In this document: positions 1-64,000 of the stretch, one piece after another
Layout of the letters: each line of letters begins with the position of its first letter
How positions within the stretch are numbered: position 1 is the stretch's first letter
Made by a program: the position numbers and the translations under genes
The notes under the pieces: generated by a model
What the model was told of the DNA's origin: nothing
Seen by the model: the letters and a program-made list of their open reading frames with translations, nothing else
Databases searched by the model: none
NCBI GenBank assembly: GCA_036307185.1
Contig: JAXJYC010000020.1
Location: forward strand, 6,284-70,283
Direction: 5' to 3'
Length of the DNA: 64,000 nucleotides
Origin: Lachnospiraceae bacterium
GTDB lineage: Bacteria; Bacillota; Clostridia; Lachnospirales; Lachnospiraceae

Positions 1-7
1 TATAAGG

Positions 8-2023
8 ATGAAATTAGTATCCATTTTGGCGGAACAATATGAATATTATAAGCAAAGATTGATGTTTGAGGGATACAAGTGGGATCCTCAATTTGTTGAT
101 AATAATACAGTTGCAAAGTACGTGTTAGTTCTTAGTGAGGAAGAGGCCAGAACTATTGCAGATTATACAAGTAAGCTTGCTAAAGAGACTATGGAAGCTG
201 AGGAATTTATCAATAATAATCTTCATAAAGCGAAGTCGCTACGCTTGCCTAAGCGTTTGAAAAAAGAAATTCAGTCTATGACTAATTATGACCCAGAGAA
301 AAATATTAGATTAATGAGATTTGATTTTCATCCTACTACTGATGGTGGATTTGCTATAAGCGAGGTAAATAGTGATGTACCAGGAGGTCATGCGGAGGGC
401 TCAGTAGTGCCAGCTATTGCCAAGGAGATGTTGGATGAAGCTAACGCAGAAGCTTCGGTAAAGGATAAGCAGAAAGAAAGAAAAACAACCTATGGTTACA
501 TGGATTTTAGTAGCTTTCTTGTGGATGCCATAAGTAAAAAGGTTCCTAGAAACGGCACCATTTTTTTAAATCATTGCACTTGTTATAGTGACGATAGGCA
601 GGTTATGGAGTTTGACGCCGATAGACTTAGAGCAGCAGGTTATAAGGTTATCATAGGTGCAGCAGACCATATTAGCTTTAAGGACAATAAGGCATATAGT
701 ATATTAGACGGCAATTGGGCTGAGTTAGACGGAATATTTAGATATACACCAGTTGAGTGGCTTATGGATATAAAGCCTAAAAGATGGCAGGGGTATTTTA
801 ATACAGAGACTGTAGCCTGCAATCATCCGGTATCTTTGTATGCTCAGACTAAAAGATTTCCATTTGTATGGAATATGTTAGAAGAAAATGATGTGGCTAT
901 GTCTACTTGGAGAGAATTGTTACCAGAAACTGTGGAGGCAAAGGATGTACTTTCGGGCAAATATTCAAAAGAAGAATTTATATATAAGCCAGCCTATGGT
1001 CGTGTGGGCGAGAAAATATCTATAAAGGAAGCCTGTAAGGAAGATGAGTATAGGAAGATATTAAAGGAAGTGCGTAAGCATCCAAAAAGATATATCGCTC
1101 AGAGAAGATTTGCAAGTCAGCCTTTGGAAGGGATAAATGGCGAGAAGCTACATGTGTGTATAGGCTCATATGCAGTAGAAGGAGAGCATGCGGGTTTTTA
1201 TGCAAGAGTTAGTCATTTACTTAGAATTGACTCAAACGCGGCAGATATTCCAGTGCTTATAGAGATGAATCAAGATGGTGATGGTAAGAAAACATATTTA
1301 AATAATATAAAGCTAGATACAAAGGATTTAAACAACCCAGAGTATTTATCTAGACAAAACAATCCAAAGTTATCTTGGGATGTATATAAGAAATTTGTGT
1401 CTAGTGAGAATGGTTGGTCTAATTGGGTCCGCCCTGTTCCTTTTATTAATATTGGAGTGGGAAAAAAATCCTTTGCCAATGTATATAATGAACAGCATTT
1501 ATTTGCTAAGGACGAGATTGCGCCATTTCTTGAGAAAACAGGAATTATAGTAGATATGCCTGGAGCAGAAAGTGCAATGGTGGGCTTAAATCTCGCAAAG
1601 GAAGGGTTTGGAATAGTGCCGCTTTTCAATGGTACTATCGAGCAAGATGGAGCTAGAGCGACATCGGATTGTCAAAGTGCTAGTGAATCATTAGTGTGGC
1701 TAGGTGAAAAACTTCAGGATATTAATGTGGCTGATAATGGGAAACCTGTATTCTTGCTTGATAGCAATAGACTTCTTAGATTTAAGCGAAACATAAATTT
1801 ATTCGATAATAGCTGGGATATCTATAGTCAGGATATGCCGTCAGTTAAATATATAAAGGGTAATGGCATAAATAAAATACTTGTCATAGGAGAAAAAATA
1901 GCTCCTGATTTAAAGAGAATACTTTTGAAATATCAAAAGGGAGGCATAGATATTTATCTTAAGAAGATATATGAGGAGCCTAAGAAGATAAAGCTACGAA
2001 AAAGCATTATAGTAAAGAGGTAG
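8..2023 (+). CDS. Glutathionylspermidine-synthase-family (GspS/YgiC-like) ATP-grasp amide ligase with an uncharacterised ~230-aa C-terminal extension
   Basis: 671-aa ORF. LMRFDFHPTTDGGFAISEVNSDVPGG matches the RFDF...E-x-N-x-D-x-P-G signature I recall for GSP_synth ligases. Residues ~440-671 match no family I recognise. No stop lies in frame in nt 2-7, so the true start could be upstream of the window. Confidence 0.6.
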   Translation: MKLVSILAEQYEYYKQRLMFEGYKWDPQFVDNNTVAKYVLVLSEEEARTIADYTSKLAKETMEAEEFINNNLHKAKSLRLPKRLKKEIQSMTNYDPEKNIRLMRFDFHPTTDGGFAISEVNSDVPGGHAEGSVVPAIAKEMLDEANAEASVKDKQKERKTTYGYMDFSSFLVDAISKKVPRNGTIFLNHCTCYSDDRQVMEFDADRLRAAGYKVIIGAADHISFKDNKAYSILDGNWAELDGIFRYTPVEWLMDIKPKRWQGYFNTETVACNHPVSLYAQTKRFPFVWNMLEENDVAMSTWRELLPETVEAKDVLSGKYSKEEFIYKPAYGRVGEKISIKEACKEDEYRKILKEVRKHPKRYIAQRRFASQPLEGINGEKLHVCIGSYAVEGEHAGFYARVSHLLRIDSNAADIPVLIEMNQDGDGKKTYLNNIKLDTKDLNNPEYLSRQNNPKLSWDVYKKFVSSENGWSNWVRPVPFINIGVGKKSFANVYNEQHLFAKDEIAPFLEKTGIIVDMPGAESAMVGLNLAKEGFGIVPLFNGTIEQDGARATSDCQSASESLVWLGEKLQDINVADNGKPVFLLDSNRLLRFKRNINLFDNSWDIYSQDMPSVKYIKGNGINKILVIGEKIAPDLKRILLKYQKGGIDIYLKKIYEEPKKIKLRKSIIVKR

Positions 2024-2028
2024 TAGAG

Positions 2029-3594
2029 ATGGTAAAGTTTGATGGAAGAATCCTGCAGTTCGGATTTGGTGCAGTGGGAAAGAGCTTTTATGAAAAACTT
2101 AAATACGAAGTGGACTATGATGAATATAAATACTTTGTTTTGACAAAGGAACCAGAAGAATTTAAGGCGTATATAAATTTGGGAGGAATTGCCCCAAACT
2201 TTATAACTAGAGAAGTTAATAAGGAAAATTACGCAGAGGTATTTGGTGACATTCTTGGCAGTGGAGATTTGCTTATAGACTTTGCAGATACAGTGGGCAC
2301 AAGGGATATAATAGAATGGTGCGCGAACCATGATGTAATGTACGTAAATACAGGAGAGGCCGATTGGCCATATCAATGGTATTGTATCTTTGAAGAAAAT
2401 GAGAAAAAGTCCAAGATGAAAGCGGATTTTACTAATATTAAGCATCCAATAGTTCTTCAGCATGGTAATAATCCAGGCCTTGTTTCACATTTTGTAAAGG
2501 CGGGACTTGAGTATATTGTGGAAAACCAGTTTAAACCAAGTAAATTAGGTGGAATCTTTAAGAGAAATAAGAAGGTAATTAAGGAAGATATAAGGGAGAA
2601 TAGTCGAAGTATGCTTGCTTATAATGATTTAAAAAATCTTCTTAATAAAAATAAATATAACGAATTAGCTATGAAGCTTGGTCTTAAAATGATTCATGTC
2701 AATGACATAGACTTGCAAAAGGTTAAGGAACCATATGTAGATAAGAAATTATACAATACATGGTGTGTAGAAACCTTTATATACGAGATTCTTAGCGAGA
2801 CAGCGTTTAATATAGGAACCCACGAGAAGCTAGAATTTGGTCGAGAGTTTATCCTTAAGGATATGGAAAAGGGTAATTTGAAACTGACTGATATGGCTGT
2901 AAATGTAAAGTGTAAAACTATTTACCCTGGTGGTTGCTTTGATGGTTATGTTGTGCCCCATGAGGAAACTATAACCATAGCCAAGGGGCTTGAGGTAGTA
3001 GAAATGCCAAAAGAAGATGAGGGAGAGCAAAGGGGAAAAGTAATATATCGACCTACAGTTATGTTTGTGTATCAGCCATGTGAGTATGCAGTGAAATACT
3101 TAGATAGTGCCAAGGTAAATGAATACCCCAATGTAGACCCTGCAAAGCCACTAGACTGTGAAGATGTAAATGGAAAATCTATAGTTCATGGCTACGAGTA
3201 CCCGGCTACATGGGAGATTGTGTACAGGGAAAATATAGAAAGTGGAACAGAATATGTAGGCGTTTTACTAATTGGAGATAGCTTTGATCCTGTATGGGTA
3301 GGAAATAGAGTGGAAATACCATTTTTATATAAGGGTAGCAAGGATAGCTATTGGCAGACACCGACTATTACACCAGTGTCTATGTCGGCGTTATCAGCGG
3401 TGGTATGGATGATTAATAATAGGGATAAAGGCGGCATCTATTTTCCAGATGATATAATGGATTATAAGAGCATAATTAAGCTGGCAGAGAAATATATTTC
3501 CAAGACAATATACAAGACATTTTCAAAAGAAGAGGTCGAAGAAGAGTTGGTTATAAATATTGAAAACCTCCAGTTTGAACACACTTTACAGTAG
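2029..3594 (+). CDS. hss: Homospermidine synthase (saccharopine-dehydrogenase-like NAD enzyme)
   Basis: 521 aa. Collinear by eye with bacterial HSS: GFGAVGK Rossmann loop, HGNNPGLVSHFVK (HSS GANPGMVSWFVK), NTWCVETF (NTWSVEGF), VIYRPTVMFVYQPCEYAV (AVYRPTCHYAYHPCNDAV). Starts 5 nt after the upstream stop. Confidence 0.8.
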   Translation: MVKFDGRILQFGFGAVGKSFYEKLKYEVDYDEYKYFVLTKEPEEFKAYINLGGIAPNFITREVNKENYAEVFGDILGSGDLLIDFADTVGTRDIIEWCANHDVMYVNTGEADWPYQWYCIFEENEKKSKMKADFTNIKHPIVLQHGNNPGLVSHFVKAGLEYIVENQFKPSKLGGIFKRNKKVIKEDIRENSRSMLAYNDLKNLLNKNKYNELAMKLGLKMIHVNDIDLQKVKEPYVDKKLYNTWCVETFIYEILSETAFNIGTHEKLEFGREFILKDMEKGNLKLTDMAVNVKCKTIYPGGCFDGYVVPHEETITIAKGLEVVEMPKEDEGEQRGKVIYRPTVMFVYQPCEYAVKYLDSAKVNEYPNVDPAKPLDCEDVNGKSIVHGYEYPATWEIVYRENIESGTEYVGVLLIGDSFDPVWVGNRVEIPFLYKGSKDSYWQTPTITPVSMSALSAVVWMINNRDKGGIYFPDDIMDYKSIIKLAEKYISKTIYKTFSKEEVEEELVINIENLQFEHTLQ

Positions 3595-3649
3595 CTGTAA
3601 AGTATACTATACTAATGAAATGAACTGACAAAGAAGGGGACAAAGGATT

Positions 3650-5800
3650 ATGAAAAAATTTAAGAAAATATTGCTTTGGCTTATGGTTTTTCTCGTCATG
3701 TACTTTATTAACTTTAATAATTGTACAGAGGAAGGGTGCAACCCTATAGATTATGCCCGTATAACAGATGTTGAGTATAGGGCAGAGGTTGTAGATGAGC
3801 CAGGAGGTCAAGGTAAAATAATTGTCACAGAGAGATTAACCTATGATGTACATGCGGCATTTAAGAGTAATACATTCTGGGAATTGTGGAGAGACCTTTG
3901 TGAAATCGAAACAGATGGAACAAAGAACACATATAAAGTACTTTCTGTTAAGCAGATTTTAGAAGATGGAACAGAGATTGAGTACGAAGAGAGTCCAGTC
4001 TTATATTGGGAAGATGAGGATTATGTAAATACTAATCATAGATTAGGACCAGGAAAATGGTATCATAGCCCAGGTCCATACAATGAAGATACTAGAGATT
4101 ATGAATGTGTATTCTTCTATATAGATGGAGTATATAGAGAAGAGATGGTATTTGAAATACAGTATGAAATGTACAATGCAGCTCTTCGTTATGGCGACTG
4201 CTCAGACCTTTACATATCAATGTTTTCGGAGGATGCAGTTCATGATTTAGAGTCATTTAGAGCGGAGATTCTCTTCCCAGACGAATTAATGCCATCACCT
4301 GGAAATTATACATATACAACATATGGTACTGATGCACATAGCTTCCCAGTTGAGGAATCTACAACTGCTAATCCTGGATACCATACATTTATCATAGATC
4401 TTGATGAGGACGAGTTATCATTTAGTCCATACAATGAATATATCGAGTTTGATTTGGTATCATATGGTGAAGATAAGCATATATTTACAGAATATGCAGG
4501 CTGGAATTATTACTATAATGATGTAGCGTTGGAAGAGATTCTATATGAGCAAAGAGAATATGCCGAACTTCCAGAGAAGTATAAGGCGCCAAAGGCAGCA
4601 GTATTTGTTATATTCACTGTGTTGGCTGGATTAGTTGCATTCTGGGTATATTATAAAAAGTATAAGGTATATAGTAAGCATACTTTCTATAAGCCAGTTA
4701 TGGAGTACGAATATTATAGAGATATACCAAGTGACTTAGACCCTAAGTTTGCAAAGGCATTGGTATTCTGTAAGCATAAGGAAAATAAAGATGATTCGGA
4801 TGTATATTCGGCACTTATGCTTAGCTTGGTTAGAAAAGGTTATATAGATATTAAAGAAGATAGTAATAAAGAGGCACATATAATTATTAACAAATGTCCT
4901 TATAAAGAAGCACAACCAGCTATTGATCCGACAGAAAGTGGACAGAGACAGTTTGTAGGTGGGTATTCAGTTACTGTTGATATTTCATCAGATACTAATT
5001 CAAATAAACCGGAAGATACTACAGGTGGATTTAACTTCCAGGGAAGACAGTTTGTTGAGGAATTAACAGCTAGTGAAAAGAATTTCTTTAATATGCTTGT
5101 ACATCATGCTAAAGATAATTATATATCTATGAAAGAATTTAAGCAGGCAATCGTTTCTGATTATCAGAGAACTGATTCATTCCTTAGAGTTATGGATAGT
5201 ATTGTTGTCAGTGAAGGTATAGAGAAGGGCTATTTCCAAAAGTCAAATTATAAGCAGGTTAGAGATTCATTTGCTACAACTGCTGGATTTTTAAAGATTT
5301 TAGGTTATTTCTTCTTAATAGTTGTTAACTGTATTTCGTTTACTTCACGAATGGATTTTGTATATGGTGGTTATACAATATTCGGATTAACTTGTATAAT
5401 TGGCGCAAAATACCTAAAGAAGGTAGGACAAAAGCTTATATTACTTACACAGTTTGGTGAGGATGAGTATGCTAAGTGGCGCGGTTTATATAATTTCTTA
5501 AATAGCAGCACACTTATGAATGAAAGAACATATATAGAATTACCATTATGGGAGAAATATTTGGTATATGCAACAGCGTTTGGTATTTCAGATAAGGTAA
5601 CAAAGGCAATTAATATTAGATGTCCAGAACATACTACTAGCGGAATGTTAAGTAATAATTATTACAGAACAGGAAGAATACGTATATCAAGTAGAGGTAT
5701 TGGTCACTCAGTGAGAACAGGTTCATCTATAGCACGCGGAGGAGGCGGCGGCTACGGCGGCGGCGGACGAGGCGGCGGTGGTGGCGGTGGCGGACACTAA
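3650..5800 (+). CDS. DUF2207-type membrane protein with a glycine-rich C-terminal tail
   Basis: 716 aa. N-terminal TM/signal, large exposed domain, central and C-terminal TM helices, tail GGGGGYGGGGRGGGGGGGGH. LemA neighbour, which is the usual DUF2207 genomic context. Confidence 0.65.
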   Translation: MKKFKKILLWLMVFLVMYFINFNNCTEEGCNPIDYARITDVEYRAEVVDEPGGQGKIIVTERLTYDVHAAFKSNTFWELWRDLCEIETDGTKNTYKVLSVKQILEDGTEIEYEESPVLYWEDEDYVNTNHRLGPGKWYHSPGPYNEDTRDYECVFFYIDGVYREEMVFEIQYEMYNAALRYGDCSDLYISMFSEDAVHDLESFRAEILFPDELMPSPGNYTYTTYGTDAHSFPVEESTTANPGYHTFIIDLDEDELSFSPYNEYIEFDLVSYGEDKHIFTEYAGWNYYYNDVALEEILYEQREYAELPEKYKAPKAAVFVIFTVLAGLVAFWVYYKKYKVYSKHTFYKPVMEYEYYRDIPSDLDPKFAKALVFCKHKENKDDSDVYSALMLSLVRKGYIDIKEDSNKEAHIIINKCPYKEAQPAIDPTESGQRQFVGGYSVTVDISSDTNSNKPEDTTGGFNFQGRQFVEELTASEKNFFNMLVHHAKDNYISMKEFKQAIVSDYQRTDSFLRVMDSIVVSEGIEKGYFQKSNYKQVRDSFATTAGFLKILGYFFLIVVNCISFTSRMDFVYGGYTIFGLTCIIGAKYLKKVGQKLILLTQFGEDEYAKWRGLYNFLNSSTLMNERTYIELPLWEKYLVYATAFGISDKVTKAINIRCPEHTTSGMLSNNYYRTGRIRISSRGIGHSVRTGSSIARGGGGGYGGGGRGGGGGGGGH
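5738..5794 (+). repeat. (GGN)n coding repeat specifying the poly-Gly tail of the DUF2207 protein
   Basis: gga gga ggc ggc ggc tac ggc ggc ggc gga cga ggc ggc ggt ggt ggc ggt ggc gga read directly. A GC-rich island in AT-rich DNA. Confidence 0.9.
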
Positions 5801-5840
5801 GACCATTGGAATTTAAAGATAAAAAAGAAAATTAGATAAG

Positions 5841-5870
5841 AAAAAGCTACGCTAGATGCGTAGCTTTTTT
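5841..5870. terminator. Bidirectional intrinsic terminator between the convergent DUF2207 and lemA genes
   Basis: aaaaAGCTACGCtagatGCGTAGCTttttt: 8-bp perfect stem, with an A-run on the 5' side and a T-run on the 3' side. Confidence 0.8.
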
Positions 5871-5904
5871 GTCATATTTGAAAGTTCTCAGTGAGAACTT
5901 CTTA

Positions 5905-6456
5905 TTAAAATCGTACCTGTGGTACAGTATCAGCTTCTGAAACTGCGTCGAATAATGCCTCTGCCTTAAAACCAAATATTGCACCGATAATATTGTTTGG
6001 GAAAGTAAGTAGTGAGTCATTATAAATAGTTACAGCATCATTGTAAAACTGTCTAGCATATGTAAGTTTGTCTTCAGTACCGCTAAGTTCTTGCTGAAGC
6101 ATAAGGAAGCTTGTGTTAGCTTTTAAATCTGGATAAGCTTCTGTAATAGCAAAAAGCTTTCTAAGACTACTGTTTAAATCGTTATACAATTCAACCTTCT
6201 CTTGAGGAGTGCTAGAACGTAAGTAACCGCTTCTGCATGCTGCTACATTTTCTAGTAATTGCTTCTCATGGATTTGATATCCCTTAACTGTTTCTACTAA
6301 GTTAGGAATAAGATCAAATCTTCGCTGAAGGTGAGTTTCGATTTGTGCGAAAGCATTGCGAACCTTGTTTCTGCCGCGAACTAATTTGTTGTAGGTTATA
6401 ACCATAAACCATATGATAAGTGCTATAACAACTAAACCAATAATATAACCAACCAT
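5905..6456 (-). CDS. lemA: LemA family protein
   Basis: 183 aa. N-terminal TM followed by YNKLVRGRNKVRNAFAQIETHLQRRFDLIPNLVETVKGY, typical of LemA. Confidence 0.85.
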   Translation of the reverse strand: MVGYIIGLVVIALIIWFMVITYNKLVRGRNKVRNAFAQIETHLQRRFDLIPNLVETVKGYQIHEKQLLENVAACRSGYLRSSTPQEKVELYNDLNSSLRKLFAITEAYPDLKANTSFLMLQQELSGTEDKLTYARQFYNDAVTIYNDSLLTFPNNIIGAIFGFKAEALFDAVSEADTVPQVRF

Positions 6457-6658
6457 ATTTTATCCTCCATGTTTGTTAATGATTTCTTATTTTATCACTG
6501 ATACACACATATTTCAATTTATTTATAGAACAGCATAGGGGTACGGATAAATTTATTAGTAACATAGGTAGAGTACATTAAATAGAGTTGAGAACGAATG
6601 GAAAGTGTGGTAAGATAAAAGGTAGTGCAAAGATGTCATAAGGGACAAGGAGAAACTT

Positions 6659-7870
6659 ATGGTTAAGGGAAAAAAATGGGTAAAAAAACGAAAGCGAATA
6701 TATGAGATTATAGAAGTTGGGTACGATTTAGATTGGCCGAGTAGATTATATGATTTTCTTAATGTTATATCTATAATTATAAATATTGCGGTTAGTATTT
6801 TATATACATATAGCTCTATTAGGGAACGGTTCGGCGATGTATTACAAATAATAGAATTGGCCACAGTAGTCTTCTTTGGAGTGGATTATATACTGAGATT
6901 GTTTACAGCTCAGTGTATGTATCCTAGATTAAAAGGTAGACATGCGCTGGTGAAATATATATTTTCATTTAATGGTGTGGTAGATTTATTGTCATTTGTA
7001 CCATATTTTATGCCAGTATTCTTCCCAAGTGGAACGGTGGCATTTAGAATGATAAGGATTATAAGAATCTTTAGACTATTTAGAATTAATGCATATTATG
7101 ATTCCTTAAGCGTTATTAAGGATGTACTTAATGGAAAGAAACAGCAGTTAATATCATCCGTATTTATTATTTTAGTATTTATGGTTGGAGCTAGCTTATG
7201 TATGTATAGTCTGGAACATAATGCTCAACCTGACGTATTTAAGAATGCATTTTCAGGAATATGGTGGGCGACGTCGACGCTTCTGACAGTTGGTTACGGT
7301 GATATATATCCAATAACATTTCTAGGAAAATTGCTGGGAATATTTATTTCGTTTTTAGGGGTTGGTATGGTTGCTATTCCAACTGGTATTATATCAGCGG
7401 GATTTGTAGACCAGTATTCTACAATTAAGAAAAAAGCAGAATATGGATATGAGATGGACATGCATTTTATTAAGGTGCCTATCACAGAAAATGATAAGTG
7501 GGTTGGAATGCGTCTGGCTTCTCTTAAGCTTCCGGATGGACTGATTGTTGCAGCGATTAGAAGAAAAGAAGAGCTTATTATCCCACGAGGAGATATAGTT
7601 ATTGAGGAAGATGACATTATTATTCTTGGGGCGGAACCATATGATGGTGTAGAGACAATTAATCTAAAGGAAATTTTTTTAAAGGAACATCATGAGTGGA
7701 CAAATAGAAAAATAAATGACATAGACATTTCAAGGCATTCGGTTATTGTCTTGATTAAGAGAAAAAATAAAACTCTAATTCCAAATGGAAATATGGTGCT
7801 TTGTGAAGGAGATAGGGTATTTTTATATACGGAAATGGTACTTGAAAATATGAGTAATATAGAGATATAG
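6659..7870 (+). CDS. Voltage-sensor-type K+ channel fused to two RCK_C (TrkA_C) domains
   Basis: 403 aa. S4-like FRMIRIIRIFRLFRI with Arg at every third residue (~7041-7090). Selectivity filter TVGYGD (~7286-7303). C-terminal duplicated segment (GMRLASLKLP...IIILG and HSVIVLIKR...GDRVFLY) resembles TrkA_C. Confidence 0.8.
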   Translation: MVKGKKWVKKRKRIYEIIEVGYDLDWPSRLYDFLNVISIIINIAVSILYTYSSIRERFGDVLQIIELATVVFFGVDYILRLFTAQCMYPRLKGRHALVKYIFSFNGVVDLLSFVPYFMPVFFPSGTVAFRMIRIIRIFRLFRINAYYDSLSVIKDVLNGKKQQLISSVFIILVFMVGASLCMYSLEHNAQPDVFKNAFSGIWWATSTLLTVGYGDIYPITFLGKLLGIFISFLGVGMVAIPTGIISAGFVDQYSTIKKKAEYGYEMDMHFIKVPITENDKWVGMRLASLKLPDGLIVAAIRRKEELIIPRGDIVIEEDDIIILGAEPYDGVETINLKEIFLKEHHEWTNRKINDIDISRHSVIVLIKRKNKTLIPNGNMVLCEGDRVFLYTEMVLENMSNIEI

Positions 7871-7875
7871 TCTTA

Positions 7876-7904
7876 TTGACTAGATATTATTTTAGAGTTA
7901 AAAT
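7876..7904 (+). promoter_or_regulatory. Sigma-70-type promoter for the MCP gene
   Basis: TTGACT, 17 nt, TAAAAT, read directly. Confidence 0.5.
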
Positions 7905-7982
7905 GATTTTAAGATTTGAATTGTGGTAGACAAAAGAATATGAGAATTTTAGAAGAACGAAAGCAGAAAGGGTGTAGCAAAA

Positions 7983-9476
7983 ATGGAAGAATTTCGTTAT
8001 GCAAAAAAAGAGGAACAGGTAAAAAAGATTGATAAGTACACAGCGTTTAGTATGATTTTGTTTGATGCGCTGATATTGCTTGTAGTTGTAATATCATATT
8101 TGCAAGGAAATAGATCGTTGGGGTATCTATTAGGTATGGCAGCTGCTATGGTTGTAACATGTGTAGTCACATTTATATGTATGCTTAAGGATGCTGGAAG
8201 TAAGAAGGTTAGATATATAGCATTTGTAGGAATGTTATATATTACGATATTAGTAGCTGTAGCATATAATGGATATTATATGAGATTTATGACTACTGTA
8301 CCTTTCTTTGGGGCGGTTTTATATTTTGACAAGAAGTTTTCGCTTATATGTGCAAACGGTATTGCGATTCCAAATATTATAATATTTGTGTATAGAGCAT
8401 TTGTAGCTAAGAACTATACAGGCGAGATGATTGATCAGTTTGCAGCGACTATCGTAGTTACTGTAGTAATGTATGTTATTGTATACTTAACATGTGTAGG
8501 CAAGCGTTTTAATGATGATTCTATCGGTAAGATTAATGCTGAGGCTGAGTTGCAGCAAAATATGCTTGGCGAGGTTATAGAGATAGCTGACGAGGTTAGA
8601 ACTGGTACAACAGGAGCACTTAATATTGTAGATGGACTTAGAAATTCATCAGAAATCGTAAAGCGTGCTGTTGGCGATATTAGTTATAGTACAGCATTGA
8701 CAGCAGAGAATATTCAAGATCAGACAGTTATGACTCAGAATATTCAGGATAATATTCAGGAGACAGTAGCGCGTTCAGAGCATATGGTTGATGTGGCTAA
8801 TAAGTCAAATGAGCTTAATAAAAATAATGCAGAAAAGATGAGAGAGTTAAAGGCTCATGCAGATATTCTTGCTGAGACAAATCATCAGGTTGCAGAATCT
8901 ATGAAGCATCTTCAGGATAATGTAGGTGAGGTTAGAAATATTACAGAGACTATTTTCTCTATATCATCACAGACAAACTTACTTGCGCTTAATGCATCGA
9001 TTGAGGCTGCTAGGGCAGGTGATGCAGGAAGAGGATTTGCAGTAGTAGCTGACCAGATTCGTGAGTTGTCAGAGAAGACAAGAGTAGAGACAGAGAGTAT
9101 TGCACAGATTCTTGATAAGCTTACAACAAATGCTGATCAGACAGCAAAGGCAGTTGAGAAGTCAGTAAATGTAAGTGATGTTCAGGATGGAATGATTAAT
9201 GAAGTAGTAGAAAAGGTTGATGAATTAACAAGTAATGTAGATGCGTTAGTTAAGGATATTGGAGAAATCGACAATATGATTGAGAGTCTTTCTAATGCTA
9301 ATAAGCAGATTGTTGAGAATATTGTTCAGCTTTCAGCTACTACAGAAGAGGTTACTGCAGCTGCGCAGCAGGCTTCTACTATGACAGAGAATAATTTTGA
9401 GGAAGCATTAAATGCTCATGAGATGCTTGAGGGTGTAATGACAGTTTCTCATAGAATTGACAAATATATGGAATAA
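7983..9476 (+). CDS. Methyl-accepting chemotaxis protein with a multi-TM N-terminal module
   Basis: 497 aa. Signalling hairpin [39 protein letters not shown]. About six hydrophobic helices at the N terminus instead of a periplasmic sensor domain. Confidence 0.85.
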
Positions 9477-9491
9477 TTAATTTGATTAAGA

Positions 9492-9521
9492 GAATCTCGC
9501 TTTTTGCGAGGTTCTTTTTTT
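9492..9521 (+). terminator. Intrinsic terminator after the MCP gene
   Basis: GAATCTCGCtttttGCGAGGTTC followed by a T-run (one G-U pair in the stem). Confidence 0.75.
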
Positions 9522-9553
9522 CAGAAAAACTCCTTTATATTACAATATACAAG

Positions 9554-9582
9554 TTGTATATTTATGAGAAACATGCTATAAT
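9554..9582 (+). promoter_or_regulatory. Extended -10 promoter of the phosphorelay operon
   Basis: TTGTAT, 17 nt, TGcTATAAT. Confidence 0.55.
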
Positions 9583-9643
9583 TATCTCAATATTTGTAGT
9601 GAGAACAACTTAATATAGTTATAGATAATAAGGAGAAACGATT

Positions 9644-10003
9644 ATGGCAAGAGTTTTAGTTGTAGACGACGCTATATTTGTACGTGCCGCTGTGAAGAAG
9701 TATGTTGCACTGGCTGGGCATGAAGTTGTCGGCGAAGGTGGCGATGGACAGGAAGCAGTCGAGGTATTCAAGGAAGTTAATCCAGATGCAGTTATTATGG
9801 ATATTACTATGCCTAGAATGAGTGGCCTTGAGGCTCTACAAGAGATGAAAAAAATAGATAAAAACGTTAAGGTAATTATGTGTTCGGCTATGGGTCAGCA
9901 GGATTCTATAGCTGCGGCAATTCAGTATGGTGCAGCTGATTTTATTATAAAACCTTTTACAGAAGAGCAGATAGTTGCAAAGATAAAACAGGTTTTGGGA
10001 TAG
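9644..10003 (+). CDS. Single-domain CheY-like response regulator
   Basis: 119 aa. VLVVDD, phospho-acceptor context DAVIMDITMP, and a conserved Lys in IIKPF. RBS aaggaga. Confidence 0.85.
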   Translation: MARVLVVDDAIFVRAAVKKYVALAGHEVVGEGGDGQEAVEVFKEVNPDAVIMDITMPRMSGLEALQEMKKIDKNVKVIMCSAMGQQDSIAAAIQYGAADFIIKPFTEEQIVAKIKQVLG

Positions 10004-10017
10004 GTGGATAAAAGGGT

Positions 10018-11115
10018 ATGAGAGAAAAAGTTTTAATAGTTGAAGATATGGAGATTAACAGGGAAATTCTTGTTAATATTTTAGAGGATGAATATGCTAT
10101 TTTACAGGCTAAGGATGGAGTAGAAGCCTTAGAGGTAATAGATAGAGAACAGGATGATATTGTAGCTATACTTTTAGACTTAGTGATGCCTAATAAGGAT
10201 GGTTTTGAAGTGATGCAAGAACTTAAGGATAGGGGTCTTATGAAGAAGATCCCTGTACTTGTTATCAGTGCGTCTAATCAGCCTTCTACAGAGGCAAAAT
10301 GTCTTGAGTTTGGTGTAGCAGATTTTATAGGTAAGCCATTTGACAGCTCGATTGTGAAGAAGAGAGTTCGTAATGTGGCTTATTATTATGTATATAAGAA
10401 TGATTTGGAGGAGCGTGTAGAGGAACAGACATCTAAGCTTCGTAAGCAGAATAAAATGCTCAAAGAACAGGCAGATAAGCTTAGAGAAGTAAATGAGAGT
10501 ATTATTGATATGCTTGGTGCTGTAGTTGAATATAGAAGTCTTGAGAGCGGTCAGCATATTCAACGAGTAAAGGGCTACACAAGAATTCTTGGTACATATG
10601 TTATGCATGAATATCCAGAGTATAATTTAACTGAGAGTGAATTAGATGTAATAGTGGCAGCTAGTGCCCTTCATGATGTAGGTAAGGTTGCTATTCCAGA
10701 CTGTATTTTACTTAAGCCTGGCAGACTTACAGATGAAGAATTTAAGGAGATGAAGGAACATACAACTAGAGGCTGTAAGATTCTTGAAAATATAAAGGAA
10801 TTATGGGAAGGTCATTATGGTAAGGCCAGCTATGATATATGTAGATATCATCATGAGAGATATGATGGTAGAGGATATCCTGACGGAATAGCAGGCGAGG
10901 ACATCCCTATATCAGCACAGCTTGTGGCCATAGCAGATGTTTACGATGCGTTAACAAATGATAGATGTTATAAGAAAGCGTTTGAACCAGATGAAGCCTG
11001 TGATATGATCGTGAGAGGCGATTGTGGTAAGTTTTCTGCAAAAATTTTACATGCATTTGAGAAGACTAAGGAGGATTTTGAAAGTCTGTTAGTAGAGAGT
11101 AGAAAGAGAGCATAG
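10018..11115 (+). CDS. Response regulator with HD-GYP domain (putative c-di-GMP phosphodiesterase)
   Basis: 365 aa. REC domain (ILLDLVMP...GKPF), coiled linker, then HDVGKVAIPD and HHERYDGRGYP motifs. Confidence 0.85.
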   Translation: MREKVLIVEDMEINREILVNILEDEYAILQAKDGVEALEVIDREQDDIVAILLDLVMPNKDGFEVMQELKDRGLMKKIPVLVISASNQPSTEAKCLEFGVADFIGKPFDSSIVKKRVRNVAYYYVYKNDLEERVEEQTSKLRKQNKMLKEQADKLREVNESIIDMLGAVVEYRSLESGQHIQRVKGYTRILGTYVMHEYPEYNLTESELDVIVAASALHDVGKVAIPDCILLKPGRLTDEEFKEMKEHTTRGCKILENIKELWEGHYGKASYDICRYHHERYDGRGYPDGIAGEDIPISAQLVAIADVYDALTNDRCYKKAFEPDEACDMIVRGDCGKFSAKILHAFEKTKEDFESLLVESRKRA

Positions 11116-11133
11116 ACGGGGGAGGTACTGTGG

Positions 11134-11475
11134 ATGATTGATAAGTTGAAATTTTTAGGTGCAGATATAGATGATGCTATGAGAAGATTTCAAGGAAATG
11201 AGGCATTATACAAAAGATTACTTGCGAAGTTTCCTGAGCAGACTGAGAAACTTAAAGCAGGAGAACATTTTGAAAAAGAAGAGTATGAGAAAGCATTAGA
11301 AAATATTCATACTTTAAAGGGGTTGGCGGCGAACCTTTCTCTTGCTAATCTATATGAGGCATATAGTGAAGTAGTTAATTTACTTAGAACAGAGAGATAT
11401 ATAGAAGCAGAGCAAAGATATTTTTCTTTGTTATCGCTGGAGGAAAAGTATAATAAGGTTATATCTGAAGGTTAA
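11134..11475 (+). CDS. Hpt histidine phosphotransfer protein
   Basis: 113 aa. HTLKGLAANLSL motif with the phosphorylatable His. Confidence 0.75.
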   Translation: MIDKLKFLGADIDDAMRRFQGNEALYKRLLAKFPEQTEKLKAGEHFEKEEYEKALENIHTLKGLAANLSLANLYEAYSEVVNLLRTERYIEAEQRYFSLLSLEEKYNKVISEG

Positions 11476-11496
11476 TGGAGAAGAGGGGTCTATAAA

Positions 11497-14217
11497 ATGA
11501 TACTAGTCGGGAACTTTTTTGGGCAGATATTCTGTATAGGGTTAATGCTTGCGCTAGCTTCTGGCGTAATCGGTGGAATTATGCAGAAGGAGAATAAAGC
11601 ATTATTCAGAGTAATCGGTGCTAATATTTTGTACAGTATTACATGTATACTGTGGCAGGTTACAGATGGAAAGGAATTAATGTTCAATTATGTTATACAC
11701 TATGGTGTGAATGTGCTCATTTGTGTTAGTGCATCTTTTCTTGGGGCGAGCTACTATAAGTACTTATACTATGTTGTATATGAAAAATATCCAAAGCGTA
11801 TATTAGTAAGCGGACCAGCAATTGTCTTATCAGCGGTTGCGTTTGTGTCTATAAACACACATTGGTTATTTTATATTGATAGTAAGAATCAGTATGTAAG
11901 AGGTGATTTGTATATACTTAACCTCTTTCTTTCTTATGCTTACATATTTATTTTCCTTATTCAGGCTGTTAGAGGGTATATTACTGAGAAACATATAGAT
12001 AAGAAAAGAAGAATACTTATCGCGGCATCATTTGTTATATTTCCAAGTATATGCGGTATAGCCCAGTTTTTCTTTCCAGGTGCATCATTTCATAGCTATG
12101 GCGTAACGTTAGCTATTATGAGTGTATTTGTTAGACTTCAGAAGAATGAGATAACAACTTATATACAGGACAATCAGATACAGAAAGAGAATGCGACAAG
12201 ATATAGAAATACAGTTTTATCTGGTGCTATTCAGTTTGCTGTAGTTAATCTTAGTGAGAATCGTCTGGAAGAACTTTGCGTTCCAGGCCGAGAGGAACTT
12301 ACTATTAAACAGATGATTAATAATGGAATGCTTGAATCAGACAGATATTCAGATGTTACTAAGATATGGCGTTCAGCTGCACAGGGAATGACAGAGGAAC
12401 AGTTGAATCATATGTATGATGTAGAAGCTCTTATTGAGAGATACAATAATGGTGAGCGACTTATACGTGATGAGCTGCTAATTAAAAAGAGTAATGGAAA
12501 CGTGGGATGGTATAGGCAGGATATTACTCTTATCAAGAACCATTTATCTAATGCATATGTAGCTACTATAACTATATATGATATTACAGCAAAGAAGGAA
12601 ATGGAAGTTGCCTATGAGGGTCAGCAGGCTATAACTAGCGCATTAGCATTCGGTGTGAATTCTTACTGGATTATAGATTGGGAAACAGAAGAGTTTGTGG
12701 ATATGTATACCAGAAATGAATATGTTGCGGCCAAGGTAAATCCTCAGATTAAAGGTAGAAGATATACAGAAGCTATGCGATATACATACCAAGCTATATT
12801 AGGAAGAATAGATGATAATATGGCTGAGTATGAAATGGATCAAGTTAGAAGTAGACTTTCTGATCAGGGTAGATACATAGTTTCGGAAGAGATATATTTT
12901 GCACCTACGAATATGTATTTCCAGATAGAGTATGCAGTTCTTAATTACAAGGACAGAATGGCTATTATAATGTCAACAAGAGATGTTACGACAGTTCGTG
13001 AGTCGGAGAGAGCTCTTCAGTTGGAATTAAAAACAGCTTTGGAACAGGCAAAGAGAGCAAATCTTGCTAAGACGAATTTCCTTTTCAATATGTCTCATGA
13101 TATTAGAACACCTATGAATGCTATCTTAGGTTTTAATGAGATAGCTACACAGCATATAGATGACAAAGAAAGAGTACTTGATGCTCTTGAAAAAGCTAAG
13201 TATGCAGGAAAGCATATGCTTGGTGTTATCAATGATATTTTGGATATGTCAAGAATTGATAGTGGTAAGCTAGAACTTGATATTAATATTATCGATGTAA
13301 AAGAGCATATTATGAGATTTGAGGATATGTTCAAGTTTGATATGGAGAAGCGAGGTATCGAGTTTGAGGTAATTGATGAAACTAAGACAAAATATATTTA
13401 TGGAGATTACCTAAGAATTACACAGGTTATAACTAACCTTTTAGGTAATGCAATGAAGTTTACCAAGGCTGGTGGAACAGTAACTTACCATGGTATCGAA
13501 GTAGAGGTAGAGGAAGAAGGCTACGTAGGTTATAACATTCATATTAAGGATACTGGTATTGGTATGAGTGAGGAGTTCCAGAGACGAGTGTTTACAGCCT
13601 TTGAGAGAGAACAGACATCAACTGTTAGTGGTATTCAAGGAACAGGATTAGGACTTGCTATTGTAAAGCGTTTGGTTGAACTTATGGATGGTAAGATCAC
13701 CTTTACAAGTAAGGTGGGTGTGGGATCTGAATTTGTAGTATCATTTAAGGCGAAAGTTGTTGATGAGGCAAATATAGATAAGGCTTTAGGAAAACATGTG
13801 TCAGAGGAAGATTCAAACTTTGATATTAAAGGAAAGAGAATACTCCTTGTAGATGATAACGAATTAAATAGAGAGATTGCCTATGAGATATTGACATCAG
13901 CGGGCTTTGAAGTAGAGCAGGCAGATGATGGTAATACAGCTATTGAGAAGATTTTTGATGCTGATGAAGACTATTTTGATTTGGTATTTATGGATATTCA
14001 GATGCCAAGCATGAATGGATATGAGGCTGCTAGACAGATAAGAAAATTGTCAAATAGAAAGAAGGCTCATATTCCGATAATAGCTATGACAGCCAATGCT
14101 TTTGAGGAGGATAGAGAGAAATCCTTTAAGTCAGGTATGAACGAACATATAGCTAAACCAGTAGATATTGAAAAAGTGATAGAAATTGTTAAAAAAGTTT
14201 ATAGCACCTTAGAGTAG
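11497..14217 (+). CDS. Hybrid sensor histidine kinase/response regulator
   Basis: 906 aa. About 7 N-terminal TM helices, PAS-like region, H-box FLFNMSHDIRTPMNAILGF, N/G boxes (NLLGNAMKFT, DTGIGM, GTGLGLAI), C-terminal REC (LVDDNELNR...FMDIQMP...KPV). Confidence 0.9.
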   Translation: MILVGNFFGQIFCIGLMLALASGVIGGIMQKENKALFRVIGANILYSITCILWQVTDGKELMFNYVIHYGVNVLICVSASFLGASYYKYLYYVVYEKYPKRILVSGPAIVLSAVAFVSINTHWLFYIDSKNQYVRGDLYILNLFLSYAYIFIFLIQAVRGYITEKHIDKKRRILIAASFVIFPSICGIAQFFFPGASFHSYGVTLAIMSVFVRLQKNEITTYIQDNQIQKENATRYRNTVLSGAIQFAVVNLSENRLEELCVPGREELTIKQMINNGMLESDRYSDVTKIWRSAAQGMTEEQLNHMYDVEALIERYNNGERLIRDELLIKKSNGNVGWYRQDITLIKNHLSNAYVATITIYDITAKKEMEVAYEGQQAITSALAFGVNSYWIIDWETEEFVDMYTRNEYVAAKVNPQIKGRRYTEAMRYTYQAILGRIDDNMAEYEMDQVRSRLSDQGRYIVSEEIYFAPTNMYFQIEYAVLNYKDRMAIIMSTRDVTTVRESERALQLELKTALEQAKRANLAKTNFLFNMSHDIRTPMNAILGFNEIATQHIDDKERVLDALEKAKYAGKHMLGVINDILDMSRIDSGKLELDINIIDVKEHIMRFEDMFKFDMEKRGIEFEVIDETKTKYIYGDYLRITQVITNLLGNAMKFTKAGGTVTYHGIEVEVEEEGYVGYNIHIKDTGIGMSEEFQRRVFTAFEREQTSTVSGIQGTGLGLAIVKRLVELMDGKITFTSKVGVGSEFVVSFKAKVVDEANIDKALGKHVSEEDSNFDIKGKRILLVDDNELNREIAYEILTSAGFEVEQADDGNTAIEKIFDADEDYFDLVFMDIQMPSMNGYEAARQIRKLSNRKKAHIPIIAMTANAFEEDREKSFKSGMNEHIAKPVDIEKVIEIVKKVYSTLE

Positions 14218-14234
14218 GGTGTGGTATAATTCAA

Positions 14235-14267
14235 GGAAGTAGGACTTGAAGGATAAGTGCTACTTCC
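14235..14267 (+). terminator. Stem-loop after the hybrid kinase gene
   Basis: GGAAGTAG...CTACTTCC (8-bp stem, 17-nt loop). Only a weak T-rich tail follows. Confidence 0.45.
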
Positions 14268-14370
14268 TATGTTTATATTATTGGATAAATTTATCTACAG
14301 ATAAAGGTATGAATAGATTCTATAATTATAAACTAGGACTTAGATAAAATGATTTAGGTGAGGTGCACTG

Positions 14371-15906
14371 ATGATAAAAGTAACATCATATAGAGGACAT
14401 ATAAGAAACTGGGAAAATTTATGTAGAGAGCTTTCTATTGATTTAGGCTTATCTAGAGAAGAAAGAGAAAATGAAATTCTTATTAAAGCATACGAAAAAT
14501 GGGGCGGTGATATGGCGAATCATATGCACGGAATGTTTGCGTTTGCTTTATGGGATGATGAAAAAGAGAGATTATTCTGCTTAAGAGATCAGTTTGGTAC
14601 TAAGCCATTTTATTATTATGAGACAGCAGATGGTCAGTTTTTATATGGAACAATGATTAGAGAAATTATGGACAAGCCTGGTTTTGTAAAGGAGCTTAAC
14701 GAGGATTTGCTTCAGATATATATGAGTCTTACATATGTGCCAGGTGAGGATACGTTCTTTAAGGGTGTTAAGAAGTTATTGCCAGGTAGATATCTTGTGT
14801 GGGAAAAGGGTCAGATAGAGATAAAGAGATATTTTACACCAACATTTGCTCCTGATGAAACAAAGACACTTGAAGAATGGGCAGATATGATACATTCTAC
14901 AGTTAAGGATATCTTTAAAGAGGTTAAGAGTGAGGATGAATATGCAGAGTCATTCTTATCTGGTGGCGTGGATTCATCTTATGTATTAGCTATGTCAGAT
15001 GTTAAGATATCAGCTTCTTGTGGATACGAGGAAGAAAGATTTGATGAATCAGTATTAGCAAAGGCAACAGCTGACATTTTAGGCAGAGGCAACAACAGAT
15101 GTCTTATAACACCAGAGGAGTATTTTGATATAGTACCATATGTTATGTATAATATGGAGCAACCACTTGGAGATGCATCGGCGATAGCATTTGCGTTAGG
15201 ATGCAAGAAGACAGCAGAGAGTACAAAGCTTTGCTACTCAGGTGAGGGTGCAGACGAATTCTTTGGCGGTTACAATATGTATCGTAATGCAGAGAGATAC
15301 GGAGATAATCTTAAGACTTTCTATGTAGGAAATACAAATATTATGAAGGAAGATGAGAAGCAAAAGCTTCTTAAGAATTACAAAGAAGGCTTCCTTCCAA
15401 TCGATTTAGTTAAGGATATGTATACTGAGATGGAGGGATTAGATCCATTATCTAAGATGTCTGCCATTGATATTCAGATATGGCTTGAGGGTGATATTTA
15501 CTTAAATGTAGATAAGATGAGTGAGGCAGCTGGATTGGAGATTAGAATGCCACTTACAGATATGAGAATATTTGATATAGCTTCACATATGCCTTCTAAG
15601 TATAAGATTAATGAGGAACACAATAAGGTGGCGTTAAGAACTGCCGCTTCTAAGGTGCTTCCAGAGGAAATTGCTTTTAGAAAGAAGCTTGGATTTATCG
15701 TACCTATCAGAGTTTGGATGGCAGATGATAGATATAATGGGGATGTGAAAAAACGTATAACTGGTGAGACAGCAGCAAAATTCTTTGATATAAATCAGGT
15801 TAAGGCTATTTGGGAGGAATATGTAACTGTTAACTCAGATAATTGGAGAAAAATATGGACTATCTACACATTTGTAGTGTGGTATGAGGAGTATTTTTGT
15901 AAATAG
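14371..15906 (+). CDS. Asparagine-synthetase (AsnB)-family protein lacking the N-terminal part of the glutaminase domain
   Basis: 511 aa. PP-loop SFLSGGVDSS and SGEGADEFFGGY are intact. The protein starts at about residue 74 of B. subtilis AsnB as I recall its sequence, so there is no Met-Cys nucleophile. Own RBS ggtgagg. Confidence 0.75.
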   Translation: MIKVTSYRGHIRNWENLCRELSIDLGLSREERENEILIKAYEKWGGDMANHMHGMFAFALWDDEKERLFCLRDQFGTKPFYYYETADGQFLYGTMIREIMDKPGFVKELNEDLLQIYMSLTYVPGEDTFFKGVKKLLPGRYLVWEKGQIEIKRYFTPTFAPDETKTLEEWADMIHSTVKDIFKEVKSEDEYAESFLSGGVDSSYVLAMSDVKISASCGYEEERFDESVLAKATADILGRGNNRCLITPEEYFDIVPYVMYNMEQPLGDASAIAFALGCKKTAESTKLCYSGEGADEFFGGYNMYRNAERYGDNLKTFYVGNTNIMKEDEKQKLLKNYKEGFLPIDLVKDMYTEMEGLDPLSKMSAIDIQIWLEGDIYLNVDKMSEAAGLEIRMPLTDMRIFDIASHMPSKYKINEEHNKVALRTAASKVLPEEIAFRKKLGFIVPIRVWMADDRYNGDVKKRITGETAAKFFDINQVKAIWEEYVTVNSDNWRKIWTIYTFVVWYEEYFCK

Positions 15907-15950
15907 AAGGATATGTTTGCGTAGGGTTCATTAAAGAGCAAGGAGGAAAA

Positions 15951-17522
15951 TTGGTGGGAAAAAGAAAAAAACAAAAGATTACATTATTTATAATGATGAT
16001 TATTTTATCTATTGCTTATATGGGCTGGAGAATTTTTGTGACAACGCCTTTTGATGTAGGAGGCGCATCCATAGTTTTGGCGACAGTCTTGCTTTTGGTA
16101 GAGTTTGTAAATATTACCGTTAGTTATGGACATTTGGCTTTTACGGGTGAAGGTAAGGGAATGCCAAGTGTACGATTGGTTAGTGAAGGTAAGCATACAT
16201 ATGTCACATTTAATGAAGGAAAAGTAGGGTCAATTCCAAATGGTTTGGAAGGCTTGGTAAATCAGTATAAGGATTGTCTAGTTAATTCAAAAATATATTG
16301 GCTTAGAATTATATGTAGATTTGGGTATATTATTATTCCAGTTATAGCAAGTATATTTGGTTTGGTTATTTTTGATACTAAATTTGCGTATATGATATAC
16401 GTATGGGCAGCCTTTTACTTTATTTTCACATTAGTAGTAAAAGGGATATCTAATGGTTATAGAAATATTCGAGTGAATAATTTTTATGATACAGGATTAC
16501 TTGGAAATACACTTGTACCAGTAGTTTTGGAAAAGCTAAGACTTAAGAAGAGTAGTAGAATATCAAAAAAACATAGATGGGGATATATTGTGCCTAATGT
16601 GTTGCTACTTGTTTTATCAATTGTAGCAGTAGTTATGTGTCTTATTAGAGCTGATAAAGCTATGACTAGCACTCAATTAGTTACAATAAAAAATATTGGT
16701 TTATATTATATAGTTATATTAATTTGGCTTATTCATAATGTGTACGTTCTTGTAATCACAATGTTTTTTTTATTTGGAAGAAAGAGAGAACGACAGTTAG
16801 AACGTCATGAGATAGCTGTTGATGCATTAGTTAAGAGTGATGATGTGTTCTTTGAGGGAACAACAATTGACCTAACAGAAGGTGGAATTAGTATTAAGAC
16901 AGGTTTTCCAGAGTATATCCATGATGATGATGTGGTAGAAATTATATGTAAAGCACCAGATAAGGATGTGTCTGTTAGATTTAAGGCAAAGGTGGTCTAT
17001 TCGACCAACTATGGTGAGGAATATAAGTATGCTTTTTGTATAGTGGATATAGATGAGGAAAATCAAAAAGCATATAAAGATATAATGTATAATAGAAAGC
17101 CATCATATAGAAAGATACAATGGGTAGATGCAAGTATTTTAGGGGAAATATTTACTATTATCAAAAAGAGGAAAAAGAAGAGAACTAGAAATGTTAGAAG
17201 ATTAGCAAGGCTTGCACTGTATAAGGAATTAAAAACAACAACAAATAGAGATGTTTTATTGTATAACTTTAGCTATGAATTTATGTTGCTTGGACATAAG
17301 AAAAAGCAAAAAATAGACAGAGAGATTGAGGTTATATTTGAAGATGGTCTGGTGGTAAAGGGTAGCCGTGAGTATGAGAAACTATCATTCCCTGATACAG
17401 ACAGAGTTGTAGTGCTATATCAAGTAACGAATATAGAAGAGTTTATTAAGAATAAAAATTTAAAACCATTGCTAAGCAAATGGTCCGAAGAATATAAGAG
17501 TAATATTTCAGAAGATAAGTAA
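15951..17522 (+). CDS. Polytopic membrane protein with C-terminal PilZ domain; cellulose-synthase-like scaffold without a GT-A core
   Basis: 523 aa. TTG start after aaggagg. N terminus YMGWRIFVTTP...LLLVEF resembles the Y-x-x-WR-x-x-x-T entry of BcsA-type synthases. KKHRWG is a possible QxxRW remnant. PilZ motifs: RKRERQLER (RxxxR), 21 residues, then DLTEGG (DxSxxG-type). Confidence 0.65.
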   Translation: MVGKRKKQKITLFIMMIILSIAYMGWRIFVTTPFDVGGASIVLATVLLLVEFVNITVSYGHLAFTGEGKGMPSVRLVSEGKHTYVTFNEGKVGSIPNGLEGLVNQYKDCLVNSKIYWLRIICRFGYIIIPVIASIFGLVIFDTKFAYMIYVWAAFYFIFTLVVKGISNGYRNIRVNNFYDTGLLGNTLVPVVLEKLRLKKSSRISKKHRWGYIVPNVLLLVLSIVAVVMCLIRADKAMTSTQLVTIKNIGLYYIVILIWLIHNVYVLVITMFFLFGRKRERQLERHEIAVDALVKSDDVFFEGTTIDLTEGGISIKTGFPEYIHDDDVVEIICKAPDKDVSVRFKAKVVYSTNYGEEYKYAFCIVDIDEENQKAYKDIMYNRKPSYRKIQWVDASILGEIFTIIKKRKKKRTRNVRRLARLALYKELKTTTNRDVLLYNFSYEFMLLGHKKKQKIDREIEVIFEDGLVVKGSREYEKLSFPDTDRVVVLYQVTNIEEFIKNKNLKPLLSKWSEEYKSNISEDK

Positions 17523-17547
17523 ATAATATGTACTTTAGGAGGAAGGT

Positions 17548-18168
17548 ATGAGTATAAAGAGGGTTGGAGTAGCAAGTGTAGTATTTAGATTATGCGCAGT
17601 ATTATTTGCGTTTGAGGTTATTAATTTATTTGTTTTAGAAAGCTCAAAGGGTATTTTGGAACGTAAAGCAAATATTTTACCAATGTTTGGGTTATTATTA
17701 ATATTACCATATATAATAGTAAGTGGCTTATATATTAAGAAGGCGTTAAAAGAAAATGATTTAAGCAAGATGGCAATTCCTCATGCAGTATTTGCAGTGG
17801 TTATAATGGCTGTTGCGGCTGGATTTTTCTCATTAATTAGAGTGGCTAAGCTTAATGTATTAGCTATAGTGGTAGTGGCTGTGCTTGGGGCATACATAAT
17901 TGGTTATCTTATTTTCTATAAGGTTAAGAAAGATGAGATAAAGAAAATGACAGCAAATGCATCTGAGACATTAAAAACAGAAGTAATAGCTAAGGAAGAG
18001 TACAAGATGCTTGTAAAGATTCTTGGAGTATCTTTAGTTGGAGCTGCAGCTATTGATGAGTTTATTTATCTTGAAAAGTTAAGTGATAGCCTTATACTTA
18101 TAGGCATTTATATGGTTATAATGTTTGTAACTACAAGAGTGATATTTAAGTCAATAGATAAGAAGTAA
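17548..18168 (+). CDS. Hypothetical membrane protein
   Basis: 206 aa. Strong RBS aggagg. About five hydrophobic helices. No recognisable family. Confidence 0.5.
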   Translation: MSIKRVGVASVVFRLCAVLFAFEVINLFVLESSKGILERKANILPMFGLLLILPYIIVSGLYIKKALKENDLSKMAIPHAVFAVVIMAVAAGFFSLIRVAKLNVLAIVVVAVLGAYIIGYLIFYKVKKDEIKKMTANASETLKTEVIAKEEYKMLVKILGVSLVGAAAIDEFIYLEKLSDSLILIGIYMVIMFVTTRVIFKSIDKK

Positions 18169-18188
18169 AAACAGATTGTTATTATTTA

Positions 18189-18220
18189 GAACAGGTCGTT
18201 AAATGCGGCCTGTTCTTTTT
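18189..18220 (+). terminator. Intrinsic terminator
   Basis: GAACAGGTCGttaaatGCGGCCTGTTC followed by TTTTT. Confidence 0.8.
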
Positions 18221-18270
18221 GTAATATGGGATAGATTTTAAAGGAAGTTTTTCTATACTATAAAAATTAT

Positions 18271-18290
18271 TTTGATAAAAAATTATCAAA
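18271..18290. promoter_or_regulatory. Fur-box-like inverted repeat upstream of feoA
   Basis: TTTGATAAaaaaTTATCAAA: 8-bp perfect arms containing TGATAA/TTATCA half sites. Lies 5 nt upstream of a TTGACA -35 element (18296-18301). Confidence 0.5.
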
Positions 18291-18333
18291 TGTTCTTGAC
18301 AATATATGGTTTATATTATATCTTATCTATGTG

Positions 18334-18349
18334 GTTAGTGATAACTAAC
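18334..18349. promoter_or_regulatory. Inverted repeat GTTAGT-N4-ACTAAC, copy 1 (feoA leader)
   Basis: gttagtGATAactaac read directly. The same arms recur at 18747-18762. Confidence 0.4.
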
Positions 18350-18446
18350 GCGAAATAGACAAGACGGATAAGAGTTAGAAATAACGTATTCGGTAAAAGA
18401 TTATAGAACTAATATGGAATTGGGTTAAGAAAAAGGAGGACGTAAT

Positions 18447-18659
18447 ATGGATTTATGTAATGCTATTTTAGGTGAAGAATATATTGTAAGAGATATTGTA
18501 ACAGAAGATGAGGAGCTTAATTCCTTCTTGTTTTCCTTGGGTTGTTATGGGGGAGAACCAATCACAGTTGTGACACGTAAGAGAAATAGTTGCGTAGTAT
18601 CTATAAAGGATGCAAGATACAATATTGACAATGAGCTTGCTAAGGCTATAGCGGTATAG
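18447..18659 (+). CDS. feoA: FeoA family ferrous iron transport protein
   Basis: 70 aa. SH3-like FeoA pattern (GEEYIVRDI...LGCYGGEPITVV). RBS aaaggagg. Confidence 0.8.
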   Translation: MDLCNAILGEEYIVRDIVTEDEELNSFLFSLGCYGGEPITVVTRKRNSCVVSIKDARYNIDNELAKAIAV

Positions 18660-18706
18660 ATAGTAGCTGTATAGATATAAGAGGAAGTAGTTGAGATATA
18701 GATAGA

Positions 18707-18738
18707 GTTAGAGTTCTTAACTGGAACTCTTAACTTTT
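18707..18738 (+). terminator. Terminator-like hairpin between feoA and feoB
   Basis: AGAGTTCttaactgGAACTCT with a gtt/aac extension, followed by TTTT. Confidence 0.45.
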
Positions 18739-18746
18739 GGATAGCA

Positions 18747-18771
18747 GTTAGTTTAGACTAACAGGTATAAT
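18747..18771 (+). promoter_or_regulatory. Inverted repeat GTTAGT-N4-ACTAAC, copy 2, abutting a TATAAT box upstream of feoB
   Basis: gttagtTTAGactaac at 18747-18762, then TATAAT at 18766-18771. Confidence 0.4.
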
Positions 18772-18812
18772 TTATGACTAACGAAATAAAAGATGTTTTA
18801 GGAGGAAATATA

Positions 18813-20858
18813 ATGAGAATTGCATTAACAGGAAATCCCAATAGTGGAAAAACAACAATGTTTAATGCCCTTACTGGGAAAAATGAGAGAGTAGGAAATT
18901 GGGCAGGAGTTACTTTTGATAAGAAGGAATGCCCTATTAAGAAGAGTTTTTTGAAAGATGATAACTATATAGCTAATAAGGATTCTGAGATAGTTATTGT
19001 AGATTTGCCTGGTGCATATTCAATGTCTCCGTTTACAAATGAGGAAAGTGTTACAAGTACATATGTTAAGAACGAAAATCCGGATGTTATTATTAATATT
19101 GTGGATGCAACAAATCTAAGCAGAAGCTTATTCTTTACAACACAGCTTTTAGAGCTGGGAATTCCTATGGTAATAGCACTTAACAAGAGTGATATTAATG
19201 AAAAGAAGAAGACTGAGATTGATGAAAAGGTATTAGCAAAGGAACTTGGTTGCCCGGTTGTTAAGACTATTTCTACATCTAGCGAAGGATTAAATGAACT
19301 GATAAATACTGCTATGAGTGTGATTGGTAAAGAGCAAAAGTCTCCATATGTACAGGCAGATATCAACTTGAATGATAAGGAGGCTGTTACTGAGGAAGAT
19401 AAGAAGAGATTTGCTTTTGTCAACGGAGTGGTAGTTAAGGTAGAGAGTAGAAAGATTAAGACAAAGGATAAAAATTATCAGGATAAAATAGATGCAGTAG
19501 TTACACATCCTATTATCGGTATACCATTATTTGTGGCGGTAATGTTTGCAGTGTTTTATATTTCACAGTCAACAATTGGTGCTTGGATTGCGGAAGGATA
19601 TGAATTTGAATCTGGAAAAACTATTCCTGGACTTGTTACATTTATTGAAATGTTTGGAGAATGGGTTGGTGGTAAGGTGAGTGGAGTTCATCCTTTATTG
19701 CAGGCTATTCTTGTAGATGGTATTATAGGTGGTGTTGGTGCTGTGGTTGGTTTCCTGCCACTAGTTATGGTTATGTATTTCCTTCTTGCTTTGCTTGAGG
19801 ATTGTGGATATATGGCGAGAGTATCAGTAGTTCTTGATCCAATTTTTAAGAGAGTAGGTCTTTCAGGTAAGTCAGTTATTCCTTTTGTAATCGGTGTGGG
19901 TTGCGCTATTCCAGGCATTATGGCCAGCCGTACTATTAGAGATGAAAGAGAGAGAAGAACTACAGCAATGCTTACACCATTTATGCCATGTGGTGCAAAG
20001 ATACCTGTTATTTCACTTTTTGCAGGAGCTTTCTTCACAGGTAAAACATGGGTTGCACCAGTGATGTATTTTGCAGGGATTATTTTAATCCTTTTCTGGG
20101 CGGTTATTATCAAGTTTATTACACGTTATAAATATAAAAAGTCATTTTTTATTATAGAACTTCCAGAGTACAAGGTACCTAGTGTGATAAAAGCTGCATT
20201 GTCAATGGTTGATAGAGGTAAGTCGTATATAATTAAAGCAGGAACAATTATTCTTGTATGTAATGCGCTTGTAACGATAATGGCTTCATTTAGCTGGAGC
20301 TTTAAGCTTGTGGAAAACTCAAGTGAGTCTATACTTCATGATATAGCAGCGCCATTTTCAATTTTACTAATTCCTCTTGGATTTGGTGCATGGCAGTTTG
20401 CAGCGGCAGCTATAACAGGATTTATCGCAAAGGAAGAGGTTGTAGGTACATTGGCAGCAGTGTTTGCAGTTAGTGAGAATGTAATTAACGGTGATTTTGA
20501 GTTGCTTTCAGGAACAGATTTCTTAGCTTCAGTTTCGGCATCAGGAGTAGAGATTACAACTATTGCAGCACTTGCATATCTTTGCTTTAACCTATTTACA
20601 CCACCATGTTTTGCGGCTATAGGAGCGATGAATTCAGAGATTAAGTCAAAGAAGTGGTTGTTTGCTGGAATCGGAATACAGTTTGCAACAGGTTATAGCG
20701 TAGCATTTGGTATATACCAGATAGGTACATTGGTTAAGACAGGTGCAGTAGGAGTTGGCTTTGTACCAGGATTAATTGCAGTGGCTGCTATGGTTTTAGT
20801 TGTAGTTGGAATAGCTGTGAAATCAAGAAGAGATATTGATAGAGCAATTGAAAAGTAA
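18813..20858 (+). CDS. feoB: Ferrous iron transporter FeoB
   Basis: G-domain MRIALTGNPNSGKTTMFNALTG, DLPGAYS, NKSD, then a polytopic permease. I prefer the ATG at 18813 (aggagg 7 nt upstream) to the track start at 18774. Confidence 0.9.
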   Translation: MRIALTGNPNSGKTTMFNALTGKNERVGNWAGVTFDKKECPIKKSFLKDDNYIANKDSEIVIVDLPGAYSMSPFTNEESVTSTYVKNENPDVIINIVDATNLSRSLFFTTQLLELGIPMVIALNKSDINEKKKTEIDEKVLAKELGCPVVKTISTSSEGLNELINTAMSVIGKEQKSPYVQADINLNDKEAVTEEDKKRFAFVNGVVVKVESRKIKTKDKNYQDKIDAVVTHPIIGIPLFVAVMFAVFYISQSTIGAWIAEGYEFESGKTIPGLVTFIEMFGEWVGGKVSGVHPLLQAILVDGIIGGVGAVVGFLPLVMVMYFLLALLEDCGYMARVSVVLDPIFKRVGLSGKSVIPFVIGVGCAIPGIMASRTIRDERERRTTAMLTPFMPCGAKIPVISLFAGAFFTGKTWVAPVMYFAGIILILFWAVIIKFITRYKYKKSFFIIELPEYKVPSVIKAALSMVDRGKSYIIKAGTIILVCNALVTIMASFSWSFKLVENSSESILHDIAAPFSILLIPLGFGAWQFAAAAITGFIAKEEVVGTLAAVFAVSENVINGDFELLSGTDFLASVSASGVEITTIAALAYLCFNLFTPPCFAAIGAMNSEIKSKKWLFAGIGIQFATGYSVAFGIYQIGTLVKTGAVGVGFVPGLIAVAAMVLVVVGIAVKSRRDIDRAIEK

Positions 20859-20958
20859 TTACTAAATTCATTGCGCATGGATTAGATTATCAATTTGCAG
20901 ATTGAAGAAAAGTAACTGAAAAAGTATAATTAATGTAAATTCAAAAAAGGAGTAAGCT

Positions 20959-21126
20959 ATGGCAGATTTGATTGTATTAGGAATTGTGTTGTTGCTAGTT
21001 TTTGCAGCGTCATTATATATATATAAGCAAAAGAAAAAAGGCGTGAAGTGTATAGGGTGCTCGTCAGCAGGCGCTTGCTCCGGGAAATGTAGCTGTGGAT
21101 GTGGCAACGTTGATGATAGAAGTTAG
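20959..21126 (+). CDS. FeoB-associated Cys-rich small membrane protein (not in the ORF track)
   Basis: My translation: MADLIVLGIVLLLVFAASLYIYKQKKKGVKCIGCSSAGACSGKCSCGCGNVDDRS (55 aa). RBS aaaggag. One TM helix plus a Cys-rich tail, as in the small proteins commonly found after feoB in Firmicutes. Confidence 0.7.
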   Translation: MADLIVLGIVLLLVFAASLYIYKQKKKGVKCIGCSSAGACSGKCSCGCGNVDDRS

Positions 21127-21196
21127 CAAAAACATTCTGATAAGGATTGCACTGCGGCGTGTTGCCTCAACAACATCTACCGCTCCGCCGCAGTCA

Positions 21197-21225
21197 AAGA
21201 ATCTCGCGAGCGAGATTCTTTTTTT
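21197..21225 (+). terminator. Intrinsic terminator of the feo operon
   Basis: AAGAATCTCGcgagCGAGATTCTT followed by TTTTT. Confidence 0.85.
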
Positions 21226-21246
21226 GTGCAATAAACTAACTTGGCA

Positions 21247-21625
21247 GACGAAAAAGCCTACCTGATACTGTAAAAGCAAGCTAGGTGGGTAGGTAGGAAA
21301 GAAGCAAAAGCCTACTGGATGTTAGAAAAGTAAGCTGGGTGGGTAGGTAGGAAAGAAGCAAAAGCCTACTGGATGTTAGAAAAGTAAGCTGGGTGGGTAG
21401 GTAGGAAAGATACGAAAACCCACCTAAAGTTGGAAAATTAAGTTAGGTGGGCAAAGAAGAAATAAGGGAAATCCTACTTGACGACAGAAAAACAAGTTGG
21501 GTAGGAAAAAGAACTGAAAAACTACGGCCTACTGAAAACTGAAAAAGTAAGCTGGGTAGGAATGAAGAAGAAAAATTATTGTCCACCAGATGTTGAAAAA
21601 GGAGTTAAGTGGGTAAAAAGAATGT
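21247..21625. repeat. Seven tandem ~54-bp units, each a stem-loop (CCTAC/CCACC arm, A-rich loop, GTAGG/GGTGG arm)
   Basis: 21301-21354 is identical to 21355-21408. 21247-21300 differs from these at 10 of 54 positions. Units 4-7 are degenerate but keep complementary arms. No ORF of 60 aa or more covers 21280-21693. Confidence 0.9.
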
Positions 21626-21784
21626 TTAGAAGATTGAATAAAGAGTGAATAGATAAAATGCTCAATGTAATACAGAATTTCGCAAACATAATACTATCCT
21701 ATCGATAAAAATATTGTAAATTTATTAATGTATGTTGTAATTCTAAGAAGCTGTATTAAAAGTATAACATCGTACAATGGCAAA

Positions 21785-21813
21785 TTGAATATGCAAAAAC
21801 TATGAGATATAAT
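21785..21813 (+). promoter_or_regulatory. Promoter of the amylase gene
   Basis: TTGAAT, 17 nt, TATAAT, read directly. Confidence 0.6.
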
Positions 21814-21889
21814 AGCTTTAAAAGAGGTTATATACAAGTCAGTGGTATAAATATTAAGTAAATCTACATCAAAGGAGAAGAGATTTGTT

Positions 21890-24295
21890 ATGAGAAAAAG
21901 ATTAGCGTCTTTGACTGCTATAGTTGTACTTGCATGTTCGATATTTACAAGTAATAGTGCAATGACTACCTTCAGTAAGTCTAAGCAGATTACGACAACA
22001 TCTAATAAGTTAGTAAGTGACGAAAATGACGTAGAAGTGAGTAATGCAAACAACGCAGAAGTTGGCAACGCATCTGCATCTGTAGAGGGCACAGAGCTAG
22101 ATAAGTCAGCAGCAAACAATGTGAATGTAAACGGCACCATGATGCAGTATTTTGAGTGGAATTTGCCTGATAATGGAAGTTTGTGGAATCAGATTGCAGA
22201 CCAGGCGGATGAATTAGCTGATATGGGTATTACAGCGCTTTGGTTGCCACCAGCATATAAGGGGGGGCACTCGGGTGATGTTGGTTATGGTGTGTATGAT
22301 TTATATGATTTAGGAGAGTTTAATCAGAAGGGTACTGTTCGTACGAAGTATGGAACTAAGGCTCAGTATTTAAATGCGATTAATAAACTCCATGCTAATG
22401 GTATTCATGCCTATGCTGATATTGTTTTAAATCACAAGGGCAATGCAGATGGAACAGAGAATGTCAATGCTAGAGAAGTAGATGGTGGAAATAGAAATAA
22501 TGTATATGGAGATTTAAAAAATGTAAAGGTGTGGACAGTTTTTAATTTCCCAGGACGTGGCAATACATATTCATCATTTAAATGGAATTATACTCATTTT
22601 GATGCGGTTGATTATGATGCTAATACAAATCAGAACAAGATATATTTGTTAGATGGCAAATCATGGGATTCGAAAGTAGATAATGAAAATGGAAACTATG
22701 ATTATCTTATGTATGCTGATCTAGATTTTGATAATGCTGAGGTTGTAAATGAGGTTAAGAGCTGGGGAAAATGGTATGTTGATACAGCTAAATTAGATGG
22801 ATTTAGATTAGATGCAGTTAAGCATATTAAGTATTCGTTCTTCAAGGATTGGCTTACATATTTAAGAAGTGCAACCGGCAAAGAGCTCTTTACAGTAGGT
22901 GAATTTTATTCAAATGATTTAGGAAAACTACAGGATTACATAAGAGAGACGCAGAGAACAATGTCATTATTTGATATGCCACTTCATAATCATATGCAAG
23001 AGGCATCAAAGAGTAATGGACAATATGATATGAGTAAGATTCTTAATGGAACATTGGTAAGTGCGGATCCAGTATTAGCAGTTACATTCGTTGAAAATCA
23101 TGACACACAGCCAGGACAGTCTGATTATTCATATGTACTTGATTGGTTTAAACCACTTGCGTATACACTTATTCTTACAAGAGAAGGTGGATATCCATGT
23201 GTGTTCTATGGTGATTACTATGGCTTGCAGCAGAAACAAAATAATTCTGGTAGCGCTCAAAAGTATGAGATTGAAAAGCTTATGAAGGCTAGAACTGCTT
23301 GTGCATATGGAGCACAGCATGATTATTTCGATCATGGTGATATAGTAGGTTGGACAAGAGAGGGCGATAGCGCTCATGCGAATTCAGGTCTTGCATCGAT
23401 TATTACAGATGGCCCAGGTGGAAGTAAGACAATGTATGTAGGTAAACAGCATGCAGGAGAGACTTGGTATGATATAACAGGTCATGTTGGCGAGACAGTG
23501 ACAATCGGTAGCGATGGATGTGCTGTATTCAAGGTAAATGGTGGTTCGAATTCAGTATATGTTTCTAGCAAGATTACAGTACCAGGTGCAAATACACAGG
23601 GTAATAATTCAGTTACAATTTATTATAAGACAGATTGGGCGACACCATACGCGCACTATTGTGTAGGTGGTGGATCATGGACAGCAGCACCAGGTGTAAA
23701 GATGACAAAGCTTTCAGATGGTTACTATAAGATAACAGTTCCTATGGGTGGAGCGTCAGATATTAAGATGTGTTTCAATGATGGTAATGATACATGGGAT
23801 AACAATGGCGGTAACGATTATTCCTTTATGTCAGGAAAATATACTGTGAACAATGGATCGGTTTCAAGTGGAGCTCCAGCAGGAATTGTCGATCCAGATG
23901 ATAGTGGAAATGGAAGTGGAACAGGAAGTGGATCAGGAAGCGGATCAGGAAGCGGAAGTGGTTCGGGAAATAATGGTTCACAAAATGGTGAGGAAAGTAC
24001 AAGTGCTATAGAGGAGTCAACAGAGGAAGAAAGTAGCTCTGAAACAGAGACAGTAACTGATGCTGTAGGTGAAAATGAAGAAGAAACAACAAAAATTGAT
24101 GCCTCGTCAGAAGACAAAAATGAAAGTAGTATCGGTTCTAAAGATGATAACGGCAAGGATGATAATAAAAATGTATCGGAAAATGATAGTTTAGTACAAT
24201 GCGCGTTTGTTTATCTAAAAGTTCTCCTAGCGAAAATTTATGCGAAAGGCAAATTTCTTATATTGATAATCTTGGCTTTAAAAAATTATAATTAG
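21890..24295 (+). CDS. Secreted GH13 alpha-amylase with C-terminal starch-binding module (CBM25/26-like), Gly-Ser linker and acidic tail
   Basis: 801 aa. Signal peptide. MMQYFEWNLP...ALWLPPAYKG, GFRLDAVKHI, VGEF, FVENHDTQPG (Bacillus licheniformis-type amylase regions). NSVTIYYKTDWATPYAHY...WDNNGGNDY starch-binding-like module. (GS)n linker. Confidence 0.9.
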   Translation: MRKRLASLTAIVVLACSIFTSNSAMTTFSKSKQITTTSNKLVSDENDVEVSNANNAEVGNASASVEGTELDKSAANNVNVNGTMMQYFEWNLPDNGSLWNQIADQADELADMGITALWLPPAYKGGHSGDVGYGVYDLYDLGEFNQKGTVRTKYGTKAQYLNAINKLHANGIHAYADIVLNHKGNADGTENVNAREVDGGNRNNVYGDLKNVKVWTVFNFPGRGNTYSSFKWNYTHFDAVDYDANTNQNKIYLLDGKSWDSKVDNENGNYDYLMYADLDFDNAEVVNEVKSWGKWYVDTAKLDGFRLDAVKHIKYSFFKDWLTYLRSATGKELFTVGEFYSNDLGKLQDYIRETQRTMSLFDMPLHNHMQEASKSNGQYDMSKILNGTLVSADPVLAVTFVENHDTQPGQSDYSYVLDWFKPLAYTLILTREGGYPCVFYGDYYGLQQKQNNSGSAQKYEIEKLMKARTACAYGAQHDYFDHGDIVGWTREGDSAHANSGLASIITDGPGGSKTMYVGKQHAGETWYDITGHVGETVTIGSDGCAVFKVNGGSNSVYVSSKITVPGANTQGNNSVTIYYKTDWATPYAHYCVGGGSWTAAPGVKMTKLSDGYYKITVPMGGASDIKMCFNDGNDTWDNNGGNDYSFMSGKYTVNNGSVSSGAPAGIVDPDDSGNGSGTGSGSGSGSGSGSGSGNNGSQNGEESTSAIEESTEEESSSETETVTDAVGENEEETTKIDASSEDKNESSIGSKDDNGKDDNKNVSENDSLVQCAFVYLKVLLAKIYAKGKFLILIILALKNYN

Positions 24296-24306
24296 GTTGC
24301 TTAAAT

Positions 24307-24339
24307 AAAAGTAGGATAGTTAATAAGCTATCCTACTTT
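24307..24339 (+). terminator. Intrinsic terminator after the amylase gene
   Basis: AAAAGTAGGATAGttaataagCTATCCTACTTTT: 13-bp stem. Confidence 0.85.
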
Positions 24340-24465
24340 TATCGTATAGGAAGGTTCTATTTGTGAATTTCCTATATGAAAAAATTATAGAATGCGAATA
24401 TTATGGGGTACGCATTTTATAAACGGGATTTAGCAAAAAATTATAATGTTAAGGAGGATTTTTCC

Positions 24466-24691
24466 ATGAGAAATCGAAAAAAGCATGGCTTGTTAAAAGG
24501 CTTTGCAGTAGCAATGGGCGCAATGTAACGGAAATGCAATGTATAAGATTGTTATCCCAACAGACATCGTAGGACTTATCTTTACAAATGGTTCAACACA
24601 GACAGTTGATATAACAACAAATCTTAAGGATGGTGCAGTATTTAGCGTGTCAGGAAATTCTGGTAGCAAGTATAATGTGTCAGTTAAGTAA
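24466..24691 (+). pseudogene. Possible frameshifted small lipoprotein gene
   Basis: After aaggagg: MRNRKKHGLLKGFAVAMGAM then a stop. The next frame continues QCNGNAMYKIVIPTDIVGLIFTNGSTQTVDITTNLKDGAVFSVSGNSGSKYNVSVK. Removing one A near 24523-24526 would give a signal peptide ending ..AMGA-C. Confidence 0.3.
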
Positions 24692-24719
24692 AAAGCTATA
24701 TAAGTATCTAAAAAATTGG

Positions 24720-24770
24720 GGCGCCCTCCGCAAGGAAGGCGCCCCAAGTGGCTTTTTATCTTAGTTTAAT
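24720..24770. terminator. Bidirectional GC-rich terminator
   Basis: aaaaaTTGGGGCGCCctccgcaaggaaGGCGCCCCAAgtggcttttt: 10-bp GC-rich stem. Confidence 0.8.
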
Positions 24771-24799
24771 ATTATCAGTTTCATATGACTTAGCATTCT

Positions 24800-26608
24800 T
24801 TACAAAGGTAGGTCTTTCTTGGTAAAACGAATGGAACCAAGTATATATCCAAGTAGGCCGACTACTCCAAGTATGATAAATTTCCAAATGAAAGCATTTG
24901 TTCCATCAATGATAGCAATAACATCAAATAAGGAAATGATTGTCGCATAATTGAAGTTGTTCAAAGCATCGAGACGAACGACAGATGGAATAACAGGGCT
25001 GCCGAATAGTCCTAGCATGGCGGCAACAAGTGCGAAAATAGAAAGGCCACCGCCTATTGCCATAGAACGCTTGCTGCGGTCAAACACGCAAGAAGTAAAG
25101 AAGCAAAGTCCGGAAAGTGCTAAAAGAACAAGGAACGCACCTACATTTAACAAAATCAGATTTGTATAGGTCAATTCTACATCTTCTGTCACAAGCGATA
25201 GGCATACACAACCTGTTACTGTTGTTAATGAGAACATGGCAAGCAGAGAACCGATGAGATACAATCCTTGCGTAAATACTACTGTGCTTCTCTTAGTTGA
25301 GGTGGAAAGTACATACGCCATAGAGCCGCTGTCTACCTGGCCAGATATTAGGCTGTTTGATGTCATAATCATATATATGATAGGTAGTAAAAGACCTGCA
25401 AGCTTATAGAAGATGGAGCCAACAATCAAGGTGTAAAGATCTGCCTGACCGATTTCTTCTAGAGCATCGGAAACTTCCACTGGTAAAGTGGAAAGGAAAC
25501 TAGTAGAGATATCCTTAGCAAGACTTTCTTTTTTGTCTGCAATTGTACTAAGATAGACATCTTCATTTGCAAAATCACCTGCATTATACTGTTCATCGAG
25601 CAAACCAAGTTCATAGTTCAGTCTACCTTGGTAAGTTACAATAGCAGTTTGAGCCATATGCTTGATGGAATCATAGGTATAACCGAAAGAATTATATTTT
25701 TCTTCGGTAACGCCATAGTTAGAGAGCGCATCTATAAGAGTTTCTGTTGCTTCAGTTTTAGTTATATTTCCAGCAAGGAAGATCGCTGCGCCTTCTTTGG
25801 CTCTTGCTTGGCAGTAAGCATTTCTCTCCTCAGAGCTAAGAAAGTCAACAATGTCACCGCTGCTGATATGAGAGATTAAGGACATAAAATCATAATTGTC
25901 GGGTATGTCCTCATCATTTTCAACATAAAAATCATCAAAGGTTCCATTTGGGTTCAAAGTATACATAACACTGCCGAGAATTTCTAGAGCCTCAGAAGAG
26001 TTCTCTGCATATCCCTCGTCTTTTGCTTTTTTAGCAAGATAATTCTGCAATTCTTCACAGGCAGAGGAATAAGCAACTGTAATAGCATTTTCTTGAGTCG
26101 CAGGAGACTGCTTCTGCCAGACTTCTACTGCAGATAAGTATTCATTTGTAGCGGAGAAGGTTTCTTGTTGAGGAATTTTTGCCATCCATTCATTTACGAC
26201 TGCTGCATAAGCTTTGCCAGCATCTGTTTTCATTTCTGGAACAGAATCTTGCCATTTTTCTATTGCTGTAGTATATATAGCTAAATCAGAAAAATCGGTT
26301 TTGTTCGGCATTTGTGAACACCATACAAGATAAGAGAGGGTGTCTTTTGCATTTTCTGAGAAAATGGAATCGAATTTTATAAGTCCGTCTTCGGCAGTTG
26401 TATAATAGGACAGTGCACGTTTTTCCATTTGAGATTCAATCTCTTTTGTAATGATGGTATCCTGAATAGAATCTTTGAATTCACCTATATTACCGTTGCC
26501 TGAAATTAGCATGACACAGGCAAGCATAAAGCAGACGGCGAAGGTAATAATGCCCCACATGGTACCGTTTGCTTTGCAGGATTGTTTGAATAAAGCTTTG
26601 CTAAACAT
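24800..26608 (-). CDS. ABC transporter permease with a large extracytoplasmic domain
   Basis: 602 aa. One N-terminal TM, a soluble loop of about 370 aa, and 5 C-terminal TM helices. Immediately downstream of two ABC ATPase genes. Confidence 0.65.
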   Translation of the reverse strand: MFSKALFKQSCKANGTMWGIITFAVCFMLACVMLISGNGNIGEFKDSIQDTIITKEIESQMEKRALSYYTTAEDGLIKFDSIFSENAKDTLSYLVWCSQMPNKTDFSDLAIYTTAIEKWQDSVPEMKTDAGKAYAAVVNEWMAKIPQQETFSATNEYLSAVEVWQKQSPATQENAITVAYSSACEELQNYLAKKAKDEGYAENSSEALEILGSVMYTLNPNGTFDDFYVENDEDIPDNYDFMSLISHISSGDIVDFLSSEERNAYCQARAKEGAAIFLAGNITKTEATETLIDALSNYGVTEEKYNSFGYTYDSIKHMAQTAIVTYQGRLNYELGLLDEQYNAGDFANEDVYLSTIADKKESLAKDISTSFLSTLPVEVSDALEEIGQADLYTLIVGSIFYKLAGLLLPIIYMIMTSNSLISGQVDSGSMAYVLSTSTKRSTVVFTQGLYLIGSLLAMFSLTTVTGCVCLSLVTEDVELTYTNLILLNVGAFLVLLALSGLCFFTSCVFDRSKRSMAIGGGLSIFALVAAMLGLFGSPVIPSVVRLDALNNFNYATIISLFDVIAIIDGTNAFIWKFIILGVVGLLGYILGSIRFTKKDLPL

Positions 26609-26622
26609 TGTGTTTCACCATT

Positions 26623-27522
26623 TTAACCTTTCTTTTGACTAAATAAAATATTCTTAAAGTGCATTTCCAATGTGTATGGAAGTTCCGAAATGAATTTAAC
26701 ATTATAGCTTTTTAAAACATTCAGAAGACCGGCTGTTTCGTCTGCACTAATACGGATAGAAACCTGATGGTATTGCTCTTGTAAGCGGATTGTTTCATAC
26801 GGTTCGCGAAGGAAACGCTTGAAATCTTCAGCGGTATAAAATTCAATCTTAAACTCTTTTATCGGTCTGTTTCGAATCTGATTCATATCGCATACGTTCA
26901 CGATATGCCCATCATTGATTAACGCTACCTTATCGCAGGTTTTCTCTAATTCATCAAAACTATGGCTGCTCATAAAGATAGTTTTTCCTTTTTGGTGTTC
27001 TTCTTTAATGATGTCAAGGAAGGTCGCACGCATCAGAGGATCAAGACCGGTGGTAGGTTCGTCTAACAGGATGATGGGAGCATCGTTTATAAGAGCAGCT
27101 ACCAATGCTGTTTTCTGTTTCATGCCTTTACTCATTCGTTTGAGGTTGGCTCTGGGATCGAGTTGCAGGCGTTCGATTAGTTCGTTGGCATAGGACATAT
27201 CGTGAAGTCCTAAGAAATCCGTCTGACATTTCAAAAAATCAATGCCTGTTTTTAAATCTGGAAATGCGATTTCGCCAGGTACATAACCAATTTGCTTTAC
27301 AATTTCACTGGAATGATCCCATGAAGATAAACCGTTTACCGTTACACTTCCAGATGTAGGTTTTAAAAAGCCCATGATATGTCGTATAGTGGTTGTTTTA
27401 CCGCTGCCGTTTGTGCCGACATAACCGACCATTTCACCTTCGTTAATGGAAAGATTCAGGTCAAAGATGCCTTGCCCATTTCCATAATCCTTTGTAAGAC
27501 TGTTCAGTTCAATTACGCTCAT
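26623..27522 (-). CDS. ABC transporter ATP-binding protein
   Basis: 299 aa. Walker A GTNGSGKTT, signature MSKGMKQK, Walker B IILLDEPTTGLD. Confidence 0.9.
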   Translation of the reverse strand: MSVIELNSLTKDYGNGQGIFDLNLSINEGEMVGYVGTNGSGKTTTIRHIMGFLKPTSGSVTVNGLSSWDHSSEIVKQIGYVPGEIAFPDLKTGIDFLKCQTDFLGLHDMSYANELIERLQLDPRANLKRMSKGMKQKTALVAALINDAPIILLDEPTTGLDPLMRATFLDIIKEEHQKGKTIFMSSHSFDELEKTCDKVALINDGHIVNVCDMNQIRNRPIKEFKIEFYTAEDFKRFLREPYETIRLQEQYHQVSIRISADETAGLLNVLKSYNVKFISELPYTLEMHFKNILFSQKKG

Positions 27523-28497
27523 TACAATGCACCTCCAAAATCTTTCTCTTCTTTGTAGAATTTCATAAAGTAATCCTCTAAGGTTTCTTTACGGTTGCTA
27601 AAGGAACGTATCTCAAGGGAAGATAAGAGATTAATCAGTTCGTTTAGGTCATCATCTTCAATGGAAAGATCAATACTGTACTTGCTTTCAGTGTTCAGAG
27701 TATAAGAGGCAAGTTTTTGACTTTCCATTTTGAATTGTTCTTTTGACTGGCAGTTTTCGAAGAGTATGGTGTAATATTTGCGGGAGGCATGCTTCAAATC
27801 ATTTGCCACAAATTCAGATACGATCTTGCCGTCTTTTATAATTGCAATACGATCGTGCAAATGTCGAGTCAATTTCTGAGAAAATGTGACTAGAAAGCAA
27901 GATTGTCTTTCCGCGTGATTTTTCTTTGTGTATAAATTGTATGAAAGTTTCTTGCATAACCGGATCCAATCCGCTGGTAGGTTCGTCCAATATGAGTACA
28001 TCTGGATCAGACATAAATGCTGTCACGATAGCTAGCTTTCGCTTTACGCCGAGACTCATTCGTTTTGTTTCACCACGCAGAACAGTATCTTCCAGTTCAA
28101 ACATTGCCAACATCTCATTCAGTTTCTGTTCATTGTGGATCTTTTGCATATCCTGCATCATTCGGATGAATTCCCATCCGGTTAGTCCAGCAGGAAGCGC
28201 GATTTCTCCTGGGATATAACCCACACGGTTCAATATCTTATCGTAATTTCGAAAAGTTTCTTCTCCTAAAATCTTTGTGTTGCCTTTATCAGGTTTTGAA
28301 AATCCCATTAAATGTCGGATGGTTGTTGATTTTCCAGCACCATTGGGACCTAAAAAACCGAAGACCTCACCTTTATCAACATGGATACTGACATCAAATA
28401 CACCTCGTCCGAACCCATAGTCTTTTGTTAAACCAGAGGTCTCAATGATGTGGCTGGTATCGGCACATAGATTTGTTTTCTTCTCCATAGATATCAT
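27522..28497 (-). pseudogene. ABC transporter ATP-binding protein interrupted by a single frameshift
   Basis: ORF 27814-28497 carries Walker A GPNGAGKST, signature MSLGVKRK and Walker B LILDEPTSGLD, and ends ..HIFSEIDSTFARSYCNYKRRQDRI-stop. The overlapping ORF 27522-28001 reads ..HDRIAIIKDGKIVSEF.. in another frame. The frame switch lies at ~27850-27872. Confidence 0.7.
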
Positions 28498-28513
28498 AAC
28501 TCCTTTCTGCTTT

Positions 28514-28615
28514 TTGACAGTGTTGACATTTGAACAGTGTTAAATTATAATATTTCCGTAAAGAATAAGAAAGAACAATAAGTTGGGCATTGTTCAAATT
28601 TGTACAATGTTCAAA
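28514..28615. promoter_or_regulatory. Divergent control region: consensus promoter plus three copies of the 11-mer CANTGTTCAAA
   Basis: TTGACA (28523-28528), 17 nt, TATAAT (28546-28551) on the plus strand. The motif occurs at 28529-28539 (inverted, inside the spacer), 28588-28598 and 28605-28615. Confidence 0.6.
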
Positions 28616-28643
28616 AAAATGTATATTTTATGAAAGGTAAGTT

Positions 28644-29219
28644 ATGAAGGTACAAAATTTGAACAAATCCTCAATGAAAACAAGGCAACTTATAAAGAAA
28701 GTATTTGCGGAAATGCTTTCTGAGAAAAAAGAACTGGGAAAAATATCGGTCAGTGAGCTATGTAAGCGTGCGGATATCAGCCGAGGCTCATTTTATTCCC
28801 ATTATGATGATATATACGGTGTGGCAGAGGAGTATGAGAATGAGATGATAGACACTTTCTTTGACAATGCACGTTTATTTGAATCCCAGGACATTATGCA
28901 TTTTATTGACTCTATTTTTGAGTTTATCCGTCAGAATCATGAAAATTATCGTTTACTGTGCAAATCCAACGATTTTTTATTTGCGGCAAAAAAATTAGCG
29001 GCTATCGCTTCGAACAAGTTGTTGGAGCTCTCTCGTAATAACAGCTGGATTCAGGAACGCACATATATTGAATTGGATTTGCAGATCTTTTTGGAAGGAT
29101 TGCTTTGTGAATACGTGAAATATTGCAGAGGATATTCCTCTACAACGCTAGATGACCTTTACGAGTATACGAAGTATTGGGCAAAGAATTTCATTACCTT
29201 GAGATCGAAGCAATTATAA
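28644..29219 (+). CDS. TetR/AcrR family transcriptional regulator
   Basis: 191 aa. N-terminal HTH ISVSELCKRADISRGSFYSHYDDIYGV. Divergent from the ABC operon. Confidence 0.85.
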   Translation: MKVQNLNKSSMKTRQLIKKVFAEMLSEKKELGKISVSELCKRADISRGSFYSHYDDIYGVAEEYENEMIDTFFDNARLFESQDIMHFIDSIFEFIRQNHENYRLLCKSNDFLFAAKKLAAIASNKLLELSRNNSWIQERTYIELDLQIFLEGLLCEYVKYCRGYSSTTLDDLYEYTKYWAKNFITLRSKQL

Positions 29220-29357
29220 AATTATGAGTATAAATAAATCATGAAAATAGGTTTGTCAACATCGTCAAAATCAGTTGCAATTTGCCTAACTAATGTGATA
29301 ATATTACTAGAATAGCGATAATAATATTAAAATGCGCTTTATAATTAGGAGAAAGAT

Positions 29358-29771
29358 ATGATAAATCAAGAAAAAGTGGCACTTATGACTAAGCTTGCTG
29401 CATATGAAGAAGGACAAGGAAAAAAGGATATACCACAGAGTAAGTATTATAGAGAAGACTATATTAGCTTAAAGCTGATCAATACAGCGATAGTGGTTAC
29501 ACTGGCTTATATATTGGTGCTAGCTATGGTGGTTTTTGTCAATGTTGAAAAGATGATGACACAGATTGCTACTATGGATTTTGTTAAGCTTGGAAAAACA
29601 GTTCTTACCTATTATATAGTGATAATGGTTGTGTATATGGTTATTTCATATATTGTATATACTGTTAAATTCAAGAGAGTAAGAGCAAATCTTAATGAAT
29701 ATAACGGAAATCTTAAGAAGCTATACGCAATATATAAGGAAGAAGAAATAGTTGAGAAGCGAGGAAATTAA
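29358..29771 (+). CDS. Hypothetical membrane protein
   Basis: 137 aa. Two hydrophobic helices. RBS aggaga. Preceded by TTGCAA, 16 nt, TGtGATAAT. Confidence 0.5.
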   Translation: MINQEKVALMTKLAAYEEGQGKKDIPQSKYYREDYISLKLINTAIVVTLAYILVLAMVVFVNVEKMMTQIATMDFVKLGKTVLTYYIVIMVVYMVISYIVYTVKFKRVRANLNEYNGNLKKLYAIYKEEEIVEKRGN

Positions 29772-29773
29772 TT

Positions 29774-30718
29774 ATGCATAAAATATTAGAGCTTAGAGAA
29801 ACATATAGATTATTATATAGTAAGTACTCTATGTATATAGAGGCGGTTATAAAGTTTGTTGTGGCATTAATAGCACTTATAGTTATCAATTCATATGTAG
29901 GAGCTTTTGCGATTCTTAAGAATCCATTAGTGGTTATACTTATATCACTCGTGTGTGCGGTGTTGCCAAAGACATTATCGGCTATGCTTGTAATGCTTAC
30001 TATAGTGGGACACATGTTTGCTATATCCATAGAGGTAGCGCTTATTGTTTTGGTTATGTTTATAGTAATGTATTTGCTATTCTTTAGATTTACATCTAAG
30101 GAGAGTGCAGTGCTAGTTATTATGCCTATATTATGTGCTATTGGCGTTCCATATATTATGCCTATAATATTAGGACTTGTAGCATCACCAGTATCAGCTG
30201 TTTCACTTATTTTTGGAACATTAGTATATTTTATATTAAGCTTTTTTGGTAGTGATTTTGAAAATATCGTTGCAATTGCTAAAGATGATGGATTTGAAGT
30301 TCTTTCTATGTTTATAGAAAAAGTAATGAAGAATATGGCGTTTTATTACTGTATTATAGCGCTTGTAGTGGTATTAGTATTAGTATATGTACTTAAGAGA
30401 TTATCTATGGATTACTCATGGATAATTGCGGTATGTGCAGGTGGCGGTATTCAGATAATAGTATTCATAGTAGGATGTTTTATGTTTGATATGAGCCTTT
30501 TCTGTGGCATATTATCAGTGATTTTAGGTGGATTATTAACAGTTGTGATAGCATGGCTTTTACAGTTTTTCCTTCATTCAGTTGATTATACAAAGGCTGA
30601 AAAGGTACAGTTTGAGGATGATGACTATTACTATTATGTAAAGGCAGTACCAAAGATTAAGGTGGCTGCTCCAGCAAAGAAGAAACCTGTAAAAAGGAAA
30701 ATGAAGGTAGAAAAGTAA
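29774..30718 (+). CDS. Hypothetical polytopic membrane protein
   Basis: 314 aa. About 8 hydrophobic helices and a Lys-rich tail. Starts 2 nt after the upstream stop. Confidence 0.5.
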   Translation: MHKILELRETYRLLYSKYSMYIEAVIKFVVALIALIVINSYVGAFAILKNPLVVILISLVCAVLPKTLSAMLVMLTIVGHMFAISIEVALIVLVMFIVMYLLFFRFTSKESAVLVIMPILCAIGVPYIMPIILGLVASPVSAVSLIFGTLVYFILSFFGSDFENIVAIAKDDGFEVLSMFIEKVMKNMAFYYCIIALVVVLVLVYVLKRLSMDYSWIIAVCAGGGIQIIVFIVGCFMFDMSLFCGILSVILGGLLTVVIAWLLQFFLHSVDYTKAEKVQFEDDDYYYYVKAVPKIKVAAPAKKKPVKRKMKVEK

Positions 30719-30728
30719 GGAGAACACA

Positions 30729-31604
30729 ATGTTTGAGAACATAAGTAAATTCTTAGACAAGTATATACCGGTAAAGTTTGGAATCACAGATGCTGTGGAG
30801 ATAATTATTTTAGCCATAGCGTTTTATGAGGTCATGATTTGGATTAGGAGGACAAAGGCATGGATACTATTAAAAGGTATCGTAGCGATTATTGTCTTTA
30901 TGCTTATTGCGTCTATTTTTAATCTAGACACCATATTATGGATTATTAAGAATGTACTTAGTGTGGGAGTTTTAGCCCTTGTTATCATCTTCCAACCAGA
31001 GCTTAGAAAGGCCCTAGAGCAGATAGGTAAGAAGAATATATTTTCAAATATTTTATTACCAGATAGTGGCAAGAAAGTGCATGAACGTTTCTCAGACAAA
31101 ACTATAAATGAATTTGTTAAAGCGGCAGCAGAGCTAGGCAGAACAAAGACAGGTGCCCTGATTGTTATAGAGCAGGAGTACAGCCTAGCTGAATATATTA
31201 GAACAGGAATAGATGTAGATGCTATGATAAGCAGTCAGTTACTTATCAATATATTTGAGCATAATACACCACTTCATGATGGTGCTGTAATCGTGAAGGG
31301 CAATAGAATTGTTTCGGCTACATGTTATCTTCCATTATCGGAAAATATGGAGCTAAGCAAGGATTTAGGAACAAGACACAGAGCGGCTGTGGGTATTTCC
31401 GAAAATACAGATGCGTTTACAATTATCGTATCAGAGGAAACTGGTAAGATATCAGTTACTGAGGGCGGTAATCTATATAGAAATATTAGCGGTGATGAGC
31501 TTAAGAATATGCTTATCAAGGTACAAGACAAAACAGTAGAGACAAAGGGATACTTCAAGAATTTGAGAGGAAAGCGAAAGAATGAGAAAAAAGCTAACCA
31601 ATAA
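30729..31604 (+). CDS. cdaA: Diadenylate cyclase CdaA
   Basis: 291 aa. Three N-terminal TM helices and a DAC domain: TGALIVIEQE, HDGAVIV, LGTRHRAAVGISENTDAFTIIVSEETG. Confidence 0.9.
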   Translation: MFENISKFLDKYIPVKFGITDAVEIIILAIAFYEVMIWIRRTKAWILLKGIVAIIVFMLIASIFNLDTILWIIKNVLSVGVLALVIIFQPELRKALEQIGKKNIFSNILLPDSGKKVHERFSDKTINEFVKAAAELGRTKTGALIVIEQEYSLAEYIRTGIDVDAMISSQLLINIFEHNTPLHDGAVIVKGNRIVSATCYLPLSENMELSKDLGTRHRAAVGISENTDAFTIIVSEETGKISVTEGGNLYRNISGDELKNMLIKVQDKTVETKGYFKNLRGKRKNEKKANQ

Positions 31605-32991
31605 TATAAGTTTGAAAATTTTATCCGTATTTCTAGCGATTATGTTATGGCTTGTGGTAATTAATGTTAGCGATCCAGAGAAGACAAGTACAATCAGTAA
31701 TATACCTATAACTATTATCAATGAAGATGCCATCACAGGGCAGGAAAAGGTATATGAGATAGTATCTGGTGCGAAGGCAAGCGTTCAGGTTACAGGGCCA
31801 AGAACAATTATAGATTCACTAGATTCTAAGAGCTTTAGAGCTACAGCAGACTTATCAGAACTATCTATGACAGGAGCAGTAGCTGTAAATGTAGAGCTAG
31901 TTAAGCCGGCATATAGAAGTAAGGTAGATATAGACGTTAAGACAACTATGAAGGTTGCTGTGGAGGATTTGCTACACAAGGAATTTACAGCAGAGGTTTC
32001 TGACAAGGGTAATCTAGCAGAGGGCTATGTTATATTTGGAAGACAGATGGAAGAGAGCCTAGTTGAAGTAGTAGCGCCAGAGTCTGTTATGGCAACTATC
32101 AATAAAGTATGTGTAGTTGTAGATATGACAGGAGCTAAGGAAGACTTTTCGGTAAATGCTAAGTTCCAGGCATATGATAATAGAGGAACAGTTATCAATG
32201 CAGAGAAGAACAACATTAAATTTAGCATACCAGAAACTAGAGTGGATATAACTGTTTATCCAGTTAAACAGATTCCATTTGTGTATGAGATAGACAGTGA
32301 AAAATATCCAGAAGCAATTATTACAGCTGTAAATATAAGTAGGGAAAACCTAATGATTGTGGGCAAGAAAGAAAATCTAGATATGATAAATGAAATAGTA
32401 CTAGATACATCTAGCCTAGAAATTAATAGAGATACCACTTCATATGAGTTGAATTATGTCCTAAAGGATTTATTGCCAGATGGCGTATATGTGTATGGAG
32501 AGGATAAGACAGTAAGTATAAAGGTGGAGACAGACTCAGTTATAACTAAGTCGTTTAGCGTGCCTGTTAATGATATTGCTATAAAGTCTCTAGGTGATGG
32601 CCTAAGTGCAGCGCATGAGACAACAGGAAATATTACTTATACACTAAAGGGTAGAAAGAGCCTGCTAGACAGCTTTACAGTGGAGGAAAATCCACTATTC
32701 GTATCCACAAAGAATCTAGGTATAGGTGATTATAGACTAGAGGTACTTATGGATCTAGAAGAAGGTTTAGAACTAGTGCAGCCTGTATTTGTTCAGGTTA
32801 AGATACTAGAAAAACAAAGACCTGCAGAGAGTGGTTCTAACGAGAATAATAGTTCAACTGTAAGTACTACACCAACAACTAGTACACAGTCTAGTAGTCA
32901 GACCTCAGGAACCACTACTCCAACAGAAACTACTCCAGTAGAAACTACTACTAAAACACCAGAGGATGTTCCAGCAGATGGAGGCGTATAA
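31582..32991 (+). CDS. cdaR: CdaR (YbbR-domain) regulator of CdaA with a Ser/Thr-rich tail
   Basis: 469 aa. N-terminal TM and repeated YbbR-like beta modules. Overlaps the cdaA 3' end by 23 nt, the canonical position. Confidence 0.75.
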   Translation: MRKKLTNNISLKILSVFLAIMLWLVVINVSDPEKTSTISNIPITIINEDAITGQEKVYEIVSGAKASVQVTGPRTIIDSLDSKSFRATADLSELSMTGAVAVNVELVKPAYRSKVDIDVKTTMKVAVEDLLHKEFTAEVSDKGNLAEGYVIFGRQMEESLVEVVAPESVMATINKVCVVVDMTGAKEDFSVNAKFQAYDNRGTVINAEKNNIKFSIPETRVDITVYPVKQIPFVYEIDSEKYPEAIITAVNISRENLMIVGKKENLDMINEIVLDTSSLEINRDTTSYELNYVLKDLLPDGVYVYGEDKTVSIKVETDSVITKSFSVPVNDIAIKSLGDGLSAAHETTGNITYTLKGRKSLLDSFTVEENPLFVSTKNLGIGDYRLEVLMDLEEGLELVQPVFVQVKILEKQRPAESGSNENNSSTVSTTPTTSTQSSSQTSGTTTPTETTPVETTTKTPEDVPADGGV

Positions 32992-32993
32992 AA

Positions 32994-33266
32994 ATGATTA
33001 CAGGGCAGATTAAGATAAGGGATATGTCTAGTTTGCATTTGAGACCAGCTACACAGCTTAGTAAGGTGGCTTGCAAGTATAAAAGTAGTATAAAGCTTTT
33101 ATCAGGCAGTACGGTGGCAAATGTTAAGAGCATTATCAGTCTTCTAGGAGCTTGCGTTAAGTTTGGCGAAGTAGTAGAGCTAAGCTGTGAGGGAGAGGAT
33201 GAGATGGTAGCCTTTGAAATGATAAAAGGGATGCTAGAAGGTTCTGATGAATTTGATGAACAGTAG
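32994..33266 (+). CDS. HPr-family phosphocarrier protein
   Basis: 90 aa. LHLRPA (His15 context) and VKSIISLLG (Ser46 context). Confidence 0.75.
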   Translation: MITGQIKIRDMSSLHLRPATQLSKVACKYKSSIKLLSGSTVANVKSIISLLGACVKFGEVVELSCEGEDEMVAFEMIKGMLEGSDEFDEQ

Positions 33267-33321
33267 GGAAATGTTGAATTCTTAGAGAATATAAAAGATA
33301 TATGAGAGTGAGGAAGATATT

Positions 33322-35010
33322 ATGTTAAATTTTAAGAGATATAGAAGAAATCCAGTGGTAAATTACCCAGAGAGAGAATGGCCAAACAAGGAAATCGAAA
33401 AGGCTCCTATCTGGTGTTCAGTAGACTTAAGAGATGGTAATCAGGCACTTATCGAGCCAATGGTAGTTGAGGAAAAAATTGAGTTCTTTAACTTACTTGT
33501 TAAGCTTGGTTTTAAGGAGATTGAGGTTGGTTTCCCAGCTGCATCACAGATAGAGTTTGATTTCTTAAGACAGCTTGTAGATAGAAAGCTTATTCCAGAT
33601 GATGTAAAGATTCAGGTACTTGTACAGTGTAGAGAGCACCTTATCAAGAGAACATTTGAAGCATTAGAGGGAATTAAGCAGGCAGTAGTTCATATTTATA
33701 ATTCTACATCTACACTCCAGAGAGATGTTGTATTTAACAAGAATAGAGAAGAAATCAAGCAGATCGCTATCGAGGGAACTCGTATGGTTAAGGAATATGT
33801 GAAGGATTTCAAGGGTAAGATATTCCTTGAGTACTCACCAGAGAGCTTTACAGGAACAGAGCTTGATTATGCGTTAGAAGTATGTACTGCAGTTCAGAAG
33901 GAGTGGGGAGCTACAAAGGAAAATCCTATTATCTTCAACCTTCCAGCTACTGTAGAGATGAATACACCAAATGTATACGCAGATCAGATTGAGTGGATGG
34001 ATAAGCATTTTGAAGATAGAGAGAGCATTATCTTAAGTGTACACCCACATAACGATAGAGGAACAGGCGTGGCAGCAGCAGAGCTTGCACTTTTAGCAGG
34101 TGCTGACAGAGTAGAGGGAACACTTTTTGGAAATGGTGAGAGAACAGGTAACGTAGACGTAACAACTATCGCTTACAATATGTTCTCACAGGGAATTAAT
34201 CCAGAACTTAACCTTGAAAATGTAAATGAATTAATCGAAGTATATGAAAGATGCTGTAAGATGCCTGTAAGCATGAGACATCCATATGCTGGTAAGCTTG
34301 TATTCACAGCATTTTCAGGTTCACATCAGGATGCTATCAACAAGGGTATCACAGCTATGAAGGAAAGAGAGCAGGAGCATTGGGAGGTTCCATATCTTCC
34401 AATTGACCCAAGTGATGTAGGTCGTGATTACGAGCCAATCGTAAGAATCAATAGCCAGTCAGGTAAGGGTGGCGTTGCCTTCGTTATGGATACATATTTT
34501 GGTTACAAGCTTCCAAAGGGAATGCATAAGGAGTTTGCAGATGTAATCCAGAAGATTGCAGAAGCACAGGGTGAAGTATCGCCAGATACAATTATGGATA
34601 AGTTCCGTGAGGAGTACATAACATATAAGACAGATAAGGAATACCCATTTGAGTTCACATCATGTAAGATTTCAGATGTGGATGACAACGATGAGGCAGG
34701 AGATACACTCGCTAAGCTTACATTCAAGTATAAGGGCGAGGAGAAGTATGTTGAGATGGTTGGTAATGGACCAATCGATGCTGTTAAGAAGGCAATCGAG
34801 GAGACAACAGGCGTTAAGTTTAAGCTTGCAGATTACTCACAGCATGCACTTTCAGATGGTTCGCAGGCCATGGCGGCAGCATACTTTAACTGCATCGATT
34901 TAGAGACAGGAAAGACATCTTATGGTGTTGGACAGAGTGCGAATATTACAAGAGCTTCTATTAGAGCTGTGTTCTCGGCACTCAATAGATTGGATAGAAT
35001 AAGTAAATAG
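33322..35010 (+). CDS. leuA: 2-isopropylmalate synthase (long LeuA type)
   Basis: 562 aa. WCSVDLRDGNQAL, HPHNDRGTGVA and GNGERTGN motifs. C-terminal LeuA dimerisation/regulatory domain. Confidence 0.9.
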   Translation: MLNFKRYRRNPVVNYPEREWPNKEIEKAPIWCSVDLRDGNQALIEPMVVEEKIEFFNLLVKLGFKEIEVGFPAASQIEFDFLRQLVDRKLIPDDVKIQVLVQCREHLIKRTFEALEGIKQAVVHIYNSTSTLQRDVVFNKNREEIKQIAIEGTRMVKEYVKDFKGKIFLEYSPESFTGTELDYALEVCTAVQKEWGATKENPIIFNLPATVEMNTPNVYADQIEWMDKHFEDRESIILSVHPHNDRGTGVAAAELALLAGADRVEGTLFGNGERTGNVDVTTIAYNMFSQGINPELNLENVNELIEVYERCCKMPVSMRHPYAGKLVFTAFSGSHQDAINKGITAMKEREQEHWEVPYLPIDPSDVGRDYEPIVRINSQSGKGGVAFVMDTYFGYKLPKGMHKEFADVIQKIAEAQGEVSPDTIMDKFREEYITYKTDKEYPFEFTSCKISDVDDNDEAGDTLAKLTFKYKGEEKYVEMVGNGPIDAVKKAIEETTGVKFKLADYSQHALSDGSQAMAAAYFNCIDLETGKTSYGVGQSANITRASIRAVFSALNRLDRISK

Positions 35011-35094
35011 GACCTTATATATTGTTATGCTATGTTTTTTACATGCTTCAGATACTTGATTTTCTAAATACTTTGGGTAAGGTTGTGTGTGTAT

Positions 35095-35160
35095 GACGTG
35101 ACCGGCTCATACGCCCCGTCCATGGGGCGATTCGCCTTTTCCTAACGTCCTGTTAGGAAA
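35095..35160. other. GC-rich structured intergenic segment with two adjacent hairpins
   Basis: CGCCCCgtccatGGGGCG (35112-35129) and TTTCCTAACgtcctGTTAGGAAA (35138-35160). Confidence 0.5.
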
Positions 35161-35366
35161 TCACTGATATAGAACAAAGGATTAAGAAAATCTATATATC
35201 TTTCGCTACCGTAAAAATTCATAGATAAAATACTCATAAGGTCTATATATGTATTGAAATTATTTATTGAAGTCTAGAAGAAGTGGCTTATGTTAAGTGG
35301 TTTGAAATAAGGAAATTAGCTTAGAGAAGAAAAAATATTAGCTACGAAAATTTGTAGGAGGGAATT

Positions 35367-36392
35367 ATGGAAAAGAAAACAATTTTACTTGCTGGTGGTG
35401 CGGGTTATATTGCTAGCCACACTGCTATCGAGCTTATGGAGGCGGGTTATAATGTTATAAGTGCGGACTGCTACTACAATAGTAAGCCTGAGGTTTTTAA
35501 TAGAATCGAGAAGATTACTGGGGTTAGAGTTAAGAATTATGACATCGATGTATGTGATGTAGATGCTTTAGATAAGGTGTTTGCTGAGAATAGCATCGAT
35601 GCAGTAATTCACTTTGCGGGTTATAAGGCGGTTGGAGAGTCTGTGGCGAAGCCTATGATGTATTATGAGAATAATATGGATTCTACATTTAGTCTTGTGA
35701 AGGTTATGAAGAAGTATGGATGCCACAATATGGTATTTAGTTCTTCGGCTACTGTGTACGGTGTGCCTGAGAGTGTGCCTCTTGTAGAGACTATGCAGAC
35801 TGGTCCTTGTACAAATCCATATGGGTGGACTAAGCTTATGAACGAGCAGATTCTTATGGATGCAGCTAATGCAGATAAGGATATGTCAGTTGTATTGCTT
35901 AGATATTTTAATCCAGTAGGAGCACATAAGTCAGGACTTATTGGTGAAGATCCAACAGGAATACCAAACAACCTTATGCCATTTATTTCACAGGTGGCAG
36001 TAGGCAAGAGAGAATGCTTAAATGTATTCGGTGATGATTACAATACACCAGATGGTACAGGTGTACGTGATTATATCCATGTAGTAGATTTGGCAAAGGC
36101 TCATGTTAAGGCTATCGATTATGCTTTAGAGAATAAGGGTGCTGAGGTGTTTAATATCGGTACTGGAGTTGGCTATAGCGTACTTGACATGGTTAAGGCT
36201 TTTGAGAAGGCAAATGATATTAAGATTCCATATGTGATCGCACCAAGAAGACCAGGTGACATAGATGAGTGTTATGCTGATAGTAGCAAGGCAGCAAAGA
36301 TGCTTGGTTGGAAGGCAGAGAAGACATTGGAAGATATGTGTCAGGATACATGGAACTGGCAGAAGAATAATCCAAATGGATATGAGGCGTAA
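35367..36392 (+). CDS. galE: UDP-glucose 4-epimerase
   Basis: 341 aa. GGAGYIASH Rossmann motif, SSSATVYG, YGWTK catalytic Y-x-x-x-K. Confidence 0.9.
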   Translation: MEKKTILLAGGAGYIASHTAIELMEAGYNVISADCYYNSKPEVFNRIEKITGVRVKNYDIDVCDVDALDKVFAENSIDAVIHFAGYKAVGESVAKPMMYYENNMDSTFSLVKVMKKYGCHNMVFSSSATVYGVPESVPLVETMQTGPCTNPYGWTKLMNEQILMDAANADKDMSVVLLRYFNPVGAHKSGLIGEDPTGIPNNLMPFISQVAVGKRECLNVFGDDYNTPDGTGVRDYIHVVDLAKAHVKAIDYALENKGAEVFNIGTGVGYSVLDMVKAFEKANDIKIPYVIAPRRPGDIDECYADSSKAAKMLGWKAEKTLEDMCQDTWNWQKNNPNGYEA

Positions 36393-36439
36393 ATTCAATA
36401 GTTTGGGCTATTAATGTAGTATAACAGTAGATTAGATAG

Positions 36440-36486
36440 GCTATAAGATACTAAAATTATGAAAAATAGTATCTTATAGCTTTTTT
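36440..36486 (+). terminator. Intrinsic terminator after galE
   Basis: GCTATAAGATACT...AGTATCTTATAGC followed by TTTTTT. Confidence 0.8.
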
Positions 36487-36590
36487 ATTTGTATAGACTT
36501 CTAAAGATAATAATAAGATATAAGAATAGGTATAGTTTGGCTCTGAATTGCGCAATCTATCTGTATATAAATAAATGGAGGAATTAATCT

Positions 36591-37052
36591 ATGGGTGATA
36601 ATGGAGTTGTACAAAATCAAGTAACAGACGATACAGTGAAGCTACTGAGAGAGTGTGACGCAGGTATAAAGATGGGTATAGAATCTTTAAAGCAAGTCAC
36701 AGATTATGTGAAGGATTGCAAGTTAAAGGAAATGTTAAAGAAGAGTAGTGATAAGCATGAAAGTCTTCAGGATGAAGCCACAACAATGCTTCATGAATAT
36801 GGAGATGAGGGAAAGAATCCTAATCCAATGGCTAAAGGTATGTCATGGTTAAAAACTAGTATGAAGATGACTATGGATTCATCAGATGAGACAGTTGCGG
36901 ACCTTATGGTGGATGGTTGTAATATGGGAACTAAGTCGTTACACAAGTACCTTAATCAGTATAGTCACGCGACAGAGAGAGCAAAGAATCTAGTAAAGGC
37001 TGTGCTTAAGGAAGAAGAAGGATTGGCAGAGGGGTTAAGGGCGTATTTGTAA
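36591..37052 (+). CDS. Hypothetical helical protein
   Basis: 153 aa. RBS ggagga. Composition suggests a helical bundle. No family assigned. Confidence 0.5.
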   Translation: MGDNGVVQNQVTDDTVKLLRECDAGIKMGIESLKQVTDYVKDCKLKEMLKKSSDKHESLQDEATTMLHEYGDEGKNPNPMAKGMSWLKTSMKMTMDSSDETVADLMVDGCNMGTKSLHKYLNQYSHATERAKNLVKAVLKEEEGLAEGLRAYL

Positions 37053-37066
37053 TATGTTTTTTAAAA

Positions 37067-37107
37067 AAGAAGGATTGCTAAGGAATGTACCTAGCAATCC
37101 TTCTTTT
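37067..37107 (+). terminator. Intrinsic terminator
   Basis: AAGAAGGATTGCTA...TAGCAATCCTTCTT followed by TT. Confidence 0.8.
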
Positions 37108-37178
37108 GATTATGGGTAATTAATTTATAAATGCAGACAAATATTGAATAATTTTATAAAGTTAAAAAGAAAAAAAGC

Positions 37179-37210
37179 TTGCAAATATTACCTATAAGTA
37201 ATATTATAAT
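37179..37210 (+). promoter_or_regulatory. Promoter of the TAC operon with an embedded inverted repeat (candidate HigA operator)
   Basis: TTGCAA (37179-37184), 17 nt, TATTAT (37202-37207). ATATTAC-N6-GTAATAT (37185-37204) fills the spacer. Confidence 0.5.
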
Positions 37211-37227
37211 ACAAAGGAGGTTATATA

Positions 37228-37614
37228 GTGGAGTTGCAAAAAATAGATATAAATGGTTTGAATAATATATATACATTAGATGTGGTGAAAAAAGAGTTTG
37301 AAAAAGCTGTGGATGAAAAATGGAAGAATCAGCCGCCAATGAAAAGATATCAAGAAAAATTATTATCCAATCTAGCGGTATTAGATATCGAGAAAGAAAG
37401 AGCGATTGAATTACCACAATATGAGAAATTGGTGGGAGAGGAAAATTTGTATAGTATTAGACATCCGAGAACAGGTAAAAATGTTAGAGTGTTATATACT
37501 ATTGTTAATGGTTCTATAATTATATTATTGGTTGCTTTCTTGGAAAAAAATGATGGCGATTATAGAAAAGCAATAAATGTAGCAAAAAATAGATTACGAA
37601 AGCTGGAAGAATAA
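37228..37614 (+). CDS. higB: HigB/RelE-superfamily toxin (phage Gp49-like)
   Basis: 128 aa. GTG start 7 nt after aaaggagg. C-terminal pattern LYSIRHPRTGKNVRVLYTIVNGSIIILLVAFLEKNDGDYRKAINVAKNRL matches the Gp49/HigB consensus (LyElR...R.lY....g.ivlL.aF.KK......I..A). Confidence 0.7.
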   Translation: MELQKIDINGLNNIYTLDVVKKEFEKAVDEKWKNQPPMKRYQEKLLSNLAVLDIEKERAIELPQYEKLVGEENLYSIRHPRTGKNVRVLYTIVNGSIIILLVAFLEKNDGDYRKAINVAKNRLRKLEE

Positions 37615-37625
37615 TTATTATAGAA

Positions 37626-38051
37626 GTGGAGGATTGTAGTATGGGTATTATGGAAAAGATAGCTAATGCGAAGAAAACAAGTTGGATAGCAGATGGTTTA
37701 ACAGAAGCTGAAGTGAAGTCAATAATTGAATTGTCGAGGATATCAGCGCAGATTGAAAAATGTAGATTAGAGTTGGGTATGACACAGAAAGAGTTTGCTG
37801 ATTATATGGGCGTAACTCAAGGTATGGTGTCAAAATGGGAAAGTAGAGAGTATAATTTTACAATAAAATCATTAAATGACATATGCCATAAGTTAGGTAT
37901 GACGGTAGAAGTAAATGTAGAAAAGAATAATGTGACAAAAGAATATAATGTTATTAAATGGGATGCGGATAGATTTACGCGTAACGCGAAAAAAATAAGT
38001 CCAAATAATAAGTGGTATAAATTTATTTATGATGAGGAGGGAATAGCATAA
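37626..38051 (+). CDS. higA: XRE-family HTH antitoxin (HigA-like) with a ~45-aa C-terminal tail
   Basis: 141 aa. HTH LGMTQKEFADYMGVTQGMVSKWES. Tail ..KWDADRFTRNAKKISPNNKWYKFIYDEEGIA. Its stop overlaps the next start (ATAATG). Confidence 0.75.
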   Translation: MEDCSMGIMEKIANAKKTSWIADGLTEAEVKSIIELSRISAQIEKCRLELGMTQKEFADYMGVTQGMVSKWESREYNFTIKSLNDICHKLGMTVEVNVEKNNVTKEYNVIKWDADRFTRNAKKISPNNKWYKFIYDEEGIA

Positions 38052-38482
38052 TGGAATTAAATATGATTACATCAGGTGTAGAATTATTAGGAACATATGT
38101 TAATGATTTATCAATAGATAATTCAATTGCGGATATTACAAAAGATGCAAAAAGAACGTTTGGTCTTAATATAAGAGAACCGGAATTTGAGACTAAAGAT
38201 GGTAGTATTTATGCTCAAATAGGAATAGAAATAGAAATTGAAATTAATCAGTCAGAGGAACAGAATTGTAAAATAAGGTTTGCAATTGATGCAGGGTTTA
38301 TTTCATTAGGGGATATCGAAGAAGAAATGTTTAAGCAAAGAGTTGTAGTAAATGGAGTGGCAGCACTTATCGGTATAGCAAGAGGTAAAATAGAAACCAT
38401 AAGTGCAAGTATATTTAATAGTGGCAAGATAGTTATACCATTTATTAATGTTGTAGATTATTATAAGAGTTTAAGTAAATAG
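38051..38482 (+). CDS. SecB-like chaperone (third component of a TAC module)
   Basis: 143 aa. Collinear by eye with E. coli SecB: LLGTYVNDLSIDNS (QIQRIYTKDISFEAP), IRFAIDAGFISLGDIEEE (CEVQQGGIFSIAGIEGTQ), VNGVAALIGIARGKIETISAS...IVIPFINV ([20 protein letters not shown]...LNLAPVNF). Confidence 0.6.
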   Translation: MELNMITSGVELLGTYVNDLSIDNSIADITKDAKRTFGLNIREPEFETKDGSIYAQIGIEIEIEINQSEEQNCKIRFAIDAGFISLGDIEEEMFKQRVVVNGVAALIGIARGKIETISASIFNSGKIVIPFINVVDYYKSLSK

Positions 38483-38511
38483 TGAGTTGAAAACAATATA
38501 AATAAATGACA

Positions 38512-38547
38512 ACTTAGGTTTCTTTAAGGAAACCTAAGTGTTTTTTT
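38512..38547 (+). terminator. Intrinsic terminator after the TAC operon
   Basis: ACTTAGGTTTCtttaagGAAACCTAAGT followed by gTTTTTTT. Confidence 0.85.
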
Positions 38548-38698
38548 GTACATGATGAAAATGATAGAAAGGACATAAGATGGAAGCTTTATTTGTAGGA
38601 AATTCAGTTATAATTTTATTTTGGGTATATCTTAATTTTGTTGTGGAGATAGAAGAAAAATATATGAGCTGATTTATTCAAGACTTTTTTATAAAAAT

Positions 38699-38998
38699 TT
38701 GAAGAAGTATTATAAAGAATGTCGCTGCGAAACTTACTATTTTAAAGAGTACATCTTGTATTTGTATTTACGAGTAGCTCCGTGCTTGAATGTTGGTGGA
38801 GAGAAGAAAGTAGAAGATGTTTTTAATAAAAAAAGAAATCGAATTAACGAATATACAAAAGAACAACTTTTTATTTTGACGCTATGTTTTAGTGGCAAAA
38901 TAAAAAGAGAATATGTCTTGGACATATATGAAGATGTTATTTGTGATTGTGATATGGATAGGGAAAAGTTGAAATACTATAGAAATAGGTTGAACTAA
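38699..38998 (+). CDS. Doubtful small ORF
   Basis: 99 aa. TTG start, no clear RBS, Cys/Tyr/Lys-rich, no family. Confidence 0.2.
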   Translation: MKKYYKECRCETYYFKEYILYLYLRVAPCLNVGGEKKVEDVFNKKRNRINEYTKEQLFILTLCFSGKIKREYVLDIYEDVICDCDMDREKLKYYRNRLN

Positions 38999-39026
38999 GA
39001 TTATTTTTTATATTAGCTATAAAATT

Positions 39027-39065
39027 AAGAAGACTTACTAGAAATATAACCTAGTAAGCCTTCTT
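39027..39065. terminator. Bidirectional stem-loop downstream of tspO
   Basis: AAGAAGACTTACTAGaaatataacCTAGTAAGCCTTCTT with one mismatch. T-run on the plus strand. Confidence 0.6.
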
Positions 39066-39077
39066 TTTCTGCAATTA

Positions 39078-39548
39078 CTAATTCAAAACCCATATCCCTA
39101 TATTTAAATAAGCTGCAAAGGTTATCCAAATCAGATAAGGTATATTCAAATATGCAGCGGTTCTGTTTATCTTCCAGAAAGCTCTAATCATAAGAAAAAC
39201 AAGTATCCATAAAAGAATTATCCATAGGAAAGAGAAAAAGTACCACTGAAAGTTAAAGAAAAATATGGACCATAGAAAATTAACAGCCAGCTGATATGTA
39301 TATATGGCTAGAGCCTTTGCTTTTTCTATAGGTGCAGCACTGCTGGTGGCAATGAGATAAGCAGACACGCCCATAAGAGTATAGAGAATCGTCCATACTA
39401 CTGGAAATAGCCAACCAGGTGGTGACAGGGCGGGCTTATCTAAAGCGGAAAATGTTTTCATACTATCTGTGGTAAGTAAAGCAGCAATGCCACCCACTAA
39501 AAGGGGAATTGCTATAAAACGAAGTAGTTTTGTATTAAAAGATTTCAT
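39078..39548 (-). CDS. tspO: TspO/MBR tryptophan-rich sensory protein
   Basis: 156 aa. Five TM helices. KPALSPPGWLFPVVWTILYTLMG and Trp-rich helices. Confidence 0.85.
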   Translation of the reverse strand: MKSFNTKLLRFIAIPLLVGGIAALLTTDSMKTFSALDKPALSPPGWLFPVVWTILYTLMGVSAYLIATSSAAPIEKAKALAIYTYQLAVNFLWSIFFFNFQWYFFSFLWIILLWILVFLMIRAFWKINRTAAYLNIPYLIWITFAAYLNIGIWVLN

Positions 39549-39644
39549 ATGACACCTCCTAATATAGTTTATGCAAAGAGAGGAAGGAAAATGAGTGCAA
39601 AAGGTTGACAGGGGATTGACAAAGGATGAAAATAGTTATAGTAT

Positions 39645-39666
39645 AAAGGTATCAAATGATACCTTT
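39645..39666. promoter_or_regulatory. Perfect palindrome abutting the RBS of the MqsR-like gene (candidate MqsA operator)
   Basis: AAAGGTATCAaaTGATACCTTT: 10-bp arms, 2-nt spacer. Two TTGACA hexamers lie upstream at 39605-39610 and 39616-39621. Confidence 0.55.
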
Positions 39667-39680
39667 AGGAGGATGCGGAT

Positions 39681-40121
39681 TTGGCAGATGAAGCGAATGC
39701 ACGAATTGAAAGTGAATTAGAGGTTAAGGCTTATATACAAAATTTAAAATTTGCTCTTAATAATGGGGCAAAAGTAGATTTTCAAGCTAAAAGACGTGTA
39801 GACGATAATAGAGATGAGAAATTTACAAATCAATACACTGTGAATACTTTATTCCCAAATGAAAATCCGGTTGATGCATTGAAGAGGGAATTATTATCTT
39901 TAAGCGTGGAAGACTATATGCAAACAGTTAAAGATATTCGTTTTCCAAAGAGAAGTGAAATGAGAGAATTTGGTAAGGTATACAATGGAAATGATGACGT
40001 ATATATTAAAATAAGGGTGGAACTCTTAGGTATGTATGGTCAGACTACAACTTTTGTAATGTCTTTTCATTTTGCGGAGAAGGCATTTACACCAGAGATG
40101 TTTCCATATAGAAAGAATTAG
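39681..40121 (+). CDS. MqsR-like toxin with an N-terminal extension
   Basis: 146 aa. TTG start 8 nt after aggagg. C-terminal DDVYIKIRVEL...TTFVMSFHFAEK resembles E. coli MqsR ..GQVYLKITVIHDVLIVSFKEK. Sits directly upstream of an MqsA-type antitoxin. Confidence 0.5.
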   Translation: MADEANARIESELEVKAYIQNLKFALNNGAKVDFQAKRRVDDNRDEKFTNQYTVNTLFPNENPVDALKRELLSLSVEDYMQTVKDIRFPKRSEMREFGKVYNGNDDVYIKIRVELLGMYGQTTTFVMSFHFAEKAFTPEMFPYRKN

Positions 40122-40132
40122 GAGGTGTTTTC

Positions 40133-41161
40133 ATGGATATGAAGATTATTAATAGTGAAAAGCGATTATGCACATGTTGTATGGAAGAACATGAAGTGAA
40201 AACGGTTCTTATTTGTGAACAGGCTACATTTAAGAATATAAAAGTAAGTTATGATGCTTTATATTTATATTGTGATATGGCAGAAGAATTTTATATGGAC
40301 GAGCAGCAAATGCAGGAAAATGATATACGTTTAAAAGATGCCTATAGGAAAGAAGTGGGATTTTTGACATCTTCCGAGATTAGCGGAATCCGTGCAAAGT
40401 ATGGAATTAGTCAAAGTGATTTATGCATTCTACTTGGATGGGGAGGCAAGACGATTACAAGATATGAAGGACATCAAGTACAGGATAAGGCACATGATAC
40501 AATATTAAAGAAGATTGATAGGGATTCGGAGTGGTTTCTTTCATTGCTTAGTGATGCAAAGGATAATTTGACTGCTGAATCTTATCAGAAGTATTTAGAT
40601 GTAGCTACAACTTTGTATGAGAATGATCAAGACGCATACTTGCGCAAGTCTATTGAAGCCAGTTATGCGAGATTTCATGGAAATCAGCAGTTCCATGGAA
40701 ATACAAAACTTTCTTTAGATAAGGTTGTTGATGTGATTCGTTATTTTGCAGCCTCGAAGCAGATAACTAATCTTTATAAGGTCAAACTTATGAAGCTGAT
40801 GTGGTATGCAGATGCTCTTTCTTATAAGACTAGAGGATTTGCAATAACTGGCTTAGTATATCAAGCAATGCCAATGGGTGCAGTACCAGTAGGACATAAT
40901 TCAATCATTGATTTAAAGGATATTCCATGCGAAGAAGTGGATATGGGAGAAATAAATGCATATCATTTTACTTTAAGTGAAACAACAGCATTTACAGCAC
41001 TTTCGGATGAAGATAAAAATATTCTTGATATTGTTATCCATAAACTTGGTAAAATGACAAAAAATCAAATAGTTACTTTTATGCATAATGAACAGGCTTA
41101 TGTTGAAACTACACCAAGAGATGTGATTCAATTTAAATATGCCGAAAATTTACAAATATAA
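40133..41161 (+). CDS. Antitoxin fusion: MqsA-type zinc-finger plus HTH N-terminal half and Panacea (DUF4065/SocA-like) C-terminal half
   Basis: 342 aa. CTCC...YCD zinc-ribbon-like start. HTH LTSSEISGIRAKYGISQSDLCILLGWGGKTITRYE. DUF4065 signature KLMKLMWYADALSYKTRGFAITGLVYQAMPMGAVP. Confidence 0.7.
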   Translation: MDMKIINSEKRLCTCCMEEHEVKTVLICEQATFKNIKVSYDALYLYCDMAEEFYMDEQQMQENDIRLKDAYRKEVGFLTSSEISGIRAKYGISQSDLCILLGWGGKTITRYEGHQVQDKAHDTILKKIDRDSEWFLSLLSDAKDNLTAESYQKYLDVATTLYENDQDAYLRKSIEASYARFHGNQQFHGNTKLSLDKVVDVIRYFAASKQITNLYKVKLMKLMWYADALSYKTRGFAITGLVYQAMPMGAVPVGHNSIIDLKDIPCEEVDMGEINAYHFTLSETTAFTALSDEDKNILDIVIHKLGKMTKNQIVTFMHNEQAYVETTPRDVIQFKYAENLQI

Positions 41162-41186
41162 TAGTGTAAAATAGCAAAACATATGA

Positions 41187-41215
41187 GCATCTACCAGAAA
41201 TGGTAGGTGCTTTTT
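41187..41215 (+). terminator. Intrinsic terminator
   Basis: GCATCTACCagaaatGGTAGGTGC followed by TTTTT. Confidence 0.8.
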
Positions 41216-41320
41216 GCAGGTAATAAGCCTTCGGCAGAAATATATTTGATGAGCGAAAATATCTATGGTAAAATAATTGTAAGTTTAAGTTCGTTGATTA
41301 ATTACCAAGGAAGGTGTTAT

Positions 41321-44300
41321 ATGAGGAAAAATAAATTATTGGACCGTATTTGTGCATTGACTGTAGTTTCATGCATGACTACGCAGCTATTGCTATACCC
41401 TGCGGTTCCTGCTAGCGCAGAGGATAGCATAAAAAATGTATCGCAAATCAACTATAGCGACATTAAAGAAAAAGAATTATCAGAACCAGACCTCCCAGAA
41501 CCATCGTATGGTTACTACGATACGGGCTATAATGCTCCTATCATAGAAGTACCAGAATACCTAGGACTTAGTCGGGCGATTTCATTACCGACTAGCTACA
41601 GCTCTAAAGAAAAGGGATATGTGACTGATGTTAAGAATCAGGGGAGCCTTGGAACTTGTTGGGCGTTTGGACCTATAGCAGCTATGGAGTCCTATGCACT
41701 CCGTCATGGATTAGTAGATAGTCCGTCGGAGATAGATTTGTCAGAGTACGCTTTGGCATCTTTTACATTTGATGATAGTACATATACATCTAGTACAGGT
41801 TCTGCATCAGATGATAAGACTACTACAAATGATATTCATAATTGTCTTATGAATGGTGGCAATGATCAGTATGTATTTAAGACCTTGACTAAATGGGCTG
41901 GTCTTATGAATGAGGAAGATTATCCATATACATACGCAGGTATTACGGAGAGTGAATATGATGCCGAAAAGGTTAGCTATATTCTCACAGGTCAGTATTT
42001 CATAAATATGCAAAATATGGATTTGGTAAAACAAGCTATAATGGAGTATGGTGCGGTGGTTGGACATTATAATGCTGATGAAAAATATTTTGCGGATACA
42101 TATAGTCGCTATCACTATACCTATGAGTCGGTGCGTACAAATCATGCCATAGCTATTGTAGGTTGGGATGATAATATACCTGCGTCGGCATTTGCTGTAG
42201 TAGATAAAGATGATAGTAGTAAGACTTATGTGCCAGAGGGACCAGGTGGTTGGCTTATTAAGAATAGTTGGGGCACTAGCTGGGGCGATTTAGGATATAT
42301 GTGGATATCATATTACGATAAGAGCATTGTCAATGTTTCTTGTTGTGCCTATGAGATTGCGCCAAGAAGTGAGTATGACTATAACTATCAACATGATGGT
42401 GGAACTGTTATGGGAACTGGATATTCTTTTGGGACAGACACATATGCCAATGTATTTAAAGTGTCTGGAACAGAGAGTCAGGAGATAAAAGCGGTATCAT
42501 TTGGTGTAGAGGATGTTAATCGTCAATACGAAATTATGATATTTAAGAATCCTGATGAAGATAATCCGAGAAGTGGTACACCTATGTTAGATGCACCAGT
42601 TACTGGAACAACGACTTTTGCAGGATATTATACGGTATCATTGCCAGAGAAGATAAAGCTTGACGGCGGAGATACATTTTCTATAATGATTAAATTTGAC
42701 CAGAATACAAATATCGTAACAGAAGCAGCAGGCACTATGTATATAGGTGGTGGTGGATATGCTACGACTACAAAAGTGTGTGGTAATAATCAAAGTTATT
42801 TTGGCTATGGTAGTTATTTCTATGATACATATGAGTATAATGGTGGACAATATGCGACAAACTTCTGTATCAAGGCGATGCTTGCAGATGTAGATGAGAA
42901 AATCGATGCGTCGTCTATTACAAGCATTGAGAAGAATGGAGATACAGGATTTATCATAAGTTGGCAGAACGTGAAGGACGGTATAGAGTATACACTCCTT
43001 CGATCAACACAAGCAGATGGAGAGTATACAAGCATTTACACGGGTACAGATACATCTTATATAGATACAAACATATCTAAGTACACAAAGTATTATTATA
43101 AGGTCCGTGTCTACGACGGAGCCACTCCGAAGGACTCGGTAGTTAAGAGTGCATATATAGGCGTGGAAGGTACGGAATTTATATCTGGCGATAGTAAGAA
43201 GGCAGGTATAAAACTTAGTTGGATTCAAAAAGAGGATGTGGCTGGGTATAAGATATATCGTTCAACAGACGGTGTAAGCTTCGATTTATTAGCTACTGTA
43301 AATTCTGTTGGTACATATACCGATGCAAATGTGCAGTATGGTAAAACATATTATTATAAGATAAAAACATATGTAAATATAGATACAGGTACTGAAAATG
43401 AACTAGAAGAATCTGTGGAAAGTCTAGTGTGCTCTGTGGATCGCATTGTGACAGCACCGTCTTCAGTGACAGCGGAAATGAAATCTTTTGATGAGGTATC
43501 TTTAAGTTGGGAGTGCCCAGATGAAGTGGATGGATTTGTGATTTATAGAAGCTATTATGACAAATCTGGTACATATGTCGAGATTGAAGAAGTGGCACAG
43601 GTGGCTGGGAATATCTATACTTACGATGTAGATATTACAGATATACCACGAGGAAAAAATACTACATTTTATGTAAAGTCTTATGTAAATGAAAACGGTG
43701 TTAGACAGTTGAGTGCATATGTTTATGATGATGTCTTTATTCCTTATCCGCCAATTAGTAATATTAAATGGTATGTAAGTGGTGGCATAATGCATGTAAA
43801 ATGGGACGAATATAGTGCTGATAATATGACGGTGACAGGTTATACAGCTAGTGTTTGCAGAGATTTAACTGGAACAAGCTTTGTGACAGCACCAGCCACA
43901 ACGGATAATAGCTTTTATTCTGCTTCAATGACAGTGGGCGATACATATTATATGTATGTACAGGCAAAGAATGCTATGCATACACTGTTTACAGCTAAAC
44001 AGAATCCACTAGTGAAGGTAGGCGGAGCATGGGGCGAATTTACATTTAAGAATATAGCAGATGTAACTACTACAGTTGGAAAAACAGTTACGCTTACAGC
44101 TAATCTGACTTATGAATTAGAAAATTTTGATTATCAGTATCAGTGGTATAAGACTACATCGAAGAGTGGAACTACTAGTGGTACTGCTATATCAGGAGCT
44201 ACATCACCAACATATACAGCAGCAGTAGAAGATTATGGAACATCATATTATTACTGTGTGTGTACAGGAGAATATAATGGAACAAAGACTGCTAAAACAA

Positions 44301-45031
44301 ATGTGGTAGCAGTAGGCGCGTATAAAAATATAAGTGAAGCAACAGTATCAAGCATAGGAAATCAAACATATACAGGCAGTGCTATAACACCATCTATAAC
44401 AGTAAAGGATGGAACAAAAACATTAGTAAACGGAACAGATTATAGTGTAAGTTATAGCAACAATGTGAATGTAGGAACAGCGACTGTAACTATAACAGGC
44501 AAGGGAAAATATAGTGGAACAAAGCGTGTAACCTTTACAATAGTAAAGAAGGAACCAGCTAAGCCAAGTACCCCTGCCACTGGGAATGTAGCCCCAGATA
44601 AATTGACATCATCTAGTGTAAGTATTAACCAGAGCACTGGAAAAATAAGTAAAATAAAAGCAGGAACAACAGTGTCTAGCTTGTTATCTTCTATCAATCA
44701 AAAAGAATATGCAGCTGTTTATTCTGGAAGCAGTGTGGTATCAGGAAATAAGAATCTAGGTACAGGAATGAAATTATGTATCGTAGATAATGGTAAAATA
44801 ACAAAAACCTATACAATCATAGTGACAGGTGATACCAGCGGAGATGGCAAAATAAATATTACAGATATGATCGCCGTTAAAGCTCATGTATTGAAGAAGA
44901 GTACATTAACAGGCGTGTACAGCAATGCAGGAGACGTTAATGGTGATGGAAAGATTAATATAACAGATTTTATTAAGATAAAAGCAGTTTTACTGGGTAA
45001 AGATTCTATATCAGGAGTAACAGTTAAATAA
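41321..45031 (+). CDS. Secreted papain-like (C1) cysteine peptidase with four FN3-like repeats, Ig-like modules and a C-terminal type-I dockerin
   Basis: The ATG at 41321 follows aaggaaggtg, and the track start at 41207 lies inside the upstream terminator. Signal peptide MRKNKLL...VPASA. Catalytic NQGSLGTCWAFG, NHAIAIVGWDD, IKNSWG. Dockerin GDTSGDGKINITDMIAVKAHVL...GDVNGDGKINITDFIKIKAVLLG (44822-45031). Confidence 0.85.
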   Translation: MRKNKLLDRICALTVVSCMTTQLLLYPAVPASAEDSIKNVSQINYSDIKEKELSEPDLPEPSYGYYDTGYNAPIIEVPEYLGLSRAISLPTSYSSKEKGYVTDVKNQGSLGTCWAFGPIAAMESYALRHGLVDSPSEIDLSEYALASFTFDDSTYTSSTGSASDDKTTTNDIHNCLMNGGNDQYVFKTLTKWAGLMNEEDYPYTYAGITESEYDAEKVSYILTGQYFINMQNMDLVKQAIMEYGAVVGHYNADEKYFADTYSRYHYTYESVRTNHAIAIVGWDDNIPASAFAVVDKDDSSKTYVPEGPGGWLIKNSWGTSWGDLGYMWISYYDKSIVNVSCCAYEIAPRSEYDYNYQHDGGTVMGTGYSFGTDTYANVFKVSGTESQEIKAVSFGVEDVNRQYEIMIFKNPDEDNPRSGTPMLDAPVTGTTTFAGYYTVSLPEKIKLDGGDTFSIMIKFDQNTNIVTEAAGTMYIGGGGYATTTKVCGNNQSYFGYGSYFYDTYEYNGGQYATNFCIKAMLADVDEKIDASSITSIEKNGDTGFIISWQNVKDGIEYTLLRSTQADGEYTSIYTGTDTSYIDTNISKYTKYYYKVRVYDGATPKDSVVKSAYIGVEGTEFISGDSKKAGIKLSWIQKEDVAGYKIYRSTDGVSFDLLATVNSVGTYTDANVQYGKTYYYKIKTYVNIDTGTENELEESVESLVCSVDRIVTAPSSVTAEMKSFDEVSLSWECPDEVDGFVIYRSYYDKSGTYVEIEEVAQVAGNIYTYDVDITDIPRGKNTTFYVKSYVNENGVRQLSAYVYDDVFIPYPPISNIKWYVSGGIMHVKWDEYSADNMTVTGYTASVCRDLTGTSFVTAPATTDNSFYSASMTVGDTYYMYVQAKNAMHTLFTAKQNPLVKVGGAWGEFTFKNIADVTTTVGKTVTLTANLTYELENFDYQYQWYKTTSKSGTTSGTAISGATSPTYTAAVEDYGTSYYYCVCTGEYNGTKTAKTNVVAVGAYKNISEATVSSIGNQTYTGSAITPSITVKDGTKTLVNGTDYSVSYSNNVNVGTATVTITGKGKYSGTKRVTFTIVKKEPAKPSTPATGNVAPDKLTSSSVSINQSTGKISKIKAGTTVSSLLSSINQKEYAAVYSGSSVVSGNKNLGTGMKLCIVDNGKITKTYTIIVTGDTSGDGKINITDMIAVKAHVLKKSTLTGVYSNAGDVNGDGKINITDFIKIKAVLLGKDSISGVTVK

Positions 45032-45054
45032 TCCATAATAGAGAGGTTGAAGGT

Positions 45055-46320
45055 ATGAAGAAAATATTTCAATATGGCTTATTAGCAATAATAAGCATAG
45101 TATGTGTGTTATATAGTGCATCTAATGTATGGGCTGCAGGAGCAAGCCTTACAGGACCTGGAACAGTGAGAGCAGGGGATACTATTACTTTGAGTTTTAA
45201 TATATCAGATAGTGGAAAGTATGGTGTGGAAGGAACATTATCATATGATTCAAATGTTGTATCTCTATCGTCTTCATCTATAAGTTATAAAGGCTGGAAA
45301 CTAGAAAGTAATGGAAATAGCTTGATAATGTATGATGATGCTATGTCTAATCCTATCAGTGGAAATAAAACAGTTGTAACATTAGTTTTTAAGGTGAAGT
45401 CAAATGTGGCAGCAGGCACAAAGGTTAACATATCTGTCAACAATATAGTGGCAACAGATGGAAGCAATGAAAGTAACCTTGGTTCAGCGACATATAGTAC
45501 AACTATAGCAGCACCATTGTCAGGAAATGCAAACCTTTCAGCTTTATCAGTAAATGGAGCAACACTTACACCAGCATTCGCACCAGGTATAACTTCCTAT
45601 GATATAGGAGAGGTGGATTTTTCAGTATCTAAGTTGGATATAAATTATACAGCAGAAGATGGTAAATCAAAGGTATCAGTTTCAGATAATAGCTTAGACG
45701 TAGGAAAAAATACAGTGACAGTGACAGTTAAAGCGGAAAATGGAACCACTAAGTCTTATAAAATATCTGTAACAAGAAAACAGGACCCCAATTATGTGGC
45801 AAGTAATAATGCAGCTCTAAGTGCATTAACAGTTAGTGCAGGACAGGTATCACCGGCATTTTCTGAGGGTAATAAAGATTATGTAGTATATTTACCTAAT
45901 GAAGCAGTAGGGACTACATATATCGCAAGTGGAACTATGAGTGATGCCAAAGCAATAGGTGTGGCAGAAGGTAGCGTGGTACTAGTAGAAGATATCAGCG
46001 AAGTAAAAGTAATAGGCACAGCAGAAGATGGAAGCATAAGCGAGTATAAGGTGACAGTTGTGGTAATGCCTAAATATGAAGGAAAAGTTCCTGTAATAGA
46101 AGGGGTGGAAGAAAAAACAGAGCCAGTTACGGAGCCAGAGACAGAGGAAGTAACTACAGAGCCGGAAACAGAAAGTGTGACTAAAGCGAATTTAGAAAAG
46201 GATAATGGCGGGGATGCAAGTGGGGTTAGTGCATGGATATTGATAGTAGCTATAGTGGTTTCCTTAGGAGCAGGATTTGGGGGATGCTTTGTGTTGGTGA
46301 AGAAGGGTGTTTTGAAGTAG
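45055..46320 (+). CDS. Cohesin-domain protein with two cadherin-like beta-sandwich modules and a C-terminal TM anchor
   Basis: 421 aa. Signal peptide. Cohesin-like GTVRAGDTITLSFNISDSGKYGVEGTLSYDSNVVSL...VVTLVFKVKSNVAAGTKVNISV. NANLSALSVNGATLTPAFAPGITSYDI and NAALSALTVSAGQVSPAFSEGNKDYVV repeats. Acidic linker. TM WILIVAIVVSLGAGFGGCFVLV followed by KKG. Confidence 0.75.
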   Translation: MKKIFQYGLLAIISIVCVLYSASNVWAAGASLTGPGTVRAGDTITLSFNISDSGKYGVEGTLSYDSNVVSLSSSSISYKGWKLESNGNSLIMYDDAMSNPISGNKTVVTLVFKVKSNVAAGTKVNISVNNIVATDGSNESNLGSATYSTTIAAPLSGNANLSALSVNGATLTPAFAPGITSYDIGEVDFSVSKLDINYTAEDGKSKVSVSDNSLDVGKNTVTVTVKAENGTTKSYKISVTRKQDPNYVASNNAALSALTVSAGQVSPAFSEGNKDYVVYLPNEAVGTTYIASGTMSDAKAIGVAEGSVVLVEDISEVKVIGTAEDGSISEYKVTVVVMPKYEGKVPVIEGVEEKTEPVTEPETEEVTTEPETESVTKANLEKDNGGDASGVSAWILIVAIVVSLGAGFGGCFVLVKKGVLK

Positions 46321-46573
46321 AGAGTAAATTGATAATAGCGAGATGTGTCGGGATGATATCATGATCGGTGCATCTTGCTTTTTGGTTATCTATTAAGAAA
46401 ACATATTCCGAGGATTATATAAGCAGAAATGCCTATAAGAGTTATGAAAAAAATACTTAATTTATTAAATCGTCAAAGTTATAATAATGCTATATTGCCT
46501 TGTTACATATATTTTGGTATACTATATAAGTTGTAACATATGAAAACAAATAAACAAACATAGGTGAATTATT

Positions 46574-47704
46574 ATGAATAAGTACGATAAGATAATCATT
46601 GGTGCAGGTTTGTATGGCTTGTATTCAGCAGAATTTTGTTGCAAAAGAGGAGAAAATGTTTTAGTGTTGGAATGCGACCCTACTCCGTTTAGAAGAGCAA
46701 CGTTTATTAATCAGGCTAGAGTTCATCAAGGATATCATTATCCTAGATCTATATCTACAGCGATGAAATCAGCAGGATATTTTGAACGATTTAATAAGGA
46801 TTATGGATTCTGCATAAACAAGGAGTTCGATAAGATATATGCTACATCTGGTGAGTATTCATGGACAGATGGTAAACAGTTTAAAGAGTTTTGTAAGGCT
46901 GCTAATATACCATGCGAAGAGTTGCATCCTGAGAATTATTTTAAGAAGGGTATGTGTGATGGCGTTTTTAGAACTAGAGAATATACTTATGATGCCATGA
47001 TATTAAAAGATTATCTATTGGGAGAATTGAAGAAATATCCAACTAGTGTTGAGATAAAATATGGCACAGATATTGTAGGGATAGATAATGATGGCGAAAG
47101 CTACATAATTAGGACTAGTGATGGAAAGTCATATAAGTCAGGCTTTGTCTTGAATGCAACATATGCGGGTACTAATCAGATTCTCGATATGGTAGGCTTT
47201 TCTAAATTTAACATTAAGTATGAATTATGTGAAATTATTTTATGTGATGTAAATGATAAATTGAAGGATGTTGGATTTACAGTTATGGATGGTCCATTCT
47301 TTTCTATTATGCCATTTGGAAAGACAGGATATCATTCACTTACATCGGTTACATTTACTCCACATACAACAAGTTATGATGAATTACCATCCTTTACTTG
47401 TCAGGAAAATAGTAACGGCTTTTGTTCGAACAAGAGATTGGGTAATTGTAATGATTGTGTGGCTAAGCCAGAGACTGCATATCCTTATATGGCGAATTTG
47501 GCTAGAAAGTATATGTTGGACGAATATGGCTTTGAGTATAATAGATCGTTATTCTCAATGAAACCAATTCTTATGAGTTCAGAGATAGATGATTCTAGAC
47601 CGACGGTTATCAGACAATATTCAAAAGGACCAACATTTGTAGGCGTTCTTTCAGGCAAGATAAATACAGTATATGATTTAGATGAGGTACTTAGCAATGA
47701 TTAA
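46574..47704 (+). CDS. FAD-dependent oxidoreductase
   Basis: 376 aa. Dinucleotide fold KIIIGAGLYGLYSAEF...VLVLE at the N terminus. Confidence 0.7.
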   Translation: MNKYDKIIIGAGLYGLYSAEFCCKRGENVLVLECDPTPFRRATFINQARVHQGYHYPRSISTAMKSAGYFERFNKDYGFCINKEFDKIYATSGEYSWTDGKQFKEFCKAANIPCEELHPENYFKKGMCDGVFRTREYTYDAMILKDYLLGELKKYPTSVEIKYGTDIVGIDNDGESYIIRTSDGKSYKSGFVLNATYAGTNQILDMVGFSKFNIKYELCEIILCDVNDKLKDVGFTVMDGPFFSIMPFGKTGYHSLTSVTFTPHTTSYDELPSFTCQENSNGFCSNKRLGNCNDCVAKPETAYPYMANLARKYMLDEYGFEYNRSLFSMKPILMSSEIDDSRPTVIRQYSKGPTFVGVLSGKINTVYDLDEVLSND

Positions 47705-48635
47705 TAAAGAGAAAAATTTTGTATCAGCTGTAGTGTATGTACATAACGCTGAAGATAGAGTAGAAAACTTTTTAAATACATTAATAAAGGTTATGGAAAC
47801 TAATTTTGAACATTCAGAGATAATTTGTGTAAATGATTGTTCAGCAGATGATTCGTTAAAGATGATAAAGAAGGCTAGTTTATTAGCTACATCGTCAAGT
47901 GTTTCTGTGATAAATATGAGTTATTATCATGGACTAGAAATGGCGATGAATGCTGGTATGGATATGTCTATTGGTGATTTTGTGTTTGAATTTGATAATA
48001 CGGTTTTAGATTTTGCAGAGGATATGATTATGAAAGTATATAATCGTTCTTTGGAAGGGTATGACATCGTAAGTGCTTCAGCTGATAAAGGACAAAAAAT
48101 ATCGTCATCTATCTTTTATAAAATGTTTGATATGTTTACACATCTTTCTTACAAGATGCGTACAGAAAGTTTTAGAATATTAAGTAGAAGAGTTATTAAC
48201 AGAATAAGTTCGATGAATAAAGCTATTCCATATAGAAAGGCAGTATATGCAAACTGCGGTTTGAAAACAGATAATTTGGTATATGAAACACAAGATACAA
48301 AAGCTAAGGCCAAAGATAAAAGAGAGAAAAAGTATAGAGCAAGATTAGCTACAGATAGTATGATTTTGTTTACAGAGGTGGGGTATAAATTTGCTAAGAT
48401 TATGACAGGATTAATGATGTGTCTCTCTTTGTTTATGATAGCATATTCGTTGATTGTATATGTAACAGCTCATCCGATCGAGGGCTGGACTACGACGATA
48501 ATGTTCTTATCAATTGCATTTTTTGGTATGTTTGGAATACTTACTATAGTTATAAAGTATTTACAGATATTAGTAGATTTGGTATTTAAGAGAAAGCAGT
48601 ATAACTTTGAAAGTATAGAGAAGTTAACGAGATAG
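47697..48635 (+). CDS. GT2 glycosyltransferase with two C-terminal TM helices (GtrB/ArnC-like polyprenyl-phosphate glycosyltransferase)
   Basis: FVSAVVYVHNAEDRVENFL...ICVNDCSADDS, then two C-terminal hydrophobic helices. The ATG at 47697 overlaps the upstream stop (ATGATTAA). The track start at 47682 is also possible. Confidence 0.7.
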   Translation: MINKEKNFVSAVVYVHNAEDRVENFLNTLIKVMETNFEHSEIICVNDCSADDSLKMIKKASLLATSSSVSVINMSYYHGLEMAMNAGMDMSIGDFVFEFDNTVLDFAEDMIMKVYNRSLEGYDIVSASADKGQKISSSIFYKMFDMFTHLSYKMRTESFRILSRRVINRISSMNKAIPYRKAVYANCGLKTDNLVYETQDTKAKAKDKREKKYRARLATDSMILFTEVGYKFAKIMTGLMMCLSLFMIAYSLIVYVTAHPIEGWTTTIMFLSIAFFGMFGILTIVIKYLQILVDLVFKRKQYNFESIEKLTR

Positions 48636-48646
48636 GAGGTCGAATT

Positions 48647-50464
48647 ATGGGATATGTTTCATTGTTGTTTCCAGCGTTAATATTTTGTTATGTTAGAAAT
48701 AAAATGTTATGTTTGAAATATGATAATAGAATTAGTAAATTATCTAGAGAAGTTTTTCAATATGTATGTGGAAATGTTTTGATTAATTTTATAATTATTT
48801 CCATAAGAGTTCTAGTATTTGAGAAAAGTGATAATGTATTTGAAAGTCTAAATTTATATAGCGATTTTGCGGTTAAATATTTCATTGTTGCGTTATTGTT
48901 AGCAGTTGCTATTCCTGTAATTGAAATGAAATATATTAAAAATATGACGATTTCGATTGATTTAAATTATAATAGAAAGCAAATGTCAGCTAAAACAAAA
49001 AGTGTAATAGTTATTTTGTTTGGTGTAGCTATGGCATTTCTTCACTTTGTAAGATGTTTTGATAATTGTTTTTGGGGAGATGAGGGGATTCTCATAGTTG
49101 CGGCTAGAAAAGATTGGGCTGGAATGTTAGAGTATGTTGCTATGAATGGACATTCACCATTTCACTATGCTTTTACTTGGTTGGTTGTGAATGTGTTTGG
49201 TGAGTCTGGTTTTATATATCATTTTACGGCAACAATGCCATATTTTATAACTGTTGCACTTGGTGTAACTGTTATTAGAAAATGGTTTGGTGGATGCACA
49301 TCGGTAGTTTTTATAACATTGTGTACATTACTAGATAGTGCTATGAAATATAATCTGGAGGTACGTATGTATGGTTGGTGCCAAGTGTTTATATTGCTAT
49401 CATTCCTTATGGCATATAAGATATATACAACAAAAAACAATATATATTATGTGTTGTTAACTTTATTTTCTATTGGAGCGGTATATACTCATTATTATGC
49501 ATTGGCTAGCATTGGAATTGTATATTTTGTTTTATTGTTGTATAAGTTTAAAGATAATAAAAAGGAAATATGGAAAATAATATTGTCTGGGGTGACGGTT
49601 TTAGGGTGTTTGTTTCCTTGGTTAGTATATGCAAAAGAGGCTAGTGGAGTAGTTGTTTCTGACTATGGAATTCAAATGATTGAGTGGAAGGAATGTGTAG
49701 AGTTTATATTTTTATCAAAACATTCCTTCTGGTTATTGAATTTATTTATTATTTTGTTGGTTGTGCTATTTATATTCGATAGCAAAATTATTCAGTTGAT
49801 AACAGATGAGAAAAAGAAATTTAATATTAAATTATCATTTGGTAATATGCAAATAAATAGGGGATGGATATGGATATTAGGCGGAGTTAGTGCAGTGTTT
49901 GGAACTATTATTGCTAGTAGGTTAATATCTGAAATATTGTATCCGATAATTGTATTAAGATATCTATATCCTGCAAATATTATTATGTGGTTGCTTTTTG
50001 CAGTTTTAATTGGAAAATTGAAATTTAAGAGATTCTGGGTAGTTGTATTAGTCATGGTAATAGTATCTAATGCTATACCAACGTATATTGATATTTTAAA
50101 AGAGGAAAGAGCGAATAATAAGAGACTAGAAGAGACTTTAGATAAAACAGTAATGGATGAGAATGATCAGATATATACTGATATAGTCCATTTTGCATGG
50201 ACTGTGTCTAAAGTGTATTATCCGAATAATGAACGTTCGGCGTTTGGACCATCGAGGTTATGGGGATGTCCGGTTGAATTGCCACGATTAAGTAAAGAAA
50301 ATGATTATTGGCTTTTTTTAGGTGGTCCAATATCAAATAATATTATTGAAAATTTAGCAAATCAACAAATGAAGGCCGAATTAATAGTAGATAAAGGATA
50401 TATTGGGACAGGAGACGTGTGGGTGTACAAGGTAATAAAGTTAGAAGACGAGGTAAGTGAATGA
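48647..50464 (+). CDS. GT-C-fold membrane glycosyltransferase (ArnT/PMT-like)
   Basis: 605 aa. About 12 or more TM helices. FWGDEGIL acidic motif in the first outward loop. C-terminal soluble domain. Confidence 0.5.
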   Translation: MGYVSLLFPALIFCYVRNKMLCLKYDNRISKLSREVFQYVCGNVLINFIIISIRVLVFEKSDNVFESLNLYSDFAVKYFIVALLLAVAIPVIEMKYIKNMTISIDLNYNRKQMSAKTKSVIVILFGVAMAFLHFVRCFDNCFWGDEGILIVAARKDWAGMLEYVAMNGHSPFHYAFTWLVVNVFGESGFIYHFTATMPYFITVALGVTVIRKWFGGCTSVVFITLCTLLDSAMKYNLEVRMYGWCQVFILLSFLMAYKIYTTKNNIYYVLLTLFSIGAVYTHYYALASIGIVYFVLLLYKFKDNKKEIWKIILSGVTVLGCLFPWLVYAKEASGVVVSDYGIQMIEWKECVEFIFLSKHSFWLLNLFIILLVVLFIFDSKIIQLITDEKKKFNIKLSFGNMQINRGWIWILGGVSAVFGTIIASRLISEILYPIIVLRYLYPANIIMWLLFAVLIGKLKFKRFWVVVLVMVIVSNAIPTYIDILKEERANNKRLEETLDKTVMDENDQIYTDIVHFAWTVSKVYYPNNERSAFGPSRLWGCPVELPRLSKENDYWLFLGGPISNNIIENLANQQMKAELIVDKGYIGTGDVWVYKVIKLEDEVSE

Positions 50465-51372
50465 TTGCATTAGTAGGATATACAGGATTTGTAGGAAGTA
50501 ATATTTATAGTAAGGGCAAGATTGATTGTGCTTATAATTCTAAGAATATAGAGGAAGCATATGGTACTAATCCAGATATTTTGATTTATTCAGGACTTAG
50601 AGCTGAGAAGTATTTGGCAAATAATGAGCCTGATAAGGATATGGAATTGATAAATCAAGCTATAGAAAACATAAAAAAGATTAATCCAAAGAAGCTTGTA
50701 CTTATATCTACAGTAGATGTATGGAAAAATCCTGTTGGTGTAGATGAAAATGATAATGTGGATACAGATGGACTTCAGGCATATGGATATAATAGATATC
50801 AGCTTGAATTGTGGGTGAGAGAGAAGTATAAAGATGCATTAATAATTAGACTTCCTGGTCTGTTTGGTATAAATATAAAAAAGAACTTTATATATGATTA
50901 TATAAATGTAATTCCATTTATGCTTAAGGAAGAAAAATATATGGAGTTATTGAGCAAGGAGAACGAATTAGACAAATATTATCATAAGCAGGATAATGGC
51001 TTTTATAAGGTGGATGTAAAAGAAGATGAAAAGCAACATTTAAAGGATATATTTAGAAAAGTAGGTTTTTCAGCGTTGAATTTTACAGACAGCAGAAGTC
51101 GTTTTCAGTTATACAACTTGTCTAGATTGTGGGATGACATAAATACAGCTTTGGAAAATAACTTGTTGATTTGGCATCCGGCGACAGAGCCGGTTACTGC
51201 ATCAGAGATATACGAATATTTGACTGGCGAGAAGTTCGTTAACGAATTAGGTGGAACACCAGCAAATTATGATTATAAAACAGCGTATGATAGTATTTTT
51301 GATGGAAGTAACGGATATATATGTGATAAGCAAACAGTTCTTAGAGAGATTAAAGAATTTGTAAATATGTAA
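50461..51372 (+). CDS. NAD(P)-dependent epimerase/dehydratase-family (SDR) protein
   Basis: 303 aa. MIALVGYTGFVGSNI Rossmann motif. 4-nt overlap with the upstream gene. Confidence 0.65.
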   Translation: MIALVGYTGFVGSNIYSKGKIDCAYNSKNIEEAYGTNPDILIYSGLRAEKYLANNEPDKDMELINQAIENIKKINPKKLVLISTVDVWKNPVGVDENDNVDTDGLQAYGYNRYQLELWVREKYKDALIIRLPGLFGINIKKNFIYDYINVIPFMLKEEKYMELLSKENELDKYYHKQDNGFYKVDVKEDEKQHLKDIFRKVGFSALNFTDSRSRFQLYNLSRLWDDINTALENNLLIWHPATEPVTASEIYEYLTGEKFVNELGGTPANYDYKTAYDSIFDGSNGYICDKQTVLREIKEFVNM

Positions 51373-51381
51373 GGAGAAATA

Positions 51382-52176
51382 GTGGGTATGAGATTATCTA
51401 TATCAAATATAGCTTGGACAGATGAACAAGATAAAGATATGTACGGAGTGCTAAAGGAGTATGGTTTTGATGCACTTGAAATCGCTCCAACAAGAATATT
51501 TGCTACTAAGCCATATGATAGAATAGAAGAGGCTAGTAAGTGGAAGCAAGAATTGTATAGTGAGTATGGACTAAATGTGTCATCTATGCAATCTATTTGG
51601 TATGGGATGCAGGAAAAGGTCTTTGGAACAGAGGAAGAAAGAAATATTCTTATAGAATACACAAAGAAGGCCATTGATTTTGCAAAGGCGATAAACTGTA
51701 AGAACTTAGTATTTGGATGTCCTAGAAATAGAAATGTTCTAGAAGGTGTAGATATGGATATAGCAATTCCTTTTTTTAAGGAAATAGGTGACTATGCGTA
51801 CGCATCAGGATGTGTTATAGGTATGGAAGCAAATCCGACTATATATAATACAAATTATATAAATGAGACAAAGGACGCATTAGATTTAATAGAAAGAGTA
51901 GATTCTAAGGGCTTTTTATTGAACCTTGATATGGGAACTATGATCCAAAATAATGAAAATATAGAGATATTAGTTGGCAATGTAAATAAAATAAATCATG
52001 TACACATCAGCGAACCAGGATTGAAGCCTATAGAAAAAAGAGAGATACATAACAGATTGAAGGAAATATTAGATAATGAAGGATATAGTAGATATGTATC
52101 AATTGAAATGGGTAAAGTAGATGATATCGAAGTGGTTAAGAATGTAATGAGATATGTAAGGAGTGTGTTTGCATGA
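51382..52176 (+). CDS. Sugar phosphate isomerase/epimerase (xylose-isomerase-like TIM barrel)
   Basis: 264 aa. Pattern GFDALEIAP...NLVFGCP...IGMEANP...LNLDMGT...HVHISEP typical of this fold. GTG start, with an alternative ATG at 51388. Confidence 0.6.
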   Translation: MGMRLSISNIAWTDEQDKDMYGVLKEYGFDALEIAPTRIFATKPYDRIEEASKWKQELYSEYGLNVSSMQSIWYGMQEKVFGTEEERNILIEYTKKAIDFAKAINCKNLVFGCPRNRNVLEGVDMDIAIPFFKEIGDYAYASGCVIGMEANPTIYNTNYINETKDALDLIERVDSKGFLLNLDMGTMIQNNENIEILVGNVNKINHVHISEPGLKPIEKREIHNRLKEILDNEGYSRYVSIEMGKVDDIEVVKNVMRYVRSVFA

Positions 52177-52967
52177 TATACGAAAAGCAAGTAGGAGTAC
52201 CAAAATTCGAGTGTAATGAATATGAAGGTAAAAATAAGGAATATGTAGTTTTGATTCCGATTATAAATGAAGGCGAAAGAATTATTAAGGAGTTAAAAAG
52301 AGCATACAAGCATAACATATCAGATTATGCAGATATAGTAATCTGTGATGGTGGTTCCACTGATGGATGTACAGAAGAGGGACAATTAAGAAAATTAAAA
52401 GTGAACACATTACTTATAAAGCAAGACGAGGGCAAGCAAGGTGCTCAGTTACGTATGGGAATATGGTGGGCATTAGAGAGAGGTTATAAGGGAATTATTA
52501 CTATTGACGGAAATAATAAGGATAGTATAGAGGATGTACCGCGTTTTATAGAAAAGCTAGAGGAAGGCTATGATCTTATTCAGGGATCTAGATTTATAAA
52601 AGGTGGAAAAGCTATAAATACACCGTTTATAAGAAATGTATCGGTGAGATTGATACATGCACCGATTATATCGTTAACTGCTAGAAAGAGATTTACTGAT
52701 ACAACTAATGCATATAGAGCATATTCAGCAAAGTATCTTTTGGATGAAAGAGTACAGCCGTTGAGGGATATTTTTATGACATATGAGTTATTGGCATATT
52801 TATCAGTAAGAGCTACGCAGATAGGAATGAAGGCTTGTGAGATACCAGTTACAAGAGCGTATCCTAAAAAGGGAAAAACGCCTACAAAGATTAGTTTTTT
52901 TAAGGGAAATAGCGATTTGATGAAGATACTTATAAAAAATGCTATGGGTGCTTATAAGCCGAGATAA
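52173..52967 (+). CDS. GT2 glycosyltransferase, soluble DPM1/polyprenyl-phosphate-sugar-synthase-like
   Basis: 264 aa. VVLIPIINEGERI...ICDGGSTDG...IDGNNKD...GSRFIKGG. Confidence 0.65.
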   Translation: MIYEKQVGVPKFECNEYEGKNKEYVVLIPIINEGERIIKELKRAYKHNISDYADIVICDGGSTDGCTEEGQLRKLKVNTLLIKQDEGKQGAQLRMGIWWALERGYKGIITIDGNNKDSIEDVPRFIEKLEEGYDLIQGSRFIKGGKAINTPFIRNVSVRLIHAPIISLTARKRFTDTTNAYRAYSAKYLLDERVQPLRDIFMTYELLAYLSVRATQIGMKACEIPVTRAYPKKGKTPTKISFFKGNSDLMKILIKNAMGAYKPR

Positions 52968-52978
52968 GGTGGTTTGTT

Positions 52979-53320
52979 ATGATAGAATCGTTTAAGAAAA
53001 ATAAAAAAGGAATATTGTTAATGATACTTTCATCCGTTTGTGTTTGTGTGGGACAGCTTCTGTGGAAGCTGTCGTCACAAATGGGTGTTTTTATTATGTT
53101 AGTGGGGTTTGCGTTTTATGGTATAGGAGCATTGGTTATGCTTATTGCTTATAGGTATGGAAAAGTATCTATTTTGCAACCTATGTTGAGCCTTAATTAT
53201 GTATTAAGTATTTTCCTAGCTGCGATTGTATTAAAGGAAGATATAACACTTATAAAATGTATAGGAGTGTTGATAATTATAGCGGGAGTAGTACTTATAG
53301 CAGGAGGGGATGAGGAATGA
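52979..53320 (+). CDS. Small 4-TM EamA/SMR-like protein (ArnE/ArnF-like flippase subunit)
   Basis: 113 aa. Four hydrophobic helices. Paired with an overlapping paralogue. Confidence 0.6.
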   Translation: MIESFKKNKKGILLMILSSVCVCVGQLLWKLSSQMGVFIMLVGFAFYGIGALVMLIAYRYGKVSILQPMLSLNYVLSIFLAAIVLKEDITLIKCIGVLIIIAGVVLIAGGDEE

Positions 53321-53646
53321 TAATGCATTATATTGTTTTGATTATTATGACTATGTTAGGTTCTGTTGCCTCCCTATATTTAAAGAAAGCTTCGGGAGTA
53401 AATGGTATTTTTGAAATGATAAAAAACAAATATTTGTATATAGGAGGCTTTTTATATTTTGGCTCAGCTGTACTAAATATATGGATTTTAAGATATTTAG
53501 ACTATTCTGTTGTTTTGCCACTTACATCGTTTACGTATATATGGACGATAGGGTTATCGCATATGTTTTTAAAGGAAAAAGTAACAAATAAAAAGATTAT
53601 AGGTGTTGTTATGGTATTAATTGGTGCCATATGTGTTTCGGTATAG
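53317..53646 (+). CDS. Small 4-TM EamA/SMR-like protein (second flippase subunit)
   Basis: 109 aa. 4-nt overlap with the previous gene. Same topology. Confidence 0.6.
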   Translation: MIMHYIVLIIMTMLGSVASLYLKKASGVNGIFEMIKNKYLYIGGFLYFGSAVLNIWILRYLDYSVVLPLTSFTYIWTIGLSHMFLKEKVTNKKIIGVVMVLIGAICVSV

Positions 53647-53675
53647 AATGATGCGAAGAAGGAGATATACAAAAA

Positions 53676-56600
53676 ATGATTAGTTTATTGAAGAGAAAAC
53701 ATATAAATTGGGGTATAAAGATATTTATATGCATTTTTATGAGTGTTTTTTTATTAAGAAGTTTTTGCGAAGAAGGATTTTCAAAATACTATAATTACAG
53801 AAATTATAGTTTTCAATCAAACTATACTGGGACCGAGGAATATGTATTTGATGAAAATACAAGTGTGTCTCAGTTTTTTGTTGCAAAAGGAAATGTGTTA
53901 AATAATATTTCTTTGTTTTTGCTAGATGCACCAAATCAAGAAGTTCTGTTTACAGTAAGTGATATAAAAGGAGAAAAGGTTGGTAGTACTCATATAAATC
54001 TTTCTGATTATAAAGCTAAAGAATGGAACGATATTGCGTTAAATTGCAAGGAACTAAAGTTGAATAATGAATATATAGTTAATATTTCATCGGATAAATC
54101 ATTGTCAAGTATATGTATTAATAGTGATGATGCGTCAGAAATACTCGGAAAATGCACTGCAGGTAAAGAGGTGATAAGTGGAGTTGTTGCGATGGGGATA
54201 AATTTTGCTTATCAATATATGACATTTGGCAATGGGCTTGAGATGATAAGTGTTATAGTATTCACGTTGATATTTATCGCGATTCTGTGTTATTCAGTTT
54301 GTAACATAGAACTTCTTTACAGTAAGTTTAATGAAACTGAAAAGAAAAGAGGGGGATTGTATGCAATGTATTTTGCAATGACATTTGTATTATTATACAA
54401 TCCTCTGGAAAAGGTGCGTAATGAAGTAATAGAATTTAAAAGGGTAATTGGCGCAGGAATAAATGCTAATGTGGATGTTTCAAGACGAGTGAGCAATTTT
54501 AATACATGGTTTATAATGTTTGGCATTTCATTTTGCTTACTATTTCTTTTATTTAACTTTTTATTTAGTATTAAAAGAGAAGAAGAGAATATTAAAATTA
54601 TATCGTTTATGGACAATACTATTGTTTTGGCTAATTGTTTGTTGGTATTAAAATGTATAACTTATTTTTATAATAAGACAGTAAATAATTCGTCATTTCT
54701 TTTTTCTAATAATGTTGTATTAATTATTTTGTTGAGTATTCTTGCATATGTTGCACTAGATTTGCAGAAAAATATAGATGTAGATTCATATGCTAAAATG
54801 TTAATTATTGGAGCATCAGTGAGTTTTCCAATATCGATTTTTGTAGGTTATGAAGGCGATATGGGGAAAGTTGTTAGCGGATTGTTGGCGATAATATATT
54901 TGGGAATTGTTATTTTTTGTAAGGTGTGTAAAAGTCTAAAGAAGTCCAGTGTTTTTGAAGTTACTATAATGGGTAGTGTTATTGTGCTATCGTTATTGCC
55001 GCTTATGACATCATTTTATATAGAATTTATACATATTTTAAATCAGTATGGGGTGTTTGTTGCACATCCAGCTAAGTACTATGTGATAGCTAATATGTTG
55101 GTTTTAATCATATGTGTAGTGTTCATTTTTGTGTTAAATAAGAAAAAATGGATGATTAATAATTGGAAGAAGTGGTCATATCCGTGTATGATAATGGGAA
55201 TTGCGTTTTTATCAATACAGATACCTATACAGTCTGTTTATAATCCAGATGTTTTTGAAGGAGCGAATTATGGTGTTTTAATTAGTGATTTCTTTAATTA
55301 TGGTTCAATTCCGATAGTGGAACACTATGGCGGACATATGATGACTGGTGTTTGGGAAGGTGTATTATACGGTATAATTAATAATGATTATGTAGGAGCA
55401 GTGGTTTCACCGTATTCGAATTTATTAGTTGTTGTACTAACAATTTTATTTTACTATTTTATTAAAATCATATGGAATAATGATATTGCGCTGATGATAA
55501 CATTATTCTTTCCGTTTTATGAATATTGGTCATATTATGGATTGGGGATGTTGTTGTGTTTGGCTGTAGTAGGATATATTAGAAATAAAACATATGTTAA
55601 AGCATTGCTAGTATGGGTGGCTTTTGTATGGTGTGCATTGTATAGGTTGGATTTAGGTTTTGCATTTGGGGCAGCAGCTATTGTTGCGTTGATAATTTAT
55701 ATAGTTATTAATAAATGTTGGGATTCTGTACGTCAACTTGGTGTAACTTTGTGTGGAACTTTAGTTGTGGGATTATCTGCTTGGTTTATTATATGTATTA
55801 TAAAAGGAATTAATCCAATAGAGCGATTGTTAGAGTTTGTTAAACTAAGTATGTCAAACCAAAATTGGGCATATGCAAATATTGGAAATTACTCCAATAC
55901 GGTATTTGGTTTTGTTTATGTTATATTACCGTTTGTTATTATTGGCTGTTTGACTTTTGTATTTCTATCAAAAAATATGAAAAAAAAGCTTGGGGATATT
56001 GAATGGATAATACTTATTATTTTAGGTGTCTCTTTCTTGATTAATTATTCAAGAGGATTGGTAAGACATTCCCTTTATGAAATGCAAACAATGGTTATAG
56101 TGTGGACTGCATATATATTTATTTCCTATTTTTATAGTTGCTATAAAAACAATAAGAAGATATTTTTGCCGCTGTTTATGCTATTGATTCTGTGTAATAC
56201 GTTGTTCATGCAAGATAGTAATTTTAATGCTAAGTCAGTTGCGGATAATTCGGTTGTTTATCCAGAAAAAATTATAGAGAGTTGGACAGTGGATAGGCGT
56301 GCTGAAGAAGCTGTTATGACGTTTTGGGAACAGATTAAAGAAGACGAAAAAATTGTGCAAAGAGTTCAACTAAGTGATCAATTAAACGAAATGGTTTGTC
56401 AATATCAAACTGTTTTGGATACATTGTTGGATAAAGATGAAACCTTTGTGGATTATACTAACAAAACAATTTTATATGCTCTTATGGGAAGGGAAAATCC
56501 GGTTTATGTTTCGCAGTCGCCATTGCAGTTGTCTGGAGAGTATGCTCAAGAGCAGTTTGTGGAACAGATAAAAGATGTTCCTCTTGTTGTTATGCCTGTA

Positions 56601-57689
56601 GATCCGAGTGATTTTAGAGCATCTATTTCATTGGATGGTATTTCGAATATTTATAGATATTATATTGTATCGGAATATATATACCAAAATTATGTGCCGC
56701 TTTGTCAATATGAAGAAGTATATGCAGTTTGGTGTTTGAAAAGTGAGTATAATAGATATGCTGAAAAATTAGATTCTGTGTTACTTGAAGATGAATATAT
56801 AGAGGAATTGAAAGAAAGTGACAAGGTTGTATTAAACGATGCAGAAAGAATAGATGATGAACAAGGGGTGACAATTTCATCTGTAGGGAGTGACCCGATG
56901 ATAGGAGAACTTCAGAAAATAATAGATTTAACACAGTATGAAGGGAAAGTTGTTAGATTTGTAATTAAATATAGAACTGAAAAAGAAGGTAATATTCAGA
57001 TGTTCTATACTACTGAAGAAAACGAGAGTTATAATGCTAGTAAAGTTGAAACGAAAGTTATATGTGGTGAAGGAAATGTGGAATTTGCTATTCCTATTAC
57101 TGAACACTCTAAAATACGAATAGATATACCGAGTGAATCACAGGTGACAATATTGTCATTAGTTACAAAAATTCATGCTGAAAACATTTATTATGGTTAC
57201 GATGGACCATATGAAAAGTTAGATAATGAAGGCGTTAATACTTATGTTTATAGAGCTAGTCTGCATAAATATAATTTAAATCAACTCCCGTGGATTTGGG
57301 GGAATTATGACATAGAGAGTTCAAATGAATGTAAAGTTGTTGCAGAGATTGAATATGAAGATGGAATTTATCGTTTTGATAATAGTTTTATCGATTCGAA
57401 ACAAACTGGTAATTATCTTAAAATACGAGCTACATACAATGGCGTGGATAATGGTGTTATGTATAAAGAAACAGATGAATCTATTCCAGCAACAATTATA
57501 ATGGGTAATTATGAAAATGATAATTTTGTTGAGAAATGTCGGTATGAGATGAGTATCAAAGAAGGGACATATGATTATTTGATTCGTGTAAGTGCAGATT
57601 ATTATTGGTATTTAGGTGAAATTGACGCAATAAAAATGGAAACGGAAGGAAATATGTATGGAATAGAAATGGAAATAATAGAAGAGTAA
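53676..57689 (+). CDS. Very large polytopic membrane protein of unknown function (candidate GT-C-like transferase/polymerase)
   Basis: 1337 aa. Signal-anchor, exposed domain of about 170 aa, about 20 hydrophobic helices (residues ~190-850), and a soluble C-terminal region of about 480 aa. RBS aaggaga. Confidence 0.6.
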   Translation: MISLLKRKHINWGIKIFICIFMSVFLLRSFCEEGFSKYYNYRNYSFQSNYTGTEEYVFDENTSVSQFFVAKGNVLNNISLFLLDAPNQEVLFTVSDIKGEKVGSTHINLSDYKAKEWNDIALNCKELKLNNEYIVNISSDKSLSSICINSDDASEILGKCTAGKEVISGVVAMGINFAYQYMTFGNGLEMISVIVFTLIFIAILCYSVCNIELLYSKFNETEKKRGGLYAMYFAMTFVLLYNPLEKVRNEVIEFKRVIGAGINANVDVSRRVSNFNTWFIMFGISFCLLFLLFNFLFSIKREEENIKIISFMDNTIVLANCLLVLKCITYFYNKTVNNSSFLFSNNVVLIILLSILAYVALDLQKNIDVDSYAKMLIIGASVSFPISIFVGYEGDMGKVVSGLLAIIYLGIVIFCKVCKSLKKSSVFEVTIMGSVIVLSLLPLMTSFYIEFIHILNQYGVFVAHPAKYYVIANMLVLIICVVFIFVLNKKKWMINNWKKWSYPCMIMGIAFLSIQIPIQSVYNPDVFEGANYGVLISDFFNYGSIPIVEHYGGHMMTGVWEGVLYGIINNDYVGAVVSPYSNLLVVVLTILFYYFIKIIWNNDIALMITLFFPFYEYWSYYGLGMLLCLAVVGYIRNKTYVKALLVWVAFVWCALYRLDLGFAFGAAAIVALIIYIVINKCWDSVRQLGVTLCGTLVVGLSAWFIICIIKGINPIERLLEFVKLSMSNQNWAYANIGNYSNTVFGFVYVILPFVIIGCLTFVFLSKNMKKKLGDIEWIILIILGVSFLINYSRGLVRHSLYEMQTMVIVWTAYIFISYFYSCYKNNKKIFLPLFMLLILCNTLFMQDSNFNAKSVADNSVVYPEKIIESWTVDRRAEEAVMTFWEQIKEDEKIVQRVQLSDQLNEMVCQYQTVLDTLLDKDETFVDYTNKTILYALMGRENPVYVSQSPLQLSGEYAQEQFVEQIKDVPLVVMPVDPSDFRASISLDGISNIYRYYIVSEYIYQNYVPLCQYEEVYAVWCLKSEYNRYAEKLDSVLLEDEYIEELKESDKVVLNDAERIDDEQGVTISSVGSDPMIGELQKIIDLTQYEGKVVRFVIKYRTEKEGNIQMFYTTEENESYNASKVETKVICGEGNVEFAIPITEHSKIRIDIPSESQVTILSLVTKIHAENIYYGYDGPYEKLDNEGVNTYVYRASLHKYNLNQLPWIWGNYDIESSNECKVVAEIEYEDGIYRFDNSFIDSKQTGNYLKIRATYNGVDNGVMYKETDESIPATIIMGNYENDNFVEKCRYEMSIKEGTYDYLIRVSADYYWYLGEIDAIKMETEGNMYGIEMEIIEE

Positions 57690-57794
57690 ATATATATGAT
57701 AAGGCTAATTGTTAGGATATGAGAAATATACAAAACAATTAATGGGAACGTAACCTGGATCAGTATCATATATTTCATAAGAAATTGAGATAAT

Positions 57795-57848
57795 ATTACC
57801 ACTCAAAAATATGTTGATTTTTTTATGAAAGAGTGGTAATATTTTTTT
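57795..57848 (+). terminator. Stem-loop with T-run after the glycan operon
   Basis: ATTACCACTC, 26-nt loop, GAGTGGTAAT, then aTTTTTTT. Confidence 0.6.
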
Positions 57849-57882
57849 GTTGCAGTTCATAAAATGAAAAAAGGAGGAGTTC

Positions 57883-59655
57883 ATGAACGTTCAAGAATGC
57901 GAAATTTTGCTTCATGTAATAAAACAACAATATGTTAACCAGAGAGTTTTAGCTGAACAAACAGGGTATTCATTAGGCATGGTTAATAAAACCTTAAAAA
58001 GTCTTATAAGTGATGGATATTTAGATGAAGAGATAAAACCTACATCAGAAGCGTATAATGTTATAGAGGCTTGTTCTCCACGAAATGCCATAATATTAGC
58101 AGCTGGTTATGGAATGAGAATGGTTCCTATAAATAAGGAATGCCCAAAGGCGTTGATAGAGATTGATGGACAGCCTTTAATACATAGATTAATAGAACAG
58201 TTAAGGGAAGTGGGAATAGAAAAAATATATATAGTAGTGGGCTTTATGAAAGAAAGGTTTGAATATTTAATAGATGAATATAATGTGGAGCTTATTGTTA
58301 ATAGCGAATACTCGTCAAAAAATAACCTACATTCATTATTACTTACAAAAGATATTCTATCTAATTCATATATAGTTCCAAGTGATATTTGGTGTAAAAC
58401 AAATCCTTTCAGCAAGAGTGAATTATACTCTTGGTATATGGTAAGTGATAAAATAGATTTAGATAGTAATGTAAGAGTTAACAGAAAAAGAGAATTAGTT
58501 ATTGTTGATGAAAATAAGGGTGGCAATGCTATGTTGGGAATTTCATATTTGACAGAAGAACATAGTAATGTTGTGAAAAACAAGTTGATAGAATATAGTC
58601 ATGATAGAAAATATGATGATTGTTTCTGGGAAGAGGTATTAAATGAATTTGGTAAATATATTGTAAGTGCAAGAATTGTTTCAGAGAATGATGCTATGGA
58701 GATTAATACTTATGAGCAACTTAGAGAAATAGATGAGAAATCTAACCAGTTAAAATCAGACGCTATAGATGTTATTTGCAAGACTTTTGAGATAAATGTT
58801 AATGAAATAACAGATATACAGGTGTTGAAAAAGGGGATGACTAATCGTTCGTTTTTATTCGCTTGCAAAGGTGATAAGTATATAATGCGCATACCAGGTG
58901 AAGGTACAGAACAGTTAATTAATAGAAAAGAAGAGGCAGATGTTTATATAGCTATTGCAAATGAGAAGATATGTGATGATATAGCATATATTAATGCAAA
59001 TAATGGATATAAAATTACTAGATATTTTAATGATGCCAGAGTATGTGATGCAGATGATATAAATGATTTGACTGAATGTATGAATAAATTAAGGACATTT
59101 CATAATTTGAAGCTTAAAGTTGATCACGAGTTTGATATATATAAGCAAATAGAATTTTATGAAAGCTTATGGGATGGCAATGCATCGGTATATAGAGATT
59201 ATGAAGAGACTAAGAAAAAGGTTTATAAGTTAAAAAAATATATAGATGCATGCGAAAAAGAAAGATGTTTAGTGCATATAGATGCTGTTCCGGATAATTT
59301 CTTGTTTGTTAAAAATGAGAAACAAGAGGAAGAAGTACGACTTATTGATTGGGAATATTCTGGAATGCAAGATCCACATGTTGATATCGCTATGTTTTGT
59401 ATATATTCTATGTATGATAGACAACAAGTTGATAGGTTGATAGATATATATTTTGAGAATGAATGTAGTATAGAGACAAGAATAAAAGTTTATTGTTACG
59501 TGGCAATATGTGGTTTCTTATGGAGTAATTGGTGTGAGTATAAACGATTACTCGGAGTGGAATTTGGTGAGTATTCATTGCGCCAATATAGATATGCTAA
59601 AGAATATTATAAAATCGCTGTAGAAGAATTAGCAAAGAAGGGAGAAACCTTATAG
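57883..59655 (+). CDS. Three-domain protein: wHTH-like N terminus, LicC-like nucleotidyltransferase, LicA-like choline kinase
   Basis: 590 aa. NAIILAAGYGMRMVP...KALIEIDGQPLI (NTP transferase). LVHIDAVPDNFLF...LIDWEYSGMQDPHVDIAMF (choline/aminoglycoside kinase Brenner and DxD motifs). Confidence 0.75.
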   Translation: MNVQECEILLHVIKQQYVNQRVLAEQTGYSLGMVNKTLKSLISDGYLDEEIKPTSEAYNVIEACSPRNAIILAAGYGMRMVPINKECPKALIEIDGQPLIHRLIEQLREVGIEKIYIVVGFMKERFEYLIDEYNVELIVNSEYSSKNNLHSLLLTKDILSNSYIVPSDIWCKTNPFSKSELYSWYMVSDKIDLDSNVRVNRKRELVIVDENKGGNAMLGISYLTEEHSNVVKNKLIEYSHDRKYDDCFWEEVLNEFGKYIVSARIVSENDAMEINTYEQLREIDEKSNQLKSDAIDVICKTFEINVNEITDIQVLKKGMTNRSFLFACKGDKYIMRIPGEGTEQLINRKEEADVYIAIANEKICDDIAYINANNGYKITRYFNDARVCDADDINDLTECMNKLRTFHNLKLKVDHEFDIYKQIEFYESLWDGNASVYRDYEETKKKVYKLKKYIDACEKERCLVHIDAVPDNFLFVKNEKQEEEVRLIDWEYSGMQDPHVDIAMFCIYSMYDRQQVDRLIDIYFENECSIETRIKVYCYVAICGFLWSNWCEYKRLLGVEFGEYSLRQYRYAKEYYKIAVEELAKKGETL

Positions 59656-59656
59656 T

Positions 59657-60358
59657 ATGCATGTAGTAAAAAGAGCAATTATTATGGCAGCAGGTATAGG
59701 CAAAAGAATGAATCCTATAACTCTTACGACGCCCAAGCCGTTGGTTAAAGTTAACGGCGTACGAATGATAGACACGGTTATACGAGCGCTTCATGCTAAT
59801 GATATAAGAGAAATATACATTGTTGTTGGTTATTTGAAGGATCAGTTTAAAACTTTAGTTCAAGAATACGAAGGTATAACACTAATTGAGAATCCTTACT
59901 ATAATACTTGTAATAATATTTCGTCACTGTATGTGGCAAGAGAACATATTTGTGATGCTATAATATTAGACGGAGATCAGATGATTTATAATAAGGACAT
60001 TTTAAAAAAAGAGTTTTCTATGTCTGGATATAATGCCATTTGGACAGATGGAATTACAGATGAATGGTTAATGGAAGTAGAAGATGATAAAGTTATTTCT
60101 TGTAGTAGAACTGGAGGAAAAAATGGTTGGCAGTTATATTCGGTTTCTAGATGGACATATGATGATGGTGTTAAGCTTAAGGAATATTTAGAATATGAAT
60201 TTGAAGTTGCTAAGAATCACCAAATATATTGGGATGATGTTGCGATGTTTAATCATTTTGAAGACTTTACATTAGGTATTTTGCCAATGAAAAAAGGCGA
60301 TATATTAGAAATAGATAGCTATGAAGAATTAGTTAGTATAGATGGTACGTATAAGTAG
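59657..60358 (+). CDS. licC: CTP:phosphocholine cytidylyltransferase (LicC family)
   Basis: 233 aa. RAIIMAAGIGKRMNPITLTTPKPLVKVNG. Confidence 0.75.
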   Translation: MHVVKRAIIMAAGIGKRMNPITLTTPKPLVKVNGVRMIDTVIRALHANDIREIYIVVGYLKDQFKTLVQEYEGITLIENPYYNTCNNISSLYVAREHICDAIILDGDQMIYNKDILKKEFSMSGYNAIWTDGITDEWLMEVEDDKVISCSRTGGKNGWQLYSVSRWTYDDGVKLKEYLEYEFEVAKNHQIYWDDVAMFNHFEDFTLGILPMKKGDILEIDSYEELVSIDGTYK

Positions 60359-60364
60359 GAGGAT

Positions 60365-61897
60365 ATGATAATGGAAAGTAATAAGAAAAAAATTGATTGG
60401 ATGATAACAATAGTGCCATTTGCGATTGTAGTTGCATTGGGTATAATATTCTTTTTTATGCCAGAACAGTCTAATGTAATATTAAGTAAGATACGTTTTG
60501 TTTTAGGCGATACATTTGGTACATATTATTTAATAATAGGTTTGGGAATATTTGGGGTATCATTATTTTTGGCGTTTTCTAAATATGGAAATGTAGTACT
60601 GGGTGGTAAAGATGAGAAACCGAAGTATTCATTCTTTTCTTGGGGATGTATGATGTTTACATGTGGATTGGCTGCTGATATATTATTTTACTCATTTTCT
60701 GAATGGGTTATGTATGTAAATAATCCTCATATTGCAGAGTTGGGCAATACTCAGGATTGGGCTAGTGTGTATCCGGTATTCCATTGGAGTTTTATTCCTT
60801 GGGGATTTTATCTTGTTTTGGCTGTGGCATTTGGATTTATGCTTCATGTAAGAAAGAGAAATAGACAAAAATATTCGGAAGCTTGTAGACCTATATTGGG
60901 TAAATATACTGATAAGTTGCCAGGAAGAGTAGTAGATTTGTTAGCTGTATTTGCATTATTGGCGGGAACAGCAACAACATTTAGTGTAGCTACTCCTTTA
61001 ATGTCGACTATTATTAGTGAATTATTTAATATAAATGTTAGTAGAAACACTATCACTGTTATTATCATTTTAATTACATGTGCTATATATACTTATTCTT
61101 TATTACATGGATTTAAAGGTATTAGTCTGTTAGCAAATATATGTATATATTTATTCTTTGGTTTAATGATATTTGTATTTGCATTTGGCGGTGAAGCTAA
61201 ATTTATTATAGATACAGGTGTTGAATCAATAGGTAGAATGCTTCAGAATTTTATAGGCTTATCTACATATACTGATCCAGCTAGAAAGACGAATTTTGCA
61301 CAGGATTGGACAATATATTATTGGGCATACTGGATGGTATGGTGTGTTGCAGTTCCATTCTTTATTGGTAATATTTCAAAGGGTAGAACAATAAAGCAGA
61401 CAATTGTTGGTGGATATATTTTTGGTGTAGGCTCAACAATTGCAAGTTTCCTTGTATTTGGAAATTATTCACTTGGTTTACAAACAAAAGGAGTTGCAGA
61501 TTTTATTACACCATATGAAGCTACATATGATGCATATGAGATGATTATTAATGTTATTAAGACATTGCCATGTGCGCCGTTGGTATTGGTATTAGTATTG
61601 ATATTAATGATAGCATTTTACGCGACATCATTTGATTCAATTGCATATACAGCATCATGTTATAGTTATAATAAATTAGAGCAGGATCAGTCGCCAAATA
61701 AGTTAATACAGTTACTATGGTGTGTTTTATTGATAATATTACCTATTGGTTTGATTTTTTCGGATAGTTCAATGGCTAATATTCAATCTGTGAGTATAAT
61801 AGCAGCGTTTCCAATAGGAATTGTAATGATAATGATTATATGGAGTTTCTTTAAGGATTCGAAGAAATATATAAATGAATCAGAAACACAAGAATAG
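60365..61897 (+). CDS. BCCT-family (betaine/carnitine/choline) transporter
   Basis: 510 aa. 12 TM helices. Trp-rich segment WTIYYWAYWMVWCVAVPFFIGNISKGRTI characteristic of BCCT. Confidence 0.8.
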   Translation: MIMESNKKKIDWMITIVPFAIVVALGIIFFFMPEQSNVILSKIRFVLGDTFGTYYLIIGLGIFGVSLFLAFSKYGNVVLGGKDEKPKYSFFSWGCMMFTCGLAADILFYSFSEWVMYVNNPHIAELGNTQDWASVYPVFHWSFIPWGFYLVLAVAFGFMLHVRKRNRQKYSEACRPILGKYTDKLPGRVVDLLAVFALLAGTATTFSVATPLMSTIISELFNINVSRNTITVIIILITCAIYTYSLLHGFKGISLLANICIYLFFGLMIFVFAFGGEAKFIIDTGVESIGRMLQNFIGLSTYTDPARKTNFAQDWTIYYWAYWMVWCVAVPFFIGNISKGRTIKQTIVGGYIFGVGSTIASFLVFGNYSLGLQTKGVADFITPYEATYDAYEMIINVIKTLPCAPLVLVLVLILMIAFYATSFDSIAYTASCYSYNKLEQDQSPNKLIQLLWCVLLIILPIGLIFSDSSMANIQSVSIIAAFPIGIVMIMIIWSFFKDSKKYINESETQE

Positions 61898-61908
61898 AGG
61901 TGTTGTAG

Positions 61909-62727
61909 ATGCGTAAGTTAGATATTAAGGAAATCCAAGTGGTTTCATTGGAAATACTTAAAAGAATAGCTGATATATGTGAACAAGAAGGATTAAGATA
62001 TTTCTTGACATATGGAACATTGATAGGTGCAGTTAGACATAAAGGATACATCCCTTGGGATGATGATGTGGATATTGCAATGCCGAGACCAGATTACGAT
62101 AAATTATTGAAATATCTTTTAGAAAATCCTCAAGACAATTTAGAGGTGTTTAATACAAAAACATGTAAACAGTATCCATATATGATTACACGTATTAGCG
62201 ATAACAGATATGAGATAGAGATGAATAATGAGAAAAAGTATGGTATGGGTGTGTTTATAGATATTTATCCATTAGATGGTTTGGGACAAACGCCAGAAGA
62301 AGCTTTGAAGTTTGGATTAAAGGGAGATAGATTATCTTCATTATGTTATCAGGCTACACGTAAGAGATATGCTGTAGAAACTACAAAGTCTACATTGAGA
62401 AAAATAATAAAGTTTCCAGTATTTATGTTTGCTAAAGTTTGTGGAAAAAATGTATTCCAGAAGAAATTGGCTAAGTTAGCAGGACAAAAGGATTATGATA
62501 AGAGCGAGTATATAGGTTGTGTTGTATGGTTGTCTGGTGGAATGAAGGATATATTTAAGAGAGAATGGTATGATGATTATGTAATGATGTCATATGAAAA
62601 ATATGAGTTTAGAGTTCCAAGTGGATATGATCAAATATTGACGAAGGTGTATGGTAATTATATGGAATTGCCGCCTGAGGAGGATAGAGTAGGTCATCAT
62701 GAGTATATAGCGTATGCTAAGGAATAG
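61909..62727 (+). CDS. licD: LicD-family phosphocholine transferase
   Basis: 272 aa. LRYFLTYGTLIGAVRHKGYIPWDDDVDIAMPR. Confidence 0.85.
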   Translation: MRKLDIKEIQVVSLEILKRIADICEQEGLRYFLTYGTLIGAVRHKGYIPWDDDVDIAMPRPDYDKLLKYLLENPQDNLEVFNTKTCKQYPYMITRISDNRYEIEMNNEKKYGMGVFIDIYPLDGLGQTPEEALKFGLKGDRLSSLCYQATRKRYAVETTKSTLRKIIKFPVFMFAKVCGKNVFQKKLAKLAGQKDYDKSEYIGCVVWLSGGMKDIFKREWYDDYVMMSYEKYEFRVPSGYDQILTKVYGNYMELPPEEDRVGHHEYIAYAKE

Positions 62728-62751
62728 ATAAAAGTGTGATAGAAATATTAT

Positions 62752-62779
62752 ATAGAGCATGGAATGTTCCATGCTCTAT
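62752..62779 (+). terminator. Intrinsic terminator after licD
   Basis: ATAGAGCATGGAatgtTCCATGCTCTAT followed by a T-rich tract. Confidence 0.7.
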
Positions 62780-62897
62780 TTCTATTTGTGGTGTATGCAT
62801 ATACGAAGAGGATTTGAAACTTTACTTTTATATTAATATAGGTTATACTAAGACGATAAATGTTATATAATAGTGCTGTTGAGAAGGAGAAAGAGCG

Positions 62898-64000
62898 ATG
62901 CGACATATATTTATAGTTGGTTCCAAGGGAATTCCAGGTGCATACGGTGGATATGAAACCTTCGTAGATAAATTAACAGAATATCATCAGAATAATAATG
63001 AAATAAAGTATCATGTGGCTTGTAAAGGAACAGAGAGAAAAGAAGAGGAATATCATAATGCAAGATGTTTTACTGTTAAGGTTCCAAATATTGGTCCGGC
63101 ACAGGCGATATATTATGATGTGGCAGCGTTAAAAGATTGTTGTAAATATATAAAGGCTAACAATATTGAGAATCCAATTGTCTATATTCTTGCATGTCGT
63201 ATAGGACCTTTTATGGCACATTACACTAAGAAAATACATAAGCTTGGTGGTGTAGTATATGTAAATCCAGATGGACATGAATGGAAGCGAGCTAAGTGGA
63301 GTGCACCAGTTAGAAAGTATTGGAAAGTATCTGAAAAGATGATGGTAAAGCATGCAGATTTACTTGTATGTGATAGTAAAAATATTGAGAAATATATAAA
63401 AAATGATTATGAAAAATATAATCCTAAAACAACTTTTATTGCATATGGGTCTGAAACAAGTAAGTCTTCATTAGATGATAATGATGAAAAATATATTAAC
63501 TGGTTAAAAGAGAAAAATTTGGAATCAAATAATTATTATTTGGTTGTAGGTAGATTTGTACCAGAAAATAATTATGAAACTATGCTTAAAGAATTTATGA
63601 AATCTAATACAAAGAAGTGTTTTGCTTTAATTACAAATGTAAGTGAGAATTTCTTAGAAGAGCTTAAAAAGAAGACAAGATTTCATGAGGATAATAGAAT
63701 TAAGTTTGTTGGTACAGTATATGACCAAGAATTATTAAAGAAGATAAGAGAAAATGCATATGGATATTTCCATGGACATGAGGTAGGAGGAACTAATCCA
63801 AGTCTACTAGAAGCATTAGGAAGTACAAAACTTAATTTATTGCTTGATGTTGGATTTAATAAAGAAGTGGCAGAAGATGCTGCCATATATTGGAGTAAAA
63901 AAGAAGGGGATTTAGCAAACTTAATTAATATCGCAGATAAAATGGAAAAAGATGAAATTGATAGAATAGGCTTGAAGGCTAAAAATAGAATTGATGAAGC
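62898..64000 (+). CDS. DUF1972-type GT1 glycosyltransferase (RgpA/WchF-like rhamnosyltransferase family), 3'-truncated by the window
   Basis: Not in the ORF track because no stop occurs before the window end. My translation: MRHIFIVGSKGIPGAYGGYETFVDKL...GRFVPENNY...HGHEVGGTNPSLLEALG. RBS aaggaga. Confidence 0.75.
   Translation, partial: MRHIFIVGSKGIPGAYGGYETFVDKLTEYHQNNNEIKYHVACKGTERKEEEYHNARCFTVKVPNIGPAQAIYYDVAALKDCCKYIKANNIENPIVYILACRIGPFMAHYTKKIHKLGGVVYVNPDGHEWKRAKWSAPVRKYWKVSEKMMVKHADLLVCDSKNIEKYIKNDYEKYNPKTTFIAYGSETSKSSLDDNDEKYINWLKEKNLESNNYYLVVGRFVPENNYETMLKEFMKSNTKKCFALITNVSENFLEELKKKTRFHEDNRIKFVGTVYDQELLKKIRENAYGYFHGHEVGGTNPSLLEALGSTKLNLLLDVGFNKEVAEDAAIYWSKKEGDLANLINIADKMEKDEIDRIGLKAKNRIDE

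Follow-up and report, generated by a model that had tools for sequence, protein, structure and literature searches.

The pneumococcal BOX elements, with their reiterated boxB part, and the STAR repeats of S. aureus (PMC3532100) are intergenic, non-coding elements built of tandem stem-loop modules of ~45-60 bp, and the number of modules varies between strains. They adjoin genes whose expression they may influence, and they are dispersed, with many copies per genome. Type III toxin-antitoxin systems, which occur in Lachnospiraceae, consist of a tandem array, a terminator and then a ToxN/CptN/TenpN endoribonuclease gene, and the paradigm ToxI array has 36-nt units (PMC3401426). The ToxI, CptI and TenpI arrays are short direct tandem repeats transcribed upstream of the gene, each repeat being a structured RNA module.

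Stem-loops in untranslated parts of mRNAs for secreted carbohydrate-active enzymes or exo-enzymes form another described group in Firmicutes. The 5' leader stem-loops of aprE, ermC and the cryIIIA STAB-SD set mRNA stability, and the intercistronic stem-loops of the R. cellulolyticum cip-cel operon reportedly do the same. These stem-loops are single or few, unique and experimentally supported. The CsrB/RsmZ sponge RNAs are stand-alone genes with their own terminator, carry many reiterated hairpins and purine-rich, GGA-containing single-stranded segments, and display GGA in short loops.

Herein, an array of seven ~54-bp stem-loop units upstream of a secreted GH13 amylase gene is described within a window of 64 kb, meaning the whole stretch of DNA that was analysed. 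The array shares with BOX and STAR its intergenic position, its lack of coding capacity, the size of its tandem modules, their strain-variable number and the adjoining gene. Unlike those dispersed elements, however, the unit accompanies one orthologous gene; a test for a repeat of the REP/BIME, BOX or STAR kind with the unit HMM and a covariance model turned up no additional copy across the 64-kb window and ~1.3 Mb of related loci. Flanking modules of the boxA/boxC type are absent, and the sequence has no similarity to BOX or STAR. By analogy, the array appears to look most like the reiterated boxB part of BOX elements, without being a member of that family. In its proposed action it would be closest to the Firmicutes stem-loop leaders that set mRNA fate, again without membership. 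The proposed common principle is structure-dependent protection or processing; the array differs in having 7-12 reiterated modules and, in the window, in lying upstream of the proximal promoter. What is new here is a gene-linked, structure-constrained intergenic tandem repeat, an element of a kind already known.

The array and its surroundings

The array occupies positions 21247-21624 and contains seven head-to-tail units, with start-to-start spacings of 54, 54, 54, 54, 55 and 53 as determined by repeat finding (Table 1). TRF reported positions 21272-21410 with a period of 54, 97% matches and a score of 264. The unit HMM gave seven matches in the array, with E values from 4e-14 to 2e-08, and the next best match in the window had E = 1.4. 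The unit is built as a G+C-rich stem of 6 bp that closes an A-rich loop of ~21 nt and is followed by a purine-rich tail. The core motif AAGYTRGGTRGG was found nine times in the window at no more than one mismatch, compared with 1.65 expected, and 0 of 100 shuffles reached nine; six of the nine occurrences are inside the array. Units 2 (21301-21354) and 3 (21355-21408) have the same 54-nt sequence, from which unit 1 departs at exactly 10 positions. The likeness to this young unit falls progressively along units 4-7. The seven-unit array is confirmed as a real feature: TRF, repeat finding and the HMM agree with the initial annotation on the seven tandem ~54-bp units. The identity of units 2 and 3 and the 10 substitutions of unit 1 are as stated there, and the arm sequences quoted are present in the units.

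Table 1 Features of the array region in the window (positions of the window).
Feature	Positions	Strand	Remarks
Intrinsic terminator, feoA-feoB-feoB-associated operon	21196-21228	+	12-bp perfect inverted repeat (21196-21221), 2-nt loop, then T run
Weak sigma-70-like site TTGGCA-17-GATACT	21241-21269	+	9/12 consensus matches; -10 in unit 1 loop
Unit 1	21247-21300	+	Arms CCTACC 21257-21262 and GGTGGG 21284-21289; alternative perfect partner GGTAGG further 3'
Unit 2, young	21301-21354	+	Arms CCTACT 21311-21316 and GGTGGG 21338-21343; class of variable number between strains
Unit 3, young	21355-21408	+	Identical to unit 2
Unit 4	21409-21462	+	Arms CCCACCTAA and TTAGGTGGG; hairpin core common to type A units of L089
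Unit 5	21463-21517	+	Arms TCCTACTTGAC and GTTGGGTAGGA; pair 8-36 is U-A
Unit 6	21518-21570	+	Arms CCTACT and GGGTAGG; MFE -8.5 kcal/mol, z = -2.4
Unit 7, most degenerate	21571-21624	+	Arms (T)CCAC and GTGG(G); loop 1 nt shorter
Conserved motif TACTATCCTATCGA	21692-21705		Between array and amylase promoter; also in array-less L088 and L171
Proximal amylase promoter-like site TTGAAT-17-TATAAT	21785-21813	+	10/12 matches; downstream of array
GH13 alpha-amylase with CBM25	21890-24295	+	Pfam; orthologues in L089 and L170 with related arrays directly upstream

The genes on the upstream side encode FeoA, FeoB and a FeoB-associated Cys-rich protein, and both genes flanking the array are on the + strand. 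The feo terminator lies upstream of the array and outside it. In the two related loci that carry arrays, L089 and L170, the array also follows a terminator, which there belongs to a different upstream gene. The feo genes, the terminator, the promoter-like site and the GH13 amylase were thus all located, and the placement of the array after the feo terminator and ~160 bp upstream of the amylase promoter, as first described, was correct.

No ORF of at least 60 aa covers positions 21280-21693, and all three + frames have stops in each unit, which bears out the earlier description of the array as non-coding. It is extremely improbable that the array is a decayed protein-coding repeat or belongs to a known repeat-RNA system (CRISPR, TIGR or a Type III antitoxin array). 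For a coding repeat, it can be said that 54 bp is a multiple of 3 and that one - frame is open across units 2-3. However, that frame is stopped in units 1, 4 and 7, stops interrupt the other two - frames in every unit, and in the relatives the unit length of 64 bp is not divisible by 3. The overlapping small ORFs had no Pfam match, and the coding repeat was rejected.

A tandem array before a gene is superficially like the ToxI/CptI antitoxin arrays found in Lachnospiraceae (PMC3401426). Here, however, no + strand terminator separates the array from the gene, the gene is a secreted GH13 amylase, and the units have 54-64 nt; with overlapping small ORFs that lack a Pfam match, a ToxIN/CptIN/TenpIN system was rejected. 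With regard to CRISPR, the whole 54-bp unit is reiterated, not a repeat with a unique spacer, and units 2 and 3 match over their full length. Among the window ORFs scanned with Pfam, no toxin, cas or tas-like gene was detected; these ORFs have ordinary roles in housekeeping, transport and signalling. The statement that the array is not CRISPR stood, and no described RNA family matches the array. In Rfam 15, nothing reached the gathering threshold in the region, and matches up to E = 10 were far below threshold (the best in the array was RAGATH-8, with 12.6 bits versus a threshold of 86.7). The L089 array had no Rfam match up to E = 1, and no description of such arrays was found in the published literature searched.

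Complementarity of the arms

The pairing of the arms was analyzed in a gapless alignment of 27 distinct units with 46 columns, in which C7 and the unit-7 variants received one N in the loop for register. When helix columns 5-12 were paired with columns 32-39, 78% of the cells were paired, compared with 26-41% when the 3' side was slid by 1-3 columns, and 0 of 500 shuffles reached the observed value. All 27 units have A-U at pair 9-35, and 26 of them have C-G at pair 6-38. Pair 8-36 is found as CG (10), GC (10), UA (3) and UG (3), and pair 10-34 as CG (16), GC (6), UA (1), UG (1) and unpaired (3); this covariation represents perhaps 3-5 independent events in units related by duplication, with the helix derived from those same sequences. 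The arms change between CCUAC/GUAGG, CCCACC/GGUGGG, CCGA/UCGG and CCCGAG/CUCGGG, and the register of the 6-bp helix around the ~21-nt A-rich loop stays the same.

The divergence between units was compared for stems and for the remaining positions. Relative to the young unit, the old units 4-7 of the window have changed at 8 of 48 stem positions versus 58 of 135 other positions (p = 0.0014), and the stems are 2.6-fold less diverged. Between W4 (window unit 4) and unit A2 of L089, 0 of 12 stem positions differ versus 18 of 34 elsewhere, and the amylases of the two loci are 66% identical. These data suggest that the arms are under some constraint for complementarity.

Folding of individual units gave a mixed picture. 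The W and A units are mostly more stable than shuffles (z about -1.8 to -5.4), with the exceptions of A4 (z = -0.9) and W7 (MFE -5.3 kcal/mol, z = 0.1). Unit 4 has an MFE of -14.2 kcal/mol (z = -5.4). Unit 1 reaches -13.5 kcal/mol (z = -3.2) on the + strand and -8.1 kcal/mol (z = -1.2) on the - strand, and unit 5 reaches -12.9 kcal/mol (z = -4.9) and -5.8 kcal/mol (z = -1.4), respectively. The stability of the type B units and of C1-C6 is no better than that of shuffles, and RNAalifold gave no consensus helix for the 27-unit alignment. The hairpin is therefore predicted to be thermodynamically marginal in part of the array family. The initial annotation had argued that pairing is selected and that slippage alone does not explain the array. 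The part that stands is that the register is kept across species and that the stems are less diverged; one uncompensated stem SNP, described below, and the missing RNAalifold helix speak against it.

The main rival explanation, which is possible but doubtful, is that the array is a functionless (neutral or self-amplifying) structured minisatellite. A hairpin segment would have been duplicated by replication slippage; hairpins favour slippage, only pairing-competent units would spread, and the array would persist or be lost without effect on the cell. The weak or insignificant folding of the type B and C1-C6 units and the lack of an RNAalifold consensus agree with this explanation. It has more difficulty with the old units, which lie outside the expansion and still keep their stems 2.6-fold better than their loops and tails. 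Neutral intergenic DNA should also be randomised at the distance of amylases that are 66% identical, yet the W4 core has no difference in 12 stem positions from A2, and the arms that differ between arrays remain complementary in register.

Several other readings of the unit sequence were considered. An inner alternative helix AGCCTACT/AGTAAGCT, which is better on the - strand, is present in units 2, 3 and 6 only and is not conserved. Mimicry of a Shine-Dalgarno or anti-Shine-Dalgarno sequence by the arms was rejected from a sequence reading, as the L170 arms do not keep such a sequence. An array of intrinsic terminators on the - strand was also rejected: the conserved helix closes a loop of ~21 nt, compared with a criterion of 3-8 nt, and both flanking genes are on the + strand. 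A G-quadruplex GGGTGGGTAGGTAGG can be read in units 1-3 only; the other units do not keep GGGTGGGTAGGTAGG.

Related arrays and copy number

The window species is absent from the GTDB representatives, among which the best match to its FeoB has 75% identity. The amylases of the clade in question share 63-71% identity with one another; they are window/P0001, P0002, P0003 and P0004 (86% identical to each other), P0005, P0008 and P0009. The hosts of this clade are uncultured gut Lachnospiraceae. Two other species of the clade carry arrays directly upstream of the orthologous amylase, and their upstream neighbours are GH16/AsnB, not feo. Because the upstream neighbours differ between species, the array is tied to the amylase and is not a spacer between feo and amylase genes. 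This linkage to one gene is also a point against a functionless minisatellite.

The array of L089 (amylase P0004) consists of 5.0 units of 64-bp type A (AAAACCCACC-21 nt-GGTGGG-tail) followed by 6.5 units of 64-bp type B. The array of L170 (amylase P0003) consists of 6.4 units of 64-bp type C, with arms ACCGA/TCGGT or CCGAT/ATCGG, and a terminal CCCGAG-22 nt-CTCGGG hairpin. The kinship of the window, L089 and L170 units rests on pairwise tests and on the register, and the HMM of the window units detected no units of L089 or L170. In local alignment, W4 scored z = 7-8 against shuffles with A2 and A3 of L089, with AAAACCCACC, AAAGT, AGGTGGG and AAAGA in common. Types A and C scored z = 2.4 (p = 0.035), the best alignment running through the tail GCACGAGGAA, and C7 versus type B scored z = 3.5 (p = 0.009). 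The sense strand of all arrays is 67-77% purine, and this extreme purine bias falls on the sense strand of the amylase.

The distribution of the array is patchy. Four of the seven lineages of the clade have no array, namely L088 (219-nt spacer), L171/L172, L173 (15-nt spacer) and L174 (79-nt spacer). This absence favours the functionless minisatellite as well; among these lineages, the proximal promoter of the window is shown for L088 and L171. TACTATCCTATCGA marks the right-hand limit of the segment that is missing from array-less relatives. No array was detected by regex, HMM or TRF at 80 FeoB loci of GTDB representatives (FeoB up to 75% identical), and thus the array is not a feo feature. 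None was present at 80 distant metagenome amylase loci (50-64% identity) or at L175 (P0016). The blastn search of the array against plasmids and phages gave no match, which indicates that the array is not an evident mobile-element fragment. The tandem-unit DNA pattern had 0 matches in each of the genome, metagenome and viral contig collections, and the 54-bp form is confined to the window species in these collections. Taken together, the arrays are a small, previously undescribed family of 54- and 64-bp units upstream of one orthologous secreted GH13 amylase gene. The family travels with this gene, is patchy in the clade and is otherwise unrecorded in the sequences searched.

The number of units was compared between strains, using contigs whose amylases are in the same 90%-identity cluster as P0001, itself 97% identical to the window amylase. 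The window has 7 units, L085 has 8 and L083 has 9. L085 and L083 span the whole feo-amylase spacer without gaps, and a third spanning scaffold, L086, has an N run inside the array. Since the unit number differs between strains, the array is a VNTR; with head-to-tail units of 53-55 bp and a strain-polymorphic copy number, it is a minisatellite in this descriptive sense. The initial annotation had listed homologous arrays in related genomes as a check and had counted a freely varying unit number as a refuting sign. Related arrays are present in two other species and are missing from four of seven clade lineages, and the number does vary, in the direction that had been taken as unfavourable.

The gain and loss of units is confined to the near-identical young 5' units; units 4-7 are kept with a few SNPs, and the sequence on either side of the array also hardly differs between strains. 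The functionless minisatellite accounts well for this, and also for the identity to the young unit that declines along the array, which would represent an expanding end and a decaying end. The sequence of unit 1 is the same in all strains compared. A variant young unit in the strains has GCCCAC for GCCTAC, which turns a U.G pair into C-G, and the T to C changes seen in unit 7 of other strains replace U.G and G.U by C-G and G-C. Overall, four of the five stem SNPs among strains interconvert U.G/G.U and C-G/G-C on the + strand. The G to T SNP in unit 4 of L085-L087 breaks a pair with no compensation, which again agrees with a functionless array. The old units differ by 0.9-2.3% between strains, compared with 3.5-4% at third codon positions. 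They are neither more nor less conserved than the neighbouring non-coding DNA at the strain level, a point that would suit the same explanation, at a divergence (1-4%) too low to inform.

Possible transcription and function

The strand of a possible transcript was evaluated from folding, promoter-like sites and terminators. Six of the seven window units fold better on the + strand than on the - strand, and for the array as a whole the folding is as significant on one strand as on the other (z = -3.2 and -4.0). The non-Watson-Crick stem cells are mostly + strand G.U, including those in W1-3, W2/3/5/6 and A1, and A1 has two C to U changes that keep the pairing. The type C units and A4 have C.A cells, which would be G.U wobbles on the - strand.

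The site at 21241-21269 is a possible start of an array transcript, and in L170 (593-621) and L089 (3061-3089) comparable + strand promoter-like sites lie at the first unit or just ahead of it; all of these are weak consensus matches in A+T-rich DNA. No + strand terminator-like site was found between array and amylase in the window, L089 or L170. In L089 and L170, there is also no sigma-70-like site between array and ATG, and the array abuts the ribosome-binding region. The points from strand, terminator and promoter favour a + strand transcript that would continue into the amylase. The promoter-like site at 21785-21813, in turn, is kept in L088 and L171, both without an array. As relatives without an array are served by this well-conserved proximal promoter, which in the window lies downstream of the array, the array is not essential for amylase transcription.

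The best reading of these data, with a probability of roughly 0.4, is that the units are modules under structural constraint, transcribed on the + strand within an amylase leader or an upstream transcript. The units would be read in the amylase sense, with transcription beginning at the first unit or shortly ahead of it. As no terminator precedes the gene, RNA synthesis would carry on into the amylase mRNA and give a long multi-hairpin leader or upstream transcript. The hairpins may act as structural modules for protection from 5'-end-dependent decay or for processing, or alternatively as repeated binding sites for an RNA-binding regulator. Either role would tune the amylase output, and slippage between the young 5' units would change the number of modules. 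The array family may be an undescribed regulatory element. A stronger version is conceivable, although tentative: the arrays could be a new class of reiterated cis-acting RNA module, in which the leader or upstream transcript recruits an RNA-binding regulator or blocks RNases and would thereby set how much of a key starch-degrading enzyme these gut Lachnospiraceae make, and slippage between strains is a knob for tuning expression.

It is unlikely that the array is a cis element at the DNA level. In that case, a DNA-binding regulator or a nucleoid protein would bind to the inverted repeats, or the array would be a tunable spacer or insulator, and the copy number would set promoter strength. With ~160 bp between it and a downstream promoter that array-less relatives also keep, the array of the window lies in the territory of an upstream element, not of a proximal 5' UTR; units of 54 and 64 bp span roughly 5 and 6 helical turns, and symmetric half-site changes are also expected from a co-evolving dimeric regulator. 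However, the spacing of ~28 bp (2.7 turns) between arm centres would be unusual in a dimeric operator. Two arm types stand side by side in L089, and the window has both CCTAC and CCCAC arms; this coexistence indicates that sequence identity matters less than complementarity. Phased A-tract curvature was rejected, as AA periodicity occurs only at harmonics of the unit length with no general 10-11-bp phasing, and intrinsic curvature is thus unsupported. The arm spacing, the two arm types in one genome and the lack of A-tract phasing make a dimeric DNA-binding protein less likely. The L089 and L170 arrays, moreover, have no promoter-like site between them and the ribosome-binding region that they abut.

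An independent regulatory RNA is quite improbable. Two versions were considered: a multi-hairpin sponge or sRNA read from the + strand, which would bind Hfq, CsrA or another A/GGA-binding protein, and a pyrimidine-rich RNA from the - strand. Every unit type does have A-rich loops and purine tails with GGA, as this explanation would have it. The lack of a + strand terminator after the array argues against a stand-alone + strand sRNA, and GGA is mostly outside the ~21-nt loops and inconsistent between unit types, unlike the CsrB/RsmZ sites. A CsrB/RsmZ-like sponge RNA was rejected on these two grounds. The - strand version could start at the promoter-like TTTACA-18-TAGTAT (21720-21691) in the TACTATCCTATCGA region, which is kept in three species and points into the array, and end near the bidirectional feo terminator; a short U run follows each hairpin on this strand. 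On the - strand, the array region has a single terminator-like site, which lies at its left edge (21262-21243). However, the same - strand promoter-like motif is present in array-less relatives and has no equivalent flanking the L170 array, the window units fold better on the + strand, and the lack of copies beyond the array in the window or the ~1.3 Mb of related loci is a further point against an independent RNA.

If the + strand modules are functional, they would represent a gene-specific, copy-number-tunable hairpin array controlling a secreted amylase in abundant uncultured gut starch degraders. Such a regulatory design is not catalogued in Rfam and would be distinct from dispersed repeats, CRISPR and Type III antitoxin arrays, and the unit number would be a concrete handle on strain differences in starch use. 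If they are not functional, the array would be a clean hairpin-driven minisatellite with stems that outlast the prediction of neutral decay. In either case, the array is a practical marker that distinguishes strains and breaks short-read assemblies; the short-read contigs L001, L082 and L087 all end inside it.

Reading frames and contig ends within the arrays

Two open reading frames were called by gene callers on the purine-rich arrays of L089, a related species in which 64-bp arrays lie upstream of the orthologous amylase. They are probably spurious calls, produced because stop codons, which contain T, are scarce in such DNA: no credible Pfam match was found for the 124-aa product, and a period of 64 bp does not keep the reading frame.

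The short-read metagenome contigs L001 (end, 3136), L082 (start), and L087 (start) of the window's species all terminate within the array, which indicates that assemblies are broken by the identical units. The array is thus expected to be under-represented in short-read MAGs and may therefore be overlooked by pattern scans.

The asnB terminator stem of L170, another species with a related array, is CCCCTAC/GTAGGGG, similar to the arms CCTAC/GTAGG found in units of the window. The terminator repeat may be a seed for hairpin-unit arrays.

Coordinates of the features and loci compared
Feature	Position	Strand	Remarks
124-aa ORF call	L089 3471-3845	+	on purine-rich array
32-aa ORF call	L089 3080-3178	+	on purine-rich array
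asnB terminator region	L170 491-544		also repetitive: direct repeat, 27 bp x 2
Motif TACTATCCTATCGA	window 21692-21705; L088 ~1673-1686; L171 ~92-105		~80 nt upstream of amylase -35
Small FeoB-associated gene	window 20959-21126; L085 3014-3181; L086 2169-2336		
Second-amylase loci (gene absent in the window)	window 24296-24800; L083 6577-9858; L084; L089 6742-10002; L171; L173		
c-di-GMP-I riboswitch, RF01051	L089 332-415	+	80.6 bits
TwoAYGGAY RNA, RF01731	window 35043-35208	-	114 bits vs gathering score 43; full-length

Motif upstream of the amylase promoter

The motif TACTATCCTATCGA is kept in three species, two of them (L088 and L171) without an array. Its minus strand reads as a promoter-like TTTACA-18-TAGTAT. 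Either an operator or a promoter for divergent transcription could be located here.

Variation in the neighbouring genes

Between the window and the same-species strains L085 and L086, the FeoB-associated gene diverges by 11% in nucleotides (29% at third positions), whereas the genes and spacers on either side are only 1-4% different, which suggests a local recombination patch at the FeoB-associated gene.

A second large amylase (~1020-1093 aa, CBM26) directly follows the first in most relatives. This gene is absent from the window at the locus compared, and a CBM26 remnant of 148-189 aa is all that L085-L087 retain; together these point to its recent deletion.

The c-di-GMP-I riboswitch of L089 lies upstream of a GH16 gene, which precedes the array. 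The corresponding AsnB-to-amylase interval of the window is occupied by a PilZ-domain protein (15951-17522). On one side of the TwoAYGGAY RNA lies a leuA-like gene (33322-35010), on the other an epimerase/dehydratase gene (35367-36392).
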